The position numbers were made by a program, and so were the translations under genes. A stretch of 64,000 nt of DNA. Source: an uncultured Acidobacteriota bacterium (GTDB lineage: Bacteria; Acidobacteriota; Vicinamibacteria; Fen-336). The notes beneath the pieces were generated by a model. It saw only the letters and a program-made list of their open reading frames with translations. It ran no database searches and had not been told where the DNA came from. The stretch covers positions 446,614 through 510,613 of the forward strand of contig CAVOYO010000012.1 in NCBI GenBank assembly GCA_963700695.1, given 5' to 3'. Below are positions 1 through 64,000 of the stretch, one piece after another; the stretch's first letter is position 1, and the number at the start of each line of letters is the position of its first letter.

Positions 1-92
1 CCTCCGTCGGCGACGGAGCCGGCCGCAGTCAGGAACGCGCCGACCCCGAAGATGAGTGCCAGAACGGCGAACGCTCGGACAAGCGTCGTCAT
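1..92 (-). CDS. N-terminal fragment of a secreted/membrane protein (gene continues beyond window start)
   Basis: ATG at 92-90 preceded by AAGGAGG (rc of 99-105). It encodes MTTLVRAFAVLALIFGVGAFLTAAGS..., which looks like a signal peptide or TM segment. Confidence 0.35.
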   Translation of the reverse strand, partial: MTTLVRAFAVLALIFGVGAFLTAAGSVADG

Positions 93-337
93 GAGGTGCC
101 TCCTTGTCACGCTGACCATACTCGTGAGTTCCGGGGGGATCCTAGTGCCGCCACCCGAGACCGTGCAAGCCCGGACTTCGCCCCGATCCCGGTGCGGGAG
201 GTGGGGCCGACTGTGGTAGTTTCTGCCCGGCTCCCCGCCTCGGCCCCACGGTCGGCGAGGAGGATCGACGAGCACGTCGCTCGAGCGTGGTCGAGATTCA
301 CACGACTTCGGTGACACGACACCAAACGAGCAGGGCC

Positions 338-1571
338 ATGAACGCTGAGAACATCTTGCCCGCATCCGTTCGAGTCCGCCTGTCCACGATGATGTTCCTC
401 CAGTTCTTCATCTGGGGGGCCTGGTGGGTCACCATGGGGACCTACCTGCTCCAGGGCCTCAAGTTCACCGGGGTCCAGACGGCGCAGGCCTACAGCACCA
501 TGCCCTGGGGGGCCATCGTGGCGCCCTTCCTCGTTGGAATGGTCGCCGACCGCTTCTTCGCCGCCGAGAGGGTTCTGGGTGTCCTGCACCTGGCCGGGGC
601 GGCCCTGCTCTACCACGTCTCGACCGTCACCGACCCGATCGCCTTCTTCTGGGTGCTGCTGGCCTACTCCCTGTGCTACAACCCGACCCTCGCCCTGGTG
701 AACGCCATCTCCTTCAACCAGATGGCCAGCCCGGAGAAGCAGTTCCCGGCCATCCGGGTCTGGGGGACGGTCGGGTGGATCGTCGCGGGCTGGATGATCG
801 GGCTGCTGGCCATCGAGGACCAGGCCGCCCCGCTGTGCATCGCCGCCGCCTGCTCCGCCGCTGCTCGGGCTGTTCGCGTTCGTCCTGCCCCACACGCCGC
901 CCAAGTCGCTCGGGCGGAAGGTGACGGTGCGCGACGTCCTCGGGCTCGACGCACTGCAGCTCATGAAGGACCGCTCGTTTGCGGTGTTCGTTCTCGGCTC
1001 GCTTCTCATCTGCATCCCCCTCGCCTTCTACTACAGCTTCACCAATGCCTTCCTGAACGAGATGGGAGTCCTCAACGCGGCCGCGGCAAGATGACGATGG
1101 GGCAGATGTCCGAGGTCGTCTTCATGCTGGTGATGCCGTTCGTCTTCGTCCGCCTCGGGGTGAAGCGGATGCTCCTGGTGGGGATGCTGGCCTGGGCCGG
1201 CCGCTACCTGCTCTTCGCCTTCGGCAACGCCCAGGAGCTCGTCTTCATGTACTACCTGCGGCATCATCCTCCACGGCATCTGCTACGACTTCTTCTTCGT
1301 GACCGGACAGATCTACGTCGACAACACCGCTCCCAGGGAGATCCAGGCGAGCGCCCAGGGCTTCATCACCCTCGTCACCTACGGCGTGGGGATGCTGATC
1401 GGGAACTGGATCTCGGGCCCGATCGTGGACATGTACGCGAAGACGGTGGGGGAGACCGTCGTCCACGACTGGACCGCGATCTGGCTGTGGCCGGCGGCGA
1501 TGGCCTTCGTCGTGATCCTGCTCTTCGCCGTCTTCTTCAGGGACGAGGCGAAGACGCCGACGCCGGCCTGA
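338..1571 (+). CDS. MFS nucleoside:H+ symporter, NupG/XapB-like (3 apparent frameshifts)
   Basis: Four pieces read as one 12-TM protein: frame 2 at 338-~855, frame 3 at ~861-1088 (LLGLFAFVLPHTPPKSLG...FYYSFTNAFLNEMGV, not in the ORF track), frame 2 at 1091-~1257, and frame 3 at ~1260-1571. The N-terminus ...RLSTMMFLQFFIWGAWW and the segment GICYDFFFVTGQIYVD match my memory of the NupG family. Confidence 0.7.
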
Positions 1572-1605
1572 GCAGGGAACCGGCATCAGCCGGCTGCCTT
1601 GAGCA

Positions 1606-1695
1606 AAGGACCACAAGAAGAGGGTCGTCGCGGCTTCGGCCCGGGGCGGGCCCCTGAAGCGCCCCCGCCGCGCGCCCCGGGGCTTCGTGGTCCTT
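1606..1695. terminator. Long imperfect GC-rich hairpin between convergent permease genes
   Basis: AAGGACCAC (1606-1614) pairs with GTGGTCCTT inside 1683-1695. An inner stem pairs CCCGGGGCG (~1641-1649) with CGCCCCGGG (~1672-1680). There is no T-tract. Confidence 0.35.
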
Positions 1696-1821
1696 AGCAG
1701 GGCCACCGCCGAGGCCGTGGCCCGAAGAATCTCTTCGTCAGGTCACCGGAGAGATCCTTCGTCGCACGTCCGCGACCGGCTCCTCAGATGATGACCGTGT
1801 CCTTGGTAGTCGCCCTTCCCT

Positions 1822-3245
1822 CTAGCTCGTCTTCGCCTCCCCGCCCGGAAGCGGGATCACCGCGGACAGGAGCCCGGCCTTCGCGCACACGAAGTAGACC
1901 AGGGCGCCGGCCACGAAGGCGAGGACAGGAGCGGCGGGCACGGCCACGCCCAGGTTCGGGAGGATCCCAACGGTGAAGCCCACCGCCCAGGCGATCCACC
2001 CCGCGGGGTTGAAGCCGGCCCGGGGGCCGGTCCACGTCCCCTTGTTCATCAGGTAGTCCACGAACATGGCGCCGCAGATCGGACCGAACGAGGCCCCGAT
2101 GACCACGAACACGGGAACGACCCTGCCCGCGAGCCCCGTCACCGCCAGGACGATGCTGACCGCGGCGCCGATGCCCGACCGAGATGAAGGGGTTGACCTT
2201 CGGCAGGGTCGTCTTGAAGCTGTTGGCGGCGATGAACGACGAGAAGCAGGCGGGAGGGAAGGCGGCTACGGCCAGCAGGAAGGCCATCCACTTGAACGCC
2301 GTCGCCCCCAGGATCACCGGGATCAAGTTGACGGAGTTCAGGATGAAGCCCCGGGACTCTTTCCCGTCGTCCACGGCCTTCACGGCCAGGTCGACCGAGC
2401 CGTAGACCCCGGCCACGATCAGCATGGACAGGCCCGGCGGTCACGATGATGGCCGCGGCGATGCCGACGAGGCCGCCCATCTGGACGTCCTTGCCGTCGC
2501 GGCTGTTCGTGCCGAAGTCCACTCCGGCGGCCCCGGCGGTGGCGAAGAAGCCCACGACGTAGGTCAGGACGAAGGCCAGGACCCCGAACGCCGAGAGAGC
2601 CGGGGGCGCGTCGGGGGCCACCGCCTTGTGGGCCTCGATCAGCTTCGTCGCCTCGAAGCCCGCGATGGACCCGGCGGTCTTCACGAAGAGGATGACGAGG
2701 ATCGCCAGCGGGATCAGGGGGAGGTACGTCGCCACCCTGGCGACGTACTGGATCCCCTTCAGGCCCACGAAGGCGGCCAGGACACCCCAGATCACCATGG
2801 TGACCTGAGGGGGAAGCGGGAGAACGGTGCCCAGCGCCAGGGAAGCGAAGAAGGTGTTGACACCCAGCCATCCGAACTGGAGCACACCCATGAGGAAACC
2901 CGGCATCAGGAACCCGCCCTGGGCCCCGTAGGTCGAGGTCCCCACGATGTAGAGCGGCAGGCCCGTCTTCTGTCCCAGCAGGCCCGGGACCAGGTAGAAG
3001 AGAAAGTGGCAGATGAGTGCCGCCAGCACGAGGCTGGCCAGCGCCCAGGCGACGCCCCCGGCCAGGACGCCTCCGAGGCTCGGGGCGGTGGCTGCGTCCT
3101 GCCAGAACACGAACCAGAGGAAGATACCGGCGTAGGTGGGCGCGGTGTTCTTGTACCAGGGCGCCCGGTTCTCGGCGGGGTTGGGCGTCGCGCTCGTGAT
3201 GTAGTCCGGAAGCTTTGCGGTGGTCGTCTCGTCTTGGTTGCTCAT
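1822..3245 (-). CDS. NCS1-family cytosine/purine permease, CodB-like (2 apparent frameshifts)
   Basis: ORF pieces 2139..3275, 1784..2425 and 1822..2142 join into one ~470-aa polytopic protein. VLQFGWLGVNTFFA, AGAAGVDFGTNSRD and PICGAMFVDYLMNKG align with E. coli CodB segments recalled from memory. Frame switches lie near 2432 and 2172. Confidence 0.65.
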
Positions 3246-3396
3246 GGCGCTCCGATGCGTGGAGCCACGGTCCATGGCGCCGAACCGGCGACCCCACCTG
3301 CTAGCCGTCCTGGTCGGGCCAGCCCGCGTCCCCCGGGAGTGCGGGTCTCACCCGGGCCGTGCAGAGCTGTGAAAAGCTGCCCTCTGCGGCATCGGG

Positions 3397-3425
3397 ACGT
3401 TACTCCGGGCCCCTGGGGCTGTCAA
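3397..3425 (-). promoter_or_regulatory. Putative sigma70-type promoter for the CodB-like gene
   Basis: On the minus strand, TTGACA (3425-3420), a 17-nt spacer, then TAACGT (3402-3397). This would give a ~145-nt leader. Confidence 0.3.
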
Positions 3426-3511
3426 CGCGAACCTCGGGCAGGCTCTGCGGCGAGATGTCTCCGGCTTCCGGCGGGACGCCGCCTCGGGTCAAAGCGGGCG
3501 ACGTCGAAGCG

Positions 3512-4792
3512 TCAGGACGCGAGCTTCCTCTTCGCTTCCGAGTAGGCCAGGGCCCGCTCGAGCCCGTTGTTCTCGGAGGCCACCACCCTCTCGTAGGCCT
3601 GACGCGCCTCGTCCTTCTTGCCGGCGCGCTCGTAGGCCCGCGCGAGCAGTAGCGTCTGGAAGGGGTCGTTGGGATCCCCCTTCTCGAGATGCTCGATCGC
3701 GGCCTTGGGGTCGTCGGCCTCGAGCTTCAGGTAGCCCGCGAGGTAGTGCCAGGCCGGCCAGTACTGCTCGGCCGGCTCGCCGCCCTCCTCGATCATCGCC
3801 TTGATCTGCTCGGCGACGGCCCACGCCTCGTCGTCGCGGCCCATCCGGGCCAGGACGCGCGAGCGGCCGTGCAACAGACGGCCTTCCCAGGTGGCCTTCT
3901 GCTCGTCCGTGAGGCTGCTGCCGGGGACGCTCTCGAAGCCCTCCTCGTAGGCGTTCATGGCCTCCTCGAGGTGACCGTTCTCGAGATTGATCCGGGCCAT
4001 GGAGTTCCAGATGAAGACCTCGGGGAAGGCCTGGTTCTGGCCCGCCTCCCGGTACTCCGCAAGGTAGGTCTTCAGAGACTCGAGAGCGGCGTCGGGGCGA
4101 TCCTCGTACAGATAGGAGAAGGCGACCCCGTAGCGGATGGCGAAGGGGGCCGTGCCCGCCGGCAGAGACGACTCGATCGCCTCGAACGTGGAGCGGGCGG
4201 CCGCGTAGTCGCCCTGGAGGAGGTCCCAGTTGGCCAGAAAGGCCCTGGCCCGCGGGCTCGAGGGTCCGATCTCCTCGCAGCGCAGGAAGGCCTGGCGGGC
4301 CTTCTCGGCCTGGTTGGTGGCCTGGTACAGCTGCCCGAGGATCACCTGCACGAGCCGTTCCTCCGGGTAGTCGCGGGCCAGCGCCTCCATCCCCTCGGTG
4401 ATCTGCTGGACGCGGGGATCGGTGATGGCCTGGATGTCGCGCATGCCGGCCATCGTCTCGATGAAGCGGCGCTCGCCGTCCGAGGCCTCCGGCGCCAGCT
4501 CGAGCGAACGGTCCAGCGGGGCCTGGCCGTTCGGGCCCGGCTGCGTGGCCGAGAGATAGTAGTGGCCCATCGCAAACTCGGGATCGGCCTCGGTGATCTT
4601 GCGCGCCAGCTCGACGCTGTCCGGGCCGAACTGGAAGCTCTCGATCCGCTGCTGAAGCTCGGCGAGGTTCGTCTTCGCTTCGCCGGACTCCGTCGTCCAG
4701 GTGAACTTCCCCTTGGCCTCTCCCGCCCCGGCGGACGCCGCGAGCGCGACCAGGGCCAGCGCGACCAGAACACGACTCTGTACCGTCCGCAT
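3512..4792 (-). CDS. Secreted TPR-repeat protein
   Basis: ATG at 4792 follows GGAGGAGAG. The signal peptide is MRTVQSRVLVALALVALAASAGAG. TPR-like repeats (AxxYxxxG/ALxxxP patterns) run throughout the intact ORF. Confidence 0.75.
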   Translation of the reverse strand: MRTVQSRVLVALALVALAASAGAGEAKGKFTWTTESGEAKTNLAELQQRIESFQFGPDSVELARKITEADPEFAMGHYYLSATQPGPNGQAPLDRSLELAPEASDGERRFIETMAGMRDIQAITDPRVQQITEGMEALARDYPEERLVQVILGQLYQATNQAEKARQAFLRCEEIGPSSPRARAFLANWDLLQGDYAAARSTFEAIESSLPAGTAPFAIRYGVAFSYLYEDRPDAALESLKTYLAEYREAGQNQAFPEVFIWNSMARINLENGHLEEAMNAYEEGFESVPGSSLTDEQKATWEGRLLHGRSRVLARMGRDDEAWAVAEQIKAMIEEGGEPAEQYWPAWHYLAGYLKLEADDPKAAIEHLEKGDPNDPFQTLLLARAYERAGKKDEARQAYERVVASENNGLERALAYSEAKRKLAS

Positions 4793-5076
4793 ACGCTCTC
4801 CTCCAACCATTTGAACGAACCTCGCCCAGGCTTCGGGCTTTCCCGGCAATACGAGAAGGGAGAGCAAGAGGTTCCTCAGCCCACGATCGAGGCCACCGGA
4901 CCTCCGACGACGCGCGACCTCCGGCCGCCTCGTTTGACACGGTCTGCTCGGCGGGAATAGTGTTGCCGCTCAACGGCTTCGAGCCCGCGCCCGGGGCTCC
5001 GTGGACCTTACCGGGACCAGCTCCTCCGGCGCACACCGCGAAACCCGCCTTCTCGACATTCGGGAGAGGAGAGAGC

Positions 5077-6838
<1,762 letters not shown>

Positions 6839-7010
6839 GCCTCTTCGGGGGCGGACAGCCGGCGCGAACGTGGCCGGGGGGCGCCTCCCCCGGTCATGCT
6901 CGTCTTCGGGAAGCGCCCGCGGCGAGGGCATACTTGCCGCTGTCGCGCACCGGTCCGGCCGCGACGCCGCTGATGACCGGCCGGCGCGCACTGACATGCA
7001 AGGGAGAAGG

Positions 7011-9052
7011 ATGATGGCCTTCGGGATCGCGGTGATGACGCTGGCGGCGGCGATGACGGGCACGGGGGACCGGCCCCCGCTCATGCCCTGGCCCGTGTCG
7101 ATCGCACAGACGGACGGCGAGCTGGCCATCGGGCCAGCCTTCCGGATGACCGCCGAGGGGGGCGGCCGGGTCGTCGCCCGCGCGGCGGAGCGTTTCGAGG
7201 GTCGCCTGGCTCACCAGACCGGCCTCGTTCTCCCCCCGCCGGGCCCGGCGACCGGCCGGCCCACGCTCGCGATTCGCTGCGACGAGAGCGGGGAAGCCGG
7301 CCTGCCCCGCCTGGGTATGGACGAGAGCTACACCCTCGAGGTCACGCCCGAAGGGGCGGTGCTGCGGGCCCCGGAGGCGTGGGGCGTTCTCCGTGGCCTG
7401 GAGACCTTCCTGCAGATGGTGACGCCGGGATCCGAGGGCCTGCGCGTCCCGGCGGTGGTGATCGAGGACGCCCCGCGGTTCCCGTGGCGAGGGCTCCTGC
7501 TGGATTCCGCGCGTCACTTCATGCCGGTCGACGTCGTGGAGCGGACGCTCGACGGCCTGGCCGCGGTGAAGATGAACGTGCTGCACTGGCACCTGACCGA
7601 GGACCAGGGCTTCCGGGTCGAGAGCCGCCGCTACCCCCGTCTGCACGAGCTGGGCTCGGACGGGCGCTACTACACGCAGGACGAGATCCGCGGTGTCGTC
7701 GCCTACGCCGCCGATCGGGGGATCCGCGTGGTCCCCGAGTTCGACATCCCCGGACACACGAGCAGCTGGTTCGTGGGGCACCCCGAGCTCGCCACCCTGC
7801 CCGGGCCCTACGAGGTCGCGAGGACGTGGGGCATCCAGGATCCCGTGATGGACCCGACGAAGGACGAGGTCTACGTCTTCCTCGCCGCATTCCTTGGTGA
7901 GATGGTGAACCTCTTCCCGGACGAGTTCCTCCACATCGGTGGCGACGAGGTGAACGGCAGGCACTGGGACGCGTCCGGGTCCATCGCCGCCTTCAAGAAG
8001 GAGCGTGGCCTCGCGGACAACCAGGACCTCCAGGCCCGCTTCAACGCGCGCGTGTCCGCGATCGTCACCGGCCTCGGGAAGCAGATGATGGGTTGGGACG
8101 AGATCCTGCATTCCGATCTGCCGCGAGAGACGGTGGTGCAGTCCTGGCGCGGGCCGGAATCGCTCGCGGCGGCGGCAGAGCAGGGATTTCGCGGCGTCCT
8201 GAGCAACGGGTACTACGTCGACCTGATCCACCCCGCCGCCCGGCACTACGCGGTGGAGCCGTTCGCCGGGGGGCGGACGAGCTGAGCGCGTCGGCCCGGG
8301 CCCGCATCCTGGGAGGCGAGGCCTGCATGTGGTCGGAGTTCGTCACCGCCGAGACGGTCGACTCGCGCATCTGGCCCCGGACCGCGGCTATCGCCGAGCG
8401 CCTCTGGTCGCCGCGCGAGGTGGCCGACGTCGAGGACATGTACGCGCGCCTGGAGGCCACGAGCCGGTGGCTGGAGTGGCTGGGACTCGACCACCGTGCG
8501 GGCTACCCGCGGATGCTCCAACGGCTGGCCGGCGAGCGGCACGGGGAGCTCCGCGAGCTCGCCGACGTCGTGGAGCCGCTCGAGGACTACCGACGCAGCC
8601 GCACGGGCAAGTACACGTCGTTCACGCCGCTCAACCGCCTGGTCGACGCCGCCCGGCCGGAGAGTCCGGCCGCCCGCCGCTTCTCGGGCGACGTCGACGC
8701 GCTCCTCGCCGATCCCGCGCGAGAGGCCGGCCGGGACGGAATCCGCACCCGGCTCGCCGCCTGGCAGGAGCTCGACGACCGGCTCCGCCCCCTCCTCGAA
8801 GGCGCGGGGATGCTCCGCGAGCTGGTCCCGCTGGCGGCCGAGGTCTCTCGCCTCGCCGGCGTCGGTCTCGAGGCCCTGGGCTTCGTCGAGGGGGGAGCCG
8901 CGGCCCCGGAGTCGTGGTGGACGCAGAGCGCCCCGCTCCTCAAGGAGCCGGACGAGCGGCCCCATGCCCTGGAGGTGGCGTTCCGGCCGGCGATAGTGAG
9001 GCTCGTCGACGCCGCGAGGGGCGCGACGTCGTCGCCGGGGGGGCAGAGATGA
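7011..9052 (+). CDS. GH20 beta-N-acetylhexosaminidase (1 apparent frameshift)
   Basis: GH20 motifs are present: DAPRFPWRGLLLDSARHF, HWHLTEDQGFR, VPEFDIPGH, HIGGDE, and after the frameshift GGEACMWSE. The switch falls in a G-run at ~8266-8275. The N-terminus is signal-like (MMAFGIAVMTLAAAM). Confidence 0.85.
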
Positions 9053-10008
9053 GCGCCCGCCGGCGACCCACGGCCACGATCGCGCCGGGGACCGTATCCC
9101 GCGCGGCGGCGGCCCTGATCCGCACGTACGGGGACACCGACCCCGCCGCCCACAACCTCGACGTCACCGGACGCCTGCCCTCGCCGAAGCGGACGATCTC
9201 GGTGCTGGAGAAGCTGATCGAGGTGCTCTACCCCGGGATCCACGGGAACCCCCACCTCACCCGGGGCAACGTGGACCTGCACATCAGCGCTCTCCTGGAC
9301 GACATCGCGGCCGAGCTCGTCGAGCAGGCGGCGGTGGCCCTGCACTGGAGCTGCCGGCGCACGGGGACGAGCTGCGACAAGTGCCAGGCCGCGGCCCGCA
9401 AGGCGGTGAGCCGGTTTCTCGGGACCCTCGCCCGCGTGCGCCGCCTCCTGGCCCTCGACATCCGCGCCGCCTACGAGGGAGACCCGGCGGCCCGGAGCTT
9501 CCAGGAGATCATGCTGGCCTACCCCGGCCTGCAGGCGGTGACCACCTACCGCCTCGCCCACGAGCTTCACCGGCTGGGGGTGCCGCTCCTCGCCCGCATC
9601 ATGACCGAGCACGCCCACCGGGAGACCGGGATCGACATCCACCCCGGCGCAAAGATCGGCAAGAGCTTCTTCATCGACCACGGCACCGGGGTGGTGATCG
9701 GCGAGACCTCGACCATCGGCCGGAACGTGAAGATCTACCAGGGGGTCACACTGGGGGCCCTCTCCATCCCCCGCGACGAGCGGGGAAACGTGATCCGGGG
9801 GAAGAAGCGGCACCCGACGATCGAGGACGACGTCGTGATCTACGCGGGCGCCACGATTCTCGGAGGTGATACCGTAGTGGGAAAGGGCTCGGTGGTGGGC
9901 GGGAACACGTGGGTCATCCACTCGGTCCCGCCCCGCAGCCGGGTGATTTCCACACCACAGGAGCAGAAGATCGAGCGCAAGCGGGCCGGGCGCCGCGCCT
10001 TGCGCTGA
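9049..10008 (+). CDS. cysE: Serine O-acetyltransferase
   Basis: ATG at 9049 overlaps the GH20 stop (ATGA). The left-handed beta-helix hexapeptide region is GIDIHPGAKIGKSFFIDHGTGVVIGETSTIGRNVKIYQGVTLG. Confidence 0.85.
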   Translation: MSARRRPTATIAPGTVSRAAAALIRTYGDTDPAAHNLDVTGRLPSPKRTISVLEKLIEVLYPGIHGNPHLTRGNVDLHISALLDDIAAELVEQAAVALHWSCRRTGTSCDKCQAAARKAVSRFLGTLARVRRLLALDIRAAYEGDPAARSFQEIMLAYPGLQAVTTYRLAHELHRLGVPLLARIMTEHAHRETGIDIHPGAKIGKSFFIDHGTGVVIGETSTIGRNVKIYQGVTLGALSIPRDERGNVIRGKKRHPTIEDDVVIYAGATILGGDTVVGKGSVVGGNTWVIHSVPPRSRVISTPQEQKIERKRAGRRALR

Positions 10009-10027
10009 CGGGGGCAGGGGGAGATCT

Positions 10028-10997
10028 ATGGCACGCATCTACGATTCGATCGTGGACACGATCGGGCGCACGCCGCTCGTGCGGGCGCCGCGATGCTCGG
10101 CGGGGCTGGGAGGCGACGTGGTCTTCAAGCTCGAGTCGTTCAACCCGATGGCGAGCGTGAAGGACCGCATCGGGCAGTCGATGGTCCAGGACGCGCTCGA
10201 GCGGGGGGTCATCAAGGAAGGGACGACGGTGATCGAGCCCACCTCCGGAAACACCGGGGTCGGGCTGGCCTTCGTCTGCGCCGCGAAGCGGATCCCGTTG
10301 ATCCTCACGATGCCCGACACCATGTCCGTCGAGCGGCGGAAGATCCTCGCCGCCCTCGGCGCCCGCCTCGTCCTCACCGAGGGGGCCAAGGGCATGAAGG
10401 GGGCGATGGCCAGGGCCGAGGAGATCCAGCGGGAGACCCCCGACTCGATCATCATCGGCCAGTTCGTGAACCCGGCGAACCCGGCCATCCACCGCCGGAC
10501 GACCGCGGTCGAGATCTGGGACGACACGGACGGGGGCGTCGACATCCTGGTGGCCGGGGTCGGGAACGGGGGGAACGATCACCGGGTGCGGCGAGGTGCT
10601 CAAGGAGCGCAAGCCGTCGCTGAAGGTGGTGGCGGTCGAGCCCGTCGATTCTCCCGTCCTCTCCCAGACGAAGGCGGGGGAGGAGCTGAAGCCGGGCCCG
10701 CACAAGATCCAGGGAATCGGCGCCGGGTTCGTGCCCGAGGTGCTGAACCTCGACGTCGTCGACGAGGTCGTCAAGGTCTCGAATGACGAGGCCCTGCAGA
10801 CCGCGCGGCGCCTCTGCCGCGAGGACGGGCTGATGGTGGGGATCTCGAGCGGGGCGGTGGGATTCACCGCGCTGCAGCTCGCCGCCCGCCCCGAGAACGC
10901 GGGCAAGATGATCGTGGCGGTGCTGGCCAGCCACGGCGAGAGGTACCTGTCGACCGCGCTCTACGACTTCCCGGAGGAGTCGGCGGGCCCGTCGTGA
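10028..10997 (+). CDS. cysK: Cysteine synthase A (O-acetylserine sulfhydrylase) (1 apparent frameshift)
   Basis: PLP-lysine motif SVKDR and TSGNTG are present. [10 protein letters not shown] is restored only by dropping one base near 10565 (observed ...gtcgggaacgggggg...). The C-terminal piece is ORF 10596..10997. Confidence 0.9.
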
Positions 10998-11050
10998 GCC
11001 GGTGAGCGGTTCCGCCCGCCGATCGGGGCGGGCGGTATCATTCGGATCTC

Positions 11051-11737
11051 ATGGTCACCGCCGAAGACGTCCGCCAGAGCAGCCCGTTCTTCCGCCGACT
11101 CTCGGAGGTCGACCTCGAACGGCTGGCGGGGATCGCCGTCTCGCGGACCTACGAGAAGGGCGACGTCGTGTTCTCCGAGGGCGACGCCCCCGCCTACCTC
11201 CACACGATCGCCCGCGGGCGCGTGAAGATGGTCAAGCGGATGTCCTCCGGCAAGGAGGTCATCCTGGAGATCATGGGCCCGGGCGACCCCCTCGGAGCGG
11301 TGGTGGCCTACGAGGGCCGCCCCTATCCTGCCACCGCGGTCGCCCTCGAGCAGACGGAGGGCCTGCTCCTGCCTCGCTCCGAGCTGTTCGCCATGCTGGA
11401 GCAGCACCCGTCCGTCGTGCGGGGGTTCCTGTCCGGGATGGCGCGGCGCATCGTCGAGCTGACGCAGCGGATCCCCGAGGTGGCGGGGGGACGGGTGGAG
11501 ACGCGCTTCGCCATCCTCTTCCGGAAGCTGAGCGAGAACCTGGGCCGCCCGGAGGGCGATGCGGTGTTCATCCCCCTCTCACTCGGTCGTCAGGACCTCG
11601 CCGACCTCACCGGCACCACGCTCGAGACCTCGATCCGCGTCATGAGCCGGTGGGGGAAGGAGGGCATCGTCCTCACCGAGGAGGGCGGCTTCCGCGTCGA
11701 GGACAAGGAGACGCTCGAGCGCCTGGCCGACGCCTGA
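11051..11737 (+). CDS. Crp/Fnr-family transcriptional regulator
   Basis: An N-terminal cNMP-binding fold (YEKGDVVFSEGDAPAYLHTIARGRVK) is followed by a C-terminal HTH (RQDLADLTGTTLETSIRVMSRW). Confidence 0.85.
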   Translation: MVTAEDVRQSSPFFRRLSEVDLERLAGIAVSRTYEKGDVVFSEGDAPAYLHTIARGRVKMVKRMSSGKEVILEIMGPGDPLGAVVAYEGRPYPATAVALEQTEGLLLPRSELFAMLEQHPSVVRGFLSGMARRIVELTQRIPEVAGGRVETRFAILFRKLSENLGRPEGDAVFIPLSLGRQDLADLTGTTLETSIRVMSRWGKEGIVLTEEGGFRVEDKETLERLADA

Positions 11738-11869
11738 CTGCTGAAACGACGACCATCGAGACGCGGTCGCCGACCGCACAGACGCGCCGTCCAGATCGGC
11801 CTCCCCCCTCGGCCGCAGCGGGCGGCAGGCCGGACCGGCTAGACCAGCTCTCGCAGAAGCTCGAGGGCG

Positions 11870-12136
11870 TCACCCCCGGATGCCCTCGGGCGTCTCGAAG
11901 TCTCGCTTTCCGGTCGCCGACAGCTGGTAGGCCTCGGCGTCCGGGAACCGCCGCTTCAGGTACCTGAGAGCCTTGTCGACCGGAGCGTCGCCCCATTTGC
12001 ACTCGACCAGTAACCTCGGGACGCGCGCCTCCGTCACGACGAAATCGACCTCCCGTCCCGTCACGTCCCTGAAGTAGCGCAGTCCTCCTCGAGGTGCACC
12101 CTTCAGAAGGTGCGCCGGTCTCGAACTGGAGGGCAC
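11870..12136 (-). pseudogene. C-terminal remnant of a DUF4143-type AAA ATPase gene
   Basis: ...LRYFRDVTGREVDFVVTEARVPRLLVECKWGD matches the DUF4143 C-terminal signature (WRD..g.EVDFV....iEvK). No ATPase domain can be read upstream in any frame. Confidence 0.5.
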
Positions 12137-12301
12137 GGTCCTCCCGCAGCGCGAGAGTGCCGTTCCTCTTCACTGCGAGCTGGGTGCGTCCAGCCCTCGC
12201 CGAGCGGCTCGAAGCCGCCCATCTCCACGTCGAAGACACCGGAAGGACGGCGGCTCGCGGACCCGCCGCACAGAAGCCGATCCTTCTCCACCCAGAACTG
12301 C

Positions 12302-13260
12302 GGCGTCGTGGGAGCGCATCGGCTACGCGCGGCTGTCCGACGACCCGGCGGAGCGGCTGGGGCTGTCGGCCCGCTGGGTTCGGGACCTGGCCCAGGTCGG
12401 GCTGAAGCTGGACGCCTTTCCCCGGCTGGAGGAGGCTCAGGTCTCGGGCACGCTGGGCTGGACGAAGGTGCGCCTCTTGGCCCGTCTGCCCCGGGAGGAG
12501 GACGAGGAGGCCTGGATCGCCCACGCCCGTAGCGTGACCGCGGAGAAGCTCTCTCGAGAGGTGCGGGCGGTGGATCGGGGCTCTGTTGAAGCGGGAGCGG
12601 CCGAGGAGGACGGCGCAGAGCCGCCTCTTCGAGGTGCGCTGCCGCCCCGAGGTGCGCTGGAAGTGGCACGCGGCCCGGGGGGCGGCCGTGCGCGAGGCAG
12701 GCCACGTGCTCCACGTCTCCGAGGCGGCGGAGCTGATCGCGGCCGAGGTCCTCTCGGCCCTGCCGATCGACGAGCGAGAAATCGGTGCCGCGCCGAAGGG
12801 TACGAGAGAGCCTGTGGTCGGGGGCGACCGGGGAATCGGTGCCAAGCGGATGGAGGGGAGGAGCCCCTCCCCGCGACCGACCAGGGCCTCGGCGCCACCG
12901 CAGACACGGCCGTGCGCCCTCCCTGGCGAAAGAAGGGAGTCGAGCCGGCGAGTCCGATCTCTGAGTTTCCCTGCCCGTCTCCCCCCTCATTGAAGCCTCT
13001 CCTCGAGGGGCTCAGGGAGGTCGACGCCTTTGGGCTCGACGAGCGCTTCCGGCGAGCCCTCGCGATGGAGCGGCGTCTCGAGGCCCGCATCGGACCCCTC
13101 CTCGCCCTCGTCTGGGAGCGCTGGGTGCATCGGGCGCTGGGCTACACGACCCGCGAGGCCTACGCCCGCGAGCGTCTCGGGATGGACCCCACCCGCGCCC
13201 GGGCTCTCGTGCGTCTCGAGCGCGCGGCCGTCCAGAGCGAGCCCTTCGCCCGCACCTACA
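12302..13260 (+). pseudogene. Truncated, frameshifted HNH-endonuclease/DUF222-like selfish gene remnant
   Basis: There are two internally repeated helical modules: WERIGYARLSDDPAERLGLSARWVRDLAQV... and ...ALGYTTREAYARERLGMDPTRARALVRLERAA.... The middle part (RLFEVRCRPEVRWKWHAARGAA...) is in another frame. There is no start codon and no HNH domain, and the gene is cut off by the 3' end of the next gene. Confidence 0.45.
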
Positions 13261-15412
13261 GGACGGGAGCGTTGTCCTGGGTGAAGGCGAGCCAGTGGGG
13301 AGTGGTGAGGATCAGACGGCCCACGCGGGGGATCTCGCGAGCCTTGCCGACGTAGGGCTTCTTCTGGCCGCTCATCACCGCGTAGACGGACTCGTGGGCG
13401 CGGGTCGCCGACCCAACCAGCTCCGCGTAGGGGCGCTGGCAGACGTCGACGAACCCGATCTGGGAGTTCTCGCCGTCGAAGCGGCCGAGGACCTCCTGGT
13501 CGCTCAGGATGGAGTAGTGGGTCCCGACGAGGTTCGGGTTGGCCGCCGCCATCTCGACGTAGTGACGGTAGGCGATGCCGCGCTCGCGCTGTGAGTCCAC
13601 GCCCCGCCGGCCGGCCGAGGGGAGCCCGCGGTCGAGGGCCCCGAAGTGGAACTCGCTGATCATCACCGGCCGCCGGGATCGTTCGGCGATCTCTGCGATC
13701 GCCTCCGCGGGGGGGGCCATCTCGTACGCGTTGATGGTGAAGACGTCGAACACCCCGACCGCCTCGTAGAGGAGCTCGGAGGAGACCGACGCATAGCGCA
13801 TGCCGAGGTTGAGGTGATGAGGATCGACCTCGTTGCACTCGATCCCGGGAATGCCCACGTAGGCTCGGACCATCTCCTTGGAGAACTCCCAGAGATCCTG
13901 CCTCGCGATCTCGGAGCGGTCGTCGGCGCGGGCCACGGTCTTGCTCACCACGTCCTCGAACGATCTCAGCCCCAGGCCCCAGGCCACCGACCAGTCGGCG
14001 GCGTCGCCCTTGTACCGCTGGCTCAGCCAGTGGGCGAGCGCTCGGCGGGTGTCCGTCCCCGGGTGGGCCTCGAGCATCTCGGAGGCGATGTTGTCCGCGC
14101 CGAGCGCCCACTTCGGCTCGTTCTGCATGAAGTAGCCGATCAGGTTGGGGTCGTCGCGGTAGGTCGCCAGGTGCTGTGCCCACTCCCGAGCGGCGACGCG
14201 GAACTGCTCCGCGTAGACGTCGGGAAAGTCACGGTAGAGAAGCGTCTCCGTGGTGGGGTAGGGCGGCATCGGGATGACGTACGGCAGACCCGACTCCTTC
14301 CGGAACGCCGGGTCGGACCCGTTCCCGACGGTGTTGAATCGCCAGCTGGCGAGCCGCGATCGGGTCATGTCGGTCCAGTCCTCACGCCATCCGGGGCCAA
14401 AGGACCGGATCAGGTTGGCGAGACCGAACGAGTAGCCCTCGATGCCGTCCGGCCCCGAAGGCCCCCTCCACGCCTCCGACAGAGGTCCGCTCCTCGGCGC
14501 GAGAGGGCCGAAGAGGGGCTCGGCTCCCGGAACGACCGCGGCGGTCTCCCCGGGGCGCACCCCATCCAACCCGAGGCTGAAGAAGCCGTGACCCTCGGGG
14601 TCGACCAGCCACCAGCGGGTGCCGTCGTGGTGGGTGCGGAAATGGCCGGTGGCCTTGAAGGTCGTCTCGGTCGTTCCTCCCCGCGGGCACCAGGTCTCCG
14701 GGTAGGTGGCGCCCCGGTCCTCCTCGAGGGCAAACGTCAGGAAGGTTCCGAGGAAGGCGTCGCTCTGGATCTTGCCCTCCCACTCCCGGGCCACCCACTG
14801 CCCCAGCTCGTCGACCAGAGGCGTCCTCGGGACGTGGTAGCGCGGCTCCCGGCTCACGAGCCCGATCGTTCCGAGGTAGAGCGTCTGCGAAGCCGCGGTC
14901 TGCTTGAGCTGGATCCTGACGTGGTCGATCTCTTCCGGGGGGACCCGGTGTCCCCGCACCCTCCCCTGGAGGCGTCCCGGCGTCCGGGGGAGGAACAGGT
15001 TCTGGCCGTCGAGGACGGAGAGCGGGACCGCGAGGGTCGTCCTCAGGCCGGGGAAGAGCCCGAGAGAGACCCGGAGCCGGGCCTCGGTCTCGCCGGCGGT
15101 GAAGAAGTGCACGAGGACCTCGCCGGAGTGCTCCCCCTCGACGAGCGCCTCCATCGTCAGGAAGCGAGCCCGCGACCAGGGGAGCGAGCCCGGCAGGCGG
15201 AGGGCCGTGCCCTCGGGAGTCGAGGGGATCCGCACCGCGGGGCCGCCAACGAACGAGGGATCGCTGACGGCGGCGCCCCCGAGCCGCTCGGCCTGCGGGG
15301 TGAGCTCGGCTGGAGTCACCGCCGCCACGTCCGGGGCGGTGACCGCCGTGGGTCCCGCCGCCAACAACGCAGCGATCGTCAGCCCGCCGGTGCGCGTCCC
15401 GCGCATCACCAC
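13256..15412 (-). CDS. Secreted clan GH-A (beta/alpha)8 glycoside hydrolase (GH5/GH42-like)
   Basis: Intact 718-aa ORF with a signal peptide. The acid/base-type motif GYFMQNEPKW and the nucleophile-type motif VMISEFHFG are present. The family is not resolved. Confidence 0.6.
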   Translation of the reverse strand: MVMRGTRTGGLTIAALLAAGPTAVTAPDVAAVTPAELTPQAERLGGAAVSDPSFVGGPAVRIPSTPEGTALRLPGSLPWSRARFLTMEALVEGEHSGEVLVHFFTAGETEARLRVSLGLFPGLRTTLAVPLSVLDGQNLFLPRTPGRLQGRVRGHRVPPEEIDHVRIQLKQTAASQTLYLGTIGLVSREPRYHVPRTPLVDELGQWVAREWEGKIQSDAFLGTFLTFALEEDRGATYPETWCPRGGTTETTFKATGHFRTHHDGTRWWLVDPEGHGFFSLGLDGVRPGETAAVVPGAEPLFGPLAPRSGPLSEAWRGPSGPDGIEGYSFGLANLIRSFGPGWREDWTDMTRSRLASWRFNTVGNGSDPAFRKESGLPYVIPMPPYPTTETLLYRDFPDVYAEQFRVAAREWAQHLATYRDDPNLIGYFMQNEPKWALGADNIASEMLEAHPGTDTRRALAHWLSQRYKGDAADWSVAWGLGLRSFEDVVSKTVARADDRSEIARQDLWEFSKEMVRAYVGIPGIECNEVDPHHLNLGMRYASVSSELLYEAVGVFDVFTINAYEMAPPAEAIAEIAERSRRPVMISEFHFGALDRGLPSAGRRGVDSQRERGIAYRHYVEMAAANPNLVGTHYSILSDQEVLGRFDGENSQIGFVDVCQRPYAELVGSATRAHESVYAVMSGQKKPYVGKAREIPRVGRLILTTPHWLAFTQDNAPVL

Positions 15413-15414
15413 CG

Positions 15415-15993
15415 CTACTCGCGGACGCCGTCGATCGTGACCGCCACCCCCGTCGAAGGAACCGCCACTCCGCGGGTCGTGCCTTCGAGATCGCCCGGGC
15501 TGGGAATGGCGTCCCCGGTCCGGGAGACCCGGGCCACGATGTCCACCGGGCCCTCGAAGGCCATCCCCGCGACCATTGCGTGCCCCTCGGAGACCTCGAA
15601 GGCGAGCGGGAAGGTCGGGGCGTCCACTCTGCGGACGGCGAGGGTTGAGCCGTCTTTCTTCGCCATCACGTACAAGACGTCACCAGGCCCCACCGTGAGG
15701 TTCGCCGACACGGTGATGGTGCCCGAGACGCGGCTCGCGGAGCTCGTCGTTCCGCTCGGCGTCGCCGGCATCCCCTCGATCGGAGGATGGCCGGGCGGGA
15801 GGGCCGATGCGGCATCCCCCGAGCCGGGCGCTGCCGTGGTGGCCGCTCCTTCTCGTGAGCTCAGCGGACGCAAGCCCTCACTGGCGCTGCCCGGGGTCGG
15901 GGAGGGTGCCGGCGGCGGGGCCGACGAGCCGGAGCAGGAGATGGTGATCACGGCGGTCATGAGGCCGAGGAAGCATACGGCACGTGCAGTCAA
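15415..15993 (-). CDS. Lipoprotein with CcmI/CycH C-terminal-like domain
   Basis: A TTG start at 15993 overlaps the upstream stop (TTGA). The lipobox reads ...LMTAVITISC. The C-terminal block GDVLYVMAKK...PLAFEVSEGHAMVAGMAFEGPVDIVARVSRTGDAIPSPGDLEG resembles the CcmI C-terminus. Confidence 0.55.
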   Translation of the reverse strand: MTARAVCFLGLMTAVITISCSGSSAPPPAPSPTPGSASEGLRPLSSREGAATTAAPGSGDAASALPPGHPPIEGMPATPSGTTSSASRVSGTITVSANLTVGPGDVLYVMAKKDGSTLAVRRVDAPTFPLAFEVSEGHAMVAGMAFEGPVDIVARVSRTGDAIPSPGDLEGTTRGVAVPSTGVAVTIDGVRE

Positions 15994-16385
15994 GGCGTTG
16001 GGTCCTCCGTTGAGGGTGAGTTGGCGAGGGTCGCGGCCAGGAGCGCCGGCAGCTCCTTCACGAAGGCTCCCCGGGCGAGCACCCGGTCGCATCCGGCGGC
16101 CCGGGCCATCTCCGCCCGGTCCGCGTTGACGTGGCTGAAGAACGCCACCACCGGTGTCGGCGTCTTGCCCGCGGGCCGCTCCTGGCGCAGGGCGGCGACC
16201 GCCTCGGCCCAGTGCAGGCGATTGGAGTCGGCGTCGACCAGGACCAGCCGGCCGCCGTCGCGGACGCCGTCCACCAGCTCCGAGGGCCGTCGCACGGGCC
16301 GGATCTCCAGCGCGGAGCCCCGGGCCGCTTCCCGGATGCGGCTCAGGAACAGGAGGTCGTCCACGAGGGCCAGAACGTGGGGCAT
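15990..16385 (-). CDS. Stand-alone CheY-like receiver domain protein
   Basis: Starts at ATG 16385 (MPHVLALVDDLLFL...). Has the acidic pocket DD, then LVLVDAD and a conserved K (FVKEL). The rest of track ORF 15990..16922 is antisense to the rubrerythrin gene. Confidence 0.55.
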   Translation of the reverse strand: MPHVLALVDDLLFLSRIREAARGSALEIRPVRRPSELVDGVRDGGRLVLVDADSNRLHWAEAVAALRQERPAGKTPTPVVAFFSHVNADRAEMARAAGCDRVLARGAFVKELPALLAATLANSPSTEDPTP

Positions 16386-16427
16386 GGAATGGACAGTATA
16401 GCCATAATGGAGGAGAGGACGGCCCAC

Positions 16428-16853
16428 ATGAAGAGCCTGAGCGGAACGAGAACGCACGAAAACCTGAAGCTGGCCTTTGCCGCCGAGAGCCAGGCGAACT
16501 GTCGCTACATCTACTATGCGCGGACCGCGGATATCGAGGGCCACCCGGATGTGGGTGGTCTCTTCCGAAACACCTCGGAGGCCGAGACGGGCCACGCCTT
16601 CGGCCACCTCGACCTCCTCAAGGCCACCGGCGACCCTGCCACCGGGCTGCCGTTCGGCGAGACGAGGAAGAACCTCCTCGCCGCGGTCGAGGGCGAGACC
16701 CACGAGTACACGCAGATGTACCCGAGTATGGCCAAGACCGCCCGCGAGGAAGGGCTGCCGGAGGTGGCCGACTGGTTCGAGACGCTGGCCAAGGCCGAGA
16801 AGAGCCACGCCGGGCGGTTCACCAAGGCCCTGGAAGAGCTCGAGGACCTCTGA
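16428..16853 (+). CDS. Rubrerythrin-family diiron protein (no rubredoxin domain)
   Basis: [31 protein letters not shown]...[12 protein letters not shown]...AEKSHAGRF carries the ExxH diiron motifs. GGAGGAGAGG lies upstream. Confidence 0.85.
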
Positions 16854-16920
16854 CCCACCTTGCAGCGGGTGCCGCCGGGCACTAAGCTTGGGGCTCAACC
16901 ACGACCGGAGAGGTGCAGTC

Positions 16921-17247
16921 ATGGCTCATGATGATGGTCACAGCGGCGCGTCGGGCGTCATCCTTTCGTTCCTGGTGGGTGCGCTGACCGGGGCGGCGGC
17001 AGCCGTCCTCCTCGCCCCGCGCTCGGGGCGAGAAACCCGCGAGATTCTGGGCGAGAGGTGGCGCGACGCGTCGGACCGGAGCCGCCACCTGCGCGAGCAG
17101 GCGATGCAGAAGGGGCGGGAGGCCGTGGACGAGGCCTCCGGCTACGTCGAGCGCCAGCGCGGAGCCCTGGAGAAGAGGCGGGACCGCCTCGCCGCCGCGG
17201 TCGAGGCCGGGAAGCAGGCCTACCGCGAGGAGAAAGAGAAGAGCTAG
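16921..17247 (+). CDS. YtxH domain protein
   Basis: An N-terminal TM segment with GALTGAAAAVLLAPRSGRETRE is followed by a charged coiled region. Confidence 0.7.
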   Translation: MAHDDGHSGASGVILSFLVGALTGAAAAVLLAPRSGRETREILGERWRDASDRSRHLREQAMQKGREAVDEASGYVERQRGALEKRRDRLAAAVEAGKQAYREEKEKS

Positions 17248-17253
17248 GGATCC

Positions 17254-17700
17254 ATGGAGACCTGGGGAGTCGCATTCCTCGGCGTCATCGCCCTGGCGCT
17301 GTTGGTGCAGGCCGGGTTCATGGTGGCCCTGGCGCTCGCGGGCATCCGCCTCGCCCGACGACTCGATGCGCTGCAGGCCCAGATCGACGGGCAGATCGCG
17401 CCTGCGCTCAAGGGCGTGGAGCGGATCAGTCGAAACGCGGCCGAGATCAGCGACCTCGCGACGGTCCAGGCGCGGCGCATCGACCTGCTCCTCGCCGACA
17501 CGATCGAGAAGGTCGAGGACACCGCGGCCGTGGTTCAGAGGCTCGTCATCCGGCCCCTGCGCCCCATCGCCCAGCTCCTGGCGATCCTGAGGGGCGTGCA
17601 GCGGGGCGTCGACGTGTTCCTCGACCTCGAGCGACGGGACCGGGCGCCGGCATCCCCACCCCGGCGCCACTCGGAGGACGACGAGCACCTGTTCATCTAG
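17254..17700 (+). CDS. Membrane-anchored coiled-coil protein (DUF948-like)
   Basis: One N-terminal TM segment and then a helical region. It is co-oriented with the YtxH gene, 6 nt downstream. Confidence 0.5.
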   Translation: METWGVAFLGVIALALLVQAGFMVALALAGIRLARRLDALQAQIDGQIAPALKGVERISRNAAEISDLATVQARRIDLLLADTIEKVEDTAAVVQRLVIRPLRPIAQLLAILRGVQRGVDVFLDLERRDRAPASPPRRHSEDDEHLFI

Positions 17701-17744
17701 AGATCCCTCACGCGTCGACCGGTCCGCGCGCTCGGAATGTCAGG

Positions 17745-19430
17745 CTAGGCGCTCTTGTCCCCGCCGCCGAAGAGGCGCCGCAGGATGCCTCCGGCCGCCG
17801 ACTCGTCCTCTGCGAGCTGAGCCGCCGCCATCTTGTGACCGGGGCGCAGCTCCAGGACCTTCTTGAACATCGCCTGGGCGCGGGTGGTGAGGCCGCCCGC
17901 CTTGTAGAGACGCCCGAGCTGGTAGTGGGCGTCGGCATTGGCCGGGTCCTCGCTCACCACCGCCTGCAGCGTCTCCACCGCCCGGTGGACCCACTTCGGA
18001 TTCTGGGCGTAGGCCTGGGCGAGGAGGATGCGCCCACTGTGCTGGTGACGTTGCTGCCGGATGTGCGGCACCGCGCTCTCGAGCATCTGGATGGCGTCCC
18101 AGTACCTGGCTCGGCCGAGAAGCTGCTGCGCCTGCCGAAGTGTCTGCTCCGGCGACTCGGATTCGCCGGGCTCGCCTTCGGTCTCCGGGGATGCCGCATC
18201 CTCCGGGCTCGGCTCGGACGGGGGCTTCGCCTCGGCGGCGGGGCGGACGAGGGGACCGAGGCGGGCCTCGTAGGCGGCCCGGCTCTTCTCGTTGCCCAGC
18301 ACCTCCCAGGCTTCGCCGACCCGGATGAAGATGGCCTCGAGCACGTCGTGCAGGTCCTTGAGGTGCGCGTCATGCCTCATGTCGGGGTGGTAGCGCTTGA
18401 CGAGGGTCACGTGAGCGCGTTTCAGCTCGGCGCTGGTGCACTCCCGGGTCAGGCCGAGGACCTGGAAGTGATTGCGCGACGGGAGGGACTGGAGGAGCTC
18501 GAGAATCTCCCGCCGCTCTGCCCTCTGCTCCGCGGTCATCTCCTCCGGCTCGGGTTCGTCGAACGGGATCTCCAAAGGCAGCGGCTCGTCGAGCGCGAGC
18601 GCGTCGGCTTCCGAATCACCCTGGGAGCCCGTCTCCGCCCGGGTCGCCGTCGGGGCGTCCTCGGGGCGAGGGTCCTGCGTGGCGGATGACTTGGCAGCAG
18701 CTTGGGTTGCAGGCTCCTCCTGGGGCTGAGGCCTGCTGCTGGGCCGTGTCCTCGGCGCGGGACCGGGCTGCCGGAGGACCCGGCCGGTCAGCACGAGTCC
18801 GACGAGGGTACGCTCGGCCTCATCCGGCTCCATGGGGACGAGCTGGAGGATCTCTCGCGCAGAGCACTGGCCGTCGATGCGCGAGAGCAGGTAGCCCTCG
18901 GTCAGCGTGAGGGTGCGCTGCTCCTCGGCGAGGGCGGTGGTGGTCACGAGGCGCTGGTCGAGATTGCCCAGCATCTCGCGGATCCTGTCGGCATCGAGAC
19001 CGCGCAGGGCCTCGAGGATCAGCGGCTCGGTGTCCCCGGCGATCGGGATCGCGTCCTTCGGCAGATCGGCGGCGGCCTCGAATGTGGCCGTCGCGGCGGC
19101 GTCGGACAGGGCCTCGACGAGCCGGTCGCGGGTGTCGCCGATGTCGGGGCGTTCGTCGACGCGTGCCGGCCAGGCTGGGCCGCGACGGAGGCCGACCTCG
19201 GCGAGGATCTGGTCGAGCTTCAAGCGGGCGGAATCCTCGGGCTCGGGCATCGCCTTCTTGCGCTCGGACGGAGGCGCGGGCTCGGGACAGATGCCGACGA
19301 GCTGACCATCCCGGAGGGCCACCCGCAGGGTCCCCCTCTCGGATTCGACGGAGAGTACCCCCGTGTTTCGAAGCCGATAGACCTCTCCCAGGAGGGGAAG
19401 CGCCTCGCACGCGGGGGACGAATCGCCCAT
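17745..19430 (-). CDS. DUF4388-like N-domain / J-domain / TPR protein
   Basis: Starts at ATG 19430. J-domain: NHFQVLGLTRECTSAELKRAHVTLVKRYHPD. C-terminal TPRs: ADAHYQLGRLYKAGGLTTRAQAMFKKVLELRPGH. Confidence 0.75.
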   Translation of the reverse strand: MGDSSPACEALPLLGEVYRLRNTGVLSVESERGTLRVALRDGQLVGICPEPAPPSERKKAMPEPEDSARLKLDQILAEVGLRRGPAWPARVDERPDIGDTRDRLVEALSDAAATATFEAAADLPKDAIPIAGDTEPLILEALRGLDADRIREMLGNLDQRLVTTTALAEEQRTLTLTEGYLLSRIDGQCSAREILQLVPMEPDEAERTLVGLVLTGRVLRQPGPAPRTRPSSRPQPQEEPATQAAAKSSATQDPRPEDAPTATRAETGSQGDSEADALALDEPLPLEIPFDEPEPEEMTAEQRAERREILELLQSLPSRNHFQVLGLTRECTSAELKRAHVTLVKRYHPDMRHDAHLKDLHDVLEAIFIRVGEAWEVLGNEKSRAAYEARLGPLVRPAAEAKPPSEPSPEDAASPETEGEPGESESPEQTLRQAQQLLGRARYWDAIQMLESAVPHIRQQRHQHSGRILLAQAYAQNPKWVHRAVETLQAVVSEDPANADAHYQLGRLYKAGGLTTRAQAMFKKVLELRPGHKMAAAQLAEDESAAGGILRRLFGGGDKSA

Positions 19431-19515
19431 ATCCAAGCGTTCTCTTCCTGGCGACTGCAAGTATAGCGCCTCCGGCTTGACTGGCGCTGTCGGGAGGGCA
19501 AGACTGCCCTCTCCA

Positions 19516-22500
19516 ATGACCCGGATACTCGTCGTCGACGACGACCCGATGGTCGGCAAGACCCTGGTCGACCTCCTGGGTCTGCACGACTTCCCGGCCA
19601 TCCGCGTGGAGTCGGGAGAGAAGGGCGTCGAGACGGTGGCCGAAGGCGGGGTTGACCTCGTCCTGCTCGACGTCCGTCTGCCCGGGATGAGCGGCTTCGA
19701 GACCTGCGCCCGCCTGCGCGAGGTCCACGGGCCGTCCCTGCCCGTGATCATGATGACCGCGTTCGGCGATCCGGTTGCGGTCCGACGCGGCTACGAAGCG
19801 GGCGCGGACGACTTCCTGAACAAGCCCGTCGACACCCCGGCCCTCATCCTCAAGGTGCGGGTCTTCCTGCGCCTGAAGTCGCTGCACGACGAGCTGGCCC
19901 GCAGCCGCGAGGAGGCCCAGGCCCGGGCCCGCGACCTCGCGCAGCTCCACGAGATCGGCCGCGACTGGTCCCTGATCGCCGAGCCGGCGGACTTCAACCG
20001 CATGCTGACGCAGCGCCTGGCCCGCCTGCTGGGGGCGCCCATCGTGGGCATCGCCCTCCACGATCCGACGACGCGCACCATGGAGGCGGCGCTGCCGGTG
20101 CACGGTCTCAGCGACGAGCGGTCGCTGGCCTTCCGCTACGTGCCCCGCCCGGAGTACCGCAGCCTGTGGAACCCGCGGAGCGGCCGGCCCTACGTGAGCA
20201 ACGAGCCCGGCTCGGACCTCCGGCTCGCCCAGGAGATCGCACTCCTGGCCGAGGCCCAGTCGGTCGTCCTGGTGCCCCTGCTGGCGGCGGGGGAGCTCAT
20301 CGGGCTGCTCGGTGCCGCCGACAAGCCCGGCGGCTTCACCGACGCCGACGTGCAGATCCTCTCGACTTTCGCCGGGCCCGTGGCGACCTTCCTGCGCAGT
20401 CGGCAGGCCTTCGATCGGCAGCGCCGCCAGGCCAGCCGCTTCGAACGGCTCGCCGCCCTGGTGGGGGACATGGCCGCGGTGTCGGGGCGCGCGCGCCTGC
20501 TCGAGCTGACGGTGGCCCGACTGCAGCGCGATCTCGGCTACGACTACGTGGCCTTCCACGCCCAGGGACCGGAGGGACTCCTGGCGGCCGAGGCGGAGGC
20601 CGGCAAGGTCGAGGCGCCGCCCAGGCCCGAGGCCCTGCGCTGGGCCCTGCGCCTCTCGGCGCCGCTCGAGGCGTCCCCTTCGGAGGCGGTGGCCGAGCTG
20701 GCGGTGCCGGTGCGGGCCGGCGGGCACGCGCTCGGGGTGCTGGTCGTCAGCCGGCGTCCTTCTTCGCCGTTCGACGAGGAGGAGACGAGCCTGCTCGCCA
20801 CGCTGGGCGGACATCTCGCGCTGGCGCTGCGGCGTGCCGACAGCGAGGCCGCCACCGAGCACCTCGCCCGTCAGATGGCGACCCTCTACGACCTCGGCCT
20901 GGAGACCGCCGCCCTGCAGGACCTGCGGGCCCTGTTCAGGCGGGCCACCGAGGAGTCGGGACGGCTCATCCGCGCGGATCACACCTCGGTCTTCCGCTAC
21001 GACGAGGCGGAGGAGATGCTCCGGCTCTTCGCGGCCTGGTCCCGTGAGCCGAGCGAGGCGGGGGAGCAGCCCTCTTTCCGGCTCGGAGAGGGCATCGCCG
21101 GACGCGTCGCCCGCGACCGGCTGCCCCTTCTCGTGAACGACACCGAGCGGCACGCGGACTTCGTCCTGCGCGACAAACCCGTGGCCCGGATCCTCTGCGT
21201 GCCCCTGACCCACTTCGACCGGGGGCGGGAGGCCTCCGTGCTCTACGGGGTCCTCAACGCCACCCGCAAGCCCGGCTCGGCTCCCTTCACCGACGACGAT
21301 CTCGAGTACCTCACGCGGTTCGCGGGCCAGCTGTCGATAGCGGTCGCCAACTCCGTGGCCTTCACCAGTGAGCGCGAACGAAGCGAGCAGCTCGCGCTCG
21401 TCAACGGAGTCCTCCGTGAGACCGCGGGCATGCTGTCGCGGGATCGCATCCTCGAGCCCGCGGTGCGGCGCATCCGGGAGGCCTTCCCGCACTCGCTGGT
21501 CGCCATGCTCGAGCCGGCGGTGGATTCCGGGCTGTTCCGCGTTGCCGCCGCCGCCTCGCGTGAGCCACGACCGGAGGGGTGGCCGGAGACGGTGGCGGCG
21601 GAGGGGCCGACCGGCCTCGCCCTCGCCGAGCGGCGGACGGTGGTCTCGACCGAGGGCGCCGCCCCCGACTTCTTCGCCCTCATCCCCGGGAGCCGGAGCG
21701 CCCTCGCGGTGCCGATCGTGTCGGGGGAGGAGGTCACCGCGGTGCTCTACGTGGAGAGCGACCGGGCCCGCGGCTTCGACCGTGGGCAGGTCATCACCCT
21801 GGAGACGCTGGCGGACGGGGTCGGGATCCTGCTGCGCACGGCCGAGCTGTACGAGACGCTCGAGAACACGAACGCCCGCCTCGTGGAGCTGGACCGCACC
21901 AAGAGCGAGCTCGTGAACGTGGTCGCGCACGACTTCCGGGCCCCGCTCGCCGCCATCCTGGGGTGGGCGGAGATGCTGGAGAGTCGCCCGGACGCCGACC
22001 CGGACGAGCGGCGCGAGCGGGCGCAGGCCATCGTGACCGGGGCCCGGCGCATGGCCGGCCTGATGGACCGGACGCTCGAGACGACGCGGCTGGAGACCGG
22101 ACAGTTCGCCTTCGAGTTCGGGCTGATCGATCTGGCCGCGGGTCTGCGGGAGGCGGCGGCGCGGTTCCCGTCGGATCCGGACCATCCACTCGTCGTCGAT
22201 GTGCCCGACGAGCCGCTTCCGTGCTGGGCGGATGGCGAGCGGATCGCCGAGGTCGTCGAGAACCTGCTCTCGAACGCCGTCAAGTACTCGCCCGACGGGG
22301 GGGAGGTCCGCCTCGCCGTCCGGCGCGAGCGGGAGACGGCGGTGGTGAGCGTGACCGACCAGGGGATCGGCATCGACCCCGAGAAGCTGGGGCTTCTCTT
22401 CCGGCCGTTCTCCCGCGCCCACGACCGGGTGGCCACCGGAATCGAGGGCTTCGGACTGGGGCTGTCGATCTGCGAGCGGATCACCCGTGCGCACGGCGGG

Positions 22501-22944
22501 GCCTTCGAGGTGGAGAGCACACCCGCAGAGGGGTCGACCTTCTCCTTCACCCTGCCCCTCTTCGGCGCGGCCGCTCAGTCGAGGGCGCCGGTCGTCGTCG
22601 TGGCCGCGGCCGACGCCGGCACCCGCCGGGAGATACGGCGCGTGGCGGAGGACCTCGGCTTCGCGGTGCACGAGGCATCCGACGGCGTCGAGGCGGTCGA
22701 GGCGGCGACGCGGCTCGTGCCGGCAGCGGTCGTGCTCGACCGGATTCTCCCTCGGCTCGGCGGAGAGGAGGTGGCGGAGCGGCTGCGCGCGCTCGAGGCG
22801 ACCCGGGGTGTCCCGCTCGTGGCGGTGGCCGAGGCCGCCGACCTGGGTGAGCGGGCGGGTCTCTTCCGCGCGTGTCTCGCCCGGCCGCTCGACCGGAAGA
22901 TGCTGGAGGCCGCGCTCGAAGGTCTGGGCGGGCCGGTATCCTAG
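19516..22944 (+). CDS. Hybrid sensor histidine kinase (REC - multiple GAF - HisKA/HATPase - REC)
   Basis: Intact 1143 aa. N-terminal receiver: MTRILVVDDDP...DLVLLDVRLPGMSGF. H-box: ELVNVVAHDFRAPLAAI. N/G boxes: NLLSNAVKYSP and GIGLGLSI. C-terminal receiver: VVVVAAADAG.... Confidence 0.85.
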   Translation: MTRILVVDDDPMVGKTLVDLLGLHDFPAIRVESGEKGVETVAEGGVDLVLLDVRLPGMSGFETCARLREVHGPSLPVIMMTAFGDPVAVRRGYEAGADDFLNKPVDTPALILKVRVFLRLKSLHDELARSREEAQARARDLAQLHEIGRDWSLIAEPADFNRMLTQRLARLLGAPIVGIALHDPTTRTMEAALPVHGLSDERSLAFRYVPRPEYRSLWNPRSGRPYVSNEPGSDLRLAQEIALLAEAQSVVLVPLLAAGELIGLLGAADKPGGFTDADVQILSTFAGPVATFLRSRQAFDRQRRQASRFERLAALVGDMAAVSGRARLLELTVARLQRDLGYDYVAFHAQGPEGLLAAEAEAGKVEAPPRPEALRWALRLSAPLEASPSEAVAELAVPVRAGGHALGVLVVSRRPSSPFDEEETSLLATLGGHLALALRRADSEAATEHLARQMATLYDLGLETAALQDLRALFRRATEESGRLIRADHTSVFRYDEAEEMLRLFAAWSREPSEAGEQPSFRLGEGIAGRVARDRLPLLVNDTERHADFVLRDKPVARILCVPLTHFDRGREASVLYGVLNATRKPGSAPFTDDDLEYLTRFAGQLSIAVANSVAFTSERERSEQLALVNGVLRETAGMLSRDRILEPAVRRIREAFPHSLVAMLEPAVDSGLFRVAAAASREPRPEGWPETVAAEGPTGLALAERRTVVSTEGAAPDFFALIPGSRSALAVPIVSGEEVTAVLYVESDRARGFDRGQVITLETLADGVGILLRTAELYETLENTNARLVELDRTKSELVNVVAHDFRAPLAAILGWAEMLESRPDADPDERRERAQAIVTGARRMAGLMDRTLETTRLETGQFAFEFGLIDLAAGLREAAARFPSDPDHPLVVDVPDEPLPCWADGERIAEVVENLLSNAVKYSPDGGEVRLAVRRERETAVVSVTDQGIGIDPEKLGLLFRPFSRAHDRVATGIEGFGLGLSICERITRAHGGAFEVESTPAEGSTFSFTLPLFGAAAQSRAPVVVVAAADAGTRREIRRVAEDLGFAVHEASDGVEAVEAATRLVPAAVVLDRILPRLGGEEVAERLRALEATRGVPLVAVAEAADLGERAGLFRACLARPLDRKMLEAALEGLGGPVS

Positions 22945-22951
22945 GGACGAC

Positions 22952-23794
22952 ATGCGCGAGGTTCTGGAGGCGGCCCTTCGGGCCGAAGCCGCGGGTGAGC
23001 CGGTGGCGCTGGTCACCGTCGTCTCGACTCAGGGCTCGACACCCCAGAAGGCCGGGGCCAAGATGCTCGTGCACGCGGACGGGCGGCTGGTGGGGACGAT
23101 CGGGGGCGGCTGCCTCGAGGCGGAGATGACGCGGCGGGCGCGCCAGGCCATCGAAGATCGGCGGGTGCAGGTGGCGAGCTACGACCTCACGCCGGAGGAG
23201 GCGGGGGAGGACGGGCTCGTGTGCGGGGGCAGGATGCAGGTTCTCATCGAGCCGATCGAGGGCACACCGGTTCTCTGTCTGTTCGGGGCGGGTCACGTCG
23301 CGCAACCCCTGGCCGGCATGGCGAAGGCCTGCGGCTTCCGTGTGGAGGTGGCGGACGACCGCGTGAAGTTCGCCAACTCGCAGCGGTTTCCCGAGGCCGA
23401 CCTCGTCCTCGTGGAAGGCTTCGCGGCGGCGGCGGCACAGATGACCCTGGGTCCGAACACCTATGCCATCGTCGTCACCCGCGGTCACAAGGGGGACGCG
23501 GAGGCGCTCGAGTCCGTTCTTGGCCGTGATCTGCGGTTCATCGGGCTTCTCGGAAGCAAGGCCAAGATCGTCCACATCTTCGCCGCCCTCACCGAACGCG
23601 GCGTGGCGCGCGAGGAGCTGGCCCGGGTCCACGCGCCCCTCGGGCTCGAGATCGGGGCCCAGACCCCGGACGAGATCGCCGTGAGCATCCTGGCCGAGAT
23701 GATCGCGGTCCGGAGGGGGGTGGACCCGGCTCGGAGCGGGTCGATGAAGATGGAGCTGCCGGGTCGGCTGAAGCCTGAAGATTCAATACCTTGA
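22952..23794 (+). CDS. XdhC/CoxI-family accessory protein
   Basis: PVALVTVVSTQGSTPQKAGAKMLV..GTIGGGCLE, followed by a Rossmann-like segment LFGAGHVAQPLA. Confidence 0.75.
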   Translation: MREVLEAALRAEAAGEPVALVTVVSTQGSTPQKAGAKMLVHADGRLVGTIGGGCLEAEMTRRARQAIEDRRVQVASYDLTPEEAGEDGLVCGGRMQVLIEPIEGTPVLCLFGAGHVAQPLAGMAKACGFRVEVADDRVKFANSQRFPEADLVLVEGFAAAAAQMTLGPNTYAIVVTRGHKGDAEALESVLGRDLRFIGLLGSKAKIVHIFAALTERGVAREELARVHAPLGLEIGAQTPDEIAVSILAEMIAVRRGVDPARSGSMKMELPGRLKPEDSIP

Positions 23795-23804
23795 CACTCA
23801 AGTC

Positions 23805-23833
23805 TTGAAGTAGCATCTCAGGACCTGTATCCT
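23805..23833 (+). promoter_or_regulatory. Putative sigma70-type promoter in a locally AT-rich gap
   Basis: TTGAAG (23805-23810), a 17-nt spacer, then TATCCT (23828-23833). A second TTGACA lies at 23791-23796. Confidence 0.3.
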
Positions 23834-23852
23834 TACTCCCCAAAGGGCCTTG

Positions 23853-24410
23853 ATGAAGGACCTTGTGACAGTTGTGCTCGTCGGCGTATCGCTGGTGGCC
23901 GCGTCAGGCGGCGCCGGGGAGAAGGAGAAGGCCGCCCGAGATCGGCTCTCCGAGGAGAACGCGAACGCCGCCGGCACGTTCACCGTGCGCACGCCGCAGG
24001 ACTGGGTGTTCGAGACGCGCGCGGGCGAGCCGGAGGTCACGGAGGCCCGAGGGGGCGCGTTGGTCCTGCGCGTCGTGCGCCGTGAGGGCGAGCTGGGTCT
24101 CGACAGCTGGCACGTTCAATGCATGCTTGAGCGCCTGGCCGGACCCATGGAGACACGCCCGCAGGTCGAGTACGAATACGACTTCCACCAGGGCTGGATC
24201 GCCGACCGGCAGGCGATGGACTCCGCGTTCGTGGTGCACTACGACGAGCCGATCGAGGGCCACAAGGACTGGCGCCAGAGGAACCTGACGGTGATCGGCG
24301 GGGGTGAGTCGCTGTGCGTGATCGCGATGGCCCCCCGCCGGGTGTGGAAGAAGTCGAAGGAGGACCGGGCGCTCCTCGAGGCCGTGATGCAGAGCGTCCG
24401 TTTCGAGTGA
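23853..24410 (+). CDS. Secreted protein of unknown function (first gene of a 3-gene operon)
   Basis: Signal-like N-terminus MKDLVTVVLVGVSLVAASGGAG. I recognise no family motif. The stop overlaps the next ATG. Confidence 0.55.
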   Translation: MKDLVTVVLVGVSLVAASGGAGEKEKAARDRLSEENANAAGTFTVRTPQDWVFETRAGEPEVTEARGGALVLRVVRREGELGLDSWHVQCMLERLAGPMETRPQVEYEYDFHQGWIADRQAMDSAFVVHYDEPIEGHKDWRQRNLTVIGGGESLCVIAMAPRRVWKKSKEDRALLEAVMQSVRFE

Positions 24411-25369
24411 TGGCGCTGACCGTATCAGAGACGCTGTCCGTCGGGCGCGCCGCCAAGCGGCGTCAGATCTGGTCCGTCGGCGGCGGCAAGGGTGGCATCG
24501 GCAAGTCCCTGATCGCGGCGTCGCTCGGTTGGCAGCTCGCCCGCATGGGGCAGCGCGTCGTCCTCGTCGACGCCGACCTCGGCGGGGCCAACCTACACAC
24601 GTGCCTCGGCCTGCCCAACCCACCGCGCACGCTCGCCGACTTCATCCAGCGGCGTCTGGACACGATCGAGGAGGCCCTCACCGAGACCGGCGCCCCGGGG
24701 CTCCGGCTCCTGAGCGGCGCCGGGGACCTGCTCACCGCCGCGAACATCAAGCACATGCAGAAGGTCCGGATTCTGAACAAGATCCGGAGCCTGGACGTGG
24801 ACGTGGTGCTCATCGACATCGGGGCCGGAACCTCCTTCAACAGCCTCGATTTCTTCCTTCTCTCGGACGTCGCGATTCTGGCGGTGGTGCCGGAGCCGAG
24901 CTCGATCGAGAACGGGTACCGGTTCATCAAGAGCGCGCTGTACCGGCGGCTCCGGGCGGCGGCCCCGCACGCCGGCGTCCGAAACCTCGTCGACACCGCC
25001 CTCGACCCCAAGAACGAGCTGGGCCTGCGCACTCCCGTGGATCTCGTGGCCCGGGTGGAGCAGGAGGACCCGGCGGCGGCGGCCGCCCTGCGGCGTGAGA
25101 TGAGCTCCTTCCACCCCCGGTTCGTGGTCAACGAGGTGCGTGACGACCGGGACGCGGCCATCGGTCACCAGCTGGTGGCGGCCTGCGGGCGCCACCTCGG
25201 CCTGCGCGCCAGCTACGCCGGGTACGTGCACTTCGAGGACGCGGTGTGGCGGGCGGTCCGCCGGCGCCGTCTGTTCATGGCCGACGCGCCCACCTCGCGG
25301 GCGGCGGAGGAGATCCGGCAGCTCACGCGAGGTCTGCTCAAGGGAGAGAATCTGGGGTCCGGCTACTGA
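24410..25369 (+). CDS. MinD/ParA/FlhG-family P-loop ATPase
   Basis: Deviant Walker A with signature lysine: GGGKGGIGKS. Also VVLVDADLGGAN, VVLIDIGAG. The ATG overlaps the upstream TGA (GTGATGG). Confidence 0.8.
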   Translation: MALTVSETLSVGRAAKRRQIWSVGGGKGGIGKSLIAASLGWQLARMGQRVVLVDADLGGANLHTCLGLPNPPRTLADFIQRRLDTIEEALTETGAPGLRLLSGAGDLLTAANIKHMQKVRILNKIRSLDVDVVLIDIGAGTSFNSLDFFLLSDVAILAVVPEPSSIENGYRFIKSALYRRLRAAAPHAGVRNLVDTALDPKNELGLRTPVDLVARVEQEDPAAAAALRREMSSFHPRFVVNEVRDDRDAAIGHQLVAACGRHLGLRASYAGYVHFEDAVWRAVRRRRLFMADAPTSRAAEEIRQLTRGLLKGENLGSGY

Positions 25370-25917
25370 TGGAGATGGGGGAGGACCTCTACGACGTGCT
25401 GGGTCTCGAGCCCGGGGCGTCGCGCGAGCAGGTCGAGCGGGCGTACCGCTTCTCGCTCGAGATGTACGGAGAGGACGCGCTCGCGACGTACTCGCTGCTC
25501 GAGCCGGCGGAGCTCGAGAGCATGCGCTCGCGCATCCGCGACGCCTACCAGGTGCTGATCGACGACGAGCAGCGCCGGGCCTACGACGAAGGCCATGGGT
25601 TCGCGCCGCCCGAGTCCCCGGTGGTGCCCTTCCCGACGTCGTCGGAGAGCGGGGCCGAAGAGGTGGAGCTGCCCGAGGTCCTGACCGGCCCCGATCTGAA
25701 GCGCATCCGTGAGGCCCGCGGGGTGAGCCTGCGCCACATGGCGAACGTGACCAAGATCGGGACGCGCTTCCTCGAGTACATCGAGGAGGACCGGCTCGCC
25801 TTCCTGCCCGCACCGGTCTACCTCCGGGGATTCCTTCAGGAGTACGCTCGGATGGTGAACCTCGACGCGCGCCGGGTGGCCGAGGCCTACATGAAGCGTC
25901 TACCCGCCCGCCGCTGA
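25369..25917 (+). CDS. J-domain-like plus RodZ-type HTH protein
   Basis: N-terminus DLYDVLGLEPGASREQVERAYR. The usual HPD tripeptide is not evident. C-terminal HTH: LKRIREARGVSLRHMANVTKIGTRFLEYIEEDR. The ATG overlaps the upstream TGA. Confidence 0.6.
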   Translation: MEMGEDLYDVLGLEPGASREQVERAYRFSLEMYGEDALATYSLLEPAELESMRSRIRDAYQVLIDDEQRRAYDEGHGFAPPESPVVPFPTSSESGAEEVELPEVLTGPDLKRIREARGVSLRHMANVTKIGTRFLEYIEEDRLAFLPAPVYLRGFLQEYARMVNLDARRVAEAYMKRLPARR

Positions 25918-26102
25918 AGACGCTGCGGCGTCGATCCGGCCCAGCGCGGTCGTGCCGGCGAGGGCACCGGTCGCGGTGAGCCGGTCTCTGCGCTTCATCT
26001 CGACCCGGCTCCTCCAGTTCCGCAGTCTGCCCGAGAGTCGCACGCGCCGTGGCGCGGGCGGCGATGGTCTATGATGTCGCGATCCTCTCGCACGACGAGC
26101 CC

Positions 26103-27500
26103 ATGACCTCCTCCGCGAGTCCCCTCGAGCCACTTCTGTCCGCGCTGAGCGCGGTGGGCGAGACAGCGTCCGCGCTCGTCTTCCGGGCGAGCGACGCCGC
26201 CTTCGGGCCCGGGACCGTGATGCTCATGTTCGGGATCGGGCTCTTCCTCAGCGTGCGGTTCCGCTTCGTCCAGATCCGGCACCTGCGGGACGCGCTGCGG
26301 TCGCTGAAGCCGCGGCCGGAAGAGGGAGACGGCGCCCTCACTCCGTTCCAGGCCTTCATGACCGCCCTCGCCGCGTCCGTCGGCACCGGCAACATCGCCG
26401 GGGTGGCCACCGCGATCGTGTCCGGAGGGCCCGGCGCCCTCTTCTGGCTCTGGTGCTACGGCTTCTTCGCCACCGCGATCAAGTTCAGCGAGGCGGTGCT
26501 GGGCGTTCAGTACCGCTCGGTGGAGAGCCGGTACCTGTCCGCCGGGCCCATGCACTACCTCCGGGACGGGCTTGGCCTGAGGCGGCTCGGCTGGGTCTAC
26601 GCCCTGATCGCCGGGGTGGCGGCGCTCACCACGACGCCCATCACCCAGCCGAACTCCATCGCCATCGGGTTCGAGAGCCACTTCCACGTTCCCACGATCG
26701 TGACCGGTGTCGGGGTGGCGGTCCTGGCCTGGCTCGTGATCATCGGGGGGATCAAGTCGATCGGACGGGCGGCGGAGATGCTCGCCCCGGCCATGGTGGC
26801 GCTGTACCTGCTCGGCGGCCTGCTGGTCATCGGCACCCACGCCGACCGGCTCATGGATGTCCTCGCCCTGGTGGTGCGTGAGGCCTTCTCGCTCAAGGCC
26901 GGCCTGGGCAGCGCGGCCGGGGTCGGCATCATGACGGCGATGCGCTACGGGCTGGCCCGCGGCATCTACGCCAACGAGGCCGGGTACGGGACCGCGGCGG
27001 TGGCGTACGGCACCGCCCGGAGCCGGCGACCGGTGCAGCAGGGATACGCGGCGGTGATGGAGGTGTTCGTGGTCTCGTTCGTCACCTCCACGATCAGCGG
27101 GCTCACCATCCTCGTCACCGGCGTGTGGTGCTCCGGCCTCACCAGCACCGCCGCCGTGGCCGAGGCCTTCGACCACGCGGTGCCGTTGGCCGGAGGCTGG
27201 GCGGTGGCGGTGTGCGCGTTCCTCTTCGGGTACACCACGCTGCTCGGCTGGGGGTACTACGGGGAGCAGTTCTTCGCGTACTGCTTCGGGCCCCGCGTGG
27301 TGGTGCCCTACCGGTGGGTCTACTGCGGGCTGATCGTGATCGGCGCCACGAGCCACGTCGATCTCGTCTGGGCGTGGGGCGACCTGATGAACGGCCTGCA
27401 GATCCTGCCGAACCTGGTCGGTCTGCTCGGCCTGTCCGGCGTGGCGGCAGCCCTCCTGAAGCGGGACGAGGAACGCTCCGGGGAGGCCGGTGACCGATGA
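26103..27500 (+). CDS. Alanine/glycine:cation symporter (AGCS family)
   Basis: LTPFQAFMTALAASVGTGNIAGVATAI..GGPGALFW is the AGCS signature. The ORF is intact. Confidence 0.85.
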   Translation: MTSSASPLEPLLSALSAVGETASALVFRASDAAFGPGTVMLMFGIGLFLSVRFRFVQIRHLRDALRSLKPRPEEGDGALTPFQAFMTALAASVGTGNIAGVATAIVSGGPGALFWLWCYGFFATAIKFSEAVLGVQYRSVESRYLSAGPMHYLRDGLGLRRLGWVYALIAGVAALTTTPITQPNSIAIGFESHFHVPTIVTGVGVAVLAWLVIIGGIKSIGRAAEMLAPAMVALYLLGGLLVIGTHADRLMDVLALVVREAFSLKAGLGSAAGVGIMTAMRYGLARGIYANEAGYGTAAVAYGTARSRRPVQQGYAAVMEVFVVSFVTSTISGLTILVTGVWCSGLTSTAAVAEAFDHAVPLAGGWAVAVCAFLFGYTTLLGWGYYGEQFFAYCFGPRVVVPYRWVYCGLIVIGATSHVDLVWAWGDLMNGLQILPNLVGLLGLSGVAAALLKRDEERSGEAGDR

Positions 27501-28736
27501 GCGGATTCGCGCAGGTCGGCTCCGAGCTCACGTGCGATGGCGTCCCGCTCCGGGACGCGGCCGAGCGGTTCGGCACGCCCCTGTTCGTTTACAGCCGGGT
27601 GGCGATCGAGGAGTCGTGGCGGGCCTACGAAAACGCCTTCGCTCCCGTGCCGCACCGGATCTGCTATGCGGTCAAGGCGAACGGGAACGGTGCCATCCTG
27701 AGGCTCCTGGCCGGGCTCGGGGCGGGGGCGGACATCGTCTCGGGCGGCGAGATGCTCGCCGCGCTTCGGGCCGGGTTTCCCCCGGAGCGGATCGTGTTCG
27801 CGGGAGTCGGGAAGACCGATGAAGAGCTGGCCCTCGGCCTGGAGCGCGGCATCGGCGAGTTCAACGCCGAGAGCGAGCAGGAGATCCTGCGGCTCAACCG
27901 GGCGGCCGTCGCCCGGGGGGTCGTGGCCCGGGTCTCCCTGCGCGTGAACCCCGACATCGACTCGCAGACGCACCCCTACATCTCCACCGGCCTGCGCGAG
28001 GCGAAGTTCGGGGTGCCCATCGGCCTCGCCGCGGGGATCCTCCGGCGGGCGCGGTCGCTCGACGCGGTCCGGGTCGTCGGCGTGCAGTGCCACCTCGGGT
28101 CCCAGATCACCGACCTCGAGCCCCTGGCCACCGCCGCCCGGGACCTCGCCGAGCTCAGTCGGGAGCTGCTCGACGAGGGCTTCGCCCTGGAGACGATCGA
28201 TCTGGGCGGGGGCCTCGGCGTGGACTACGAAGGGGGGAGCGGGGCGGATCCGGCCGCGCTGGCCGAGCACATCCTGCCCGCGATCGACGGCCTGCCGCTC
28301 ACGCTCGTCCTCGAGCCCGGGCGCTCCCTGGTGGCCGGTGCCGGCGCCCTCCTCACGCGCGTCCTGTACGTGAAGGAGAACCAGGCCCGCCGCTTCGTGA
28401 TCGTGGACGCGGGCATGAACGACCTCCTTCGCCCCGCGCTCTACCGGGCCCACCACCGGGTGGAGCCGGTCCGGCCCCGGGGCGGCCCGCGGGCCGAGGT
28501 GGACGTCGTGGGGCCGGTGTGCGAGACGGGGGACTTCCTGGCGCGGGGCCGGGAGCTCGAGCGGCCGGAGCCCGGCGACCTGCTCGCGGTGAGAGACACC
28601 GGGGCCTACGGCTTCGCGATGTCCTCCCGCTACAACATGCGACCGCGGCGCGGCCGAGGTGCTGGTCGAGGCCGGCGCGGTGCGCCTCATCCGACGCCGC
28701 GAGACCTTCGACGACCTGATCGATACGGAAGTGTAG
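27497..28736 (+). CDS. lysA: Diaminopimelate decarboxylase (1 apparent frameshift)
   Basis: YAVKANGN (PLP lysine), GGGLGV, EPGRSLV and CETGD are present. The last ~30 aa (AAEVLVEAGAVRLIRRRETFDDLIDTEV*) are in frame 3 after a switch near 28648. The ATG overlaps the AGCS stop. Confidence 0.9.
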
Positions 28737-28738
28737 CG

Positions 28739-28794
28739 GGCCACCAGGCCGGACTCGCCCGCGTGTCCCTTCCTTGGGGACATGCGGGCGTACG
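28739..28794. repeat. REP-like palindromic element, copy 1
   Basis: GGCCACCAGGCCGGACTCGCCCGCGTGTCCCTTCCTTGGGGACATGCGGGCGTACG. A 13-14 bp stem pairs 28756-28768 with 28778-28790. It is ~90% identical to 46593-46650. Confidence 0.7.
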
Positions 28795-28813
28795 GGGCCT
28801 ATCTCAAGCCTTT

Positions 28814-28835
28814 CCCTCCCCCTACGTGGGGAGGG
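28814..28835 (-). terminator. Hairpin downstream of the SBP gene
   Basis: CCCTCCCC (28814-28821), a 6-nt loop, then GGGGAGGG (28828-28835). It starts 29 nt past the stop at 28864. Confidence 0.35.
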
Positions 28836-28863
28836 TTAAGGGTGGGGGGTCATTGAACAATCT

Positions 28864-30342
28864 CTACCGCGTCTTCCAGGCCTTGTCGTACCGCAGCAGT
28901 CCGGTGGGGCCGACGATGAGGCCCCGGACCTCCTCTCGGTGCGCGGTGAAGACGGAGGCGTGGTACAGGGGAACGAATGGCATCTCCTCCTGGAACAGCT
29001 CCTGCGCCTGGTGGTAGAGGGAGAGGCGGGAGCGCGGAGCGCTCTCCATGCGCGCCCGCTTCAGCAGGAGATCCATCTTCTCGCTCCGATAACGGCAGCG
29101 GTTCGTCGTGCCGATCGCCTCGGAGCCGAGGAGGGCGGCAAGGAAGTCGTTGGGGTCCGGCGTGTCGGCCTGCCAGCCCAGGAGCGCCATGTCGTACTCG
29201 CCGCGGGAGGTGAGCCCCACGTGCTCGGACCAGGTGTCGACCTCTCGAATCCGCACCCGCAGCCCGATCTGCGCCAGGTCCTGCTGGATCAGCTCGGCCA
29301 GTCGTCGGGGCTCGGGCAGATAGGCCCGCGGTGCCGCGGACACGGTCAGCGTCGCCTCGAGACCGTTGGGCCGCCCCGCGCGGGCGAGCAGCCGGCGGGC
29401 GCGTTCCCGGTCGAGCCGGATCTCGCGGCTGCGACCGTCGTACCCGAACAGGAGCGGCGGCAGGGGGGTCTGCGCGGGCTCACCGTGGCCCTCGAGGAGA
29501 TCACCCACGATCTCCGCCCGGTCGATCGCCCGGGCCACGGCCAGTCGGCCACGGACGTCGTCGAAGGGCGGCCGCTCGTTGTTCAGGGCGAGATAGCCCA
29601 GGTTGAGGCCGCTCTGGGAGTCGAGTGTGACGTGGGCGGTGGCCCGCAGCTCCGCAACCCGGCCGTGCTCGATGGCGGACGAGACGTCGACCGCGCCCGC
29701 GGCGAGGGCCCGGGTGAGGGCGTCGGCGTCCGGGAGGCGCCGGAACTCGAGGCGCCGCAGGCGTGGGACGCCTCCCCAGTAGTCGTCGAAGGCCCCGAGC
29801 TCGACGTGCCCCCGTCGCGCGCGGACGAGCCGGAAGGGCCCGGTGCCGACGGGAAGCTGGCTTCCCGGTCCCTCGAGGCGCCGGGGGCTCTGTATGGAGA
29901 AGAACGGCTGCGAAAGAGTAGACAGGAGCGCGGCGTTTGGCCGCTCGAGGGTGATCTGGACGACGTGGGGGCCGATGCGCTCGGCCCGACCCTCGAAGGC
30001 CCGCTCGCGCGCGAGGTGCTCCACGTTGCCGACCACCGCGTCCGCGTCGAAGGCCGTGCCGTCGTGGAAGCGGACCCCCTCGCGGAGAGTGAAGGTCCAC
30101 ACCCTCCGATCGGCGGTGGCCCAGGTCGTCGCGAGCGCGCCCTCCGGCCGCAGGGACCCTGGCCGCACTCGCACCAGGGTCTCGCACACGCTGGCGACGA
30201 TCTCCGCCCCGACGAGGTCCGTGGCCTGGTGGGGCTCGAGGGTCACCGCGTTCGTGAGCGTCCCGACCACGAGCGTGTCCGCGGGGGCCGGGACCTGGGG
30301 AGGAAGCAGGAGCACGGCCGCGAGGAGGAGGGAAGAGGCCAC
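28864..30342 (-). CDS. ABC transporter substrate-binding protein, family 5 (peptide/nickel type)
   Basis: Intact 492 aa with a signal peptide. TLEPHQATD...ETLVR..., WTFTLREGVRFHDGT is typical of SBP_bac_5. No permease or ATPase genes are adjacent. Confidence 0.8.
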   Translation of the reverse strand: MASSLLLAAVLLLPPQVPAPADTLVVGTLTNAVTLEPHQATDLVGAEIVASVCETLVRVRPGSLRPEGALATTWATADRRVWTFTLREGVRFHDGTAFDADAVVGNVEHLARERAFEGRAERIGPHVVQITLERPNAALLSTLSQPFFSIQSPRRLEGPGSQLPVGTGPFRLVRARRGHVELGAFDDYWGGVPRLRRLEFRRLPDADALTRALAAGAVDVSSAIEHGRVAELRATAHVTLDSQSGLNLGYLALNNERPPFDDVRGRLAVARAIDRAEIVGDLLEGHGEPAQTPLPPLLFGYDGRSREIRLDRERARRLLARAGRPNGLEATLTVSAAPRAYLPEPRRLAELIQQDLAQIGLRVRIREVDTWSEHVGLTSRGEYDMALLGWQADTPDPNDFLAALLGSEAIGTTNRCRYRSEKMDLLLKRARMESAPRSRLSLYHQAQELFQEEMPFVPLYHASVFTAHREEVRGLIVGPTGLLRYDKAWKTR

Positions 30343-30426
30343 CTCCCGATTCTACCCGGCCCGCCGGGCCCGAGCCGGGCGGATGGCCTGGCCGCGGCGG
30401 CTGGACCCACCCTGCAGACGTGAAAA

Positions 30427-30446
30427 GGGGGGGCGCGTGCCCCCCC
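30427..30446 (-). terminator. Rho-independent terminator of the TolC-family gene
   Basis: The minus strand reads GGGGGGGC-acgc-GCCCCCCC followed by TTTT, 56 nt after the stop at 30502. Confidence 0.65.
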
Positions 30447-30501
30447 GGCTACGGTCATGCCGATCGGTCGCCGCGCTGCGCGCGACGCCGTCGTGCTGGC
30501 A

Positions 30502-32145
30502 CTAGAACTGCGGGATGCCGGTCGACCGGCCCACCGACGAGGCCGCCTGACCCGAGAGGAGGGCCTGGCCAGCCTGGTCGCCCGCCGTCCCGCCCAGGAT
30601 GACCGCGGCTCCGGCGCCGCTCACACCCGCCTCCTGGGCCCGCTGGAAGTTCACGAGGCTCTTGCGGTACTCGGCGACGGCCTGCAGCTCGAGAACTTGC
30701 TGGGAGGCGAGGTCGCGCTGGGCCTGGGTGACGAGGTAGTTCGTCGACATCCCCGCGTCGAACTTCTTCTGCTCGGCGTCCAGCCGCTCGGCCATGAGCT
30801 CGCGTGCGGCCGATGCGGAGGCCACGCGCTTGAAGCCCGACAGCACGCCGCGCCCCGCCGTGCGGACCTCCTGCGCTACCTGCAGCTCGAGGCGACGTAG
30901 CGAGACGAGCGCCTGCTCCCGGCCGAGCTGGGCCTGGGCCCTCCGTGCCTTGTTGGTGCGGTTCGGGATGGCGTAGGAGAACTGCACGCCGACGTTCCAG
31001 GTGGGGAAATCGTTGCCGAACGCCTCGCCCAAGGCGTCCCCGTAGCCGCCGGGGATCTCCTCGATGACCGGTCCGCCGATCTCGTCTCGGATGAGCTGGG
31101 TCCCGCCGGCGCCCGACCCGCCGTAGCCGGCCACGAAATCGAGGCGGGGCTTCACCTGGTTGTCCCGGTACAGGACGTCCAGGTCCGAGCGCTCGAGGGC
31201 CTTGCGGGCCGAGACCACGTCGGTCCGGTTGTCGAGGGCGTTCCGGACCGCCGCGTCGAGATTGACGGGGGTCGGCTCGGCGACGGGGTCGGTCGTCGGC
31301 ACTATTCGGGTGGCCCACATGTTGGGATCGTTCTCGGGAAAGATGACGCGCTTGAGGTTGTCCTCGGAGTTGGCGAGGAGGTTCTCGGCCACGATCACCG
31401 CCTCCTCGCGGGCCGCGACCTCCGCGCGGGCCTCGACGATGTCGAGGGGGGCCATGGTCCCGACCTTCACCCGGATCTCGTTCTCCGAGAGGAGCTTCTT
31501 GGCGAGGTTGAGGCTGCCGTTCGCGGCCTGGAGGTTGTCGATGGCGTAGATGAGGTCGTAGTAGTAGAGCTTCGTCGTCGCCACCGCGTTGATGACGCCC
31601 TGGCGGAACTCGATGTCCGAGATCTGGCGGTTGATCTTCGAGAGCTTGAGCTGCCGGCGGGGCGCGTCGATCTTGAAGTTCTGGAGCAGGGGCTGGGTGA
31701 TGCTGGCGGAGAGGAACGCCGTGTAGGTTGGGTTGAAGCTGGTGAAGATGTTGGTCGTGTCCTGGCGCCGGTTGTTCCAGCGGACGTCGAGCTGGCCCCC
31801 CGTCTTCACCGGGAGGGCCGCTCCGAAGTTCCAGACATCCGTCTTCGTGTTGACGGCGTCGCCGCCGGAGAAGAAGTTCGTCCCCTTGGTGTCCGTCGAC
31901 TCGTGGTCCACGTTGGCGAACAGGAAGGGATCGTAGTAGCCCTCGGCGGAGATCACGCTCTGGGCGGCGATCTCGGGGTCGTACCGGCTGACCGCGATGT
32001 CGACGTTGGCCTCCAGGGCGCGCTCGACCGCCTCGTCCAGCGACAGCCTCAGGGTCTGCTGTTCCTCCTGACCCTGGCCCGCCGCGCCGGGGGCGAGGCC
32101 GAGCGCAAGCAGCAGGGCGCAGAGCGACGGAATCCTTGCTCTCAT
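30502..32145 (-). CDS. TolC-family outer membrane efflux protein
   Basis: ATG at 32145. Signal peptide MRARIPSLCALLLALGLAPGAAG. LSLDEAVERALEANVDIA plus two repeated OEP halves. Confidence 0.85.
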   Translation of the reverse strand: MRARIPSLCALLLALGLAPGAAGQGQEEQQTLRLSLDEAVERALEANVDIAVSRYDPEIAAQSVISAEGYYDPFLFANVDHESTDTKGTNFFSGGDAVNTKTDVWNFGAALPVKTGGQLDVRWNNRRQDTTNIFTSFNPTYTAFLSASITQPLLQNFKIDAPRRQLKLSKINRQISDIEFRQGVINAVATTKLYYYDLIYAIDNLQAANGSLNLAKKLLSENEIRVKVGTMAPLDIVEARAEVAAREEAVIVAENLLANSEDNLKRVIFPENDPNMWATRIVPTTDPVAEPTPVNLDAAVRNALDNRTDVVSARKALERSDLDVLYRDNQVKPRLDFVAGYGGSGAGGTQLIRDEIGGPVIEEIPGGYGDALGEAFGNDFPTWNVGVQFSYAIPNRTNKARRAQAQLGREQALVSLRRLELQVAQEVRTAGRGVLSGFKRVASASAARELMAERLDAEQKKFDAGMSTNYLVTQAQRDLASQQVLELQAVAEYRKSLVNFQRAQEAGVSGAGAAVILGGTAGDQAGQALLSGQAASSVGRSTGIPQF

Positions 32146-32401
32146 GATCCTTCGTGACCTCCAGGCTTTGCTACAGGGGCGATGCGCCACCAGTTGAAAA
32201 GCGATGAATTCTACCGCACGAGCGCGCAAGACCATCCCTCGCGCCGCCGAGCGTGAACGGCATCACTTCCTAAAACGAGGGAACCGCTGCAAAAGATCCG
32301 CTTTTTTGGCCGGGAGGACGTAAAGGCACCGTAAGGTCCCTCCCGCTGGCATCGCCATCCCGGGAGCCGGTATCATCACCCCTCATGGTGGAGGCTCCGT
32401 G

Positions 32402-32911
32402 ATGAAGGTGCTCCTTTCTTTCGAGCAGATCCAGGCGCGCATTCGGGAGATGGGGAAGCAGATAGCGACCGACTACAACGGGCGTGAGCCACACCTCGTG
32501 GGCGTGCTCAAGGGGGCATGCCCCTTCATGACCGATCTGGCGCAGGCCATCGATCTGCCTCTCACGCTCGACTTCATCGCCGTCTCCTCCTACGGCCGGG
32601 CCACGAAGTCCACCGGCGAGGTGAAGCTCGTCAAGGATCTGGACCAGGGGCTCGACGGCCGGGACCTGCTGGTGGTCGAGGACATCGTCGACACCGGCCT
32701 CACGCTGAACTACCTCACCAACCTGCTGGGGGCGCGTGGGCCGCGGTCCCTCAAGGTCGTCGCGCTGCTCTCGAAGCCCTCCCGGCGCCTCGTCAGCGTC
32801 CACGTCGACTACGTCGGCTTCACGATCGAGGACGAGTTCGTGGTCGGCTATGGCCTGGACTACAACGAGCGCTACCGCAACCTGAAGGACATAGTGGTCT
32901 ATGGTGGATAG
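32402..32911 (+). CDS. hpt: Hypoxanthine phosphoribosyltransferase
   Basis: PRPP-binding loop LLVVEDIVDTGLTL. Also HLVGVLKGACPFMTDL and EFVVGYGLDYNERYRNL. Confidence 0.9.
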   Translation: MKVLLSFEQIQARIREMGKQIATDYNGREPHLVGVLKGACPFMTDLAQAIDLPLTLDFIAVSSYGRATKSTGEVKLVKDLDQGLDGRDLLVVEDIVDTGLTLNYLTNLLGARGPRSLKVVALLSKPSRRLVSVHVDYVGFTIEDEFVVGYGLDYNERYRNLKDIVVYGG

Positions 32912-33813
32912 GGGGCCAGCGCTTTTCTGACGTGGCCGTCCGCGCGATCGAGCCTCGCGCGCGCCTCTGAGACGTCGCTGCCCAGCCGTCCCATCACGAT
33001 GGCCGTCTTGACCTCGCCGTCGGCGGCGGCGAGGAGGCGGGCGGCCTTCGCCGCGCCCACGTCGGCGGCGGCGGCCACGATGCGCCGGCTGCGGTCGACG
33101 AGCTTGTCCGAGCTGGGCCTCAGGTCGACCATCAGGTTCTCGTAGGCCTTCCCGAGGCGCACCATGGCCGCGGTCGTGATCGCGTTGAGCACCGCCTTCG
33201 TGGCGGACCCGGCCTTGAGACGCGTGGAGCCGGTGAGAACCTCGGGCCCGGTCACAGTGGCGATCACGACGTCGGCGAGTCCGCGGAGCCCGCGGCCCGG
33301 GGCGCAGGTGACGAGGACGGTCCGAGCCCCTTTCGCCCGGGCCCCGGCGAGGCCGCCCCTGACGAAGGGTGTGACCGAGCTTGCGGAGATGCCGACGAGC
33401 AGGTCGCGCCGCCGCAGCCGCCGGCCCTCGCGGCGGCCGTGGTCCTCCCGATCCTCCGCGCCTTCTTCGGAGCGGAACACGGAGTGCTGGCCGCCGGCCA
33501 TGACCGCGCGGACTCGGCGCGGGTCGGTACCGAAGGTGGGGGGACACTCGGCCGCCTCCAGCACGCCCAGACGCCCGCTGGTGCCCGCCCCGAGGAACAC
33601 GAGGTCTCCGCCGCCGGCCAGGGTCTCGGCGGCGAGGTGGGCGGCCCGGGCGATGGCGCGGCTCTCGCACCCGGCCGCGAGCAGGGCCCGGCGGTCCTCG
33701 TCCAGCAGCAGGGCGACGACGCGCTCGGTGGGCATCGCGTCCAGGCGCCGGCTGCGGGGGTTGCGTCTCTCGGTGAGGAGACGGCCCCAGCGGCCCTTCG
33801 GCGCGGGACTCAG
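32899..33813 (-). CDS. murQ: N-acetylmuramic acid 6-phosphate etherase (start codon uncertain)
   Basis: LTERRNPRSRRLD, a SIS domain (FLGAGTSGRLG) and GSTRLKAGSATK are present. No ATG, GTG or TTG lies upstream of the TERRNP motif. The only candidate start is CTG at 33813, overlapping the cdd stop (CTGA). Confidence 0.75.
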   Translation of the reverse strand: MSPAPKGRWGRLLTERRNPRSRRLDAMPTERVVALLLDEDRRALLAAGCESRAIARAAHLAAETLAGGGDLVFLGAGTSGRLGVLEAAECPPTFGTDPRRVRAVMAGGQHSVFRSEEGAEDREDHGRREGRRLRRRDLLVGISASSVTPFVRGGLAGARAKGARTVLVTCAPGRGLRGLADVVIATVTGPEVLTGSTRLKAGSATKAVLNAITTAAMVRLGKAYENLMVDLRPSSDKLVDRSRRIVAAAADVGAAKAARLLAAADGEVKTAIVMGRLGSDVSEARARLDRADGHVRKALAPYPP

Positions 33814-34235
33814 AGGTTCCTCCGGTCGAAGGGCAGCGGCAGCAGCTCGCTCAGCCGCAGCGTGCGGGACCGGCCTTTGAGGTCGACCATGCGGACCCAG
33901 ACGTTGCCGCAGAACTCCCACAGGATCTGCCGACAGGGTCCACAGGGGGGAGTCAGGCGAGGTGCGTCGGCCACGATGGCAATCGCGGCGAACTCCCCGA
34001 GCCCCTCCGAGACTGCCTTGAACACCGCCACGCGCTCGGCGCACATGGAGAGCCCGTACGAGGCGTTTTCGATGTTGCAGCCGGTGACGATCTCGCCCCC
34101 ACGCGTCTTCAGCGCAGCCCCCACCCGAAAGCCCGAGTAGGGCGCGTGGGCCCGCTCGCGCGCTTCGCGCGCCAGGCGAGCCATCTCGGCGAGGCTGGTG
34201 GGCGAGGGGCGGCGCATCCCGCGGGAAAAGGTCAT
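33810..34235 (-). CDS. cdd: Cytidine deaminase
   Basis: Zinc motifs CAERVA and PCGPCRQ are present. The ATG at 34235 overlaps the upstream stop (ATGA). Confidence 0.9.
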   Translation of the reverse strand: MTFSRGMRRPSPTSLAEMARLAREARERAHAPYSGFRVGAALKTRGGEIVTGCNIENASYGLSMCAERVAVFKAVSEGLGEFAAIAIVADAPRLTPPCGPCRQILWEFCGNVWVRMVDLKGRSRTLRLSELLPLPFDRRNL

Positions 34236-35062
34236 GGCTCCTCCACCGCCTCGGCCACGACGCGGTTCAGGACGTCGAGGAGCGTCGAGCGCAGCCGCTC
34301 CGCGACCACGAGGACATCCCGATGATCCAGGGGTGCGTCGGAGACACCGGCGGCCGGGTTCGTCAGGCACGACAGGGCCAGCACCCGCATGCCGAGGTGG
34401 CGCGCCGCGATGACCTCGGGCACGGTGGACATCCCGACGGCGTCGGCCCCCAGGGTCCGGGCCATGCGAATCTCGGCCGGTGTCTCATAGGAAGGGCCGG
34501 TCATCGCGATGTAGACGCCCTCGTGGACGGTGACGCCGGCCGCCGCGCAGGCCCGGGCCGCCGCCTCCCGTAGCCCCGGATCGTAGGCGTGGGTCATGTC
34601 GGGGAAGCGGGGTCCGAGCTCGGTCGCGTTCGGGCCGACCAGCGGGTTGCCGAGCAGGTTGATGTGGTCGCTCAGGATCATCAGCTCGCCGGCCCGGAAG
34701 GCCGGGTTGATGGCGCCGGCGGCGTTCGTGAGGACGAGGGTCCGAACCCCCAGACGCCCGAGGACCCGCACCGGAAAGACGACATCGTCGAGCGGTCGGC
34801 CCTCGTAGAAGTGGATCCGTCCCTTGAGGGCGGCCACGGGGACACCCCCCGCCCGCCCGAGCACGAGGGCGCCGGTGTGGCCGGCGACGGTCGGAGCGGG
34901 CACGTGCGGAATCTCGTCGTAGGGGATGGCGACCGCGTCCTCCAGGGTGTCCGCGAAGCCGCCGAGGCCGGAGCCGAGGACGACGCCGACCGAGGGTCGG
35001 AGCGATGTGCGGTTGCGCACCGTGGCCACCGCCTCGTCGAGCCGGGGCAGGAGATCCTTCAC
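34232..35062 (-). CDS. Purine nucleoside phosphorylase (trimeric PNP/MTAP family)
   Basis: GSGLGGFAD, GRIHFYEG, LTNAAGAIN and GMSTVPEVIAARH are present. Confidence 0.85.
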   Translation of the reverse strand: MKDLLPRLDEAVATVRNRTSLRPSVGVVLGSGLGGFADTLEDAVAIPYDEIPHVPAPTVAGHTGALVLGRAGGVPVAALKGRIHFYEGRPLDDVVFPVRVLGRLGVRTLVLTNAAGAINPAFRAGELMILSDHINLLGNPLVGPNATELGPRFPDMTHAYDPGLREAAARACAAAGVTVHEGVYIAMTGPSYETPAEIRMARTLGADAVGMSTVPEVIAARHLGMRVLALSCLTNPAAGVSDAPLDHRDVLVVAERLRSTLLDVLNRVVAEAVEEP

Positions 35063-36441
35063 AGGATCATCCCCGCCAGAGTCGCCGACATGAAAGCGGC
35101 CAGGTTACCCGCCACCATGGCGCGGAGGCCGAAGCGGGCGAGGTCGCTCCGGCGGGACGGGGCGAGGCCGCCGATGCCGCCGATCTGGATGCCGATGCTC
35201 GCGAAGTTGGCGAACCCGAGCAGCGCGTAGGCGGAGATGATCGTGGCCCGTGGGGACAGAGCCACCGCCCCCGCGGTCACGTCCGTCGCGAACCGGGCGT
35301 AGGCCACGAACTCGGTCAGGACCACCTTCAGGCCGATGAGGCCCCCCACGTACCCGGTCTCGTGCCACGGGACACCCATCACCCACGTCAACGGTCTGAG
35401 GACGACACCGAAGATGGACTGGAGGCTGAGGCCCTCGATGCCGACGAGCGTGCCCGCCCACCCGATGCCGAAGTTCGCCATGGCGATGAGGGCGATGAAG
35501 GCCATCAGCATCCCGCCGACGTTGAGGGCGAGCTGCACCCCCGTCGCGGCCCCGCTGGCCGCCGACTCCACGACGTTGGCGTCGGTCCGCTCGACGACCA
35601 CGTGGAGGGCGTCGCGGGACATGGGCGTCTCCGTCTCCGGCCGAATGATCTTGGACAGGAGCAGGCCGGCGGGGGCGTTCATCACGCTCGCGGCAAGCAG
35701 GTGCCCCGCGATGTCGGGGAAGAAGCTGTGGAGCATCATGACGTAGGCGGCGAAGACCCCCCCGGCGACGGTCGCAAAGCCCCCGACCATGACCGTGAAG
35801 AGCTCGGACGAGGTGAGCTTCTCGACGAAGGGCTTGATGAGCAGCGGTGCCTCCGTCTGCCCGAGGAAGATGTTTCCGCTCGCCGACAGCGTCTCCGCGC
35901 CCGAGGTGCGCAGGGTGCGCTGCATCACCCAGGCCAGGCCCTTGACGACCATCTGCATGACGCCCAGGTAGTACAGGACCGACATCAAGGCGGAGAAGAA
36001 GATGATGGTCGGCAGCACCCCGAACGCGAACAGCGACCCGGTGCTCGCCACGAATCCCGCGGTCGTGTCCAGGCTGTCGCCGGGCCCTGGCGTGCCCACC
36101 GGCACCGTGTTGCCAATCAGGTTGCCAAAGATGAACCGCGCGCCCTCGCCGCTGAACGACAGGAGACCGTTCACCACGTCGCCGACCCCCGCGAAGAACC
36201 ACCGCCCCGGGGTCGTCTTGAGCACGAGGACCCCGAAGGTGGCCTGGAGGAGGAGGCCCATGCCGACGAGCCGCCAGGGCACCCGCCGCCGGTCGTAGCT
36301 GAGGAGCCACGCGATGGCGAGGATGGCGGCGAGGCCCAGCAGGCCCGTGGCCCGTTGGAGGAGGCTGATCTCCAGTCCGCCCTCGCGCATCTGGGCCAGG
36401 GGACCGGTCGCGGCGATCAACGTCAGTAGCAAGCTGGACAA
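35059..36441 (-). CDS. nupC: Concentrative nucleoside transporter (NupC/CNT family)
   Basis: Intact polytopic ORF with CNT-like blocks (GEGARFIFGNL, FAFGVLPTIIFFSALMSVLYYLG, GFANFASIGIQIGG). The start could instead be ATG 36390. Confidence 0.8.
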   Translation of the reverse strand: MSSLLLTLIAATGPLAQMREGGLEISLLQRATGLLGLAAILAIAWLLSYDRRRVPWRLVGMGLLLQATFGVLVLKTTPGRWFFAGVGDVVNGLLSFSGEGARFIFGNLIGNTVPVGTPGPGDSLDTTAGFVASTGSLFAFGVLPTIIFFSALMSVLYYLGVMQMVVKGLAWVMQRTLRTSGAETLSASGNIFLGQTEAPLLIKPFVEKLTSSELFTVMVGGFATVAGGVFAAYVMMLHSFFPDIAGHLLAASVMNAPAGLLLSKIIRPETETPMSRDALHVVVERTDANVVESAASGAATGVQLALNVGGMLMAFIALIAMANFGIGWAGTLVGIEGLSLQSIFGVVLRPLTWVMGVPWHETGYVGGLIGLKVVLTEFVAYARFATDVTAGAVALSPRATIISAYALLGFANFASIGIQIGGIGGLAPSRRSDLARFGLRAMVAGNLAAFMSATLAGMIL

Positions 36442-36460
36442 TCGTCCTCCTTGGGCGGGG

Positions 36461-37762
36461 TCAGGTGAGAATGTCGATCACGAGCCGGCGGGGCTGCGGG
36501 GCCTGGGACCGTACCTCGATCGCCCCTCGCAGAAGGGCCAGGGCCGGATCCAGCTGCGCCTTCGAGCGCAGGTGAACCGTCACGATCGGCTCGTTGAGCG
36601 CGACCGGATCTCCGACCTTCTTGTGGAACACGAACCCGACGGCGGAGTCGATGGTGCCGTCGACGGTCTCGCGGCCCGCCCCAAGGAGCATGGCCGCCCG
36701 GCCCACGGCCCGGGCCGCGATACGAGCCACCCGGCCGTCGCGCTCCGATCGGACCACGACCGTCTCCGGGGCCTGGGGCAGTCGCGAGGGTCCGTCGCAG
36801 ACGCGCGGGTCGCCGCCCTGGAGCTCGATCACCTCTCGCAGCTTCTCGAGCCCGGCCCCGGAGCGGAGGGCCTCCCGGACCTCGGCCCGCGCGGCTTCCA
36901 GGGCGACCTTCTTGGACAGATGGAGCATCCAGGCCGCGAGCTCCACCGAGAGCGACTCCAGATCCTTCGGACCTCGTCCCTTCAGGGTCTCGACGCACTC
37001 CGCCACCTCGAGGGCGTTGCCCACGGCGCGGCCGAGGGGTTGGTCCATGCGGGTCAGGAGGGCGACGACGCGGCGCTTCATCCCCCGGCCGATGGCGATC
37101 ATGGTCTCGGCCAGGGCGCGGGCTTCGTCCTCGGAGCGCAGGAAGGCCCCGTCGCCGCACTTGACGTCCAGGACGAGGGCGTCGATCCCCTCCGCCATCT
37201 TCTTGCTCATGATCGACGCGGCGATGAGCGGGGGGCTCTCCACCGTGGCCGTCACGTCGCGCAGGGCGTAGAGCCTCCGGTCGGCGGGGGCGATCTCCGG
37301 GGTCTGGCCGATGAGGCCCATCCCGCATCGGGCGAGGACGGACCGGAACTCGGCCAGGCTCAGGTTCACCCGGAAGCCGGAAATGGACTCGAGCTTGTCG
37401 AGGGTTCCGCCGGTGTGCCCGAGCCCGCGGCCCGAGATCATGGGGACGACGATCCCGCAGGCCGCGGCCAGGGGGGCCAGGACCAGGCTCGTCTTGTCGC
37501 CGACCCCGCCCGTCGAGTGCTTGTCCGCCTTCGGGCCGGGAAGATCGGACAGATCGAGGACCTCGCCGGAGCGCATCATCGACTCGGTCAGGGCCGAGGT
37601 CTCGGCCTGCGTCATGCCGCGGAAGAACACGGCCATGGCCAGCGCCGCGGCCTGGTAGTCGGGGATCTCGCCCCGGGCGTAGCCGCGGACGAAGAAGTCG
37701 ATCTCCTCTCCGTTGAGCTCGCCGCCGTCGCGCTTGCGTTGGATCAGGTCGACGGCCCGCAC
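36461..37762 (-). CDS. deoA: Thymidine/pyrimidine-nucleoside phosphorylase
   Basis: LIQRKRDG, DKHSTGGVGDKTSL and SGRGLGHTGGTLDKLE are present. GTG start at 37762. Confidence 0.9.
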   Translation of the reverse strand: MRAVDLIQRKRDGGELNGEEIDFFVRGYARGEIPDYQAAALAMAVFFRGMTQAETSALTESMMRSGEVLDLSDLPGPKADKHSTGGVGDKTSLVLAPLAAACGIVVPMISGRGLGHTGGTLDKLESISGFRVNLSLAEFRSVLARCGMGLIGQTPEIAPADRRLYALRDVTATVESPPLIAASIMSKKMAEGIDALVLDVKCGDGAFLRSEDEARALAETMIAIGRGMKRRVVALLTRMDQPLGRAVGNALEVAECVETLKGRGPKDLESLSVELAAWMLHLSKKVALEAARAEVREALRSGAGLEKLREVIELQGGDPRVCDGPSRLPQAPETVVVRSERDGRVARIAARAVGRAAMLLGAGRETVDGTIDSAVGFVFHKKVGDPVALNEPIVTVHLRSKAQLDPALALLRGAIEVRSQAPQPRRLVIDILT

Positions 37763-37765
37763 CCC

Positions 37766-38092
37766 TCAGCCCTTCTTCTGCGCCTTGATCCTCTCGACCT
37801 CGGCCCAGAGGTCGCGCTTCTTGCGAGCCGGGGCCGCCGGCGCGGGCGGCGGCTCGGGCGGCTTGGGCATGGAGGCGAGCACCTGCTCCATCAGCGTCTT
37901 CTTGTCGCCCTTCGACTTCCTCTTCGTGGGGACCTGGGCGCGGCGATAGTCGTGGGCGTTGTGGCAAGTGCGGCAGGTCACCTTCGCAACCTCCCCCTCG
38001 AAGAGGCTGGTGACGTCGTGGTTCAAGAGCAGGCGGCAGCGCGGACAGTAGTCGTCGATCACGTCGCCGAGCCTGGGTGCACGATCCGACAT
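37766..38092 (-). CDS. Small zinc-ribbon protein with Lys/Pro-rich tail (first gene of the nucleoside operon)
   Basis: CPRC...CRTC are arranged as a four-Cys ribbon. The tail is basic (KRKSKGDKK...KKRDLWAEVERIKAQKKG). It ends 3 nt before the deoA start. Confidence 0.55.
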   Translation of the reverse strand: MSDRAPRLGDVIDDYCPRCRLLLNHDVTSLFEGEVAKVTCRTCHNAHDYRRAQVPTKRKSKGDKKTLMEQVLASMPKPPEPPPAPAAPARKKRDLWAEVERIKAQKKG

Positions 38093-38208
38093 CGGATCCT
38101 CCGACTGGTGGGTCGCCCGGAGTATAGCGCAGCGGGACCTCTCACGCGTCTCGCGACGAAGTCTGACGAAAAATCCGGGCTACAATTCCGCCGCGAGGAG
38201 CGAATCGG

Positions 38209-39195
38209 ATGCGCAACGCCGAGGTCATCCGGCAGTGGAAGATCCTGAAGACCATCGAGGCGGGCCGCTGGACGAGCGCGGCGGCCCTGGCCAAGGCGTA
38301 CGGGGTCACCGAGCGGACGATCCGGCGGGACCTCGAGGCGCTTCAGGAGGCCGGCTTCCCCCTCTACGACGACCGTCAGGATGGCAAGAAGGTGTGGCGG
38401 CTGATCGAGGGCTACCAGCAGCGCCTGTCCCAGAGCTTCACCCTGTCCGAGCTGGCCGCCCTCTACTTCAGCCGCAACATGCTGTCCTTCCTCGGAGGGG
38501 CGCCGTTCGCCTCGGATCTCGAGGCGGCGTTCGCCAAGATCCAGGAGGCCCTGCCCGAGCGCAGCCTGCCCTATCTCGCCCGCATCCAGGAGCTCTTCTC
38601 CGCCCGTCCCGACCCGTGGAAGGACTACTCCAGCAAGCAGGACGTGATCGCCGGCCTCATCGACGCCATCCTCCACCAGCGACAGGCGAAGATCGCCTAC
38701 TACTCCTTCCAGAGCCGGCGGACCAAGGCCTACACGCTGGACCCGTACCGCGTCGTCTACTACCGGGGAGGGCTCTACCTCTACGCCCGGGCCCACGAGT
38801 ACGGTGAGGTGCGGACGTTCGCGGTGGAGCGCGTCCAGAAGATGGAGGTCCTCGACGAGGGCTTCGAGGTCCCGGCGGACTTCAACGCCTCCGAGTACGC
38901 CCGCTCGGCCTTCGGCATCTCCGGGGGGAGGGCCGAGACGGTGGAGCTCGTGTTCCGCCCCGAGATGGCCGGCTACATCCGCGAGCGCACCTGGCACGAG
39001 AGCCAGCGGCTCTCGGAGGACGCCGACGGCTCGGTCCGTCTGGTCATGGACGTCGCCCTCGGATTCGAGCTCAAGGCCTGGATCAAGGGCTTCCTGCCCG
39101 ACGTCACGGTTGTCCGGCCCCCGGCGCTGCGCGAGGAGATCGCGCGCGAGCTCGAGGCCTCGCGCGCGGCCTTCCCCGCTCCGCGTGAGGGTTGA
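38209..39195 (+). CDS. HTH + WYL-domain transcriptional regulator
   Basis: DeoR/HTH_11-type N-terminus (AAALAKAYGVTERTIRRDLEALQEAGFPL). The WYL region is YTLDPYRVVYYRGGLYLYA. A WCX-like C-terminus is present. Confidence 0.85.
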   Translation: MRNAEVIRQWKILKTIEAGRWTSAAALAKAYGVTERTIRRDLEALQEAGFPLYDDRQDGKKVWRLIEGYQQRLSQSFTLSELAALYFSRNMLSFLGGAPFASDLEAAFAKIQEALPERSLPYLARIQELFSARPDPWKDYSSKQDVIAGLIDAILHQRQAKIAYYSFQSRRTKAYTLDPYRVVYYRGGLYLYARAHEYGEVRTFAVERVQKMEVLDEGFEVPADFNASEYARSAFGISGGRAETVELVFRPEMAGYIRERTWHESQRLSEDADGSVRLVMDVALGFELKAWIKGFLPDVTVVRPPALREEIARELEASRAAFPAPREG

Positions 39196-39207
39196 CCCCG
39201 CGTCCGA

Positions 39208-39717
39208 CTACCAGATGTCGATGTGGGGGTCCTCCTCGAGTTGCCCGGAGGGTCCGTCGAGGGTCACCTTGTATTCGACAAAGCAGGTGGACCCTTGGAC
39301 GCAGTCCGTTGGCCAATCGGGGAATCTACCTGTTGCCTCCGCATCGCCGGACTCGACGACGAGGTTCTTCCCGGGGCTCGTTGGCTTGACCTCGATCACC
39401 AGGCTCCTCTTGTACTGGTTGCACCGCGGGATGAAGGAAGTCTCCCAGATCAGTTCGTCCCCCACGCAGACGTTCAGCCGGTTCGGAACCGTCTTGAGGT
39501 GGCACTGGTCGTTCTTGTTCCACAAGACCATGACCATGGCCTTTCGGGGCCCGGCCCCGAGGACCTCTGGGCACGTGCGCGTGGGCTCGGGCGTCGGCTC
39601 GGGCGTGGGCTCGGGCGTGGGCCCGGGCGTGGGCACTAGCCCGCTGGACATCCCAAAATAGAGCAACAGCGCCCCGAGCGCGAACGCCCCTACGAACGCC
39701 AGGACGGTCTTCATCAC
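39208..39717 (-). CDS. Membrane-anchored/secreted Cys-rich protein with (PTPE)n linker
   Basis: Signal or TM segment MMKTVLAFVGAFALGALLLYFG, then PTPGPTPEPTPEPTPEPT, then a ~120-aa domain with 6 Cys. It starts 20 nt downstream of the kinase stop. I recognise no family. Confidence 0.55.
   Translation of the reverse strand: MMKTVLAFVGAFALGALLLYFGMSSGLVPTPGPTPEPTPEPTPEPTRTCPEVLGAGPRKAMVMVLWNKNDQCHLKTVPNRLNVCVGDELIWETSFIPRCNQYKRSLVIEVKPTSPGKNLVVESGDAEATGRFPDWPTDCVQGSTCFVEYKVTLDGPSGQLEEDPHIDIW
39581..39634. repeat. 12-bp coding tandem repeat (x4.5)
   Basis: Units gtgggctcgggc / gtcggctcgggc / gtgggctcgggc / gtgggcccgggc encode the PTPE linker on the minus strand. Confidence 0.8.
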
Positions 39718-39736
39718 GACCCTCCCTTCTTTCGCG

Positions 39737-42451
39737 TCATTGCGAACGACTCAACAACTCCTTGAACGCCGCGAGGTCCTCGAGCACGGCGAGATCCTCG
39801 TCGCGACGAGCGAGGGCGACACTGTAGCCCTGGTCGAGGGCCTCCCGAAGCGCCTCCACGGCTTCTGACCTCTGCCCCCCGAGCGCCAGGACCGACGCCC
39901 GGATGGCGAGCACGTTCCCGTCGGAAGGCCGCAGGCTCACCGCCTCGTCCGCATGACGGATCGCCTCCGCGTGCCGTCCGAGCTTCGCCTCGAGGAGCCC
40001 CAGGTACACCATCGTGGGGGCGTCCTGGGCGTTGACGCCGAGGAGGCGGCGGCACCGCTCGACGCCGTCCTCGTAGGCCGCCCGCGCGTCGTCGGCGCGG
40101 TCGAGCTTCCGGTACGTGTCTCCGAGGTTCATGGCTCGCTGCGGGAGGCCCGGCTCCAGGCGATTGGCCTCCTCGAACGCCTCGGCCGCCTCCGGGAAGC
40201 GTCCCTGGTCGTACAGGATGTTTGCGAGGTTGTTGTAGGCGCGGGCGTCGGGCCCGAGCTCCAGGGCCCGGCGATAGCTCTCCAGCGCGAGCTCCGGGTG
40301 ACCCGCCGCGTGGTGGGCCGCGCCGAGCTGTTGAAGGGGCCGGCTGTTGTCGGGCTGAAGGCGGGCCGCCTCCTCGAACGCCACGATCGCCTCGTCGTAG
40401 CGAGCATCGAAGAAGTAGATCCTCCCGAGGGCACTGTGATGCTGCCAGTATCTCGGCCGCAGCCCGATCGCGGTCTTGAGCTCGGCGACGGCCTCCTCCG
40501 TCCGGCCCTCCTCGTTGAGGATTCGCCCGAGCAGGGCGTGGGCCTCGTCGCTCGCGGGGCGCAGGGCGACGACCTCGCGGAGCTGCTCGAGCGCCTGCTC
40601 CGTACGCCCGGTGCCGTGGTAGATGCGGGCCAGCACGAGCCGCACACCGGGTAGCCCCCCGTCGATGCGGAGGGCCTCGGTGATCGCGTCCTGCGCCTGC
40701 CGCGCCCCCTCGGCCTCCTTCGTCTCCTCGTAGTGGATCCAGAGGGCCTCGCCCAGGCCGGCGTGGGCCAGGGCAAAGCCCGGGTCGCGCCGGACCGCGG
40801 CCCGGAACATCTCCACGGCACGGGCCACGTTGCCGGGGACGTCGGGACGCTCGAGCAGGGCCCGGGCCCGTGCGTACTCGGCGAACGTCTCCGTGTCCGC
40901 GACAGGCGCTGAGGTCGTCGGACGTCTCTCTCCCGGCCTCCAGGGTTGCCCGAGGGCCTTCCGGAGACCCACGGCGGCCCGGGCCTGCAAGGCCCACAGA
41001 TTCGAGAGCTGGTCCTCATAAGACTCGGCCCAGGCCACCGAGGCGTCGGGACGGATCAGGGTCAGGTTGAAGCGCACGGAGTCGTCCAGGCGCTGGACGC
41101 CGCCTCCGACCAGGAAGGTGACCCCGAGCTCGCGCGCGAGGCGCCGGGTGTCGCCGAGCCGGCGAAACTCCTCGAGCGTGCTGGCGCGTGAGACGACGGT
41201 GAGGGCGGAGCTCGACGCCAGGTGGGTCACCAGGGCGTCGGCCAGCCCCACCCCGAGATACCCGTCGCCGGGGTCGGCCCCGAGGTTGTCGAGAGGCATC
41301 ACCGCGACGACCGAACGATCGGCGGTCGCAGGAGTCTGGGCCGGAGGCGAGATCAGCCGCACGACCGCGTATGCGGCGGCGAGGGCCAGTCCCCCGACGA
41401 TGCCGACGAGCAGGCGGCGCCTGGGATGCCGGCGCGGGGGGGGCGTGGATTCCGGCGGGGCCAGGGGGACGTCCGTGCTCAGCGCGGCCTCGGCCTGCCC
41501 CAGAGTCCGCTCGAGGCTCTGCGCGGACGGGAAGCGCCGCTCCGGATCGCGCTCCAGGCAGCGCATCACCAGCCCATCGAGCGTGGGGCCCACCTCGGCG
41601 ACGAGCACGCTCGGCGGGGGACAGGGCTCGTTCGCCGCCCGAGCCGCGAAGGGCAGCGGGCCCCGGTCGCCCGGAGGGCGACGCCCCGTCAGCATCTCGT
41701 AGAGGATGAGGCCGACCGCGAAGATGTCCGAGCGCGCATCCGCCGGCTGCCCGCGGGCCTGCTCGGGCGAGAGGTAGGCCAGCGTTCCCAGGACCGCTCC
41801 CGCGTCGGTGAGCGGCTGGCCGCCCCCCTGCCGGGCGAGCCCGAAGTCCATGAGGACCGCGTGCCCGCCGCGGTCCACCATCACGTTGCTCGGCTTGAGG
41901 TCGCGGTGGACGATGTGCTCGGCGTGGATGGCGTCGAGGCCGGCGCAGATCTGCCGGCCCAGCGCGATCGTCTGGCGGGGCGAAAGCCGGCCGACGGAGC
42001 CGATGAGGTCGCGAAGCGTCTGACCCGTCACGTACTCCATGCTGATGAAGATCGTGCCGTCGACCTCGCCGAGGTCGTGAACCCGGCACACGTTGCGGTG
42101 CGTGACGGAGAGGGCGAGGCTGAGCTCTCGTCGGAAGCGCTGCAGGGCTTCAGGGCTCGTCGTGAGGTGGGGCTGTACGAGCTTGAGGGCGACCGGGCGC
42201 TCCAGCTCGCGGTCGAGGGCCTTGTAGACCTCGCCCATGCCCCCGGCGCCCACGAGCTCGACGATTGAGTACCGGTCGCCGAACGCGTCTCCCGGGCGGA
42301 ACGAGCGCCTTGGACCGGGCGAAGGAGCCGACGGGGGGTGCGGCGGACTCCCCGGCTCGCCTTCGAGGGTGGGCGCGGACGACACTGCACCACAGGCGGG
42401 GCACAGCCCCGACGGATGGGCGACCTCGGCCTGGCAGGCCGTGCACCTCAT
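39737..42451 (-). CDS. Ser/Thr protein kinase with N-terminal zinc ribbon, TM segment and C-terminal TPR array
   Basis: Intact 904 aa. CTAC...CPAC ribbon, then GAGGMGEVYKA, VALK, HRDLKPSNV, DFG and SPE. A TM segment lies near LLVGIVGGLALAAAYAV. About 10 TPRs follow. Confidence 0.9.
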   Translation of the reverse strand: MRCTACQAEVAHPSGLCPACGAVSSAPTLEGEPGSPPHPPSAPSPGPRRSFRPGDAFGDRYSIVELVGAGGMGEVYKALDRELERPVALKLVQPHLTTSPEALQRFRRELSLALSVTHRNVCRVHDLGEVDGTIFISMEYVTGQTLRDLIGSVGRLSPRQTIALGRQICAGLDAIHAEHIVHRDLKPSNVMVDRGGHAVLMDFGLARQGGGQPLTDAGAVLGTLAYLSPEQARGQPADARSDIFAVGLILYEMLTGRRPPGDRGPLPFAARAANEPCPPPSVLVAEVGPTLDGLVMRCLERDPERRFPSAQSLERTLGQAEAALSTDVPLAPPESTPPPRRHPRRRLLVGIVGGLALAAAYAVVRLISPPAQTPATADRSVVAVMPLDNLGADPGDGYLGVGLADALVTHLASSSALTVVSRASTLEEFRRLGDTRRLARELGVTFLVGGGVQRLDDSVRFNLTLIRPDASVAWAESYEDQLSNLWALQARAAVGLRKALGQPWRPGERRPTTSAPVADTETFAEYARARALLERPDVPGNVARAVEMFRAAVRRDPGFALAHAGLGEALWIHYEETKEAEGARQAQDAITEALRIDGGLPGVRLVLARIYHGTGRTEQALEQLREVVALRPASDEAHALLGRILNEEGRTEEAVAELKTAIGLRPRYWQHHSALGRIYFFDARYDEAIVAFEEAARLQPDNSRPLQQLGAAHHAAGHPELALESYRRALELGPDARAYNNLANILYDQGRFPEAAEAFEEANRLEPGLPQRAMNLGDTYRKLDRADDARAAYEDGVERCRRLLGVNAQDAPTMVYLGLLEAKLGRHAEAIRHADEAVSLRPSDGNVLAIRASVLALGGQRSEAVEALREALDQGYSVALARRDEDLAVLEDLAAFKELLSRSQ

Positions 42452-42573
42452 CGCACTACCTCTGGAGGACCGGTCGCGGAGCAGCCTATTCCACCTCCAT
42501 GAGGCGGGTCAATGAAATACGCGAGGTTGCGGCGAGGGGTCACCCGGAGGGAGAGGGCTATAATCACTGACGG

Positions 42574-42939
42574 ATGCCCCGCCTCGAGACCTTCCCCAAC
42601 CCGCATCCGGGCCGCGACTACACCATCGAGCACACCTGCCCCGAGTTCACCTCGGTCTGCCCGAAGACGGGACAGCCCGACTTCGCAACCATCCGGGTCA
42701 CGTACGTCGCGGACCGGACGTGCGTGGAACTCAAGAGCCTGAAGCTCTATCTCCAGTCCTTCCGCAACGAGGGGATCTTCTACGAGGACGTCGTCAACGT
42801 CATCCTGGACGACCTGGTCCGGGCGGTGAGCCCTCGCCGGATGACCGTCGAAGGCTCGTTCGCCGTCCGCGGCGGCATCGCCAGCGTCGTCACCGCGACC
42901 CACGAGGCCCCTCGAAAAGGGAGCACGAAGAGGAGATGA
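42574..42939 (+). CDS. queF: NADPH-dependent 7-cyano-7-deazaguanine (preQ0) reductase
   Basis: The catalytic CPKTGQPDF motif and [16 protein letters not shown] are present, in a unimodular 121-aa form. Confidence 0.9.
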
Positions 42940-43782
42940 GGGCCCTCACCTTCCTGGCCAGCCGCTTCGTTGCGGGCGAGGAGCCGCGGGATGCGGTGCG
43001 CGTCGGCGAGAGTCTCCAGGCGAAGAGCATCAAGGCGACGTTCGACAAGCTGGGCGAGGACGTGCACGACCGGGAGGCGGCCACGCGGGCGGCGGACGCC
43101 GCGAAGGAGCTCCTGCGGCTGATCCCGCGCAGGGTCGAGCGCAACATCTCGATCAAGATGTCGTCGATGGGGCAGGAGATCTCGCGCGATGTCTGTCTCG
43201 AGAACACGGCCTCGATCCTCGACGTGGCGAAGGAGGTGGGGGGCTTCGTGCGCCTCGACATGGAGGGCTCGAAGCTCACCCAGGACACGATCGAGGTCTT
43301 CCAGCGAGCTGAGGAAGCGTTACGACAACGTGGGGATCGTGCTCCAGGCCTACCTCCACCGGACCCTCGACGACGTCCGGGAGGCCGTCGATCGAGGAGA
43401 CAGGGTGCGGCTGTGCAAGGGCGCCTACCGGGAGCCGCCGGAGGTGGCGCTGCAGGACATGTCCGAGATCCGCCGCACCTTCAAGGAGGCGGCCCACCTC
43501 CTGCTGGACCGGGGCCGCTACCCGGCCATCGCCACCCACGACGAGGAGCTCATCCGGGACACGATCGAGTACGCGCGCGATCGGGGGATCGAGCCCTCGC
43601 GCTTCGAGTTCCAGATGCTCTACGGGTTGCGACCGAAGCGGTGGAACCAGCTCGTGGCCGACGGCTACAACGTGCGCATCTACGTGCCCTACGGGACCCA
43701 CTGGGTCCCGTACTTCTACCGCCGCCTGCGCGAGCGCAAGGAGAACGTCCTCTTCGTCCTGAAGAGCCTCCTCGGAGGCTGA
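42936..43782 (+). CDS. Proline dehydrogenase (monofunctional) (1 apparent frameshift)
   Basis: ATG at 42936 overlaps the queF stop. ...[21 protein letters not shown] then switches near 43305 to [20 protein letters not shown]...RLCKGAY...FEFQMLYG. Confidence 0.8.
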
Positions 43783-43816
43783 GCGCCGGTTGCCGCTATA
43801 CTCCCACCTTGTGCGC

Positions 43817-44872
43817 ATGAGGGCCGTTGTCTACCGGGGGAAAGACGACCTGCGGTTGGAGGAGATCCCCATCCCCGAGCCCGGAGCGGGGGAGATGCTG
43901 GTCCGCGTCGACGCGTGCGGGATCTGTCCGACCGACCTGAAGAAGATCGAGAAGGGGCTCCTGCCCGGGCCGCGAGTCTTCGGACACGAGATCGCGGGCA
44001 CGGTGGCGGCTCTCGGTCCCGGCACCGGGGGCTTTGGCGAGGGCCAGCGGGTGGTGGTCCACCACCACATCCCCTGCCGGGCCTGCTTCTACTGCCAGCG
44101 GGAGGCCTTTGCCCAGTGCCCGCGTTACAAGGAGAACGGCACCACGGCGGGCTTCGAGGCGGCGGGGGGCGGGTACGCCGAGTACGTGAAGGCTCTCGAC
44201 TGGATCGTAGAGGAAGGCACGATCCCGATTCCCGATGGGGTGCACCCCGAAGAGGCGGTCTTCGTGGAGCCGGTGAACACGTGCCTCAAGGCGGTGGTCA
44301 AGGCCCGGGTCGAGAAGGGCGAGACCGCGCTCGTCGTGGGGCAGGGACCGATCGGGCTGCTCATCATGCAGCTCCTTCGCTGGTCCGGGGCGAGCGTGAT
44401 CGTCTCCGATCCGCTGGCCGAGCGCCGCTCGCTGGGCCGGTCGCTGGGTGCGACCGTGGCCCTCGACGCTGGGGCCGACGTGCCGGCGGAGGTGCGGGCG
44501 CTGACGCACGGGCGCGGCGCCGACTGCGCCTTCGTGGCCGCGGTGGGGTCGGCCCCTCTCGCCCAGGCCATCGCGGCGACGCGGGCGGCCGGCCGTATCC
44601 TTTCCTTCGCCGCCACCTCGCCGGGAGAGACGGCGGAGGTCGACCTGGGGGTCATGACCGTGTCCGAGAAGGACATCCTGACGTCCTACAGCGCGTCCGT
44701 CGACCTGCAGGACCAGGCCGCCCAGCTGGTCTTCAAGCGGGAGATCCGGGTGCGGGAGCTCGTGAGCCACCGGCTCCCGTTCGAGCGGGCGCTCGAGGCC
44801 TTCGACCTCGCCCGTCGGCCCGGGCCGGGGACACTCAAGGTCGTGGTCGAGACAGACGCGGAAGCGAGGTGA
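43817..44872 (+). CDS. Zn-dependent medium-chain dehydrogenase/reductase
   Basis: GICPTD, GHEIAGTV and a Rossmann segment VVGQGPIGL are present. Confidence 0.8.
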   Translation: MRAVVYRGKDDLRLEEIPIPEPGAGEMLVRVDACGICPTDLKKIEKGLLPGPRVFGHEIAGTVAALGPGTGGFGEGQRVVVHHHIPCRACFYCQREAFAQCPRYKENGTTAGFEAAGGGYAEYVKALDWIVEEGTIPIPDGVHPEEAVFVEPVNTCLKAVVKARVEKGETALVVGQGPIGLLIMQLLRWSGASVIVSDPLAERRSLGRSLGATVALDAGADVPAEVRALTHGRGADCAFVAAVGSAPLAQAIAATRAAGRILSFAATSPGETAEVDLGVMTVSEKDILTSYSASVDLQDQAAQLVFKREIRVRELVSHRLPFERALEAFDLARRPGPGTLKVVVETDAEAR

Positions 44873-44876
44873 GCCC

Positions 44877-45932
44877 GTGGCCACACAGATGAGGGCGGCC
44901 GTCCTTCACGGGCGCGAGGACGTGCGCATCGAGCACGTGGACGTGCCGCGCCTCGGGCCCGGTGACGTGCTGCTCCGCACGCGGGTCGCGCTCACGTGCG
45001 GGACCGACGTCAAGGTCTTCCGCCGCGGCTACCACGCCCGGATGATCCAGCCGCCCTCCGTCTTCGGTCACGAGGTGGCGGGGGTCGTCGAGGACGTGGG
45101 CTCGGGGTTGGACGGCGTCGAGCCCGGGAGCCCGGTCGTGGTGGCCAACTCCGCCCCCTGCGGCGAGTGTCACTACTGCGGCCACGACAGCCCCAGCCTG
45201 TGCGACGACCTCCAGTTCTGGAACGGGGCCTACGCGGAGTTCGCCCGCATCCCCGCCCGCGTCGTCCGGCACAATCTCATTCGCCTGGAGGAGGGAGTGG
45301 GGTTCCGCGAGGCGGCCATGGTCGAGCCGCTCGCTTGCGTCGTCAGGGGAGTCGAGGAGAGCTGGGTTGGCCGCGGGCAGTCGGTCGCGGTGATCGGGGC
45401 CGGGCCGATCGGTCTGATGTTCGTTGCGCTGGCCCGGCTGAGGGGCGCTCACGTGACGGTGGTGGGACGCAACCGCGGGCGGCTCGAGAAGGCCCTCGAG
45501 CTGGGGGCCGAAGCCGTGATCGAGGCGGCGCCGGACGCCGATCTCGGACAGCAGCTGAGGCGACGCTGCCGCCACGGTCCCGGGCCCGACGTGGTCATCG
45601 AGGCGGTGGGCCTGCCCGAGACCTGCGAAGCGGCGATCCGGGCCGTCCGCAAGGGAGGGGTGGTGAACCTCTTCGCGGGTTGCCCGGCCGACACGCGGGT
45701 CGGCATCGACTCGCAGCGCCTCCACTATCAGGAGCTGACGATCAAGTCGACGTTCCACCACACGCCGGAGAGCGTGCGGAAGGCGTTTCGCCTCATTGCC
45801 GATGGGCACGTCGACCCGAACACCTTCATCACGGGCCAGGAGCCGCTCGACCGGCTGCCGGGCGTGCTCGACCGGATGGCCCGCGGCGCGGACGGGCTGA
45901 AGACCGCGATCCTCACCTGGGGCCACGAGTGA
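44877..45932 (+). CDS. Zn-dependent medium-chain dehydrogenase/reductase (paralogue)
   Basis: GTD..., GHEVAGVV, the structural-Zn segment CGECHYC, and VIGAGPIGL are present. Confidence 0.8.
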   Translation: MATQMRAAVLHGREDVRIEHVDVPRLGPGDVLLRTRVALTCGTDVKVFRRGYHARMIQPPSVFGHEVAGVVEDVGSGLDGVEPGSPVVVANSAPCGECHYCGHDSPSLCDDLQFWNGAYAEFARIPARVVRHNLIRLEEGVGFREAAMVEPLACVVRGVEESWVGRGQSVAVIGAGPIGLMFVALARLRGAHVTVVGRNRGRLEKALELGAEAVIEAAPDADLGQQLRRRCRHGPGPDVVIEAVGLPETCEAAIRAVRKGGVVNLFAGCPADTRVGIDSQRLHYQELTIKSTFHHTPESVRKAFRLIADGHVDPNTFITGQEPLDRLPGVLDRMARGADGLKTAILTWGHE

Positions 45933-45936
45933 CTAA

Positions 45937-45960
45937 GGGGGCGTCCCGGGGGACGCCCCC
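45937..45960. terminator. Perfect GC palindrome between convergent genes (bidirectional terminator candidate)
   Basis: GGGGGCGTCCC (45937-45947) pairs with GGGACGCCCCC (50-60). It lies 5 nt after the ADH stop. There is no T-tract. Confidence 0.45.
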
Positions 45961-45995
45961 TGCCGTGATCCAGGTTGTGAGGTGAAGACCCGTTA

Positions 45996-46465
45996 CTAGC
46001 GCTTCTTGGCCTTCTTCTTGGCCCTCTTCTTGGCGACCTTCTTCTTCTTGGCGCCTTCTTCTTCTTGGTGGCCTTCTTCTTCTTGGCGACCTTCTTCTTG
46101 GCGACCTTCTTCTTGGCGACCTTCTTCTTGGCGACCTTCTTCTTGGTGACCTTCTTCTTGGCGGCCTTCTTCTTGGTGGCCTTCTTCTTGGCGGCCTTCT
46201 TCTTGGCCGCCTTCTTCTTCTTGGCGCCCTTCTTCCTCGCGGTGACCTTGCTCGCGCCCTTCTTCGCGGCCGCCTTCACCTTCGTGGCAGCGTCGCCGAA
46301 GGTCTTCTGGGCGGCCTCAGCGGAGTCGGTCACCTCGCTCTTGATGAAGGCGGCGGTGGTGGACCACGCCTCCCGGGCCTCCTTCAGTGCGTCGGAGGCA
46401 GTCGGTGCGTCTTCTTCTGGGGCATCTCCCGGCCCCGGCGAACCCCAAGGCGTATCGTCAGACAT
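45996..46465 (-). CDS. Lysine/alanine-rich histone H1-like nucleoid protein (1 apparent frameshift)
   Basis: An acidic/helical N-terminal ~75 aa is followed by (A/V/T)KKK repeats. Correcting a 1-nt loss near 46052 restores ...AKKKKVAKKRAKKKAKKR* ending at 45996. The track ORF 45728..46465 reads through as an Arg/Pro-rich out-of-frame tail. Confidence 0.65.
46001..46230. repeat. Coding tandem repeat (15-bp unit cttcttcttggcgac and variants)
   Basis: About 9 or more near-identical units encode KKKVA/KKKAA on the minus strand. Confidence 0.85.
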
Positions 46466-46592
46466 GCATCATCCTCCAGCAGACTGGATGCGGTGCCGGC
46501 TCGCCTTCGAGCCGAGCGCCGGTTTCGAGCCGCAACGACGGCCTGATCGATGCCGAGTGTGCTCTGCCCGGCCGCGCTCGTCAAGCGGAAAA

Positions 46593-46650
46593 GGCCACCG
46601 GGCCTGGACTCGCCCGCGTGTCCTCTTCCTTGGGGACACGCGGGCGTATG
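46593..46650. repeat. REP-like palindromic element, copy 2
   Basis: GGCCACCGGGCCTGGACTCGCCCGCGTGTCCTCTTCCTTGGGGACACGCGGGCGTATG. A perfect 13-bp stem pairs 46611-46623 with 46634-46646. It abuts the stop of the gene at 46651. Confidence 0.7.
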
Positions 46651-46848
46651 TTAGTTCAGCGTGAGGTTGGTGGGGAGGTCGGCGAGGACGCCGCAGTCGT
46701 CGCAAAGCGTGTAGCCTCGACCGATGTCCGGTCCGAGCTGGATGGGGTGCAGGTCCTTCGACATCACCCGTCCGCCCCGGCCGATGGAGAGCACGGGCGA
46801 ACCACAGAGCGGGCACTGTGCCTGGACGGATGCGATGCTGGTTCCCAT
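46651..46848 (-). CDS. Small (65 aa) zinc-ribbon protein
   Basis: ATG at 46848 follows AAAGGAGG. CPLC...CDDC form a four-Cys arrangement. Function unknown. Confidence 0.5.
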   Translation of the reverse strand: MGTSIASVQAQCPLCGSPVLSIGRGGRVMSKDLHPIQLGPDIGRGYTLCDDCGVLADLPTNLTLN

Positions 46849-47059
46849 GACGCCTCCTTTCCGAGGTCCACGTCCGCTGGCCTTCACTCGGTTGGACGGG
46901 TGGGGGAGGGAAAAGGTTCGCCCCGGATGGGCTCGGCACATGTTTTTTCGGCGTCTAACACGCTGTGCCCGAGCCTCTTGCGCCCGGACGGAGGGGTGGA
47001 AACGGTGGCGATCAGCGGCCTCGGCCCGGCTCGGCGGCCTGGTGGGCTTGGGGCCATCG

Positions 47060-47089
47060 TTGACACCCCGCGGACCGAATTGCTAGACT
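47060..47089 (+). promoter_or_regulatory. Putative promoter of tRNA-fMet
   Basis: TTGACA (47060-47065), an 18-nt spacer, then TAGACT (47084-47089), ~20 nt upstream of the tRNA. Confidence 0.45.
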
Positions 47090-47108
47090 ACTCGGGACGC
47101 TGATCTGA

Positions 47109-47185
<77 letters not shown>

Positions 47186-47274
47186 GCACTCATACCGTAC
47201 AGCTGAAGGAACGAGGCCGCGCGAGCGGCCTCGGCCGTTTCTGGGGCCGAGACCCGGCCCCGGCGAGAGGGTGC

Positions 47275-49486
47275 GTGGCAAATCGTCTGGCGGCGGAGTC
47301 GAGCCCCTATCTGCTGCTCCACGCCCACAACCCCGTCGACTGGTTTGCCTGGGGCGAAGAGGCCTTCGAGAAGGCCCGCGCCGAGGACCGGCCGATCTTT
47401 CTCTCCGTCGGGTACTCGACCTGCTACTGGTGCCACGTCATGGAGCGCGAGAGCTTCTCCGACCCGGAGATCGCCCGCGTGATGAACGACAGCTTCGTTT
47501 GCGTCAAGGTGGACCGCGAGGAGCGGCCCGACGTGGACGAGATCTACATGACGGCGACGCAGCTCATGACCCGGTCCGGGCGGCTGGCCGAACTCGCTGT
47601 TCCTCACCCCGGAGCTCGAGCCCTTCTTCGCCGGGACCTACTTCCCGCCCCGCGACGGCCTCGGGAGGCCCGGCTTTCCCCAGGTCCTGCAGGCGCTGCG
47701 CGAGGCCTGGCTGCTCCGGCGCGGGGAGGTGAAGCAGCGGGCCCGGGCGGTGGCGGAGGCGATGGAAGCGTCTCTGGCCGGCTCGCGCGAGGGACGCCGC
47801 GTCATGCCGGAGCCGGACGTCGCGGCCCAGGTGCAGGCCGAGCTCGCGGCGCGGTTCGACCCGGAGTGGGGCGGCTTCGGTCCGGCCCCCAAGTTCCCTT
47901 CTCCCTCGAACCTCGCCTTCCTCCTCGACCGGGCCGAAGACGAGAGCGCCCGGCGGATGCTCGTGGTCACGCTCGACCGCATGGCCCGCGGCGGGGTCAT
48001 GGATCAGCTCGCGGGCGGCTTTCACCGCTACTCGACCGACGCGGCCTGGTTGGTGCCGCACTTCGAGAAGATGCTGTACGACAACGCGGCACTGGCCCGG
48101 CTCTACGCGGAGGCCGCGCCCCTGGCCGCGGGGGCGGGTTTCGATCGCGTGGCCCGCTTCACGCTGGACTTCGTGCTCCGCGAGATGACGTCCCCCGAGG
48201 GGGCCTTCCTCTCCGCCATCGACGCCGAGACCGACGGTCACGAAGGGGCCTACTACACCTGGACCGAAGCCGACCTGGAGTCGGAGCTGCCGGCCGCCGA
48301 TCGGGCTCTGTTCAGGGTCGCCTACGGCCTGGACGGGCCGCCGACGTTCGAGGGCGATCGCTACGTTCTCCACCTTCCGGCACCGCTGGACGAGCAGGCG
48401 GAGCGGTCCGGGCTCAGCGCGGAGGAGCTCGAGCGCCGGCTGGAGCCGGGTCGGGAGGCGCTCCTGGCCGCCCGGGCCCGCCGTGAGCGCCCGCTGATCG
48501 ACGACAAGATCCTCACCGACTGGAACGGCCTCATGATCGGTGCGATGGCCCGGGTGGGGGAGCTGCTCGGGGAGAGCCGCTACGTCGAGTGCGCGGGACG
48601 CGCGGCGGAGCTCGTTCTCGCGCGCCTCCGAAACGACTCTGGCACGCTGCTCCACGCCTTCCGCGAAGGGCGCGCCAGCGTGCCCGCCTTCCTCGACGAC
48701 TACGCGTTCCTGATCGAGGGGCTCCTGCGACTGCACGACGCCGCGGGGGAGGACCGCTGGGTTGACGAGGCCGTGCGGCTCGCCGAGGAGCAGGAGCAGA
48801 GGCTCGGCGATTCCGAGGTCGGTGGCTACTTCGCCGCCGGCGACGACCCGAGGCTGCTCTTCCGCGCCAAGCCCGCCTTCGACGGCGCCGTCGCCTCGGG
48901 CAACGGCACCGCCGCCTTGAACCTGATCGAGCTGGGCGCCCTCACCGGCGACCCGCGCTGGGCGGAGCGTGCCGAGGCCGCCGTCCTCGGCTTCGGCGAG
49001 GAGGTGGCCCGGGCCCCGTACGCTCACGTGACCTTCGTGCGCGCCATCGTCCGGCTGCACGAGCGGGTCGCCCCGAGCCCCGGGGCCGAGCCGGCTCCCG
49101 CGCCCTCGGCGGTGGAGTCCCTCGAGGAGGAGGGGCGCGACGCGGTCGAGGTGGAGGGACGGATGGGGAGCGGAGAGGACGAGGTGTGGAAGCCCTTCAC
49201 GGTCGACCTCGAGATCGGCCGGGGCTTTCACCTCAACGCAAACCCGGCGGACGACCCCGCCCTCGTGGTCACGTCGGTGACGGGAGTCCTCGGCCCGGTG
49301 CGCAACGTGCGATATCCCCGGGGCGAGCCGGGCCCGCAGGGTGCGCCGGTCTACAGCGGGCGGGTGCGGATCGAGGGAGAGATCGAGCACCGGGGCGGCG
49401 GAGCCGCCGCGGTCGAGCTCGCCTACCAGGCCTGCGACGAGCGCCGGTGCCTTCCGCCGGTGACCCGTCTCGTGCGGCTCAGATGA
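47275..49486 (+). CDS. Thioredoxin-domain (DUF255/YyaL-like) protein with six-hairpin glycosidase-like and DsbD-N-like regions (1 apparent frameshift)
   Basis: GTG start. [22 protein letters not shown]...[16 protein letters not shown], then a switch near 47578 to [23 protein letters not shown]... (ORF 47729..49486). Confidence 0.8.
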
Positions 49487-49523
49487 GACAGCACTCCCGC
49501 GGACGGGCCGATCCATCGTAGGC

Positions 49524-50501
49524 TTGGGACACGAACGAGGCCCGATGGACCTTCTGGAGCTGCACACCCTCGAGCATGCCGACTCCCTGTTCGTTGCCCC
49601 CCACGGCGACGATGTTCCGCTCTCGTGCCCGGCCCGGGTCCACACCGAGGCCGAGCGCGGGCGTCGGGTCCTCGTAGTGGCGCTGTTCGAGCCGGAGGGT
49701 GCCGACGGGAAGGCGGCGGACGCGGTCCGCCGCCTCGGTGCATCCTATCTGGGGGCGGGTCTGCCCGCCGCGCGCGACCGGCGGGCGAAGCACGCGCCTT
49801 CGTCGCCGCCGACCGAGCGCGGCCCCGAGGACGAGGATGTCCTGATCACCGCGGCGATGCTCCTGGCCGAGATCGGTCCGAGGGTCGAGGCCGTCCACAT
49901 CCACGCGCCGCTGGGTCTGGGCTCCTCCGTCGACCACGACCTCGCCTACGAAGCCTCCGTGCGAGCCTTCGCGACCGGCGCCGGCCGTAACCTCTTCCTC
50001 TACGAGGAGCGCCCGGAGGCCTTCGTCCCCGGGGCGGTTCGAACCCGTCTGGCCCTCCTGGGGGCGCGGCTGCCCCCGGCGGGGGAGAGCGCGGCGCCTC
50101 GAGCCGGCCTCGCGAGGATGCTCTGGCGCGTCACCGAGCCCGGTCGGCTCCGGGGCGATGCGGGGGGCCTCCGGGGTCGCCTCACGACGATCGCCACGGC
50201 GCGACGCCGCTGGCGAACGGCCCGTGCCTGGAACCCTCAGCGGGCCTGGGGCCCTCGCCTGCAGCCGATCGTCCACGCCGCCGACGAGGAGGCGCGGTCG
50301 CTCGCGCACGAGGTGGCCGAGCTAGTGCTCCCGCGGGACCGGAAGGGCCGCCCCCGGGCCGCCCGCCGGTTCGGGGCACGGGCGGACCGTGCGGCGAAGG
50401 CACTCGGGGCGCCGTACCACGCGGAGAGGCTCTGGCTGTTCCTGCCCTCCGGTGACGGTCTGCCCGAGGTGCGTCACCCGCTCGAAGAGGCGGAGGACTA
50501 G
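49524..50501 (+). CDS. PIG-L/LmbE-family deacetylase-like protein
   Basis: LFVAPHGDDVPLSC resembles the aPHPDDe motif. The rest is weakly diagnostic. Confidence 0.45.
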   Translation: MGHERGPMDLLELHTLEHADSLFVAPHGDDVPLSCPARVHTEAERGRRVLVVALFEPEGADGKAADAVRRLGASYLGAGLPAARDRRAKHAPSSPPTERGPEDEDVLITAAMLLAEIGPRVEAVHIHAPLGLGSSVDHDLAYEASVRAFATGAGRNLFLYEERPEAFVPGAVRTRLALLGARLPPAGESAAPRAGLARMLWRVTEPGRLRGDAGGLRGRLTTIATARRRWRTARAWNPQRAWGPRLQPIVHAADEEARSLAHEVAELVLPRDRKGRPRAARRFGARADRAAKALGAPYHAERLWLFLPSGDGLPEVRHPLEEAED

Positions 50502-50507
50502 CCCCTC

Positions 50508-50540
50508 GCCCCGCGGTCTGCCTGATTCAGGCGGCGGGGC
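50508..50540. terminator. Nested hairpin between convergent genes
   Basis: GCCCCGC (50508-14) pairs with GCGGGGC (50534-40). The inner stem is GCCTG-att-CAGGC (50520-32). Confidence 0.4.
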
Positions 50541-51058
50541 TAGAGACACTCGGGGAGTACGGACCAGCGCTCCGGATCCTGGAGCCAAAGGGCGTTCAGG
50601 TACGTCTCCACGTGACCGCGAGGGAAGGGCGCGAGCGCCTCGACCGCCAACCGGGCCGTCTCCAACGATGGAGGAGCGGCCGACTCGGCCTCTTCGGTGA
50701 GGAGGCCGTCCTCGTGCGGCAGGGCGAGCGCATCCAGGAAGGCGCCGAGCAGCGGGCGCCGCTCGGCGAGGTGGAGCGAGACGAGCAGCCCCTGGGCGAG
50801 TTTCTCGCCGGGGTCGAGGACGGTGGCCATGATGCGGGCCTGCGCGTCCGGCGCGAGCGCCCGTGCGGCCTGCGGGCGCATGCGGCGGGCCGCGACGAGT
50901 ACCCCCAGTGCGGAGCCGATGAGCTCCGGCGCTGGCTCCTGGAAGAAGGCGCTCGCGGCGACGAGACGCTCCTCGCGGGGAAGGGCCTTCCAGAGGCGGG
51001 TCGCGGTCTGGTGGAACGCCATCGCGCTCATCTCACCACAGGCCGGCCCGCGCGCCAA
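50540..51058 (-). CDS. Hypothetical protein
   Basis: Intact ORF with coding-like composition. I recognise no motif. Confidence 0.45.
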   Translation of the reverse strand: MARGPACGEMSAMAFHQTATRLWKALPREERLVAASAFFQEPAPELIGSALGVLVAARRMRPQAARALAPDAQARIMATVLDPGEKLAQGLLVSLHLAERRPLLGAFLDALALPHEDGLLTEEAESAAPPSLETARLAVEALAPFPRGHVETYLNALWLQDPERWSVLPECL

Positions 51059-51093
51059 GCGGAGCCGGGCTGGTAAGATTCGGACGGAACGCC

Positions 51094-51390
51094 ATGAGCG
51101 ATCTCGCCCCCCCGCCGGCCCGCTCGGACTGCCTCACTGAAGACGAGGTGGCGCAGGTTCGCGCGGCCGCCCCCGGGGTAGTGCCGGAGCAGCTGGCCCG
51201 ACATCTTTCGGCCTGCGTCCGGTGTCAGGAGCGGGCCCTGTTCGGATCGGAGCCGCGCCGCCGCCGCGGGAAGGACTCCTCGCCCATGCCAACACCGATG
51301 CGGGCGTTCATCCTGCTGGCGATCATGATCGCGGTGATGGTGGTCTTCTTCTATACCCTGAACCAGTTCGTCGGCGATCCCTACCGCTGA
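51094..51390 (+). CDS. Putative zf-HC2 anti-sigma-factor-like membrane protein
   Basis: C-x23-H-x3-C-x2-C (CLTEDE...RHLSACVRC) is followed by one TM segment (FILLAIMIAVMVVFFY). No sigma factor gene is adjacent. Confidence 0.5.
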   Translation: MSDLAPPPARSDCLTEDEVAQVRAAAPGVVPEQLARHLSACVRCQERALFGSEPRRRRGKDSSPMPTPMRAFILLAIMIAVMVVFFYTLNQFVGDPYR

Positions 51391-51396
51391 CGTCTC

Positions 51397-52101
51397 TCAG
51401 GCCGGGCCGTCGACGGGCAGCAGGGCCCCGGTCACCGGCGCCGATTCGGAGGACAGAAGGAAGACCATCACCCGCGCGATGGCCGCGGGAGAGGTCCAGC
51501 TCGAGCGGTCGGCGTCGGGCATGGCCTCGCGGTTGGCGGGGGTGTCGATCGTGCCGGCCAGGACGCCGTTGAACCGGACTCGCTTCTCGCGGTTCTCCAT
51601 GGCGAGCACGCGGGTGAGGGCGTGGACCGCGGACTTCGCCACGGCATAGGCGGCCATGCCCGCCCCCGCCGTCTCTGCGGCGCGCGAGCCGACGGTGACG
51701 ACGCTGCCGCCCCCGTCGAGGAGATGGGGGAGCGCGGCCCGGCAGACGTGGCGCACCGTCGCCAGGTTCGAGCCCAGCATCCGGTTCCACTCGTCCTCGG
51801 GCGCGGCCTCGAATCGGGCTCCCCCCGCCCAGCCACCGGCGACCAGGGCAACACCGTCCAGCGCCCCCAGCCAACGCGTCGCCTCGTCGACGAAGGCGCG
51901 GGCCCCGTCGGCATGGGCCAGGTCCGCCTCGAGGCCCAGGAGCGGCGCCTCCGGGCCGACGTCGGACTCGAGAGCACGAAACTGCTCGGCCCGGCGCCAG
52001 GGAACGACCACCCGGGTCCCGCGCTCGACGAGCAGCGCGACGAGCGCCCGCCCGAGCGCACCGGTGCCCCCGGTGACGATGACCCCTTTGGGGTCACTCA
52101 C
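51397..52101 (-). CDS. SDR-family oxidoreductase
   Basis: TGGTGALG cofactor motif and the YAVAK catalytic Y-x3-K are present. Confidence 0.8.
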   Translation of the reverse strand: MSDPKGVIVTGGTGALGRALVALLVERGTRVVVPWRRAEQFRALESDVGPEAPLLGLEADLAHADGARAFVDEATRWLGALDGVALVAGGWAGGARFEAAPEDEWNRMLGSNLATVRHVCRAALPHLLDGGGSVVTVGSRAAETAGAGMAAYAVAKSAVHALTRVLAMENREKRVRFNGVLAGTIDTPANREAMPDADRSSWTSPAAIARVMVFLLSSESAPVTGALLPVDGPA

Positions 52102-52528
52102 GATCCCCTCCGTTCAGCTCCGCCCAGGAGCGTCCGGGCTCGGCCTGCGTGCTCGCGGGCAGGTCCATCTTTCCCCACCCGGGGTCGGCGCGGCCGAAGA
52201 AGTCGCGGCTGCCGAGGAACCCGGCGCGCTGGACGGCGAGGGTCGTGTATCCCGCCCGCAGCAACATGACGACCGCGTGCTCCGACCGGTTGGACGTGCG
52301 ACAGCCCACCACGAGCTTGGCGTCCTTGGCGAAGTGACGCTCCATCACCGGCAGAAAATCGGCGTTGGCCGAGGTTCCGTTGGGATCCATGTGCGCCAGG
52401 GGGACGTTGTAGGCGCCGGCGGGGTGGCCCTCCTCGAACTCGGGCACCGAGCGGACGTCGACGTAGGACCAGCCCTCGTCCTGCATGAGGCCGAGGGCTT
52501 CCTCGGGAGAAACACGCTTGATGTACAT
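52094..52528 (-). CDS. Rhodanese-domain sulfurtransferase
   Basis: YVDVRSVPEFEEGHPAGAYNVP and the active-site loop CRTSNRS are present. Confidence 0.75.
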   Translation of the reverse strand: MYIKRVSPEEALGLMQDEGWSYVDVRSVPEFEEGHPAGAYNVPLAHMDPNGTSANADFLPVMERHFAKDAKLVVGCRTSNRSEHAVVMLLRAGYTTLAVQRAGFLGSRDFFGRADPGWGKMDLPASTQAEPGRSWAELNGGDRE

Positions 52529-52555
52529 CGTTCTGGGGGGAACCTCCTGAGGCGG

Positions 52556-53722
52556 TTATAGCACGAGGTCGGCGAGGACCCGGTCGATGCCCTCGGAGAA
52601 GGTGGCCGGCGCGGGCAGGAGGCTCAGGACGAGGTAGGCCTCCCGCGGGAAGTCGAAGAAGTAGCCCGGGTGGACGAAGACGTCGCGCTGCCCGAGGAGC
52701 CGGAACACGCGCTCTTCCTCGGGCAGGGTCGCGGGCACGCGCAGCACCGCCGACCAGCCCCCCTGCGGCTCGAGGAGACTCGCCGGCGAGCGCGATCCCA
52801 GGCGAGAGCGCAGCGCCTCGAGGTTTGTCTGCGTTCGCTCGCGCAGAGGCGCCTGCAGCTCCACACGACGGGCCAGGAGCGCCGGCGCCGCCACCTGGAC
52901 CGGAGTCGACACCGAAAGGTAGGTGTCGGCCACGATCTCCAACCGCTGGAGCGCCTCGCGACGCCGGTCCTCGGGGCCGGTCACCGCCATCCAGGCCAGC
53001 TTGAGCTGGGGGAGCCCGCAGCTCTTCGACAGCCCTCCGAGGGTGAAGACGAGCGCGGGCCCGTCGTGGGCCGCGCTCGGCGGCCGCTCGCCGTCGGCCA
53101 CGAAAGAGAAATCGGCGAACACCTCGTCGGAGATGACGGCGAGGTCGCGCTCGGCGGCGAGAGCCTCGAGGGCGTCCCGCTCCTCCCGCGCGAGGTAGGC
53201 CCCGGTGGGGTTTCCCGGGCTGACCGCGATGACGGCCCGGGTGCGCGCCGAGACGGATCGGCGCAGGGCGGCGAGGTCGATGTGCCAGGAGCCGTCGTGC
53301 TCGAGGGGGTATCCGCAGACGCGCACCGACTCGAGCGCGGCAAGGTACTCGAACAGAGGGTATCCCGGCCGTGGCACGAGGATCTCGTCGCCGGGGTCGC
53401 AGAGCAGCTTGAGCAGAAAGCCGTAGGCCTCGCTCGTGCTCGCGGTGAGGACGATCCGGCTGGGGTCCACCTCCGCACCGCGACGGGCGAAGTCGGCAGC
53501 CACCGCTTCGCGCGCAGCAAGAAGCCCGAAGGGGGTGGGGTCGTACCGCCGTCCGGCGGGCTGGGCCAGGAGGGCGAGGAGGTCCCCGGGGCAGGGGATC
53601 CCCGCCCGCGTGGGGTTCGACTCCGTCAGATCGAGCACGCGCGCGCCCGCGGCGTCCTTCCGGTCGCGCAGCTGCGACAGGCGGTTCGGCCGGAGGTCCC
53701 ATTGGGCTCGCGTCGAAAACAT
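52556..53722 (-). CDS. PLP-dependent aminotransferase, class I/II
   Basis: NPTGA, DEVF/Y and the SKS..LPQLKLAW lysine motif are present in an intact 388 aa. Confidence 0.8.
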   Translation of the reverse strand: MFSTRAQWDLRPNRLSQLRDRKDAAGARVLDLTESNPTRAGIPCPGDLLALLAQPAGRRYDPTPFGLLAAREAVAADFARRGAEVDPSRIVLTASTSEAYGFLLKLLCDPGDEILVPRPGYPLFEYLAALESVRVCGYPLEHDGSWHIDLAALRRSVSARTRAVIAVSPGNPTGAYLAREERDALEALAAERDLAVISDEVFADFSFVADGERPPSAAHDGPALVFTLGGLSKSCGLPQLKLAWMAVTGPEDRRREALQRLEIVADTYLSVSTPVQVAAPALLARRVELQAPLRERTQTNLEALRSRLGSRSPASLLEPQGGWSAVLRVPATLPEEERVFRLLGQRDVFVHPGYFFDFPREAYLVLSLLPAPATFSEGIDRVLADLVL

Positions 53723-53811
53723 GAGGTGAGCTGCATCCTAATGCAGCGCGGCTTCGACGTGCGCGTCTTGACCTGGATGCGTGCCGGGCCCTACCCTTCC
53801 CCCAGCCTGCC

Positions 53812-54522
53812 ATGAAGCCCGTTCACGCGGTCCTCGTCCTCTCGCTGGTCGCCCTTGGGGCATGCTCCGGATCGGAGACTCCCCCCGTGTCGGCGGTGTC
53901 TCCGTCTCCGTCCCCGCCCCCCGAAAACCCGAACCGCCCGCTCCCGGACCCGCTTCCGGATGTGCTGGCCCGCGTCAACGGGCAGGCGATACGGCTGGCC
54001 GAGGTCGTGCCCCTGGCTCGGGACGAGCTCCGTCGGTTCCTGCCCGCGCAGCGCGACGAGAAGACGCCCGCGGTCATGCGCCTGGCCCTGCGGAGGTACA
54101 TCGACCAGGAGCTGCTGCTTCAGGAGGCCCTCGCCCGGGGGATCGAGGCCGACACGCGCACCGTCGAGTATGAGTACGATCAAGCGCGGCGGGAGTACCC
54201 CAACGAGGAGGCCTGGGGCGAGTTCCTGGCCCAGCTCGGGTTCGCCCCCCAATCCTTCAAGGCCGCCCTGCGAATCCGACACACCGTGGCCGCCCTCATC
54301 CGGCAGGAGGCGAACCTCGGCCCGGTGAGCGACGAGGAGGCCCGGGCCGCCTTCGAGGCCGATCGCGCCGCCTTCACCCCGCCGGGGGCTCTGGCCCCTC
54401 CACCTTTCGAGACGGTGCGGGAGAAGGTCCGGGAGGCGGTGGAGGAGCAGAAGGAGAACGAAGCGGGGGCGGCTCTCGTCGAGCAGCTGCGGGCGCGAGC
54501 GCGCATCGAGACCTTCATCTGA
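53812..54522 (+). CDS. SurA N-terminal-domain lipoprotein (periplasmic chaperone-like)
   Basis: Lipobox LVALGAC. VLARVNGQAIRLAEV... resembles the SurA_N pattern. No parvulin domain is present. Confidence 0.6.
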   Translation: MKPVHAVLVLSLVALGACSGSETPPVSAVSPSPSPPPENPNRPLPDPLPDVLARVNGQAIRLAEVVPLARDELRRFLPAQRDEKTPAVMRLALRRYIDQELLLQEALARGIEADTRTVEYEYDQARREYPNEEAWGEFLAQLGFAPQSFKAALRIRHTVAALIRQEANLGPVSDEEARAAFEADRAAFTPPGALAPPPFETVREKVREAVEEQKENEAGAALVEQLRARARIETFI

Positions 54523-54584
54523 GCGTCCCTCCCGCGCACGTCGTCGGGAACCGCGCCCCGGGTTGTCGGTGACGCCCTGCTAGC

Positions 54585-55664
54585 CTAGCCGGTGGCCGCG
54601 CTTCCGGCGTTCGCCTCGGTCAGCGTTTCGGCCAGGACCACGCGGTTGCGGCCACGCTGCTTGGCCGCGTAGAGCGCGCGGTCGGCGAGATCGACGAGGT
54701 CCTCCGGGCGCATGCCGGCCCTGGGCACCGTGGAGGCCGATCCGAGGCTGACGGTGAGCACGGGGGAGACGTCTGAGGAGCTGTGCTCGATGTCGAGCGC
54801 CTCGACGCGGGCGCGCACCCGCTCGGCCAGGAGCCGGGCACCTTCCGAGTCGGTGTCGACCAGCAGACCCACGAACTCCTCGCCGCCGTAGCGGGCGGCG
54901 AGGTCGGCGGGGCGGTTCAGCGTGTCCTCGACCGCCTGGGCGACCCGCACGAGGCAATCGTCGCCGGCCTGGTGGCCATAGGTGTCGTTGAAGCGCTTGA
55001 AGTGGTCGATGTCGCAGAAGAGGAGGGAGAGGCTGGCGTCGTCTCGGGCTGCCCGCTTCCACTCCTGGCGCAGCACGTCGTCGAAGCGGCGACGGTTGGC
55101 GATCCCGGTGAGCGTGTCGAGGGCGGAGAGCCGCTCGAGAAGGCGGTTCTTGTCCTCGAGCTGGCGGCGGATCTCGACCAGCTCGCGGTTGGCCCGCTCC
55201 ACCTGGTCGGCGTAGGCCTGCAGCTTGATGTTGTCGCCGGCGAGGGCCTCGAGGTCGTGGCGGGAGCGCTCGGAGAAGATCCGGAGCAGCACCATCAACG
55301 CGGCCGGGTTGTGCGCGATGTGCTGCCAGAAGGCCGACTCGGGGATCTCCAGCACCTCCGTTTCGTCGAGAGACCGGAGGGTCGCGGCGCGCTCGCGCGA
55401 CTCGATCAACGCCATCTCCCCGAAGCAGTCGCCGGGGCTGCCCACCGCCACCTGCTTGCCGCTGCGTGAAACCACGAGGTGGCCGGAGAGGACGACGAAC
55501 ATCGCGTGGCCCTCCTCCCCCTCACGGCAGAGGGCTTCCCCCGCGGGGAGGACGATGCGTCGGCACAGGCCCAGCAGGCCCCGCAGGTCGGCTTCCGACA
55601 GGGGCGCGAGCAAGTCCGTGTCCCGGACCATGCCGACGAGGGCGTCCTCGCTCGCCTTCGTCAT
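54585..55664 (-). CDS. cNMP-binding domain / GGDEF diguanylate cyclase
   Basis: GDCFGEMALI...RAATL (cNMP-binding), a coiled linker, then DHFKRFNDTYGHQAGD and the GGEEF active site. Confidence 0.85.
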   Translation of the reverse strand: MTKASEDALVGMVRDTDLLAPLSEADLRGLLGLCRRIVLPAGEALCREGEEGHAMFVVLSGHLVVSRSGKQVAVGSPGDCFGEMALIESRERAATLRSLDETEVLEIPESAFWQHIAHNPAALMVLLRIFSERSRHDLEALAGDNIKLQAYADQVERANRELVEIRRQLEDKNRLLERLSALDTLTGIANRRRFDDVLRQEWKRAARDDASLSLLFCDIDHFKRFNDTYGHQAGDDCLVRVAQAVEDTLNRPADLAARYGGEEFVGLLVDTDSEGARLLAERVRARVEALDIEHSSSDVSPVLTVSLGSASTVPRAGMRPEDLVDLADRALYAAKQRGRNRVVLAETLTEANAGSAATG

Positions 55665-55839
55665 CGGAAGAGGGCAAGTCCCCCGCGGACCGCGTGGCTC
55701 GGCGTTTCTTCGAGACACACCATCCGCTCGATGATAGCCGTTTTTGAGCCCCCAGAGGGCCTCCGACGGGGGCTGTCGGAGGCCGGCCAGAACCAAGCTC
55801 TCCGAGTCGACGGCTTCGGGAGCCCGGCGAGCGGCGAGG

Positions 55840-56109
55840 CTACGGCCGGGGGTCGGGTCCCCCGTCACGCTTCGTGATCTGCACCCGGAAGACCTCGGGG
55901 CCCTCCTCGAGCGACGTCCACTCGAACTGACCTGGACGCTGCTCCTCGAAATGGCGGAGGAGACCCCGCGGCACGTGGTCGTTGACGACGACGACGCTGT
56001 TGCCGGCCTCGAGGGCGTCGAAGGTGCTCAGCACGCAGGCCTTGCGGTCGGTGCAGGCGCCGAGGGTGCGAATGTCCACGGTGTGCGAGGCCACTGCGGG
56101 TGTGCTCAT
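55840..56109 (-). CDS. DUF2249-domain protein
   Basis: 89 aa. ...VLSTFDALEAGNSVVVVNDHVPRGLLRHFEEQRPGQFEW matches my memory of DUF2249. Confidence 0.6.
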   Translation of the reverse strand: MSTPAVASHTVDIRTLGACTDRKACVLSTFDALEAGNSVVVVNDHVPRGLLRHFEEQRPGQFEWTSLEEGPEVFRVQITKRDGGPDPRP

Positions 56110-56324
56110 TCGGGTCTCCTTCGGAATGCGGTCGAGAGTGCGCCTCCCGCCGCACCCTCAGTGTGGCAGATGCGACCGGTCGGGACCATGACCGCCGTCA
56201 TGTGCCTCGGACGGCAGCGGCCGTCCGCCGGGAGGCGCCCCGGCGGTGCCCCTGTGGCGGGGCGGCGTCACAGGTGAGCGGTTGCTCTTCTGCCCGCTCT
56301 GTGGTCATCTCTGTATCACGGCAC

Positions 56325-56423
56325 GGAAGCGATTCGGGTCTGGTGACTCGCGCGGCCTTCAAAGCCGTCCGGCTCCGGGTTGATCCCCGGAGCGGTGGGT
56401 TCGATTCCCACCCGCTTCCGCCA
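56325..56423 (+). tRNA. selC: tRNA-Sec (anticodon TCA)
   Basis: 99 nt, GGAAGCGA...CCGCTTCC-G-CCA. It has an 8-nt acceptor arm (position 8 is A:C), a 6-bp D stem with a 4-nt loop (CGGGTC-TGGT-GACTCG), the anticodon loop CTTCAAA, an 8-bp variable arm (GCTCCGGG/CCCGGAGC) and the T arm GTGGG-TTCGATT-CCCAC. The ends resemble E. coli selC. Confidence 0.9.
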
Positions 56424-56456
56424 AACGTCCCTTGTGCCTCTAGCCACCTCTACCGG

Positions 56457-57525
56457 CTACCCGACACGGCGACTGTGCGCGTTCTGTGCGCTTTCGGCTT
56501 CAGGAAGTCCTCCGAGCATCCCGATACCCTGGCGCGTGTCCTCCACATCGATCACGTTGTATCGATCAAATGTGGACCGGGTCCGATGCCCGCTTACCTT
56601 CATCACCGTGGACTCTGCGACACCCGCCCGAACCCACGAACGTAGCCCGGAACGTCGCAAGTCATAGGGCACCAGGCCGGCCCGCCCGCCTCGAACCCGG
56701 CCAACCTGCACGCCGTTGCCCACGTCTTCCGGTAGTCCTTCACCGGGTAGCCAAGGCGACCACGGAACCGGCGATGGAAGATCAGATCGGAGCCGACGAC
56801 CCGCCGCTCCTGCCTGCGCTTGATGATGTCGAGGATCGGCCCAGCGAGAGCGATGGTCCTTCCGCGCTTGATCTTCGCGGTCTGCGGCGGGACCGTGATC
56901 GTCCCCGCGTCCACATCGACACAACTCCACGTCAACTGCCGGGTTTCGCTTGGACGCATCGCGGTCCAGAACGACCACGCCAAGAAGTCGGACACGTCAC
57001 GGTCGCGGACGTTCCCCAAGATTCGCATGAACTGCTCGTAGGAGACGAAGCCTTGCCTCGCGTTGACCACCGTCTCCACGGTCACATGCGGGATACGAGA
57101 TGCGGGGAGCTTGTGAGACACGACCGCGTGACGGTACGAGGCCCGGAGCAACTCCAACTCGCGGGCGATGGTCGCCGGTGCCCGTCCGTCGCTCTCCCGC
57201 CTCATCTTGAACCGCTCAAGATCCCGACCGTGACCGCCAGCGCCCGACGCCGCCCCAAGATGGCGAGGAGTGCCTTCGAGTGACTCCTGAGCTTGTTGAT
57301 GGAGCGGAGCCCGCGGCGAGCGTTCAGGTAGTCCAAGAGGATCGTCTCGATCTTGACCGAGTCTTGGTGGGGAAGGGGATCGTCCTCCCGAAGTCGACGC
57401 TTTAACTTCCGCTCGGCCTCGCGCTTCGTGCTCCCGCCAGGCTCTCGCCGCTCGTCCCCATCGACGTAGTAGCCGATCCACCAGCGCGACCCACGTCGAT
57501 ACACTCGCCCGAGCCCGTACATCAT
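56457..57525 (-). CDS. Tyrosine recombinase/integrase (2 apparent frameshifts)
   Basis: ORFs 57202..57525, 56603..57481 and 56457..56978 join near ~57230 and ~56690. ATIARELELLRASYRHAV, MRPSETRQLTW, then YDLRRSGLR and GHRTRSTFDRYNV (catalytic R, H-x-x-R, Y). Confidence 0.8.
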
Positions 57526-57821
57526 CCCTCGCTGTGGCCCGCCTGCATCCAGGCTTCAGCCCCGGCGAGATCTACCACAACCTTGCGGCCAAGGCGACTC
57601 ACCCACGGGAGGTCGTCCTGGTTGTGATAGATCCACTCCTTCGAGCAGCCGAGCCGCTTCGCGGCCTCGGTCACACTCACCTTGCGCCCAAGCTGGGCGG
57701 CGGGGGCTCTCTGATGCGCCATCGCGGCGGCACCCCTCCCGGTGATTTCGAGGCCCGCGGCCAGCAACTCCGCCGGCTCGGCTTGGCACAACGCGGCCTC
57801 GAGGGCCTGGCGGTCAATCAC
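57522..57821 (-). CDS. Excisionase/AlpA-type HTH DNA-binding protein
   Basis: VSVTEAAKRLGCSKEWIYHNQDDLPWV is the HTH. GTG start at 57821. The stop overlaps the integrase ATG. Confidence 0.6.
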   Translation of the reverse strand: MIDRQALEAALCQAEPAELLAAGLEITGRGAAAMAHQRAPAAQLGRKVSVTEAAKRLGCSKEWIYHNQDDLPWVSRLGRKVVVDLAGAEAWMQAGHSEG

Positions 57822-57997
57822 GGGGGCCTTCCCGTCGTCCTCGATGAAGAGCTCGACGGTGGCCGTGCAGGCCTTGGGGCAGGCGGGTCACGGGAGGGTT
57901 GCCCCAGGGCTTGCCCCTCCGCGCACAGGCCGACCCATTCGTGCATGGTGTCGAGATGAGCGTCCCGGACCGCCGCGAGGAGGTCGTCGCGGGTCAT
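57818..57997 (-). CDS. Small island ORF (59 aa), possibly the frameshifted N-terminal part of the HTH gene
   Basis: ATG at 57997 (MTRDDLLAAVRDAHLDTMHEW...). The stop overlaps the next GTG (GTGA). The downstream frame also stays open back to 57880, so a fusion is possible. Confidence 0.3.
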   Translation of the reverse strand: MTRDDLLAAVRDAHLDTMHEWVGLCAEGQALGQPSRDPPAPRPARPPSSSSSRTTGRPP

Positions 57998-58119
57998 GCG
58001 GGAACCCTCACGGGATTGGCCTCGGCTATCAGCCGGCCCAGCTCGCCGAAGATGGTGTCGCGGTCCATCGCAATCAGTGCCTTCTGGACCGTCGAGCTGA
58101 GGGTCTCAAGGTGACCCAC
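57994..58119 (-). CDS. Small island ORF (41 aa)
   Basis: GTG at 58119 (an alternative ATG lies at 58068). The stop overlaps the next ATG (ATGA). Confidence 0.25.
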   Translation of the reverse strand: MGHLETLSSTVQKALIAMDRDTIFGELGRLIAEANPVRVPA

Positions 58120-58203
58120 GGGGAATACCCGATCGGCCCTCTAAGAGGTCTGGGCCATCGCCCGCGGCTGGGATCCCTGGGTATCTGAGGGATTGTAGGA
58201 ATC

Positions 58204-59802
58204 CTAGGACCACACATGCGGGTTGACCTCGTAGTCCGGGGCGGCCTTCCGCCCAGGGCCCTCCGCTGCTTCCGGGGCATCACCCTGATGTAGTTGTGAT
58301 CCATGAGTACCTTCAGCGACTTCTTCATGGGTTCGACCTGTGGGAATCTCCCTCTCGTCGCCTGCCAGACCTCCTGGCTCGAGAAGCTGGGCTCCCCTTG
58401 GGCCTTGATCCAGATCAGGAGGTGACGAGCGCCCGCCACCACAGGGTCCGTTCCCATCAGGGCGAAGGCAGCCTTCGCATGGGCGAGGAAGTACTCGCCG
58501 ATTCTGATGGCGTCCTCCATCGTCTCGAGCGAAATGCGGACTCGCCACGGGGTTTTCCGTAATGCGTTAGCGGACATGTGGAGGAGGCCTGCAGTTCGGA
58601 CAACACGTCCGACGAGCTTCGCTGCCCAGTCGTAGATGGGCCATAGGGAGGCACCCGGCGCGAGCTTGGGCTCAAGCCACTCTGCGAACTCCATCAGACG
58701 TTCGTATGCACTTGAACGAAGCCTGAGTACGTGTGGGGTCTGGGTTTGCTGCCTTCATCGGCATCGGGTGAGAGGCTCAGCAGCACTCGCATCTGTTCTT
58801 CGTATTGCTGCCGCACTGTAGGGGGAACCGGCGACGGGTCGGGTCTTCCGACGCCCGAGATTGGACGCAGGAAGCGAGTAGGCGAAACGTGACAGAAGCC
58901 CTCGTCCGCGGAAGCCTGGCTCGTCCGCCAGTCCCTCAACCACCGCCGGCTGGGGCGAGATTCCCATGTGGCGGATCGCCGGCTCTGGTACGTAATCCGT
59001 TCCCCGTCCGATCCGACCGACGCGGATCGTGTCTCCCGAGTAGCCCTTGAGGTACACCTCGAAGTTCGACCTTCCGTCCGCGCTGTATCGCCCGCGCATG
59101 AGATCGAAGACTCCGCCTTCCGCCGAGATCAAGGCTATCCGGCCCCCTTGCTGGGGCAAGCGCCTGCGCCACGTACTCAGGGGTGGCATCGTCGGCGAGC
59201 AACTCTGGTGGTGCAGGGACGTCCATCGCGGCAACGCGCTCGGCGAGGTCATCTGCCTTCCTTAGGAACTGCTCTTTGCTCTTGGCCTTGGCGGCGGCTG
59301 TCTTGCGACGTAGGTCTTCAAGCTCTCTCTCCGCGATTCTTCGTCTCTCCACCCTCCTGGCAATCTCCGGCCCCATGCGGACCTTCTCCTCCTGCTCAAA
59401 CCTCTCAAGGGGTGCCTTAGCGTCGCGGACGACCTGGGTCTTTCGGCTTCCCGACTCGAGTGCGGTGAGAAGGTACTCATTGAGCGGCTCTTTCCAGTCC
59501 TGTCTGACGCGAACGACAACCCTGTTCGCGCAGCAGGTGGCGACGGCGGCGAGTGCCATCGTGGCTGGTAGGTCTACAGGAGTCTGCGTCGCCTCGACCT
59601 CCGTCTCTACGAACTCCCGCAGAGTGTCGGGAAGTGCGTCGCTCGGGAAGACGGGGACGTCGGGGTGCGACAGGGGGAGCGGAGGGTCCCAGTCCCTAAC
59701 CTGCTGCCTAGAATCCCTAGAATCCCTGGAATCTCCAGAACGCGGCCTCTTCAATCGACCCTTGCTGGTGCCCCTTCGGTGTCGCCGGTGACGTGGTGGC
59801 AT
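58204..59802 (-). CDS. DUF3987 (YfjI-like) protein of integrative elements (at least 4 apparent frameshifts)
   Basis: Five ORF pieces (58936..59802, 58755..59252, 58694..58939, 58074..58694, 58204..58548) read consecutively. FPSDALPDTLREFV...TQTPVDLPATMALAAVA..., ESGSRKT, IALISAEGGVFDLM, and the end GRKAAPDYEVNP. Confidence 0.65.
59709..59735. repeat. 9-bp tandem repeat inside the DUF3987 5' region
   Basis: tagaatccc / tagaatccc / tggaatctc encodes SRDSRDSR on the minus strand. Confidence 0.7.
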
Positions 59803-59832
59803 CCTACCCCCAGTCCGCCGGGTTGGTGTCGG

Positions 59833-60040
59833 TCACTTCCCGCCCTCGCCGAATCCCTCGAGGCTGGCAAGCAGTTCCGGCTTGACACCGAGAGCGGCAG
59901 CGAGACGCTCGATCTGGGAGGGATACGGGCGTAGTCGCTCGGCCTCGATCAGACCGACGGTCGTCGGGTGCATTCCCGCCCGTCGGGCCAACTCGGCTCG
60001 GCTCCAGCCCCGCTTCTCACGCGAGCTCCTTGAGATCCAT
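59833..60040 (-). CDS. XRE-family HTH regulator (1 apparent frameshift)
   Basis: AAGGAGG, 7 nt, then ATG at 60040 (MDLKEL). A 1-nt shift near 60020 leads into EKRGWSRAELARRAGMHPTTVGLIEAERLRPYPSQIERLAAALGV.... The 208-nt length is not a multiple of 3. Confidence 0.65.
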
Positions 60041-60073
60041 ATCGCGTCCTCCTTCGTGACAACTGTGCCCAGC

Positions 60074-60120
60074 TTGACATAGATGACGTCCCCAACGTAA
60101 GATCGGATAGTGTTGGGGAC
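60074..60120 (+). promoter_or_regulatory. Promoter plus inverted-repeat operator of the cargo operon
   Basis: TTGACA (60074-79), an 18-nt spacer, then TAAGAT (60098-103). A perfect 9-bp inverted repeat, GTCCCCAAC (60088-96) and GTTGGGGAC (60112-20), brackets the -10 element and ends at the ATG at 60121. Confidence 0.55.
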
Positions 60121-61216
60121 ATGAAACGAGCACGATACCTGATTTCAAGCCGATCGGCGTGGGGTCGGTTCAGCCGCTACGAGATCCGTGCCGGGTCATT
60201 CGCCCTGCTCCGAGAGCTAGGTTCGAGGAGTACGACCCCTGGTCTGCATTCTTGGACGAGTCGCCTCCGCGACGGCGGGGAGGACGCGAAAGGGGGAGAG
60301 AAAGCCCCCCGCCCCTATGAACTGCTCTTCAGAGCGGCGGATGAGCTAGTCCGGGGGCGGCGATCGAGCGGAGAAGAGCTGGTCTGCGAGTGGTGTAGCG
60401 AGTACGGCCTGCTGGGAGTTCTCCTGCACCAGTTCATACGGGTTGACCTCGCGTGGAGGTGGGATCGCCTCTCCCCGAGAAGCCCCAGGGTGCTCGTTCC
60501 GGTTCAGGTGTCGTACCGACGGATCGGTGGGAACTGGAAGCGAGGGGAGATCTACGCCGACGACCACCAACGCAGGCCCTCCGAGACGATCCGGCGAGGT
60601 CACCTCGTGAAGGTTCCCAAGGGTGACAAGTGGTCGAAGGGCGGGCACGTCTCCTACGCATTCCACCCAGGCCCCGACAGACGCCGTCTCGATGAGCGTT
60701 GGAGACGCTTCTTCCCGGAGGTGCGGAAGCCGAGGCGGCTACGTTCGCCTACCCCGAGCCCTCCACGACGGAGTTCTGGGATGCATACGCCGAACCTGTC
60801 GAGGACTTCCTTGGAGTAGTCAGGGGACTTCGCCTCATCCACCACTACCTGGTTGCAGAAATGAAGTCCCCGGGGAGCCATGCCGTGGTCTTCGGTTTGC
60901 CCAGCGACGCCTCGACGCACTTCTGAGTGCCACCTCGCCTGTACTTGAGTTCGGCGATGACGGCAAGCCGGAACAGAGGTGGGCATCGCCTCCCTTGATC
61001 GCAACTCTTGCTCTGATGATCCTCACCGACCTAAGGGCGAGGACGCTGTTCCTCCAGTGCCCCTGTGGAAAGCTCTTCATGACCGACGCTTGGCAAGGAA
61101 CCTACTGCTCGCGGACGTGCCGTGAGAGATACACGAAGCGGGTGAAGAGGGAGAACGAACGGGAGAAGCGGGAAGCTGCCGACGCCGAGAAGCAAAGAGC
61201 TGGGGCGAAAAGGTAG
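60121..61216 (+). CDS. Unknown ~365-aa protein with C-terminal CxC...CxxxC zinc ribbon and basic tail (2 apparent frameshifts)
   Basis: ORFs 60121..60819, 60699..60926 and 60623..61216 join near ~60725 and ~60870. WCSEYGLLGVLL motif. The C-terminus reads LFLQCPCGKLFMTDAWQGTYCSRTCRERYTKRVKRENEREKRE. Confidence 0.55.
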
Positions 61217-61444
61217 ATCTTGAGCGTCTCCCGCATGTGGCGTTAGACTACGCCTTAGACATCTGGAGCGGTTCGCGAGAGCGGACCCGCCAACCGAGGG
61301 CCGGACAACCCTACGGTGGCTCCCCGGGACTGCCGGCACCCAGCCTGCAGCCGGGGGATGTGGTCTCGACGTTGTGGGACAAACACAGATTGTCCGACGC
61401 GGAGGCCCCGCGTTCCAGGTGTCTTCCTCGAAGGAGGAGACACC

Positions 61445-61850
61445 ATGCCACTTATCCACTTGCACTCAGGACCCCAGGATCCGACCTTCGGGCTCTCGCT
61501 TGACAACATCGCCGAGCGTCTGACCCGCAGAAACTGGAGCAGCAAGGCGACGTCAGGTTGAGCGAGGACGGCCCGTTGTATGTTTGGGTCACCAGGGCCG
61601 AGAAGGGCTTCGCCCGCGGCACCAGGACTCGCTTCTACAGGGTCTGTGTTGATGGGGTCGAGAAACGGCTGAAGGACCTCGAGCGCCGGACTTCGACTAC
61701 GTGAAGGATGCCGTCGCTTTCGCCAACGGTGATGACGACGGTGAGCTCGCAAGCAGACCCGACCCGGGGGCGAGAGGACTGGCCGGCACGAGGTCACAAA
61801 GGAGCCGCCGTGGACGATCGTGTTCCCGTGCGGAGATGTTCCGGAGCTAG
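61445..61850 (+). CDS. Small unknown protein (at least 2 apparent frameshifts; 3' end uncertain)
   Basis: AAGGAGGAG, 6 nt, then ATG at 61445 (MPLIHLHSGPQDPTFGLSLDNIAERL). It continues in frame 1 (GDVRLSEDGPLYVWVTRAEKGFARGTRTRFYRVCVDGVEKRLKDLE) and then frame 3 (PDFDYVKDAVAFANGDDDGEL). Confidence 0.35.
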
Positions 61851-62038
61851 CGAGCGTCGGGCCTTACCGGTTGTCATGCCGCTGGGGCAGAGGCGGTGGT
61901 GGAGAGGGCGGCTGGACCCGCCCAGATCGTCTTCGGACCCCACGGCCCGCCCCATCGAAGTCTCCATGAGAGCCCCCCTTGTGAGAAACCTGGAACCGAC
62001 CTACGGGGGTGGAACAGAATAGGCGGCCAGGAGGCAGG

Positions 62039-62857
62039 GTGGCGACCCCGTCCCAGGCCCGAATCGAGCGGATAACCAGCGCTTTGCTCGCCTATGGAGA
62101 GCGGGTTGAGAGCTCGAAGTTTATTCCGCGCCCTGAATGAGGAAGCCTCGCGCTTTGTCTACGAGGATCCCTTTGCGTTTGCCCTGGGGGCTTCACTCGA
62201 CCGAGGGATCCGCGCCGAGGTTGCCTGGACCTTTCCATTCTGGATCAGGGAGAAGCTGGGTCACCTCGATCCGCAGCGCATCGCGAGCATGAGCCTCAAG
62301 GAGATCAGCAAGGTCCTCGAACTCTGCCAAAGCGGCCACGCTACCGACGCGATGCTCCCGGCACCGTCCAGGGCATTGCACGACTCGTCGTTGACGAAGC
62401 TGGTGGTGATGCGGCCAGTCTCTGGCGCGGCAAAAAGGCACGAGACGTGAAGCAGGCCTTCATGAAGGTCCGAGGAGTCGGGCCGGGCATTGCCTCGATG
62501 GTTGTGCTGCTGCTGGAGAAGGTGTTCGGAATCGGCTTCGGAGACCACGACCACACCACGATGGACGTGAAGGCTGATGTTCATGTTGTGCGGGTTCTTT
62601 CGCGCCTGGGCCTCCTCCGAGAGTCTTTGGCGGCACCCGACGCAGAACTCGACGCACACTGCAAAGAGGGTCGCGCTAGTGGATCCGAAGCGCTCGCCAT
62701 TCGGGTCACCCGACGGATGCACCCCCCGTTCCCCGCTCTCCTCGATACACCGCTGTGGATGATTGGCCGGTCCTGGTGCCGTGCTGATTCCCCGTCATGC
62801 AGCGAGTGCCCAGTCGGAGACGTATGCCCGCGGGAGGTCACCGGAGCCCGAGTCTGA
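62039..62857 (+). CDS. HhH-GPD superfamily DNA glycosylase-like protein with endonuclease III-type [4Fe-4S] cluster loop (2 apparent frameshifts)
   Basis: GTG at 62039 follows GGAGG. The pieces are frame 2, then frame 3 (62094 ORF), then frame 2 (62447 ORF). ...FALGASLDRGIRAEVAWTFPF..., LPKRPRY..., VRGVGPGIASMVVLLL, VDVHVVRVLSRLGL, and C-x6-C-x2-C-x5-C (CRADSPSCSECPVGDVC). Confidence 0.65.
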
Positions 62858-63497
62858 TGACGGAGTTGATCCTCATCCCTTGCAGTGGACGCAAGAAGCC
62901 GGCGGCAATCCGCGATGACTCCGGCTCCGTACTGACCGGGTCCCTCGATGGGGAGGTGTGGCAGCGCCTCTGTCAGGCCCGTGTGGAGCTCGCTGAGATC
63001 AGGGGTTGGAGCCGTCAAGCGATCTCGATGGAACCGGCGGCCAGTCGAGTGTGGACCTCCTGCCTGCCTTCAAGCGCTACGACGGGAACCTCTACAGGAA
63101 GGCGCAACTGAGTGAAACGCAGTTGACCGGGCACAGGAGGCTGCTCATCGTCAGTGCCTTGTATGGACTCCTGGATGCACGGGATCCGATTCGCGACTAC
63201 AACCTCCAGATGTCCGACAAGCTCCCGGGCAGGATCACCGTGAAGCGCTGGTGGCGTGAGCACAATCTTCGCGACGTCGTCGTCAATGCGGTTGAGCGGC
63301 TTGGCGCGGCGCAGGTGCATGACGTGCTGTCGGGCAACTACCGCGACGCCCTTCGCGGCCTGCCGCAGCATCTCCCGGCTGGTCGCCGGTGCCGGCCCTA
63401 TGACTTCCCTGGTCTCGGGACGGGGTCGGACTATCACAGGGGTGATGTTGTACGCGGGCTGCTGAATGGGTTTTTGATCCCGTGGAGAGACCAGTGA
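62857..63497 (+). CDS. DUF6884 / YaaA(DUF328)-like protein (1 apparent frameshift)
   Basis: The ATG overlaps the upstream TGA (TGATG). LIPCSGRKK, LLPAFKRYDGNLYRKA and RLLIVSALYGLLDARDPIRDYNLQM are present. The frame switches near 63000. The family call is from memory only. Confidence 0.5.
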
Positions 63498-63776
63498 ATA
63501 CGTCGAAGCCTTCAATCGATGTTGTGTGGAGCGGCTGAAAGAGGTTTCAGGGGGAGGAATTCAGAACCAAGAGGGGACTCCCTTTCACCTACGAGATCTC
63601 TGGGAACGTCTTCCATCCCAGCCGCACGGAATTCAACATCTCAAAGGGCGAGTTCCAGAAAGCCCTTGCTCTCGTGCCTTTCGATGGGCCGGGGGTGATT
63701 AACCGTACCGTTCGAGGACCGACCTGACGTCTGGGCGGTGCTGCACGACCCGCGTATTCGGATGCAGGACTGGTGA
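63494..63776 (+). CDS. Small unknown protein (in-frame TGA at 63536 or alternative GTG start at 63526; 1 frameshift near 63720)
   Basis: ...KRFQGEEFRTKRGLPFTYEISGNVFHPSRTEFNISKGEFQKALALVPFDGPGVINRTVRG, then DVWAVLHDPRIRMQDW*. Both ends overlap neighbouring genes by GTGA. Confidence 0.4.
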
Positions 63777-64000
63777 GTCCATTCGTGGCTTTGGAGCCCG
63801 GCACCGGCCTTGGCCCCTATCGAATCATCGAGCCTCTCGGGGGCGGGAGCGGAACCACTCTCCGTCCTGACGGCAGGAGCCACGGTGCCAGGGGCGAGCC
63901 CACGGTCTACAAGGCCGAGGACACGAGGCTGGGCCGCGACGTGGCCGTCAAGACTCTCCCCAGCGAGTGCCTCGACCATGAGGATTGCCGGCTCCGATTC
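63773..64000 (+). CDS. Ser/Thr protein kinase, N-terminal part (runs off window)
   Basis: GTG at 63773. LGPYRIIEPLGGG...VYKAEDTRLGRDVAVKTLP gives the Gly-loop and the VAxK lysine. About 14-16 extra residues sit inside the Gly-rich loop. Confidence 0.55.
   Translation, partial: MSPFVALEPGTGLGPYRIIEPLGGGSGTTLRPDGRSHGARGEPTVYKAEDTRLGRDVAVKTLPSECLDHEDCRLRF

What the first reader, a model, noticed from the sequence alone, without database searches (positions are those of the whole stretch)
62039..64000. Candidate undescribed system: overlapping-codon chain of HhH-GPD/[4Fe-4S] glycosylase-like, DUF6884/YaaA-like, small unknown and Ser/Thr kinase genes
Four consecutive plus-strand genes are linked by stop/start overlaps: C/D by TGATG at 62855-62859, D/E by GTGA at 63494-63497, and E/F by GTGA at 63773-63776. 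This argues for stoichiometric co-expression.

- **C** has the helix-hairpin-helix glycosylase core (VRGVGPGIASMVVLLL, VDVHVVRVLSRLGL). It also has a C-terminal C-x6-C-x2-C-x5-C cluster loop (CRADSPSCSECPVGDVC), as in endonuclease III/MutY.
- **D** has LIPCSGRKK and RLLIVSALYGLLDARDPIRDYNLQM, which I recognise as the DUF6884/YaaA-type signature.
- **E** (~90 aa) has no assignable function.
- **F** opens a kinase with an atypical Gly-loop.

A housekeeping nth or mutY would not be expected in a low-GC island behind an XRE switch, nor fused into an operon with these partners. DNA glycosylases have been shown to act as anti-phage effectors on modified phage DNA (for example Brig1). Cargo slots of integrative elements and satellites are also known defence hot spots. 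A base-excision-based defence or a DNA-modification/repair module is therefore plausible. I know of no described system with this gene set.

Caveat: the four genes carry four frameshifts and one in-frame stop in this assembly.
Basis: partly seen in the sequence, partly recalled or inferred. Interest (0 to 1): 0.75.

Follow-up and report, generated by a model that had tools for sequence, protein, structure and literature searches.

The report
Broken mobile glycosylase–YaaA-like gene pair
The end of this window holds a frameshift-riddled copy of a rare, horizontally spread two-gene cassette: an iron-sulfur endonuclease III/MutY-like DNA glycosylase plus a YaaA/DUF6884-type DNA-base-handling protein.

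Summary
The genes exist where stated, but the "four-gene chain" does not hold.

- **Conserved unit:** only C plus D. C is a divergent HhH/[4Fe-4S] glycosylase-like protein. D belongs to the YaaA/DUF328–DUF6884 superfamily and keeps the CxxxK and SALYG motifs. In 81 distinct C loci, 67 have a D-superfamily gene within 1 kb, usually directly downstream.
- **E is not a separate gene here.** A 95%-identical metagenome contig (L026) encodes one intact 306-aa D–E fusion. The reported D/E "GTGA overlap" is a frameshift inside that ORF.
- **E as a domain:** it has no Pfam or PDB match. Elsewhere it is fused to HNH, GIY-YIG, TIR and HEPN-like domains, kinases and DUF6884.
- **F (kinase) is not linked.** Synteny with L026 ends at the D–E stop codon, and no kinase recurs near C.
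- **State of the window copy:** five uncompensated frameshifts plus an in-frame stop. The whole tRNA-SeC island is similarly fragmented.
- **Context:** rare and patchy. Neighbours are RM, DruE, UvrD/GajB-like helicases, Mrr, recombinases and prophage ends.
- **Databases and literature:** C has no PADLOC match. Some DUF6884 partners match candidate PDC-M57A. No paper was found.

Most likely it is an accessory conflict cassette acting by base excision on non-canonical DNA. This function is inferred, not shown.

The parts
62039..62857 (+). Gene C (disrupted): divergent HhH / [4Fe-4S]-cluster-loop DNA glycosylase-like protein, about 272 aa when the frames are repaired. GTG start lies behind AGGAGG at 62028-62033. 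Frameshifts at about 62100-62135 and about 62318-62327.
   Evidence: Three-frame translation. tblastn of intact homologues switches frame twice. 42-61% identity to intact 244-271-aa proteins. Profile matches to MutY/EndoIII. Fold match. All family-invariant residues are present in the window copy: LDRG, GHLDP, PRY, GVGxGIASM, M-VK-DVH-RV and the four Cys.
62857..63777 (+). Gene D-E (disrupted): one ORF in the intact relative (306 aa). The N-terminal roughly 205 aa form a YaaA/DUF328-DUF6884 superfamily domain (CSGRK, VSALYG). The C-terminal roughly 90 aa (about 63500-63774) form the unassigned 'E' domain. Uncompensated indels at 63000, 63473 and 63726; compensated pairs at 62898/62909, 62934/62942 and 63527/63538; in-frame TGA at 63536-63538.
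   Evidence: Pfam PF03883 2.1e-12 and DUF6884 3.4e-4. P0170 is a 306-aa fusion. L026 is 95% identical over 1025 nt with single-base indels. E family and fusions.
62855..62859 (+). TGATG stop/start overlap between C and D.
   Evidence: Read directly. Identical in L026. Gene calls in L001 overlap by 4 nt; L023 has a 3-nt gap.
63773..64000 (+). F: N-terminus of a Hanks-type Ser/Thr kinase, cut by the window end. It is a neighbour, not part of the conserved cassette.
   Evidence: NCBIfam PknB-type 6.3e-6 and PADLOC PD-T4-6 kinase models about 4e-6, over residues 41-76 only. Not syntenic in L026. No kinase among recurrent neighbours.
56325..56423 (+). tRNA-SeC, the left border of the lower-GC island that carries the cassette.
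   Evidence: ARAGORN. GC drop.
56603..57481 (-). Tyrosine integrase fragment of the island.
   Evidence: PF00589 7.8e-10.
58074..59802 (-). DUF3987 (P4-type replication/helicase-like) gene broken into three ORFs.
   Evidence: Three adjacent ORFs match successive parts of PF13148: profile positions 1-140, 139-257 and 291-363.
59833..59991 (-). XRE-type HTH regulator.
   Evidence: HTH_31 1.7e-7 and HTH_3 7.6e-5.

Best explanation
Window 62039-63777 is an inactivated (or locally mis-assembled) copy of a rare, horizontally mobile two-gene cassette. It is carried as cargo of a small integrative element at tRNA-SeC.

**Gene 1 (C)** is a divergent endonuclease III/MutY-type helix-hairpin-helix DNA glycosylase with a [4Fe-4S] cluster loop.
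- It keeps the catalytic Asp, in the motif K-A-D-V-H.
- It has Gly where EndoIII has its lyase Lys.
- It is therefore expected to flip a base out of duplex DNA and cut the N-glycosidic bond, leaving an abasic site.

**Gene 2 (D)** belongs to the YaaA/DUF328-DUF6884 superfamily.
- Known members bind DNA (YaaA), chemically convert a base within DNA (DpdC: preQ0-DNA to ADG-DNA), or are enriched on abasic and ribonucleotide lesions (YfjM).
- D keeps the CxxxK and SAxxG motifs proposed as the active site.
- In this lineage D carries an extra C-terminal domain, E. Elsewhere E is attached to nucleases, TIR and HEPN-like domains and kinases, so it probably serves as a target-recognition or sensor module.

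**Proposed action (inferred).** The pair acts on non-canonical or modified bases in incoming DNA. C excises the base. D then recognises, converts or traps the flipped base or the resulting abasic site, possibly supplying the Lys/Cys chemistry that C lacks. The lesion then blocks replication of a phage or rival element. This would be a base-excision conflict or defence module.

**Shown:** the homology, the motifs, the pairing, the rarity and the mobile context.
**Inferred:** the substrate, the division of labour and the defence role.

The kinase F is an unrelated neighbour.
For: **Pairing**
- C homologues sit directly upstream of D homologues in L001-L004, L010, L023-25 and L026.
- In 81 distinct C loci, 67 have a D-superfamily gene within 1 kb, 52 of them immediately downstream on the same strand. 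Six of the 14 exceptions have too little flanking sequence to tell.
- Ten sampled partners all hit DUF6884 and/or YaaA in Pfam.
- No third gene recurs.
- A different HhH glycosylase family (AGOG, 2.5e-23) sits directly upstream of a distant D homologue in Methanoperedens. The glycosylase/YaaA-like association therefore arose more than once.

**C biochemistry**
- The profile aligns to EndoIII/MutY with the Asp and the four Cys in register.
- AF2 pLDDT is 90. The top Foldseek hit is EndoIII 1orn (E 2e-6, TM 0.58 normalised to the query and 0.70 to the target).

**D biochemistry**
- PF03883 scores above its threshold.
- The CxxxK and SAxxG motifs are invariant in the family and are the motifs Pfam's authors highlight (PMC11701544).
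- YfjM is enriched on abasic and ribo lesions (PMC10220248).
- DpdC acts on a base in DNA (PMC10164549).

**Accessory or conflict role**
- Only 17 C and 46 D relatives were found by the indexed search of 5.8 billion proteins.
- Only 11 of 185,579 species genomes carry a relative, with a patchy phylogenetic spread.
- Neighbours include type III and type I RM, DruE (1e-106), GajB-like UvrD, NERD-UvrD, Mrr, AbiGi, HipA, serine recombinases and prophage tail ends.
- DUF6884 partners in L021 and L022 match PADLOC candidate PDC-M57A (5e-45, 2e-36).
- E is fused to HNH, GIY-YIG, CAP12-TIR and HEPN-like domains.
- There is precedent for EndoIII-like domains sensing hypermodified phage DNA (END nucleases, PMC12191111).
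Against: - There is no functional data of any kind.
- The neighbourhood evidence is qualitative. Housekeeping genes (Hsp70, phosphoglucomutase) also occur nearby, and I ran no background-corrected enrichment test.
- C and D were not found in IMG/VR viral contigs. This says nothing for defence and fits equally with a repair gene of non-viral elements.
Catalytic competence is therefore not assured. It could be a sensor only, as in END nucleases.
- The window copy is broken, so it can have no function in this genome unless the indels are assembly errors.
- The adjacency count used an HMM iterated on the same loci, although it was checked with Pfam on 10 samples.
Confidence: 0.5

Rival explanations
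1. It is a DNA-repair or self-protection module of mobile elements. The glycosylase removes damaged or enemy-installed base adducts (oxidised, alkylated, deaminated or ADP-ribosylated bases) from the element's or host's own DNA. The YaaA/DUF6884 partner shields or processes the abasic intermediate. This is counter-defence or stress tolerance rather than attack on foreign DNA.
For: - HhH/FCL glycosylases and AGOG are classically repair enzymes.
- YaaA is a peroxide-stress protein by Pfam and NCBIfam naming.
- YfjM was recovered on abasic and ribo lesions in a repair screen.
- A NADAR domain gene follows a D homologue in L016. NADAR enzymes reverse ADP-ribosylation of DNA guanine (from my own knowledge, not tested here).
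- Some loci are at prophage or element ends next to recombinases.
- Some neighbours are housekeeping genes.
Against: - The pair is extremely rare and patchy, which is unlike repair functions of general value.
- It co-locates with RM, DruE, GajB-like and Mrr genes.
- D partners are fused to the E domain, which elsewhere accompanies nucleases and TIR effectors.
- A DUF6884 partner matches a PADLOC defence candidate.
Confidence: 0.25
2. It is a DNA-modification module related to Dpd. D, like DpdC, chemically converts a base already in DNA. C acts as a base-exchange (transglycosylase-like) or editing enzyme, marking self DNA for a linked restriction component.
For: - D hits PADLOC DpdC models (7.6e-5, 7.1e-4).
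- The C model also resembles the queuine-salvage HhH enzyme DUF2419 (Foldseek E 1.5e-4).
- Large DEAD/MZB and SNF2 helicases, reminiscent of DpdJ and DpdE, flank the pair in L001 and L004.
Against: - The DpdC similarity is weak compared with that to YaaA.
- No TGT/DpdA, DpdB or preQ0-synthesis genes are in the window region.
- The helicases are present in only a few loci, and no third gene is conserved.
- The census of 67 large neighbours does not list TGT among its 25 most frequent Pfam families.
Confidence: 0.1
3. Nothing functional is here. The region is decayed pseudogenes whose adjacency and overlaps are residue or chance, and the 'system' is an artefact of reading frameshifted sequence.
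For: - There are five frameshifts and one in-frame stop in 1.7 kb.
- The integrase and the DUF3987 gene of the same island are also fragmented, while long core genes elsewhere in the window are intact.
- One claimed overlap (D/E) is indeed a frameshift artefact.
Against: - This is true only for this copy.
- Intact homologues and the conserved C-D pairing exist in dozens of loci.
- All invariant residues are still present in the window copy.
- Codon differences to L026 are 18 synonymous against 17 non-synonymous, so the copy is not in free drift.
- Assembly error cannot be excluded as the cause of the indels.
Confidence: 0.15

Closest known systems
Endonuclease III (Nth) / MutY: HhH-GPD glycosylases with an iron-sulfur cluster loop
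   Same: Same fold: Foldseek top hits are 1orn, 4ypr and 2abk (TM 0.55-0.60 normalised to the query, up to about 0.73 normalised to the target). The HhH motif, the catalytic Asp in the D-x-H-x-x-R-V context, and the C-x6-C-x2-C-x5-C loop are all in register.
   Different: About 18% identity. Below the Pfam HhH-GPD gathering score, and far below the NCBIfam mutY score (12 bits; no Nth model matched). Gly replaces the EndoIII lyase Lys, and there is no MutY-type Glu by alignment. C has its own invariant LDRG, GHLDP, PRY and VK-DVH motifs. It is accessory and mobile, and always paired with a YaaA/DUF6884 gene.
TIGR03252 (uncharacterised HhH-GPD-type base-excision protein)
   Same: This is the best named sequence match for the N-terminal two thirds of C (4.9e-15; profile positions 8-141 of 189).
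   Different: The score is 55.6 against a cut-off of 136.5. The match does not extend over C's C-terminal part, which carries the Fe-S loop. I could not examine the genomic context of TIGR03252 members here.
YaaA (DUF328) / DUF6884 (YfjM) / DpdC superfamily
   Same: D passes the PF03883 threshold. It carries the CxxxK and SAxxG motifs, and it weakly hits DUF6884 and DpdC.
   Different: D is far below the YaaA equivalog cut-offs (44 against 339). It is about 205 aa and forms its own rare clade of 46 sequences. It has a glycosylase partner and variable C-terminal add-ons: E, DUF7662 and others.
Brig1 and END nucleases (defence by recognising or excising modified phage bases)
   Same: The proposed logic is the same: an enzyme or domain of the DNA-glycosylase world recognises non-canonical bases of invading DNA (PMC12191111).
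   Different: Per that paper, Brig1's predicted structure is not similar to the EndoIII/Ogg1-like domain of END nucleases. END nucleases use a catalytically dead EndoIII domain fused to a PLD nuclease. C keeps its Asp, has no nuclease domain, and works with a separate YaaA/DUF6884 protein. No phage phenotype is known for C-D.
PADLOC candidate PDC-M57 (component A)
   Same: The DUF6884-type partners of C in L021 and L022 match PDC-M57A at 5e-45 and 2e-36.
   Different: The window's D matches only at 0.0034. No C-family protein matches any PADLOC model. No PDC-M57B was found among neighbours. I found no publication on it.

Membership tests
HhH-GPD / FCL DNA glycosylase superfamily | Helix-hairpin-helix followed by a Gly/Pro-rich loop and a conserved catalytic Asp | tested here: met
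   GVGPGIASM ... KADVHVVRV. The Asp aligns with the EndoIII and MutY Asp (D138 / D144 by my recollection of the residue numbering) and is invariant in 15 of 15 family members.
HhH-GPD / FCL DNA glycosylase superfamily | Four-Cys [4Fe-4S] cluster loop, C-x6-C-x2-C-x5-C | tested here: met
   CRADSPSCSECPVGDVC in the window. It aligns with the EndoIII/MutY loop. Metal binding itself is not testable here.
HhH-GPD / FCL DNA glycosylase superfamily | Two-domain all-helical fold | tested here: met
   AF2 model of homologue P0154: pLDDT 90.1, pTM 0.86. There are 56 PDB matches at E<=1e-3, the top ones all EndoIII or MutY.
HhH-GPD / FCL DNA glycosylase superfamily | Pfam PF00730 gathering score | tested here: not met
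   No hit for the window's C. The best family member, P0167, scores 22.7 against 26.2.
Endonuclease III (bifunctional) | Lyase Lys in the HhH (E. coli K120) | tested here: not met
An invariant Lys two residues before the Asp (VK-DVH) exists, but its role is unknown.
MutY / Nth orthologue (housekeeping) | NCBIfam equivalog score | tested here: not met
   mutY 12 bits against a cut-off of 286.5. No Nth model was hit.
TIGR03252 | NCBIfam cut-off of 136.5 bits | tested here: not met
   55.6 bits.
YaaA / DUF328 (PF03883) | Pfam gathering score | tested here: met
   47.5 bits against 29.6, covering profile positions 72-172 of 236 only. P0170 gives 46.9.
YaaA (peroxide stress protein, equivalog) | NCBIfam equivalog cut-offs | tested here: not met
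   The best score is 44.3 bits against a cut-off of 339.
DUF6884 (PF21818) | CxxxK and LSAxxG motifs, and the Pfam score | tested here: inconclusive
   The motifs are present (CSGRK, VSALYG) and invariant in the D family. The score is 21.2, below the cut-off of 30. Other partners of C score up to 171 bits.
Dpd 7-deazaguanine system | DpdC together with DpdA (TGT-like) and DpdB | tested here: not met
   There are only weak DpdC hits (7.6e-5). No TGT or ParB-like gene is in window 56.4-64 kb. No third gene recurs near C, and the census of 67 large neighbours does not list TGT among its 25 most frequent families.
END nucleases | Inactivated EndoIII-like domain fused to a nuclease | tested here: not met
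   C retains the Asp and has no nuclease domain. The family definition is from PMC12191111.
Known anti-phage systems (PADLOC-DB v2.0.0) | Match of the components to system models | tested here: not met
   C: none at E<=1. D: weak DpdC and PDC-M57A only. E: none. DefenseFinder could not be run.
Hanks-type Ser/Thr kinase (F) | Gly-loop, VAIK Lys and catalytic loop | tested here: inconclusive
   Only 76 residues lie in the window. 'VAVK' is present. The Gly-loop region carries about 15 extra residues. The PknB-type match is 6.3e-6 over residues 42-76.

The most novel reading that the evidence does not exclude
C plus D(-E) is a previously undescribed two-component anti-phage or anti-plasmid system. 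An Fe-S HhH glycosylase excises modified or otherwise foreign bases. A DUF328/DUF6884 enzyme then traps, cleaves or chemically converts the resulting site. E is a new promiscuous target-sensing domain shared with HNH, GIY-YIG, TIR, HEPN-like and kinase effectors.
Probability: 0.35. Interest if true: 0.8.

Novelty: new variant of a known kind. Interest (0 to 1): 0.6.

Why it matters
- **A function for DUF328/DUF6884.** If the pair is a conflict system, it would give the large, poorly understood DUF328/DUF6884 superfamily (YaaA, YfjM, DpdC) a concrete job next to a glycosylase.
- **A second route to base-excision immunity.** It would add a second, structurally unrelated route beside Brig1.
- **An active counterpart to END nucleases.** It would link to the recent finding that EndoIII-like domains sense hypermodified phage DNA, here with the catalytic Asp retained.
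- **The E domain.** It has about 1,000 sequence clusters, no Pfam family and no PDB fold match. It is fused to classic effector domains, so it would be a useful new marker for conflict systems.
- **This genome.** The practical message is more modest: the copy is broken and sits in a decaying, or badly assembled, tRNA-SeC island.

Tried and rejected
- **Four-gene system.** Rejected. E is absent from all other C-D loci except L026. E's own loci are unrelated. F is not syntenic.
- **F related to the kinase-E fusions P0171 and P0268.** BLASTP shows no similarity.
- **Phage origin.** IMG/VR scans with the C and D profiles found no relatives.
- **Extending the window via its own protein P0001.** It is not on record, so F and the island's right end remain unseen.
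- **attR search.** No repeat of 12 nt or more of the tRNA-SeC region lies downstream in the window.
- **C-like gene next to distant D homologues (L011, L016).** No profile similarity. Only L019 has a glycosylase (AGOG), and it does not align to the C profile.
- **First genome scan with the broad D alignment.** It failed for lack of conserved stretches and was repeated with closer sequences.
- **Fold of E.** The model is confident, but there is no PDB match (best E 2.5). The PDB sequence hits are spurious MBP tags.
- **PDC-M57B among neighbours.** Not found, and no paper exists.
- **Promoter and terminator scan.** Nothing informative.
- **Third conserved gene.** None. UvrD/PDDEXK occurs in only 6 loci.
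Full report
**1. What is in the sequence**

The window is about 70% GC. GC drops to about 63% immediately after a tRNA-SeC gene (56325-56423) and stays low to the window end.

The low-GC stretch begins with these genes:
- a tyrosine integrase fragment (56603-57481, minus strand);
- a DUF3987 gene split into three ORFs that match successive parts of the Pfam profile (58074-59802, minus strand);
- an XRE regulator (59833-59991, minus strand).

No repeat of the tRNA end occurs downstream, so the island's right end is not in the window.

In 62039-64000 the three plus-strand frames carry pieces of four coding units.

**2. The frames, corrected from relatives**

A JGI metagenome contig, L026 (1545 nt), is 95% identical to window 62758-63778. 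It encodes the end of C and the same TGATG stop/start. It then encodes one uninterrupted 306-aa protein, P0170, that spans both D and E.

Relative to L026 the window has nine internal single-base indels:
- three uncompensated, at 63000, 63473 and 63726;
- three compensated pairs, at 62898/62909, 62934/62942 and 63527/63538;
- the last pair creates the in-frame TGA at 63536-63538.

The missing base at 63473 produces the apparent D stop and the 'GTGA' D/E overlap. That overlap is therefore a frameshift artefact.

C switches frame twice when compared with intact homologues, near 62100-62135 and 62318-62327.

The total is five frameshifts and one in-frame stop.

Some indels lie in short homopolymers and others do not. 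Codon differences to L026 are 18 synonymous against 17 non-synonymous. All family-invariant residues of C and D survive in the window copy.

Long core genes elsewhere in the window are intact, while every island gene is fragmented. I cannot tell real decay from a locally poor consensus without the reads.

**3. Gene C**

The repaired C (about 272 aa) has no Pfam family above threshold. Its best named sequence match is TIGR03252, at 55.6 bits against a cut-off of 136.5.

The indexed search of 5.8 billion proteins found only 17 relatives, of 244-471 aa.

A profile of 15 of them matches MutY and EndoIII chains at E of about 2e-5. The catalytic Asp and the four Cys are in register.

It places an invariant Gly opposite the lyase Lys120, and the Asp opposite D138.

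An AlphaFold2 model of homologue P0154 is confident (pLDDT 90.1). Its best PDB matches are EndoIII-DNA and MutY-DNA complexes. The queuine-salvage HhH enzyme DUF2419 matches more weakly.

C is thus a distinct, rare branch of the Fe-S HhH glycosylases. It has the core catalytic Asp but neither the EndoIII Lys nor, by alignment, the MutY Glu. Its own invariant motifs are LDRG, GHLDP, PRY and VK-DVH.

**4. Gene D**

D passes the YaaA Pfam threshold (PF03883, 47.5 bits). It hits DUF6884 and PADLOC DpdC weakly. It is far below the YaaA equivalog cut-offs.

Only 46 relatives were found by the indexed search. Eleven of 185,579 species genomes carry one, scattered over Chloroflexota, Planctomycetota, Methylomirabilis, Bacteroidota, Firmicutes and several archaea.

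The family keeps an invariant Cys and Lys (CxxxK) and an invariant SAL-G. These are the motifs that Pfam's authors propose as the DUF6884 active site. They also describe a model in which YfjM flips a nucleotide (PMC11701544).

YfjM was enriched on abasic and ribonucleotide lesions (PMC10220248). DpdC converts preQ0-DNA to ADG-DNA on its own (PMC10164549).

**5. Is the linkage conserved?**

- *C-D: yes.* C lies directly upstream of D in L001, L002/3, L004, L010, L023-25 and L026.
- A scan of JGI metagenomes with the C profile gave 127 relatives, of which 80 loci were kept.
- I used a D-superfamily HMM iterated on these loci and spot-checked it with Pfam; 10 of 10 sampled partners hit DUF6884 and/or YaaA.
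- With it, 67 of 81 distinct C loci have such a gene within 1 kb: 52 directly downstream on the same strand, 7 downstream on the opposite strand, and 7 upstream.
- Six of the 14 exceptions have too little flank to tell.
- The partners fall into three subtypes: about 213-aa YaaA-like (as here), about 163-aa DUF6884-like, and about 229 aa.
- Clustering all neighbours found no third recurrent gene.
- A distant D homologue in Methanoperedens has an AGOG glycosylase directly upstream. This is a second, independent pairing of a glycosylase with a YaaA-like gene.
- *E: no.* Among all C-D loci, E occurs only in L026.
- *F: no.* L026 has a membrane protein after the D-E stop, and nucleotide homology ends exactly there. 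No kinase recurs near C.

**6. The E domain**

As a free 93-aa protein, E is highly conserved (106 hits at 49-76% identity). It sits in unrelated, often housekeeping-like contexts.

An exhaustive profile search found 1022 representative clusters.

A confident model (pLDDT 89.8) has no PDB match.

Among 38 longer proteins that carry E, the partner domains were:
- DUF6884 or YaaA (4);
- HNH_2 (2);
- protein kinase (2);
- CAP12-type TIR, GIY-YIG, DUF7662, HicB and HTH;
- by eye, a HEPN-like domain (P0195).

D partners of C also carry DUF7662 in other loci.

This is the behaviour of a recognition or sensor module of conflict systems. Its ligand is unknown.

**7. Context**

Gene calls around the cassette include:
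- HipA, AbiGi, HNH, Mrr and Mrr_N;
- giant DEAD/MZB helicases, SNF2, NERD-UvrD and UvrD-PDDEXK;
- type III RM and a ScoMcrA_N-like gene;
- STAND NTPases and serine recombinases;
- in one lineage, the end of a prophage tail module.

A census of the 67 largest neighbours gave UvrD (6), DEAD (5), ResIII (4) and N6_N4 methylase (4). It also gave some housekeeping families.

PADLOC recognises DruE (1e-106), type III methylases and GajB-like helicases among these neighbours.

C and D were not found in IMG/VR.

**8. Known systems and literature**

- No C-family protein matches any PADLOC v2 model.
- The DUF6884 partners in L021 and L022 match candidate PDC-M57A strongly, but no B component was seen nearby.
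- Full-text searches for DUF6884, DUF328 with glycosylase, YaaA with glycosylase and phage, PF03883/PF21818 and PDC-M57 found no description of this pair.
- The nearest conceptual precedent is the END nuclease preprint. There, a catalytically dead EndoIII-like domain senses hypermodified phage DNA. That paper cites Brig1 as a glycosylase defence (PMC12191111).

**9. Interpretation**

The best-supported reading is a mobile two-gene cassette that works on DNA bases. C is the base-flipping glycosylase, or at least the sensor. D is a second base- or lesion-handling enzyme. E is a lineage-specific recognition add-on.

Rarity, patchiness, mobile and defence-type neighbourhoods, the PDC-M57A match and the fusion partners of E favour a conflict or defence role over general repair. 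This rests on association only.

The repair or counter-defence reading and a Dpd-like modification reading remain open.

In this genome the copy is non-functional unless the indels are assembly errors.

**10. Verdict**

- The cassette is a new variant within the known world of glycosylase-based DNA surveillance.
- Interest is moderate to high for the family and low for this particular copy.

Noticed in passing
window 63500-63774; families P0047-P0152, P0171-P0317: The 'E' domain is a widespread family (1022 clusters at 50% identity) with no Pfam family and no PDB fold match. It occurs free (93 aa) or fused to HNH, GIY-YIG, CAP12-TIR, HEPN-like and DUF6884/YaaA domains, DUF7662 and membrane-anchored protein kinases. 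It looks like an unnamed sensor or recognition domain.
   Followed up: partly
window 56325-59991: A small integrative element lies at tRNA-SeC, with an integrase, a DUF3987 replication-type gene and an XRE regulator. All are fragmented by frameshifts, while long core genes upstream are intact. This is either a decaying island or a locally poor consensus.
   Followed up: partly
L019 6267-7846 (Candidatus Methanoperedens): An AGOG-family N-glycosylase/DNA lyase gene sits immediately upstream of a distant YaaA-like D homologue. This is an independent glycosylase/YaaA-like pairing in an archaeon.
   Followed up: partly
L016 2008-3218 (Runella MAG): A NADAR-domain gene (8.4e-25) directly follows a D homologue. 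From my own knowledge, NADAR enzymes remove ADP-ribose from DNA guanine, which hints at a link to DNA-adduct reversal.
   Followed up: no
L022 9702-9917; L102 5595-5960: In L022 a 71-aa ScoMcrA_N-like gene (weak Pfam hit) lies just upstream of C. In L102 the C protein has an N-terminal extension sharing the 'G..YPPK' motif with it (pairwise E 6e-4). This may be a modified-DNA reader attached to the glycosylase.
   Followed up: partly
L004 553-6471: A 1972-aa DruE-like helicase (PADLOC DruE 1e-106) carries a C-terminal S24 peptidase (LexA-like) domain. It sits next to Mrr_N and two genes upstream of the C-D pair.
   Followed up: no
P0158 (L030), P0167: Some C-family proteins carry N-terminal extensions of about 200 aa (P0158) or about 125 aa (P0167) with no Pfam match.
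   Followed up: no
window 24308-25914, 43763-45929, 54588-56157: Pairs of same-strand, high-GC3 ORFs overlap by 100-300 nt. These may be further frameshifts in the core part of the window. I did not check them against homologues.
   Followed up: no
window 63840-63885: The kinase F has about 15 extra residues (SGTTLRPDGRSHGAR) inside the glycine-loop region, before a normal 'VYKAEDTRLGRDVAVK'. This could be an insertion or more sequence damage. The window ends before it can be judged.
   Followed up: no
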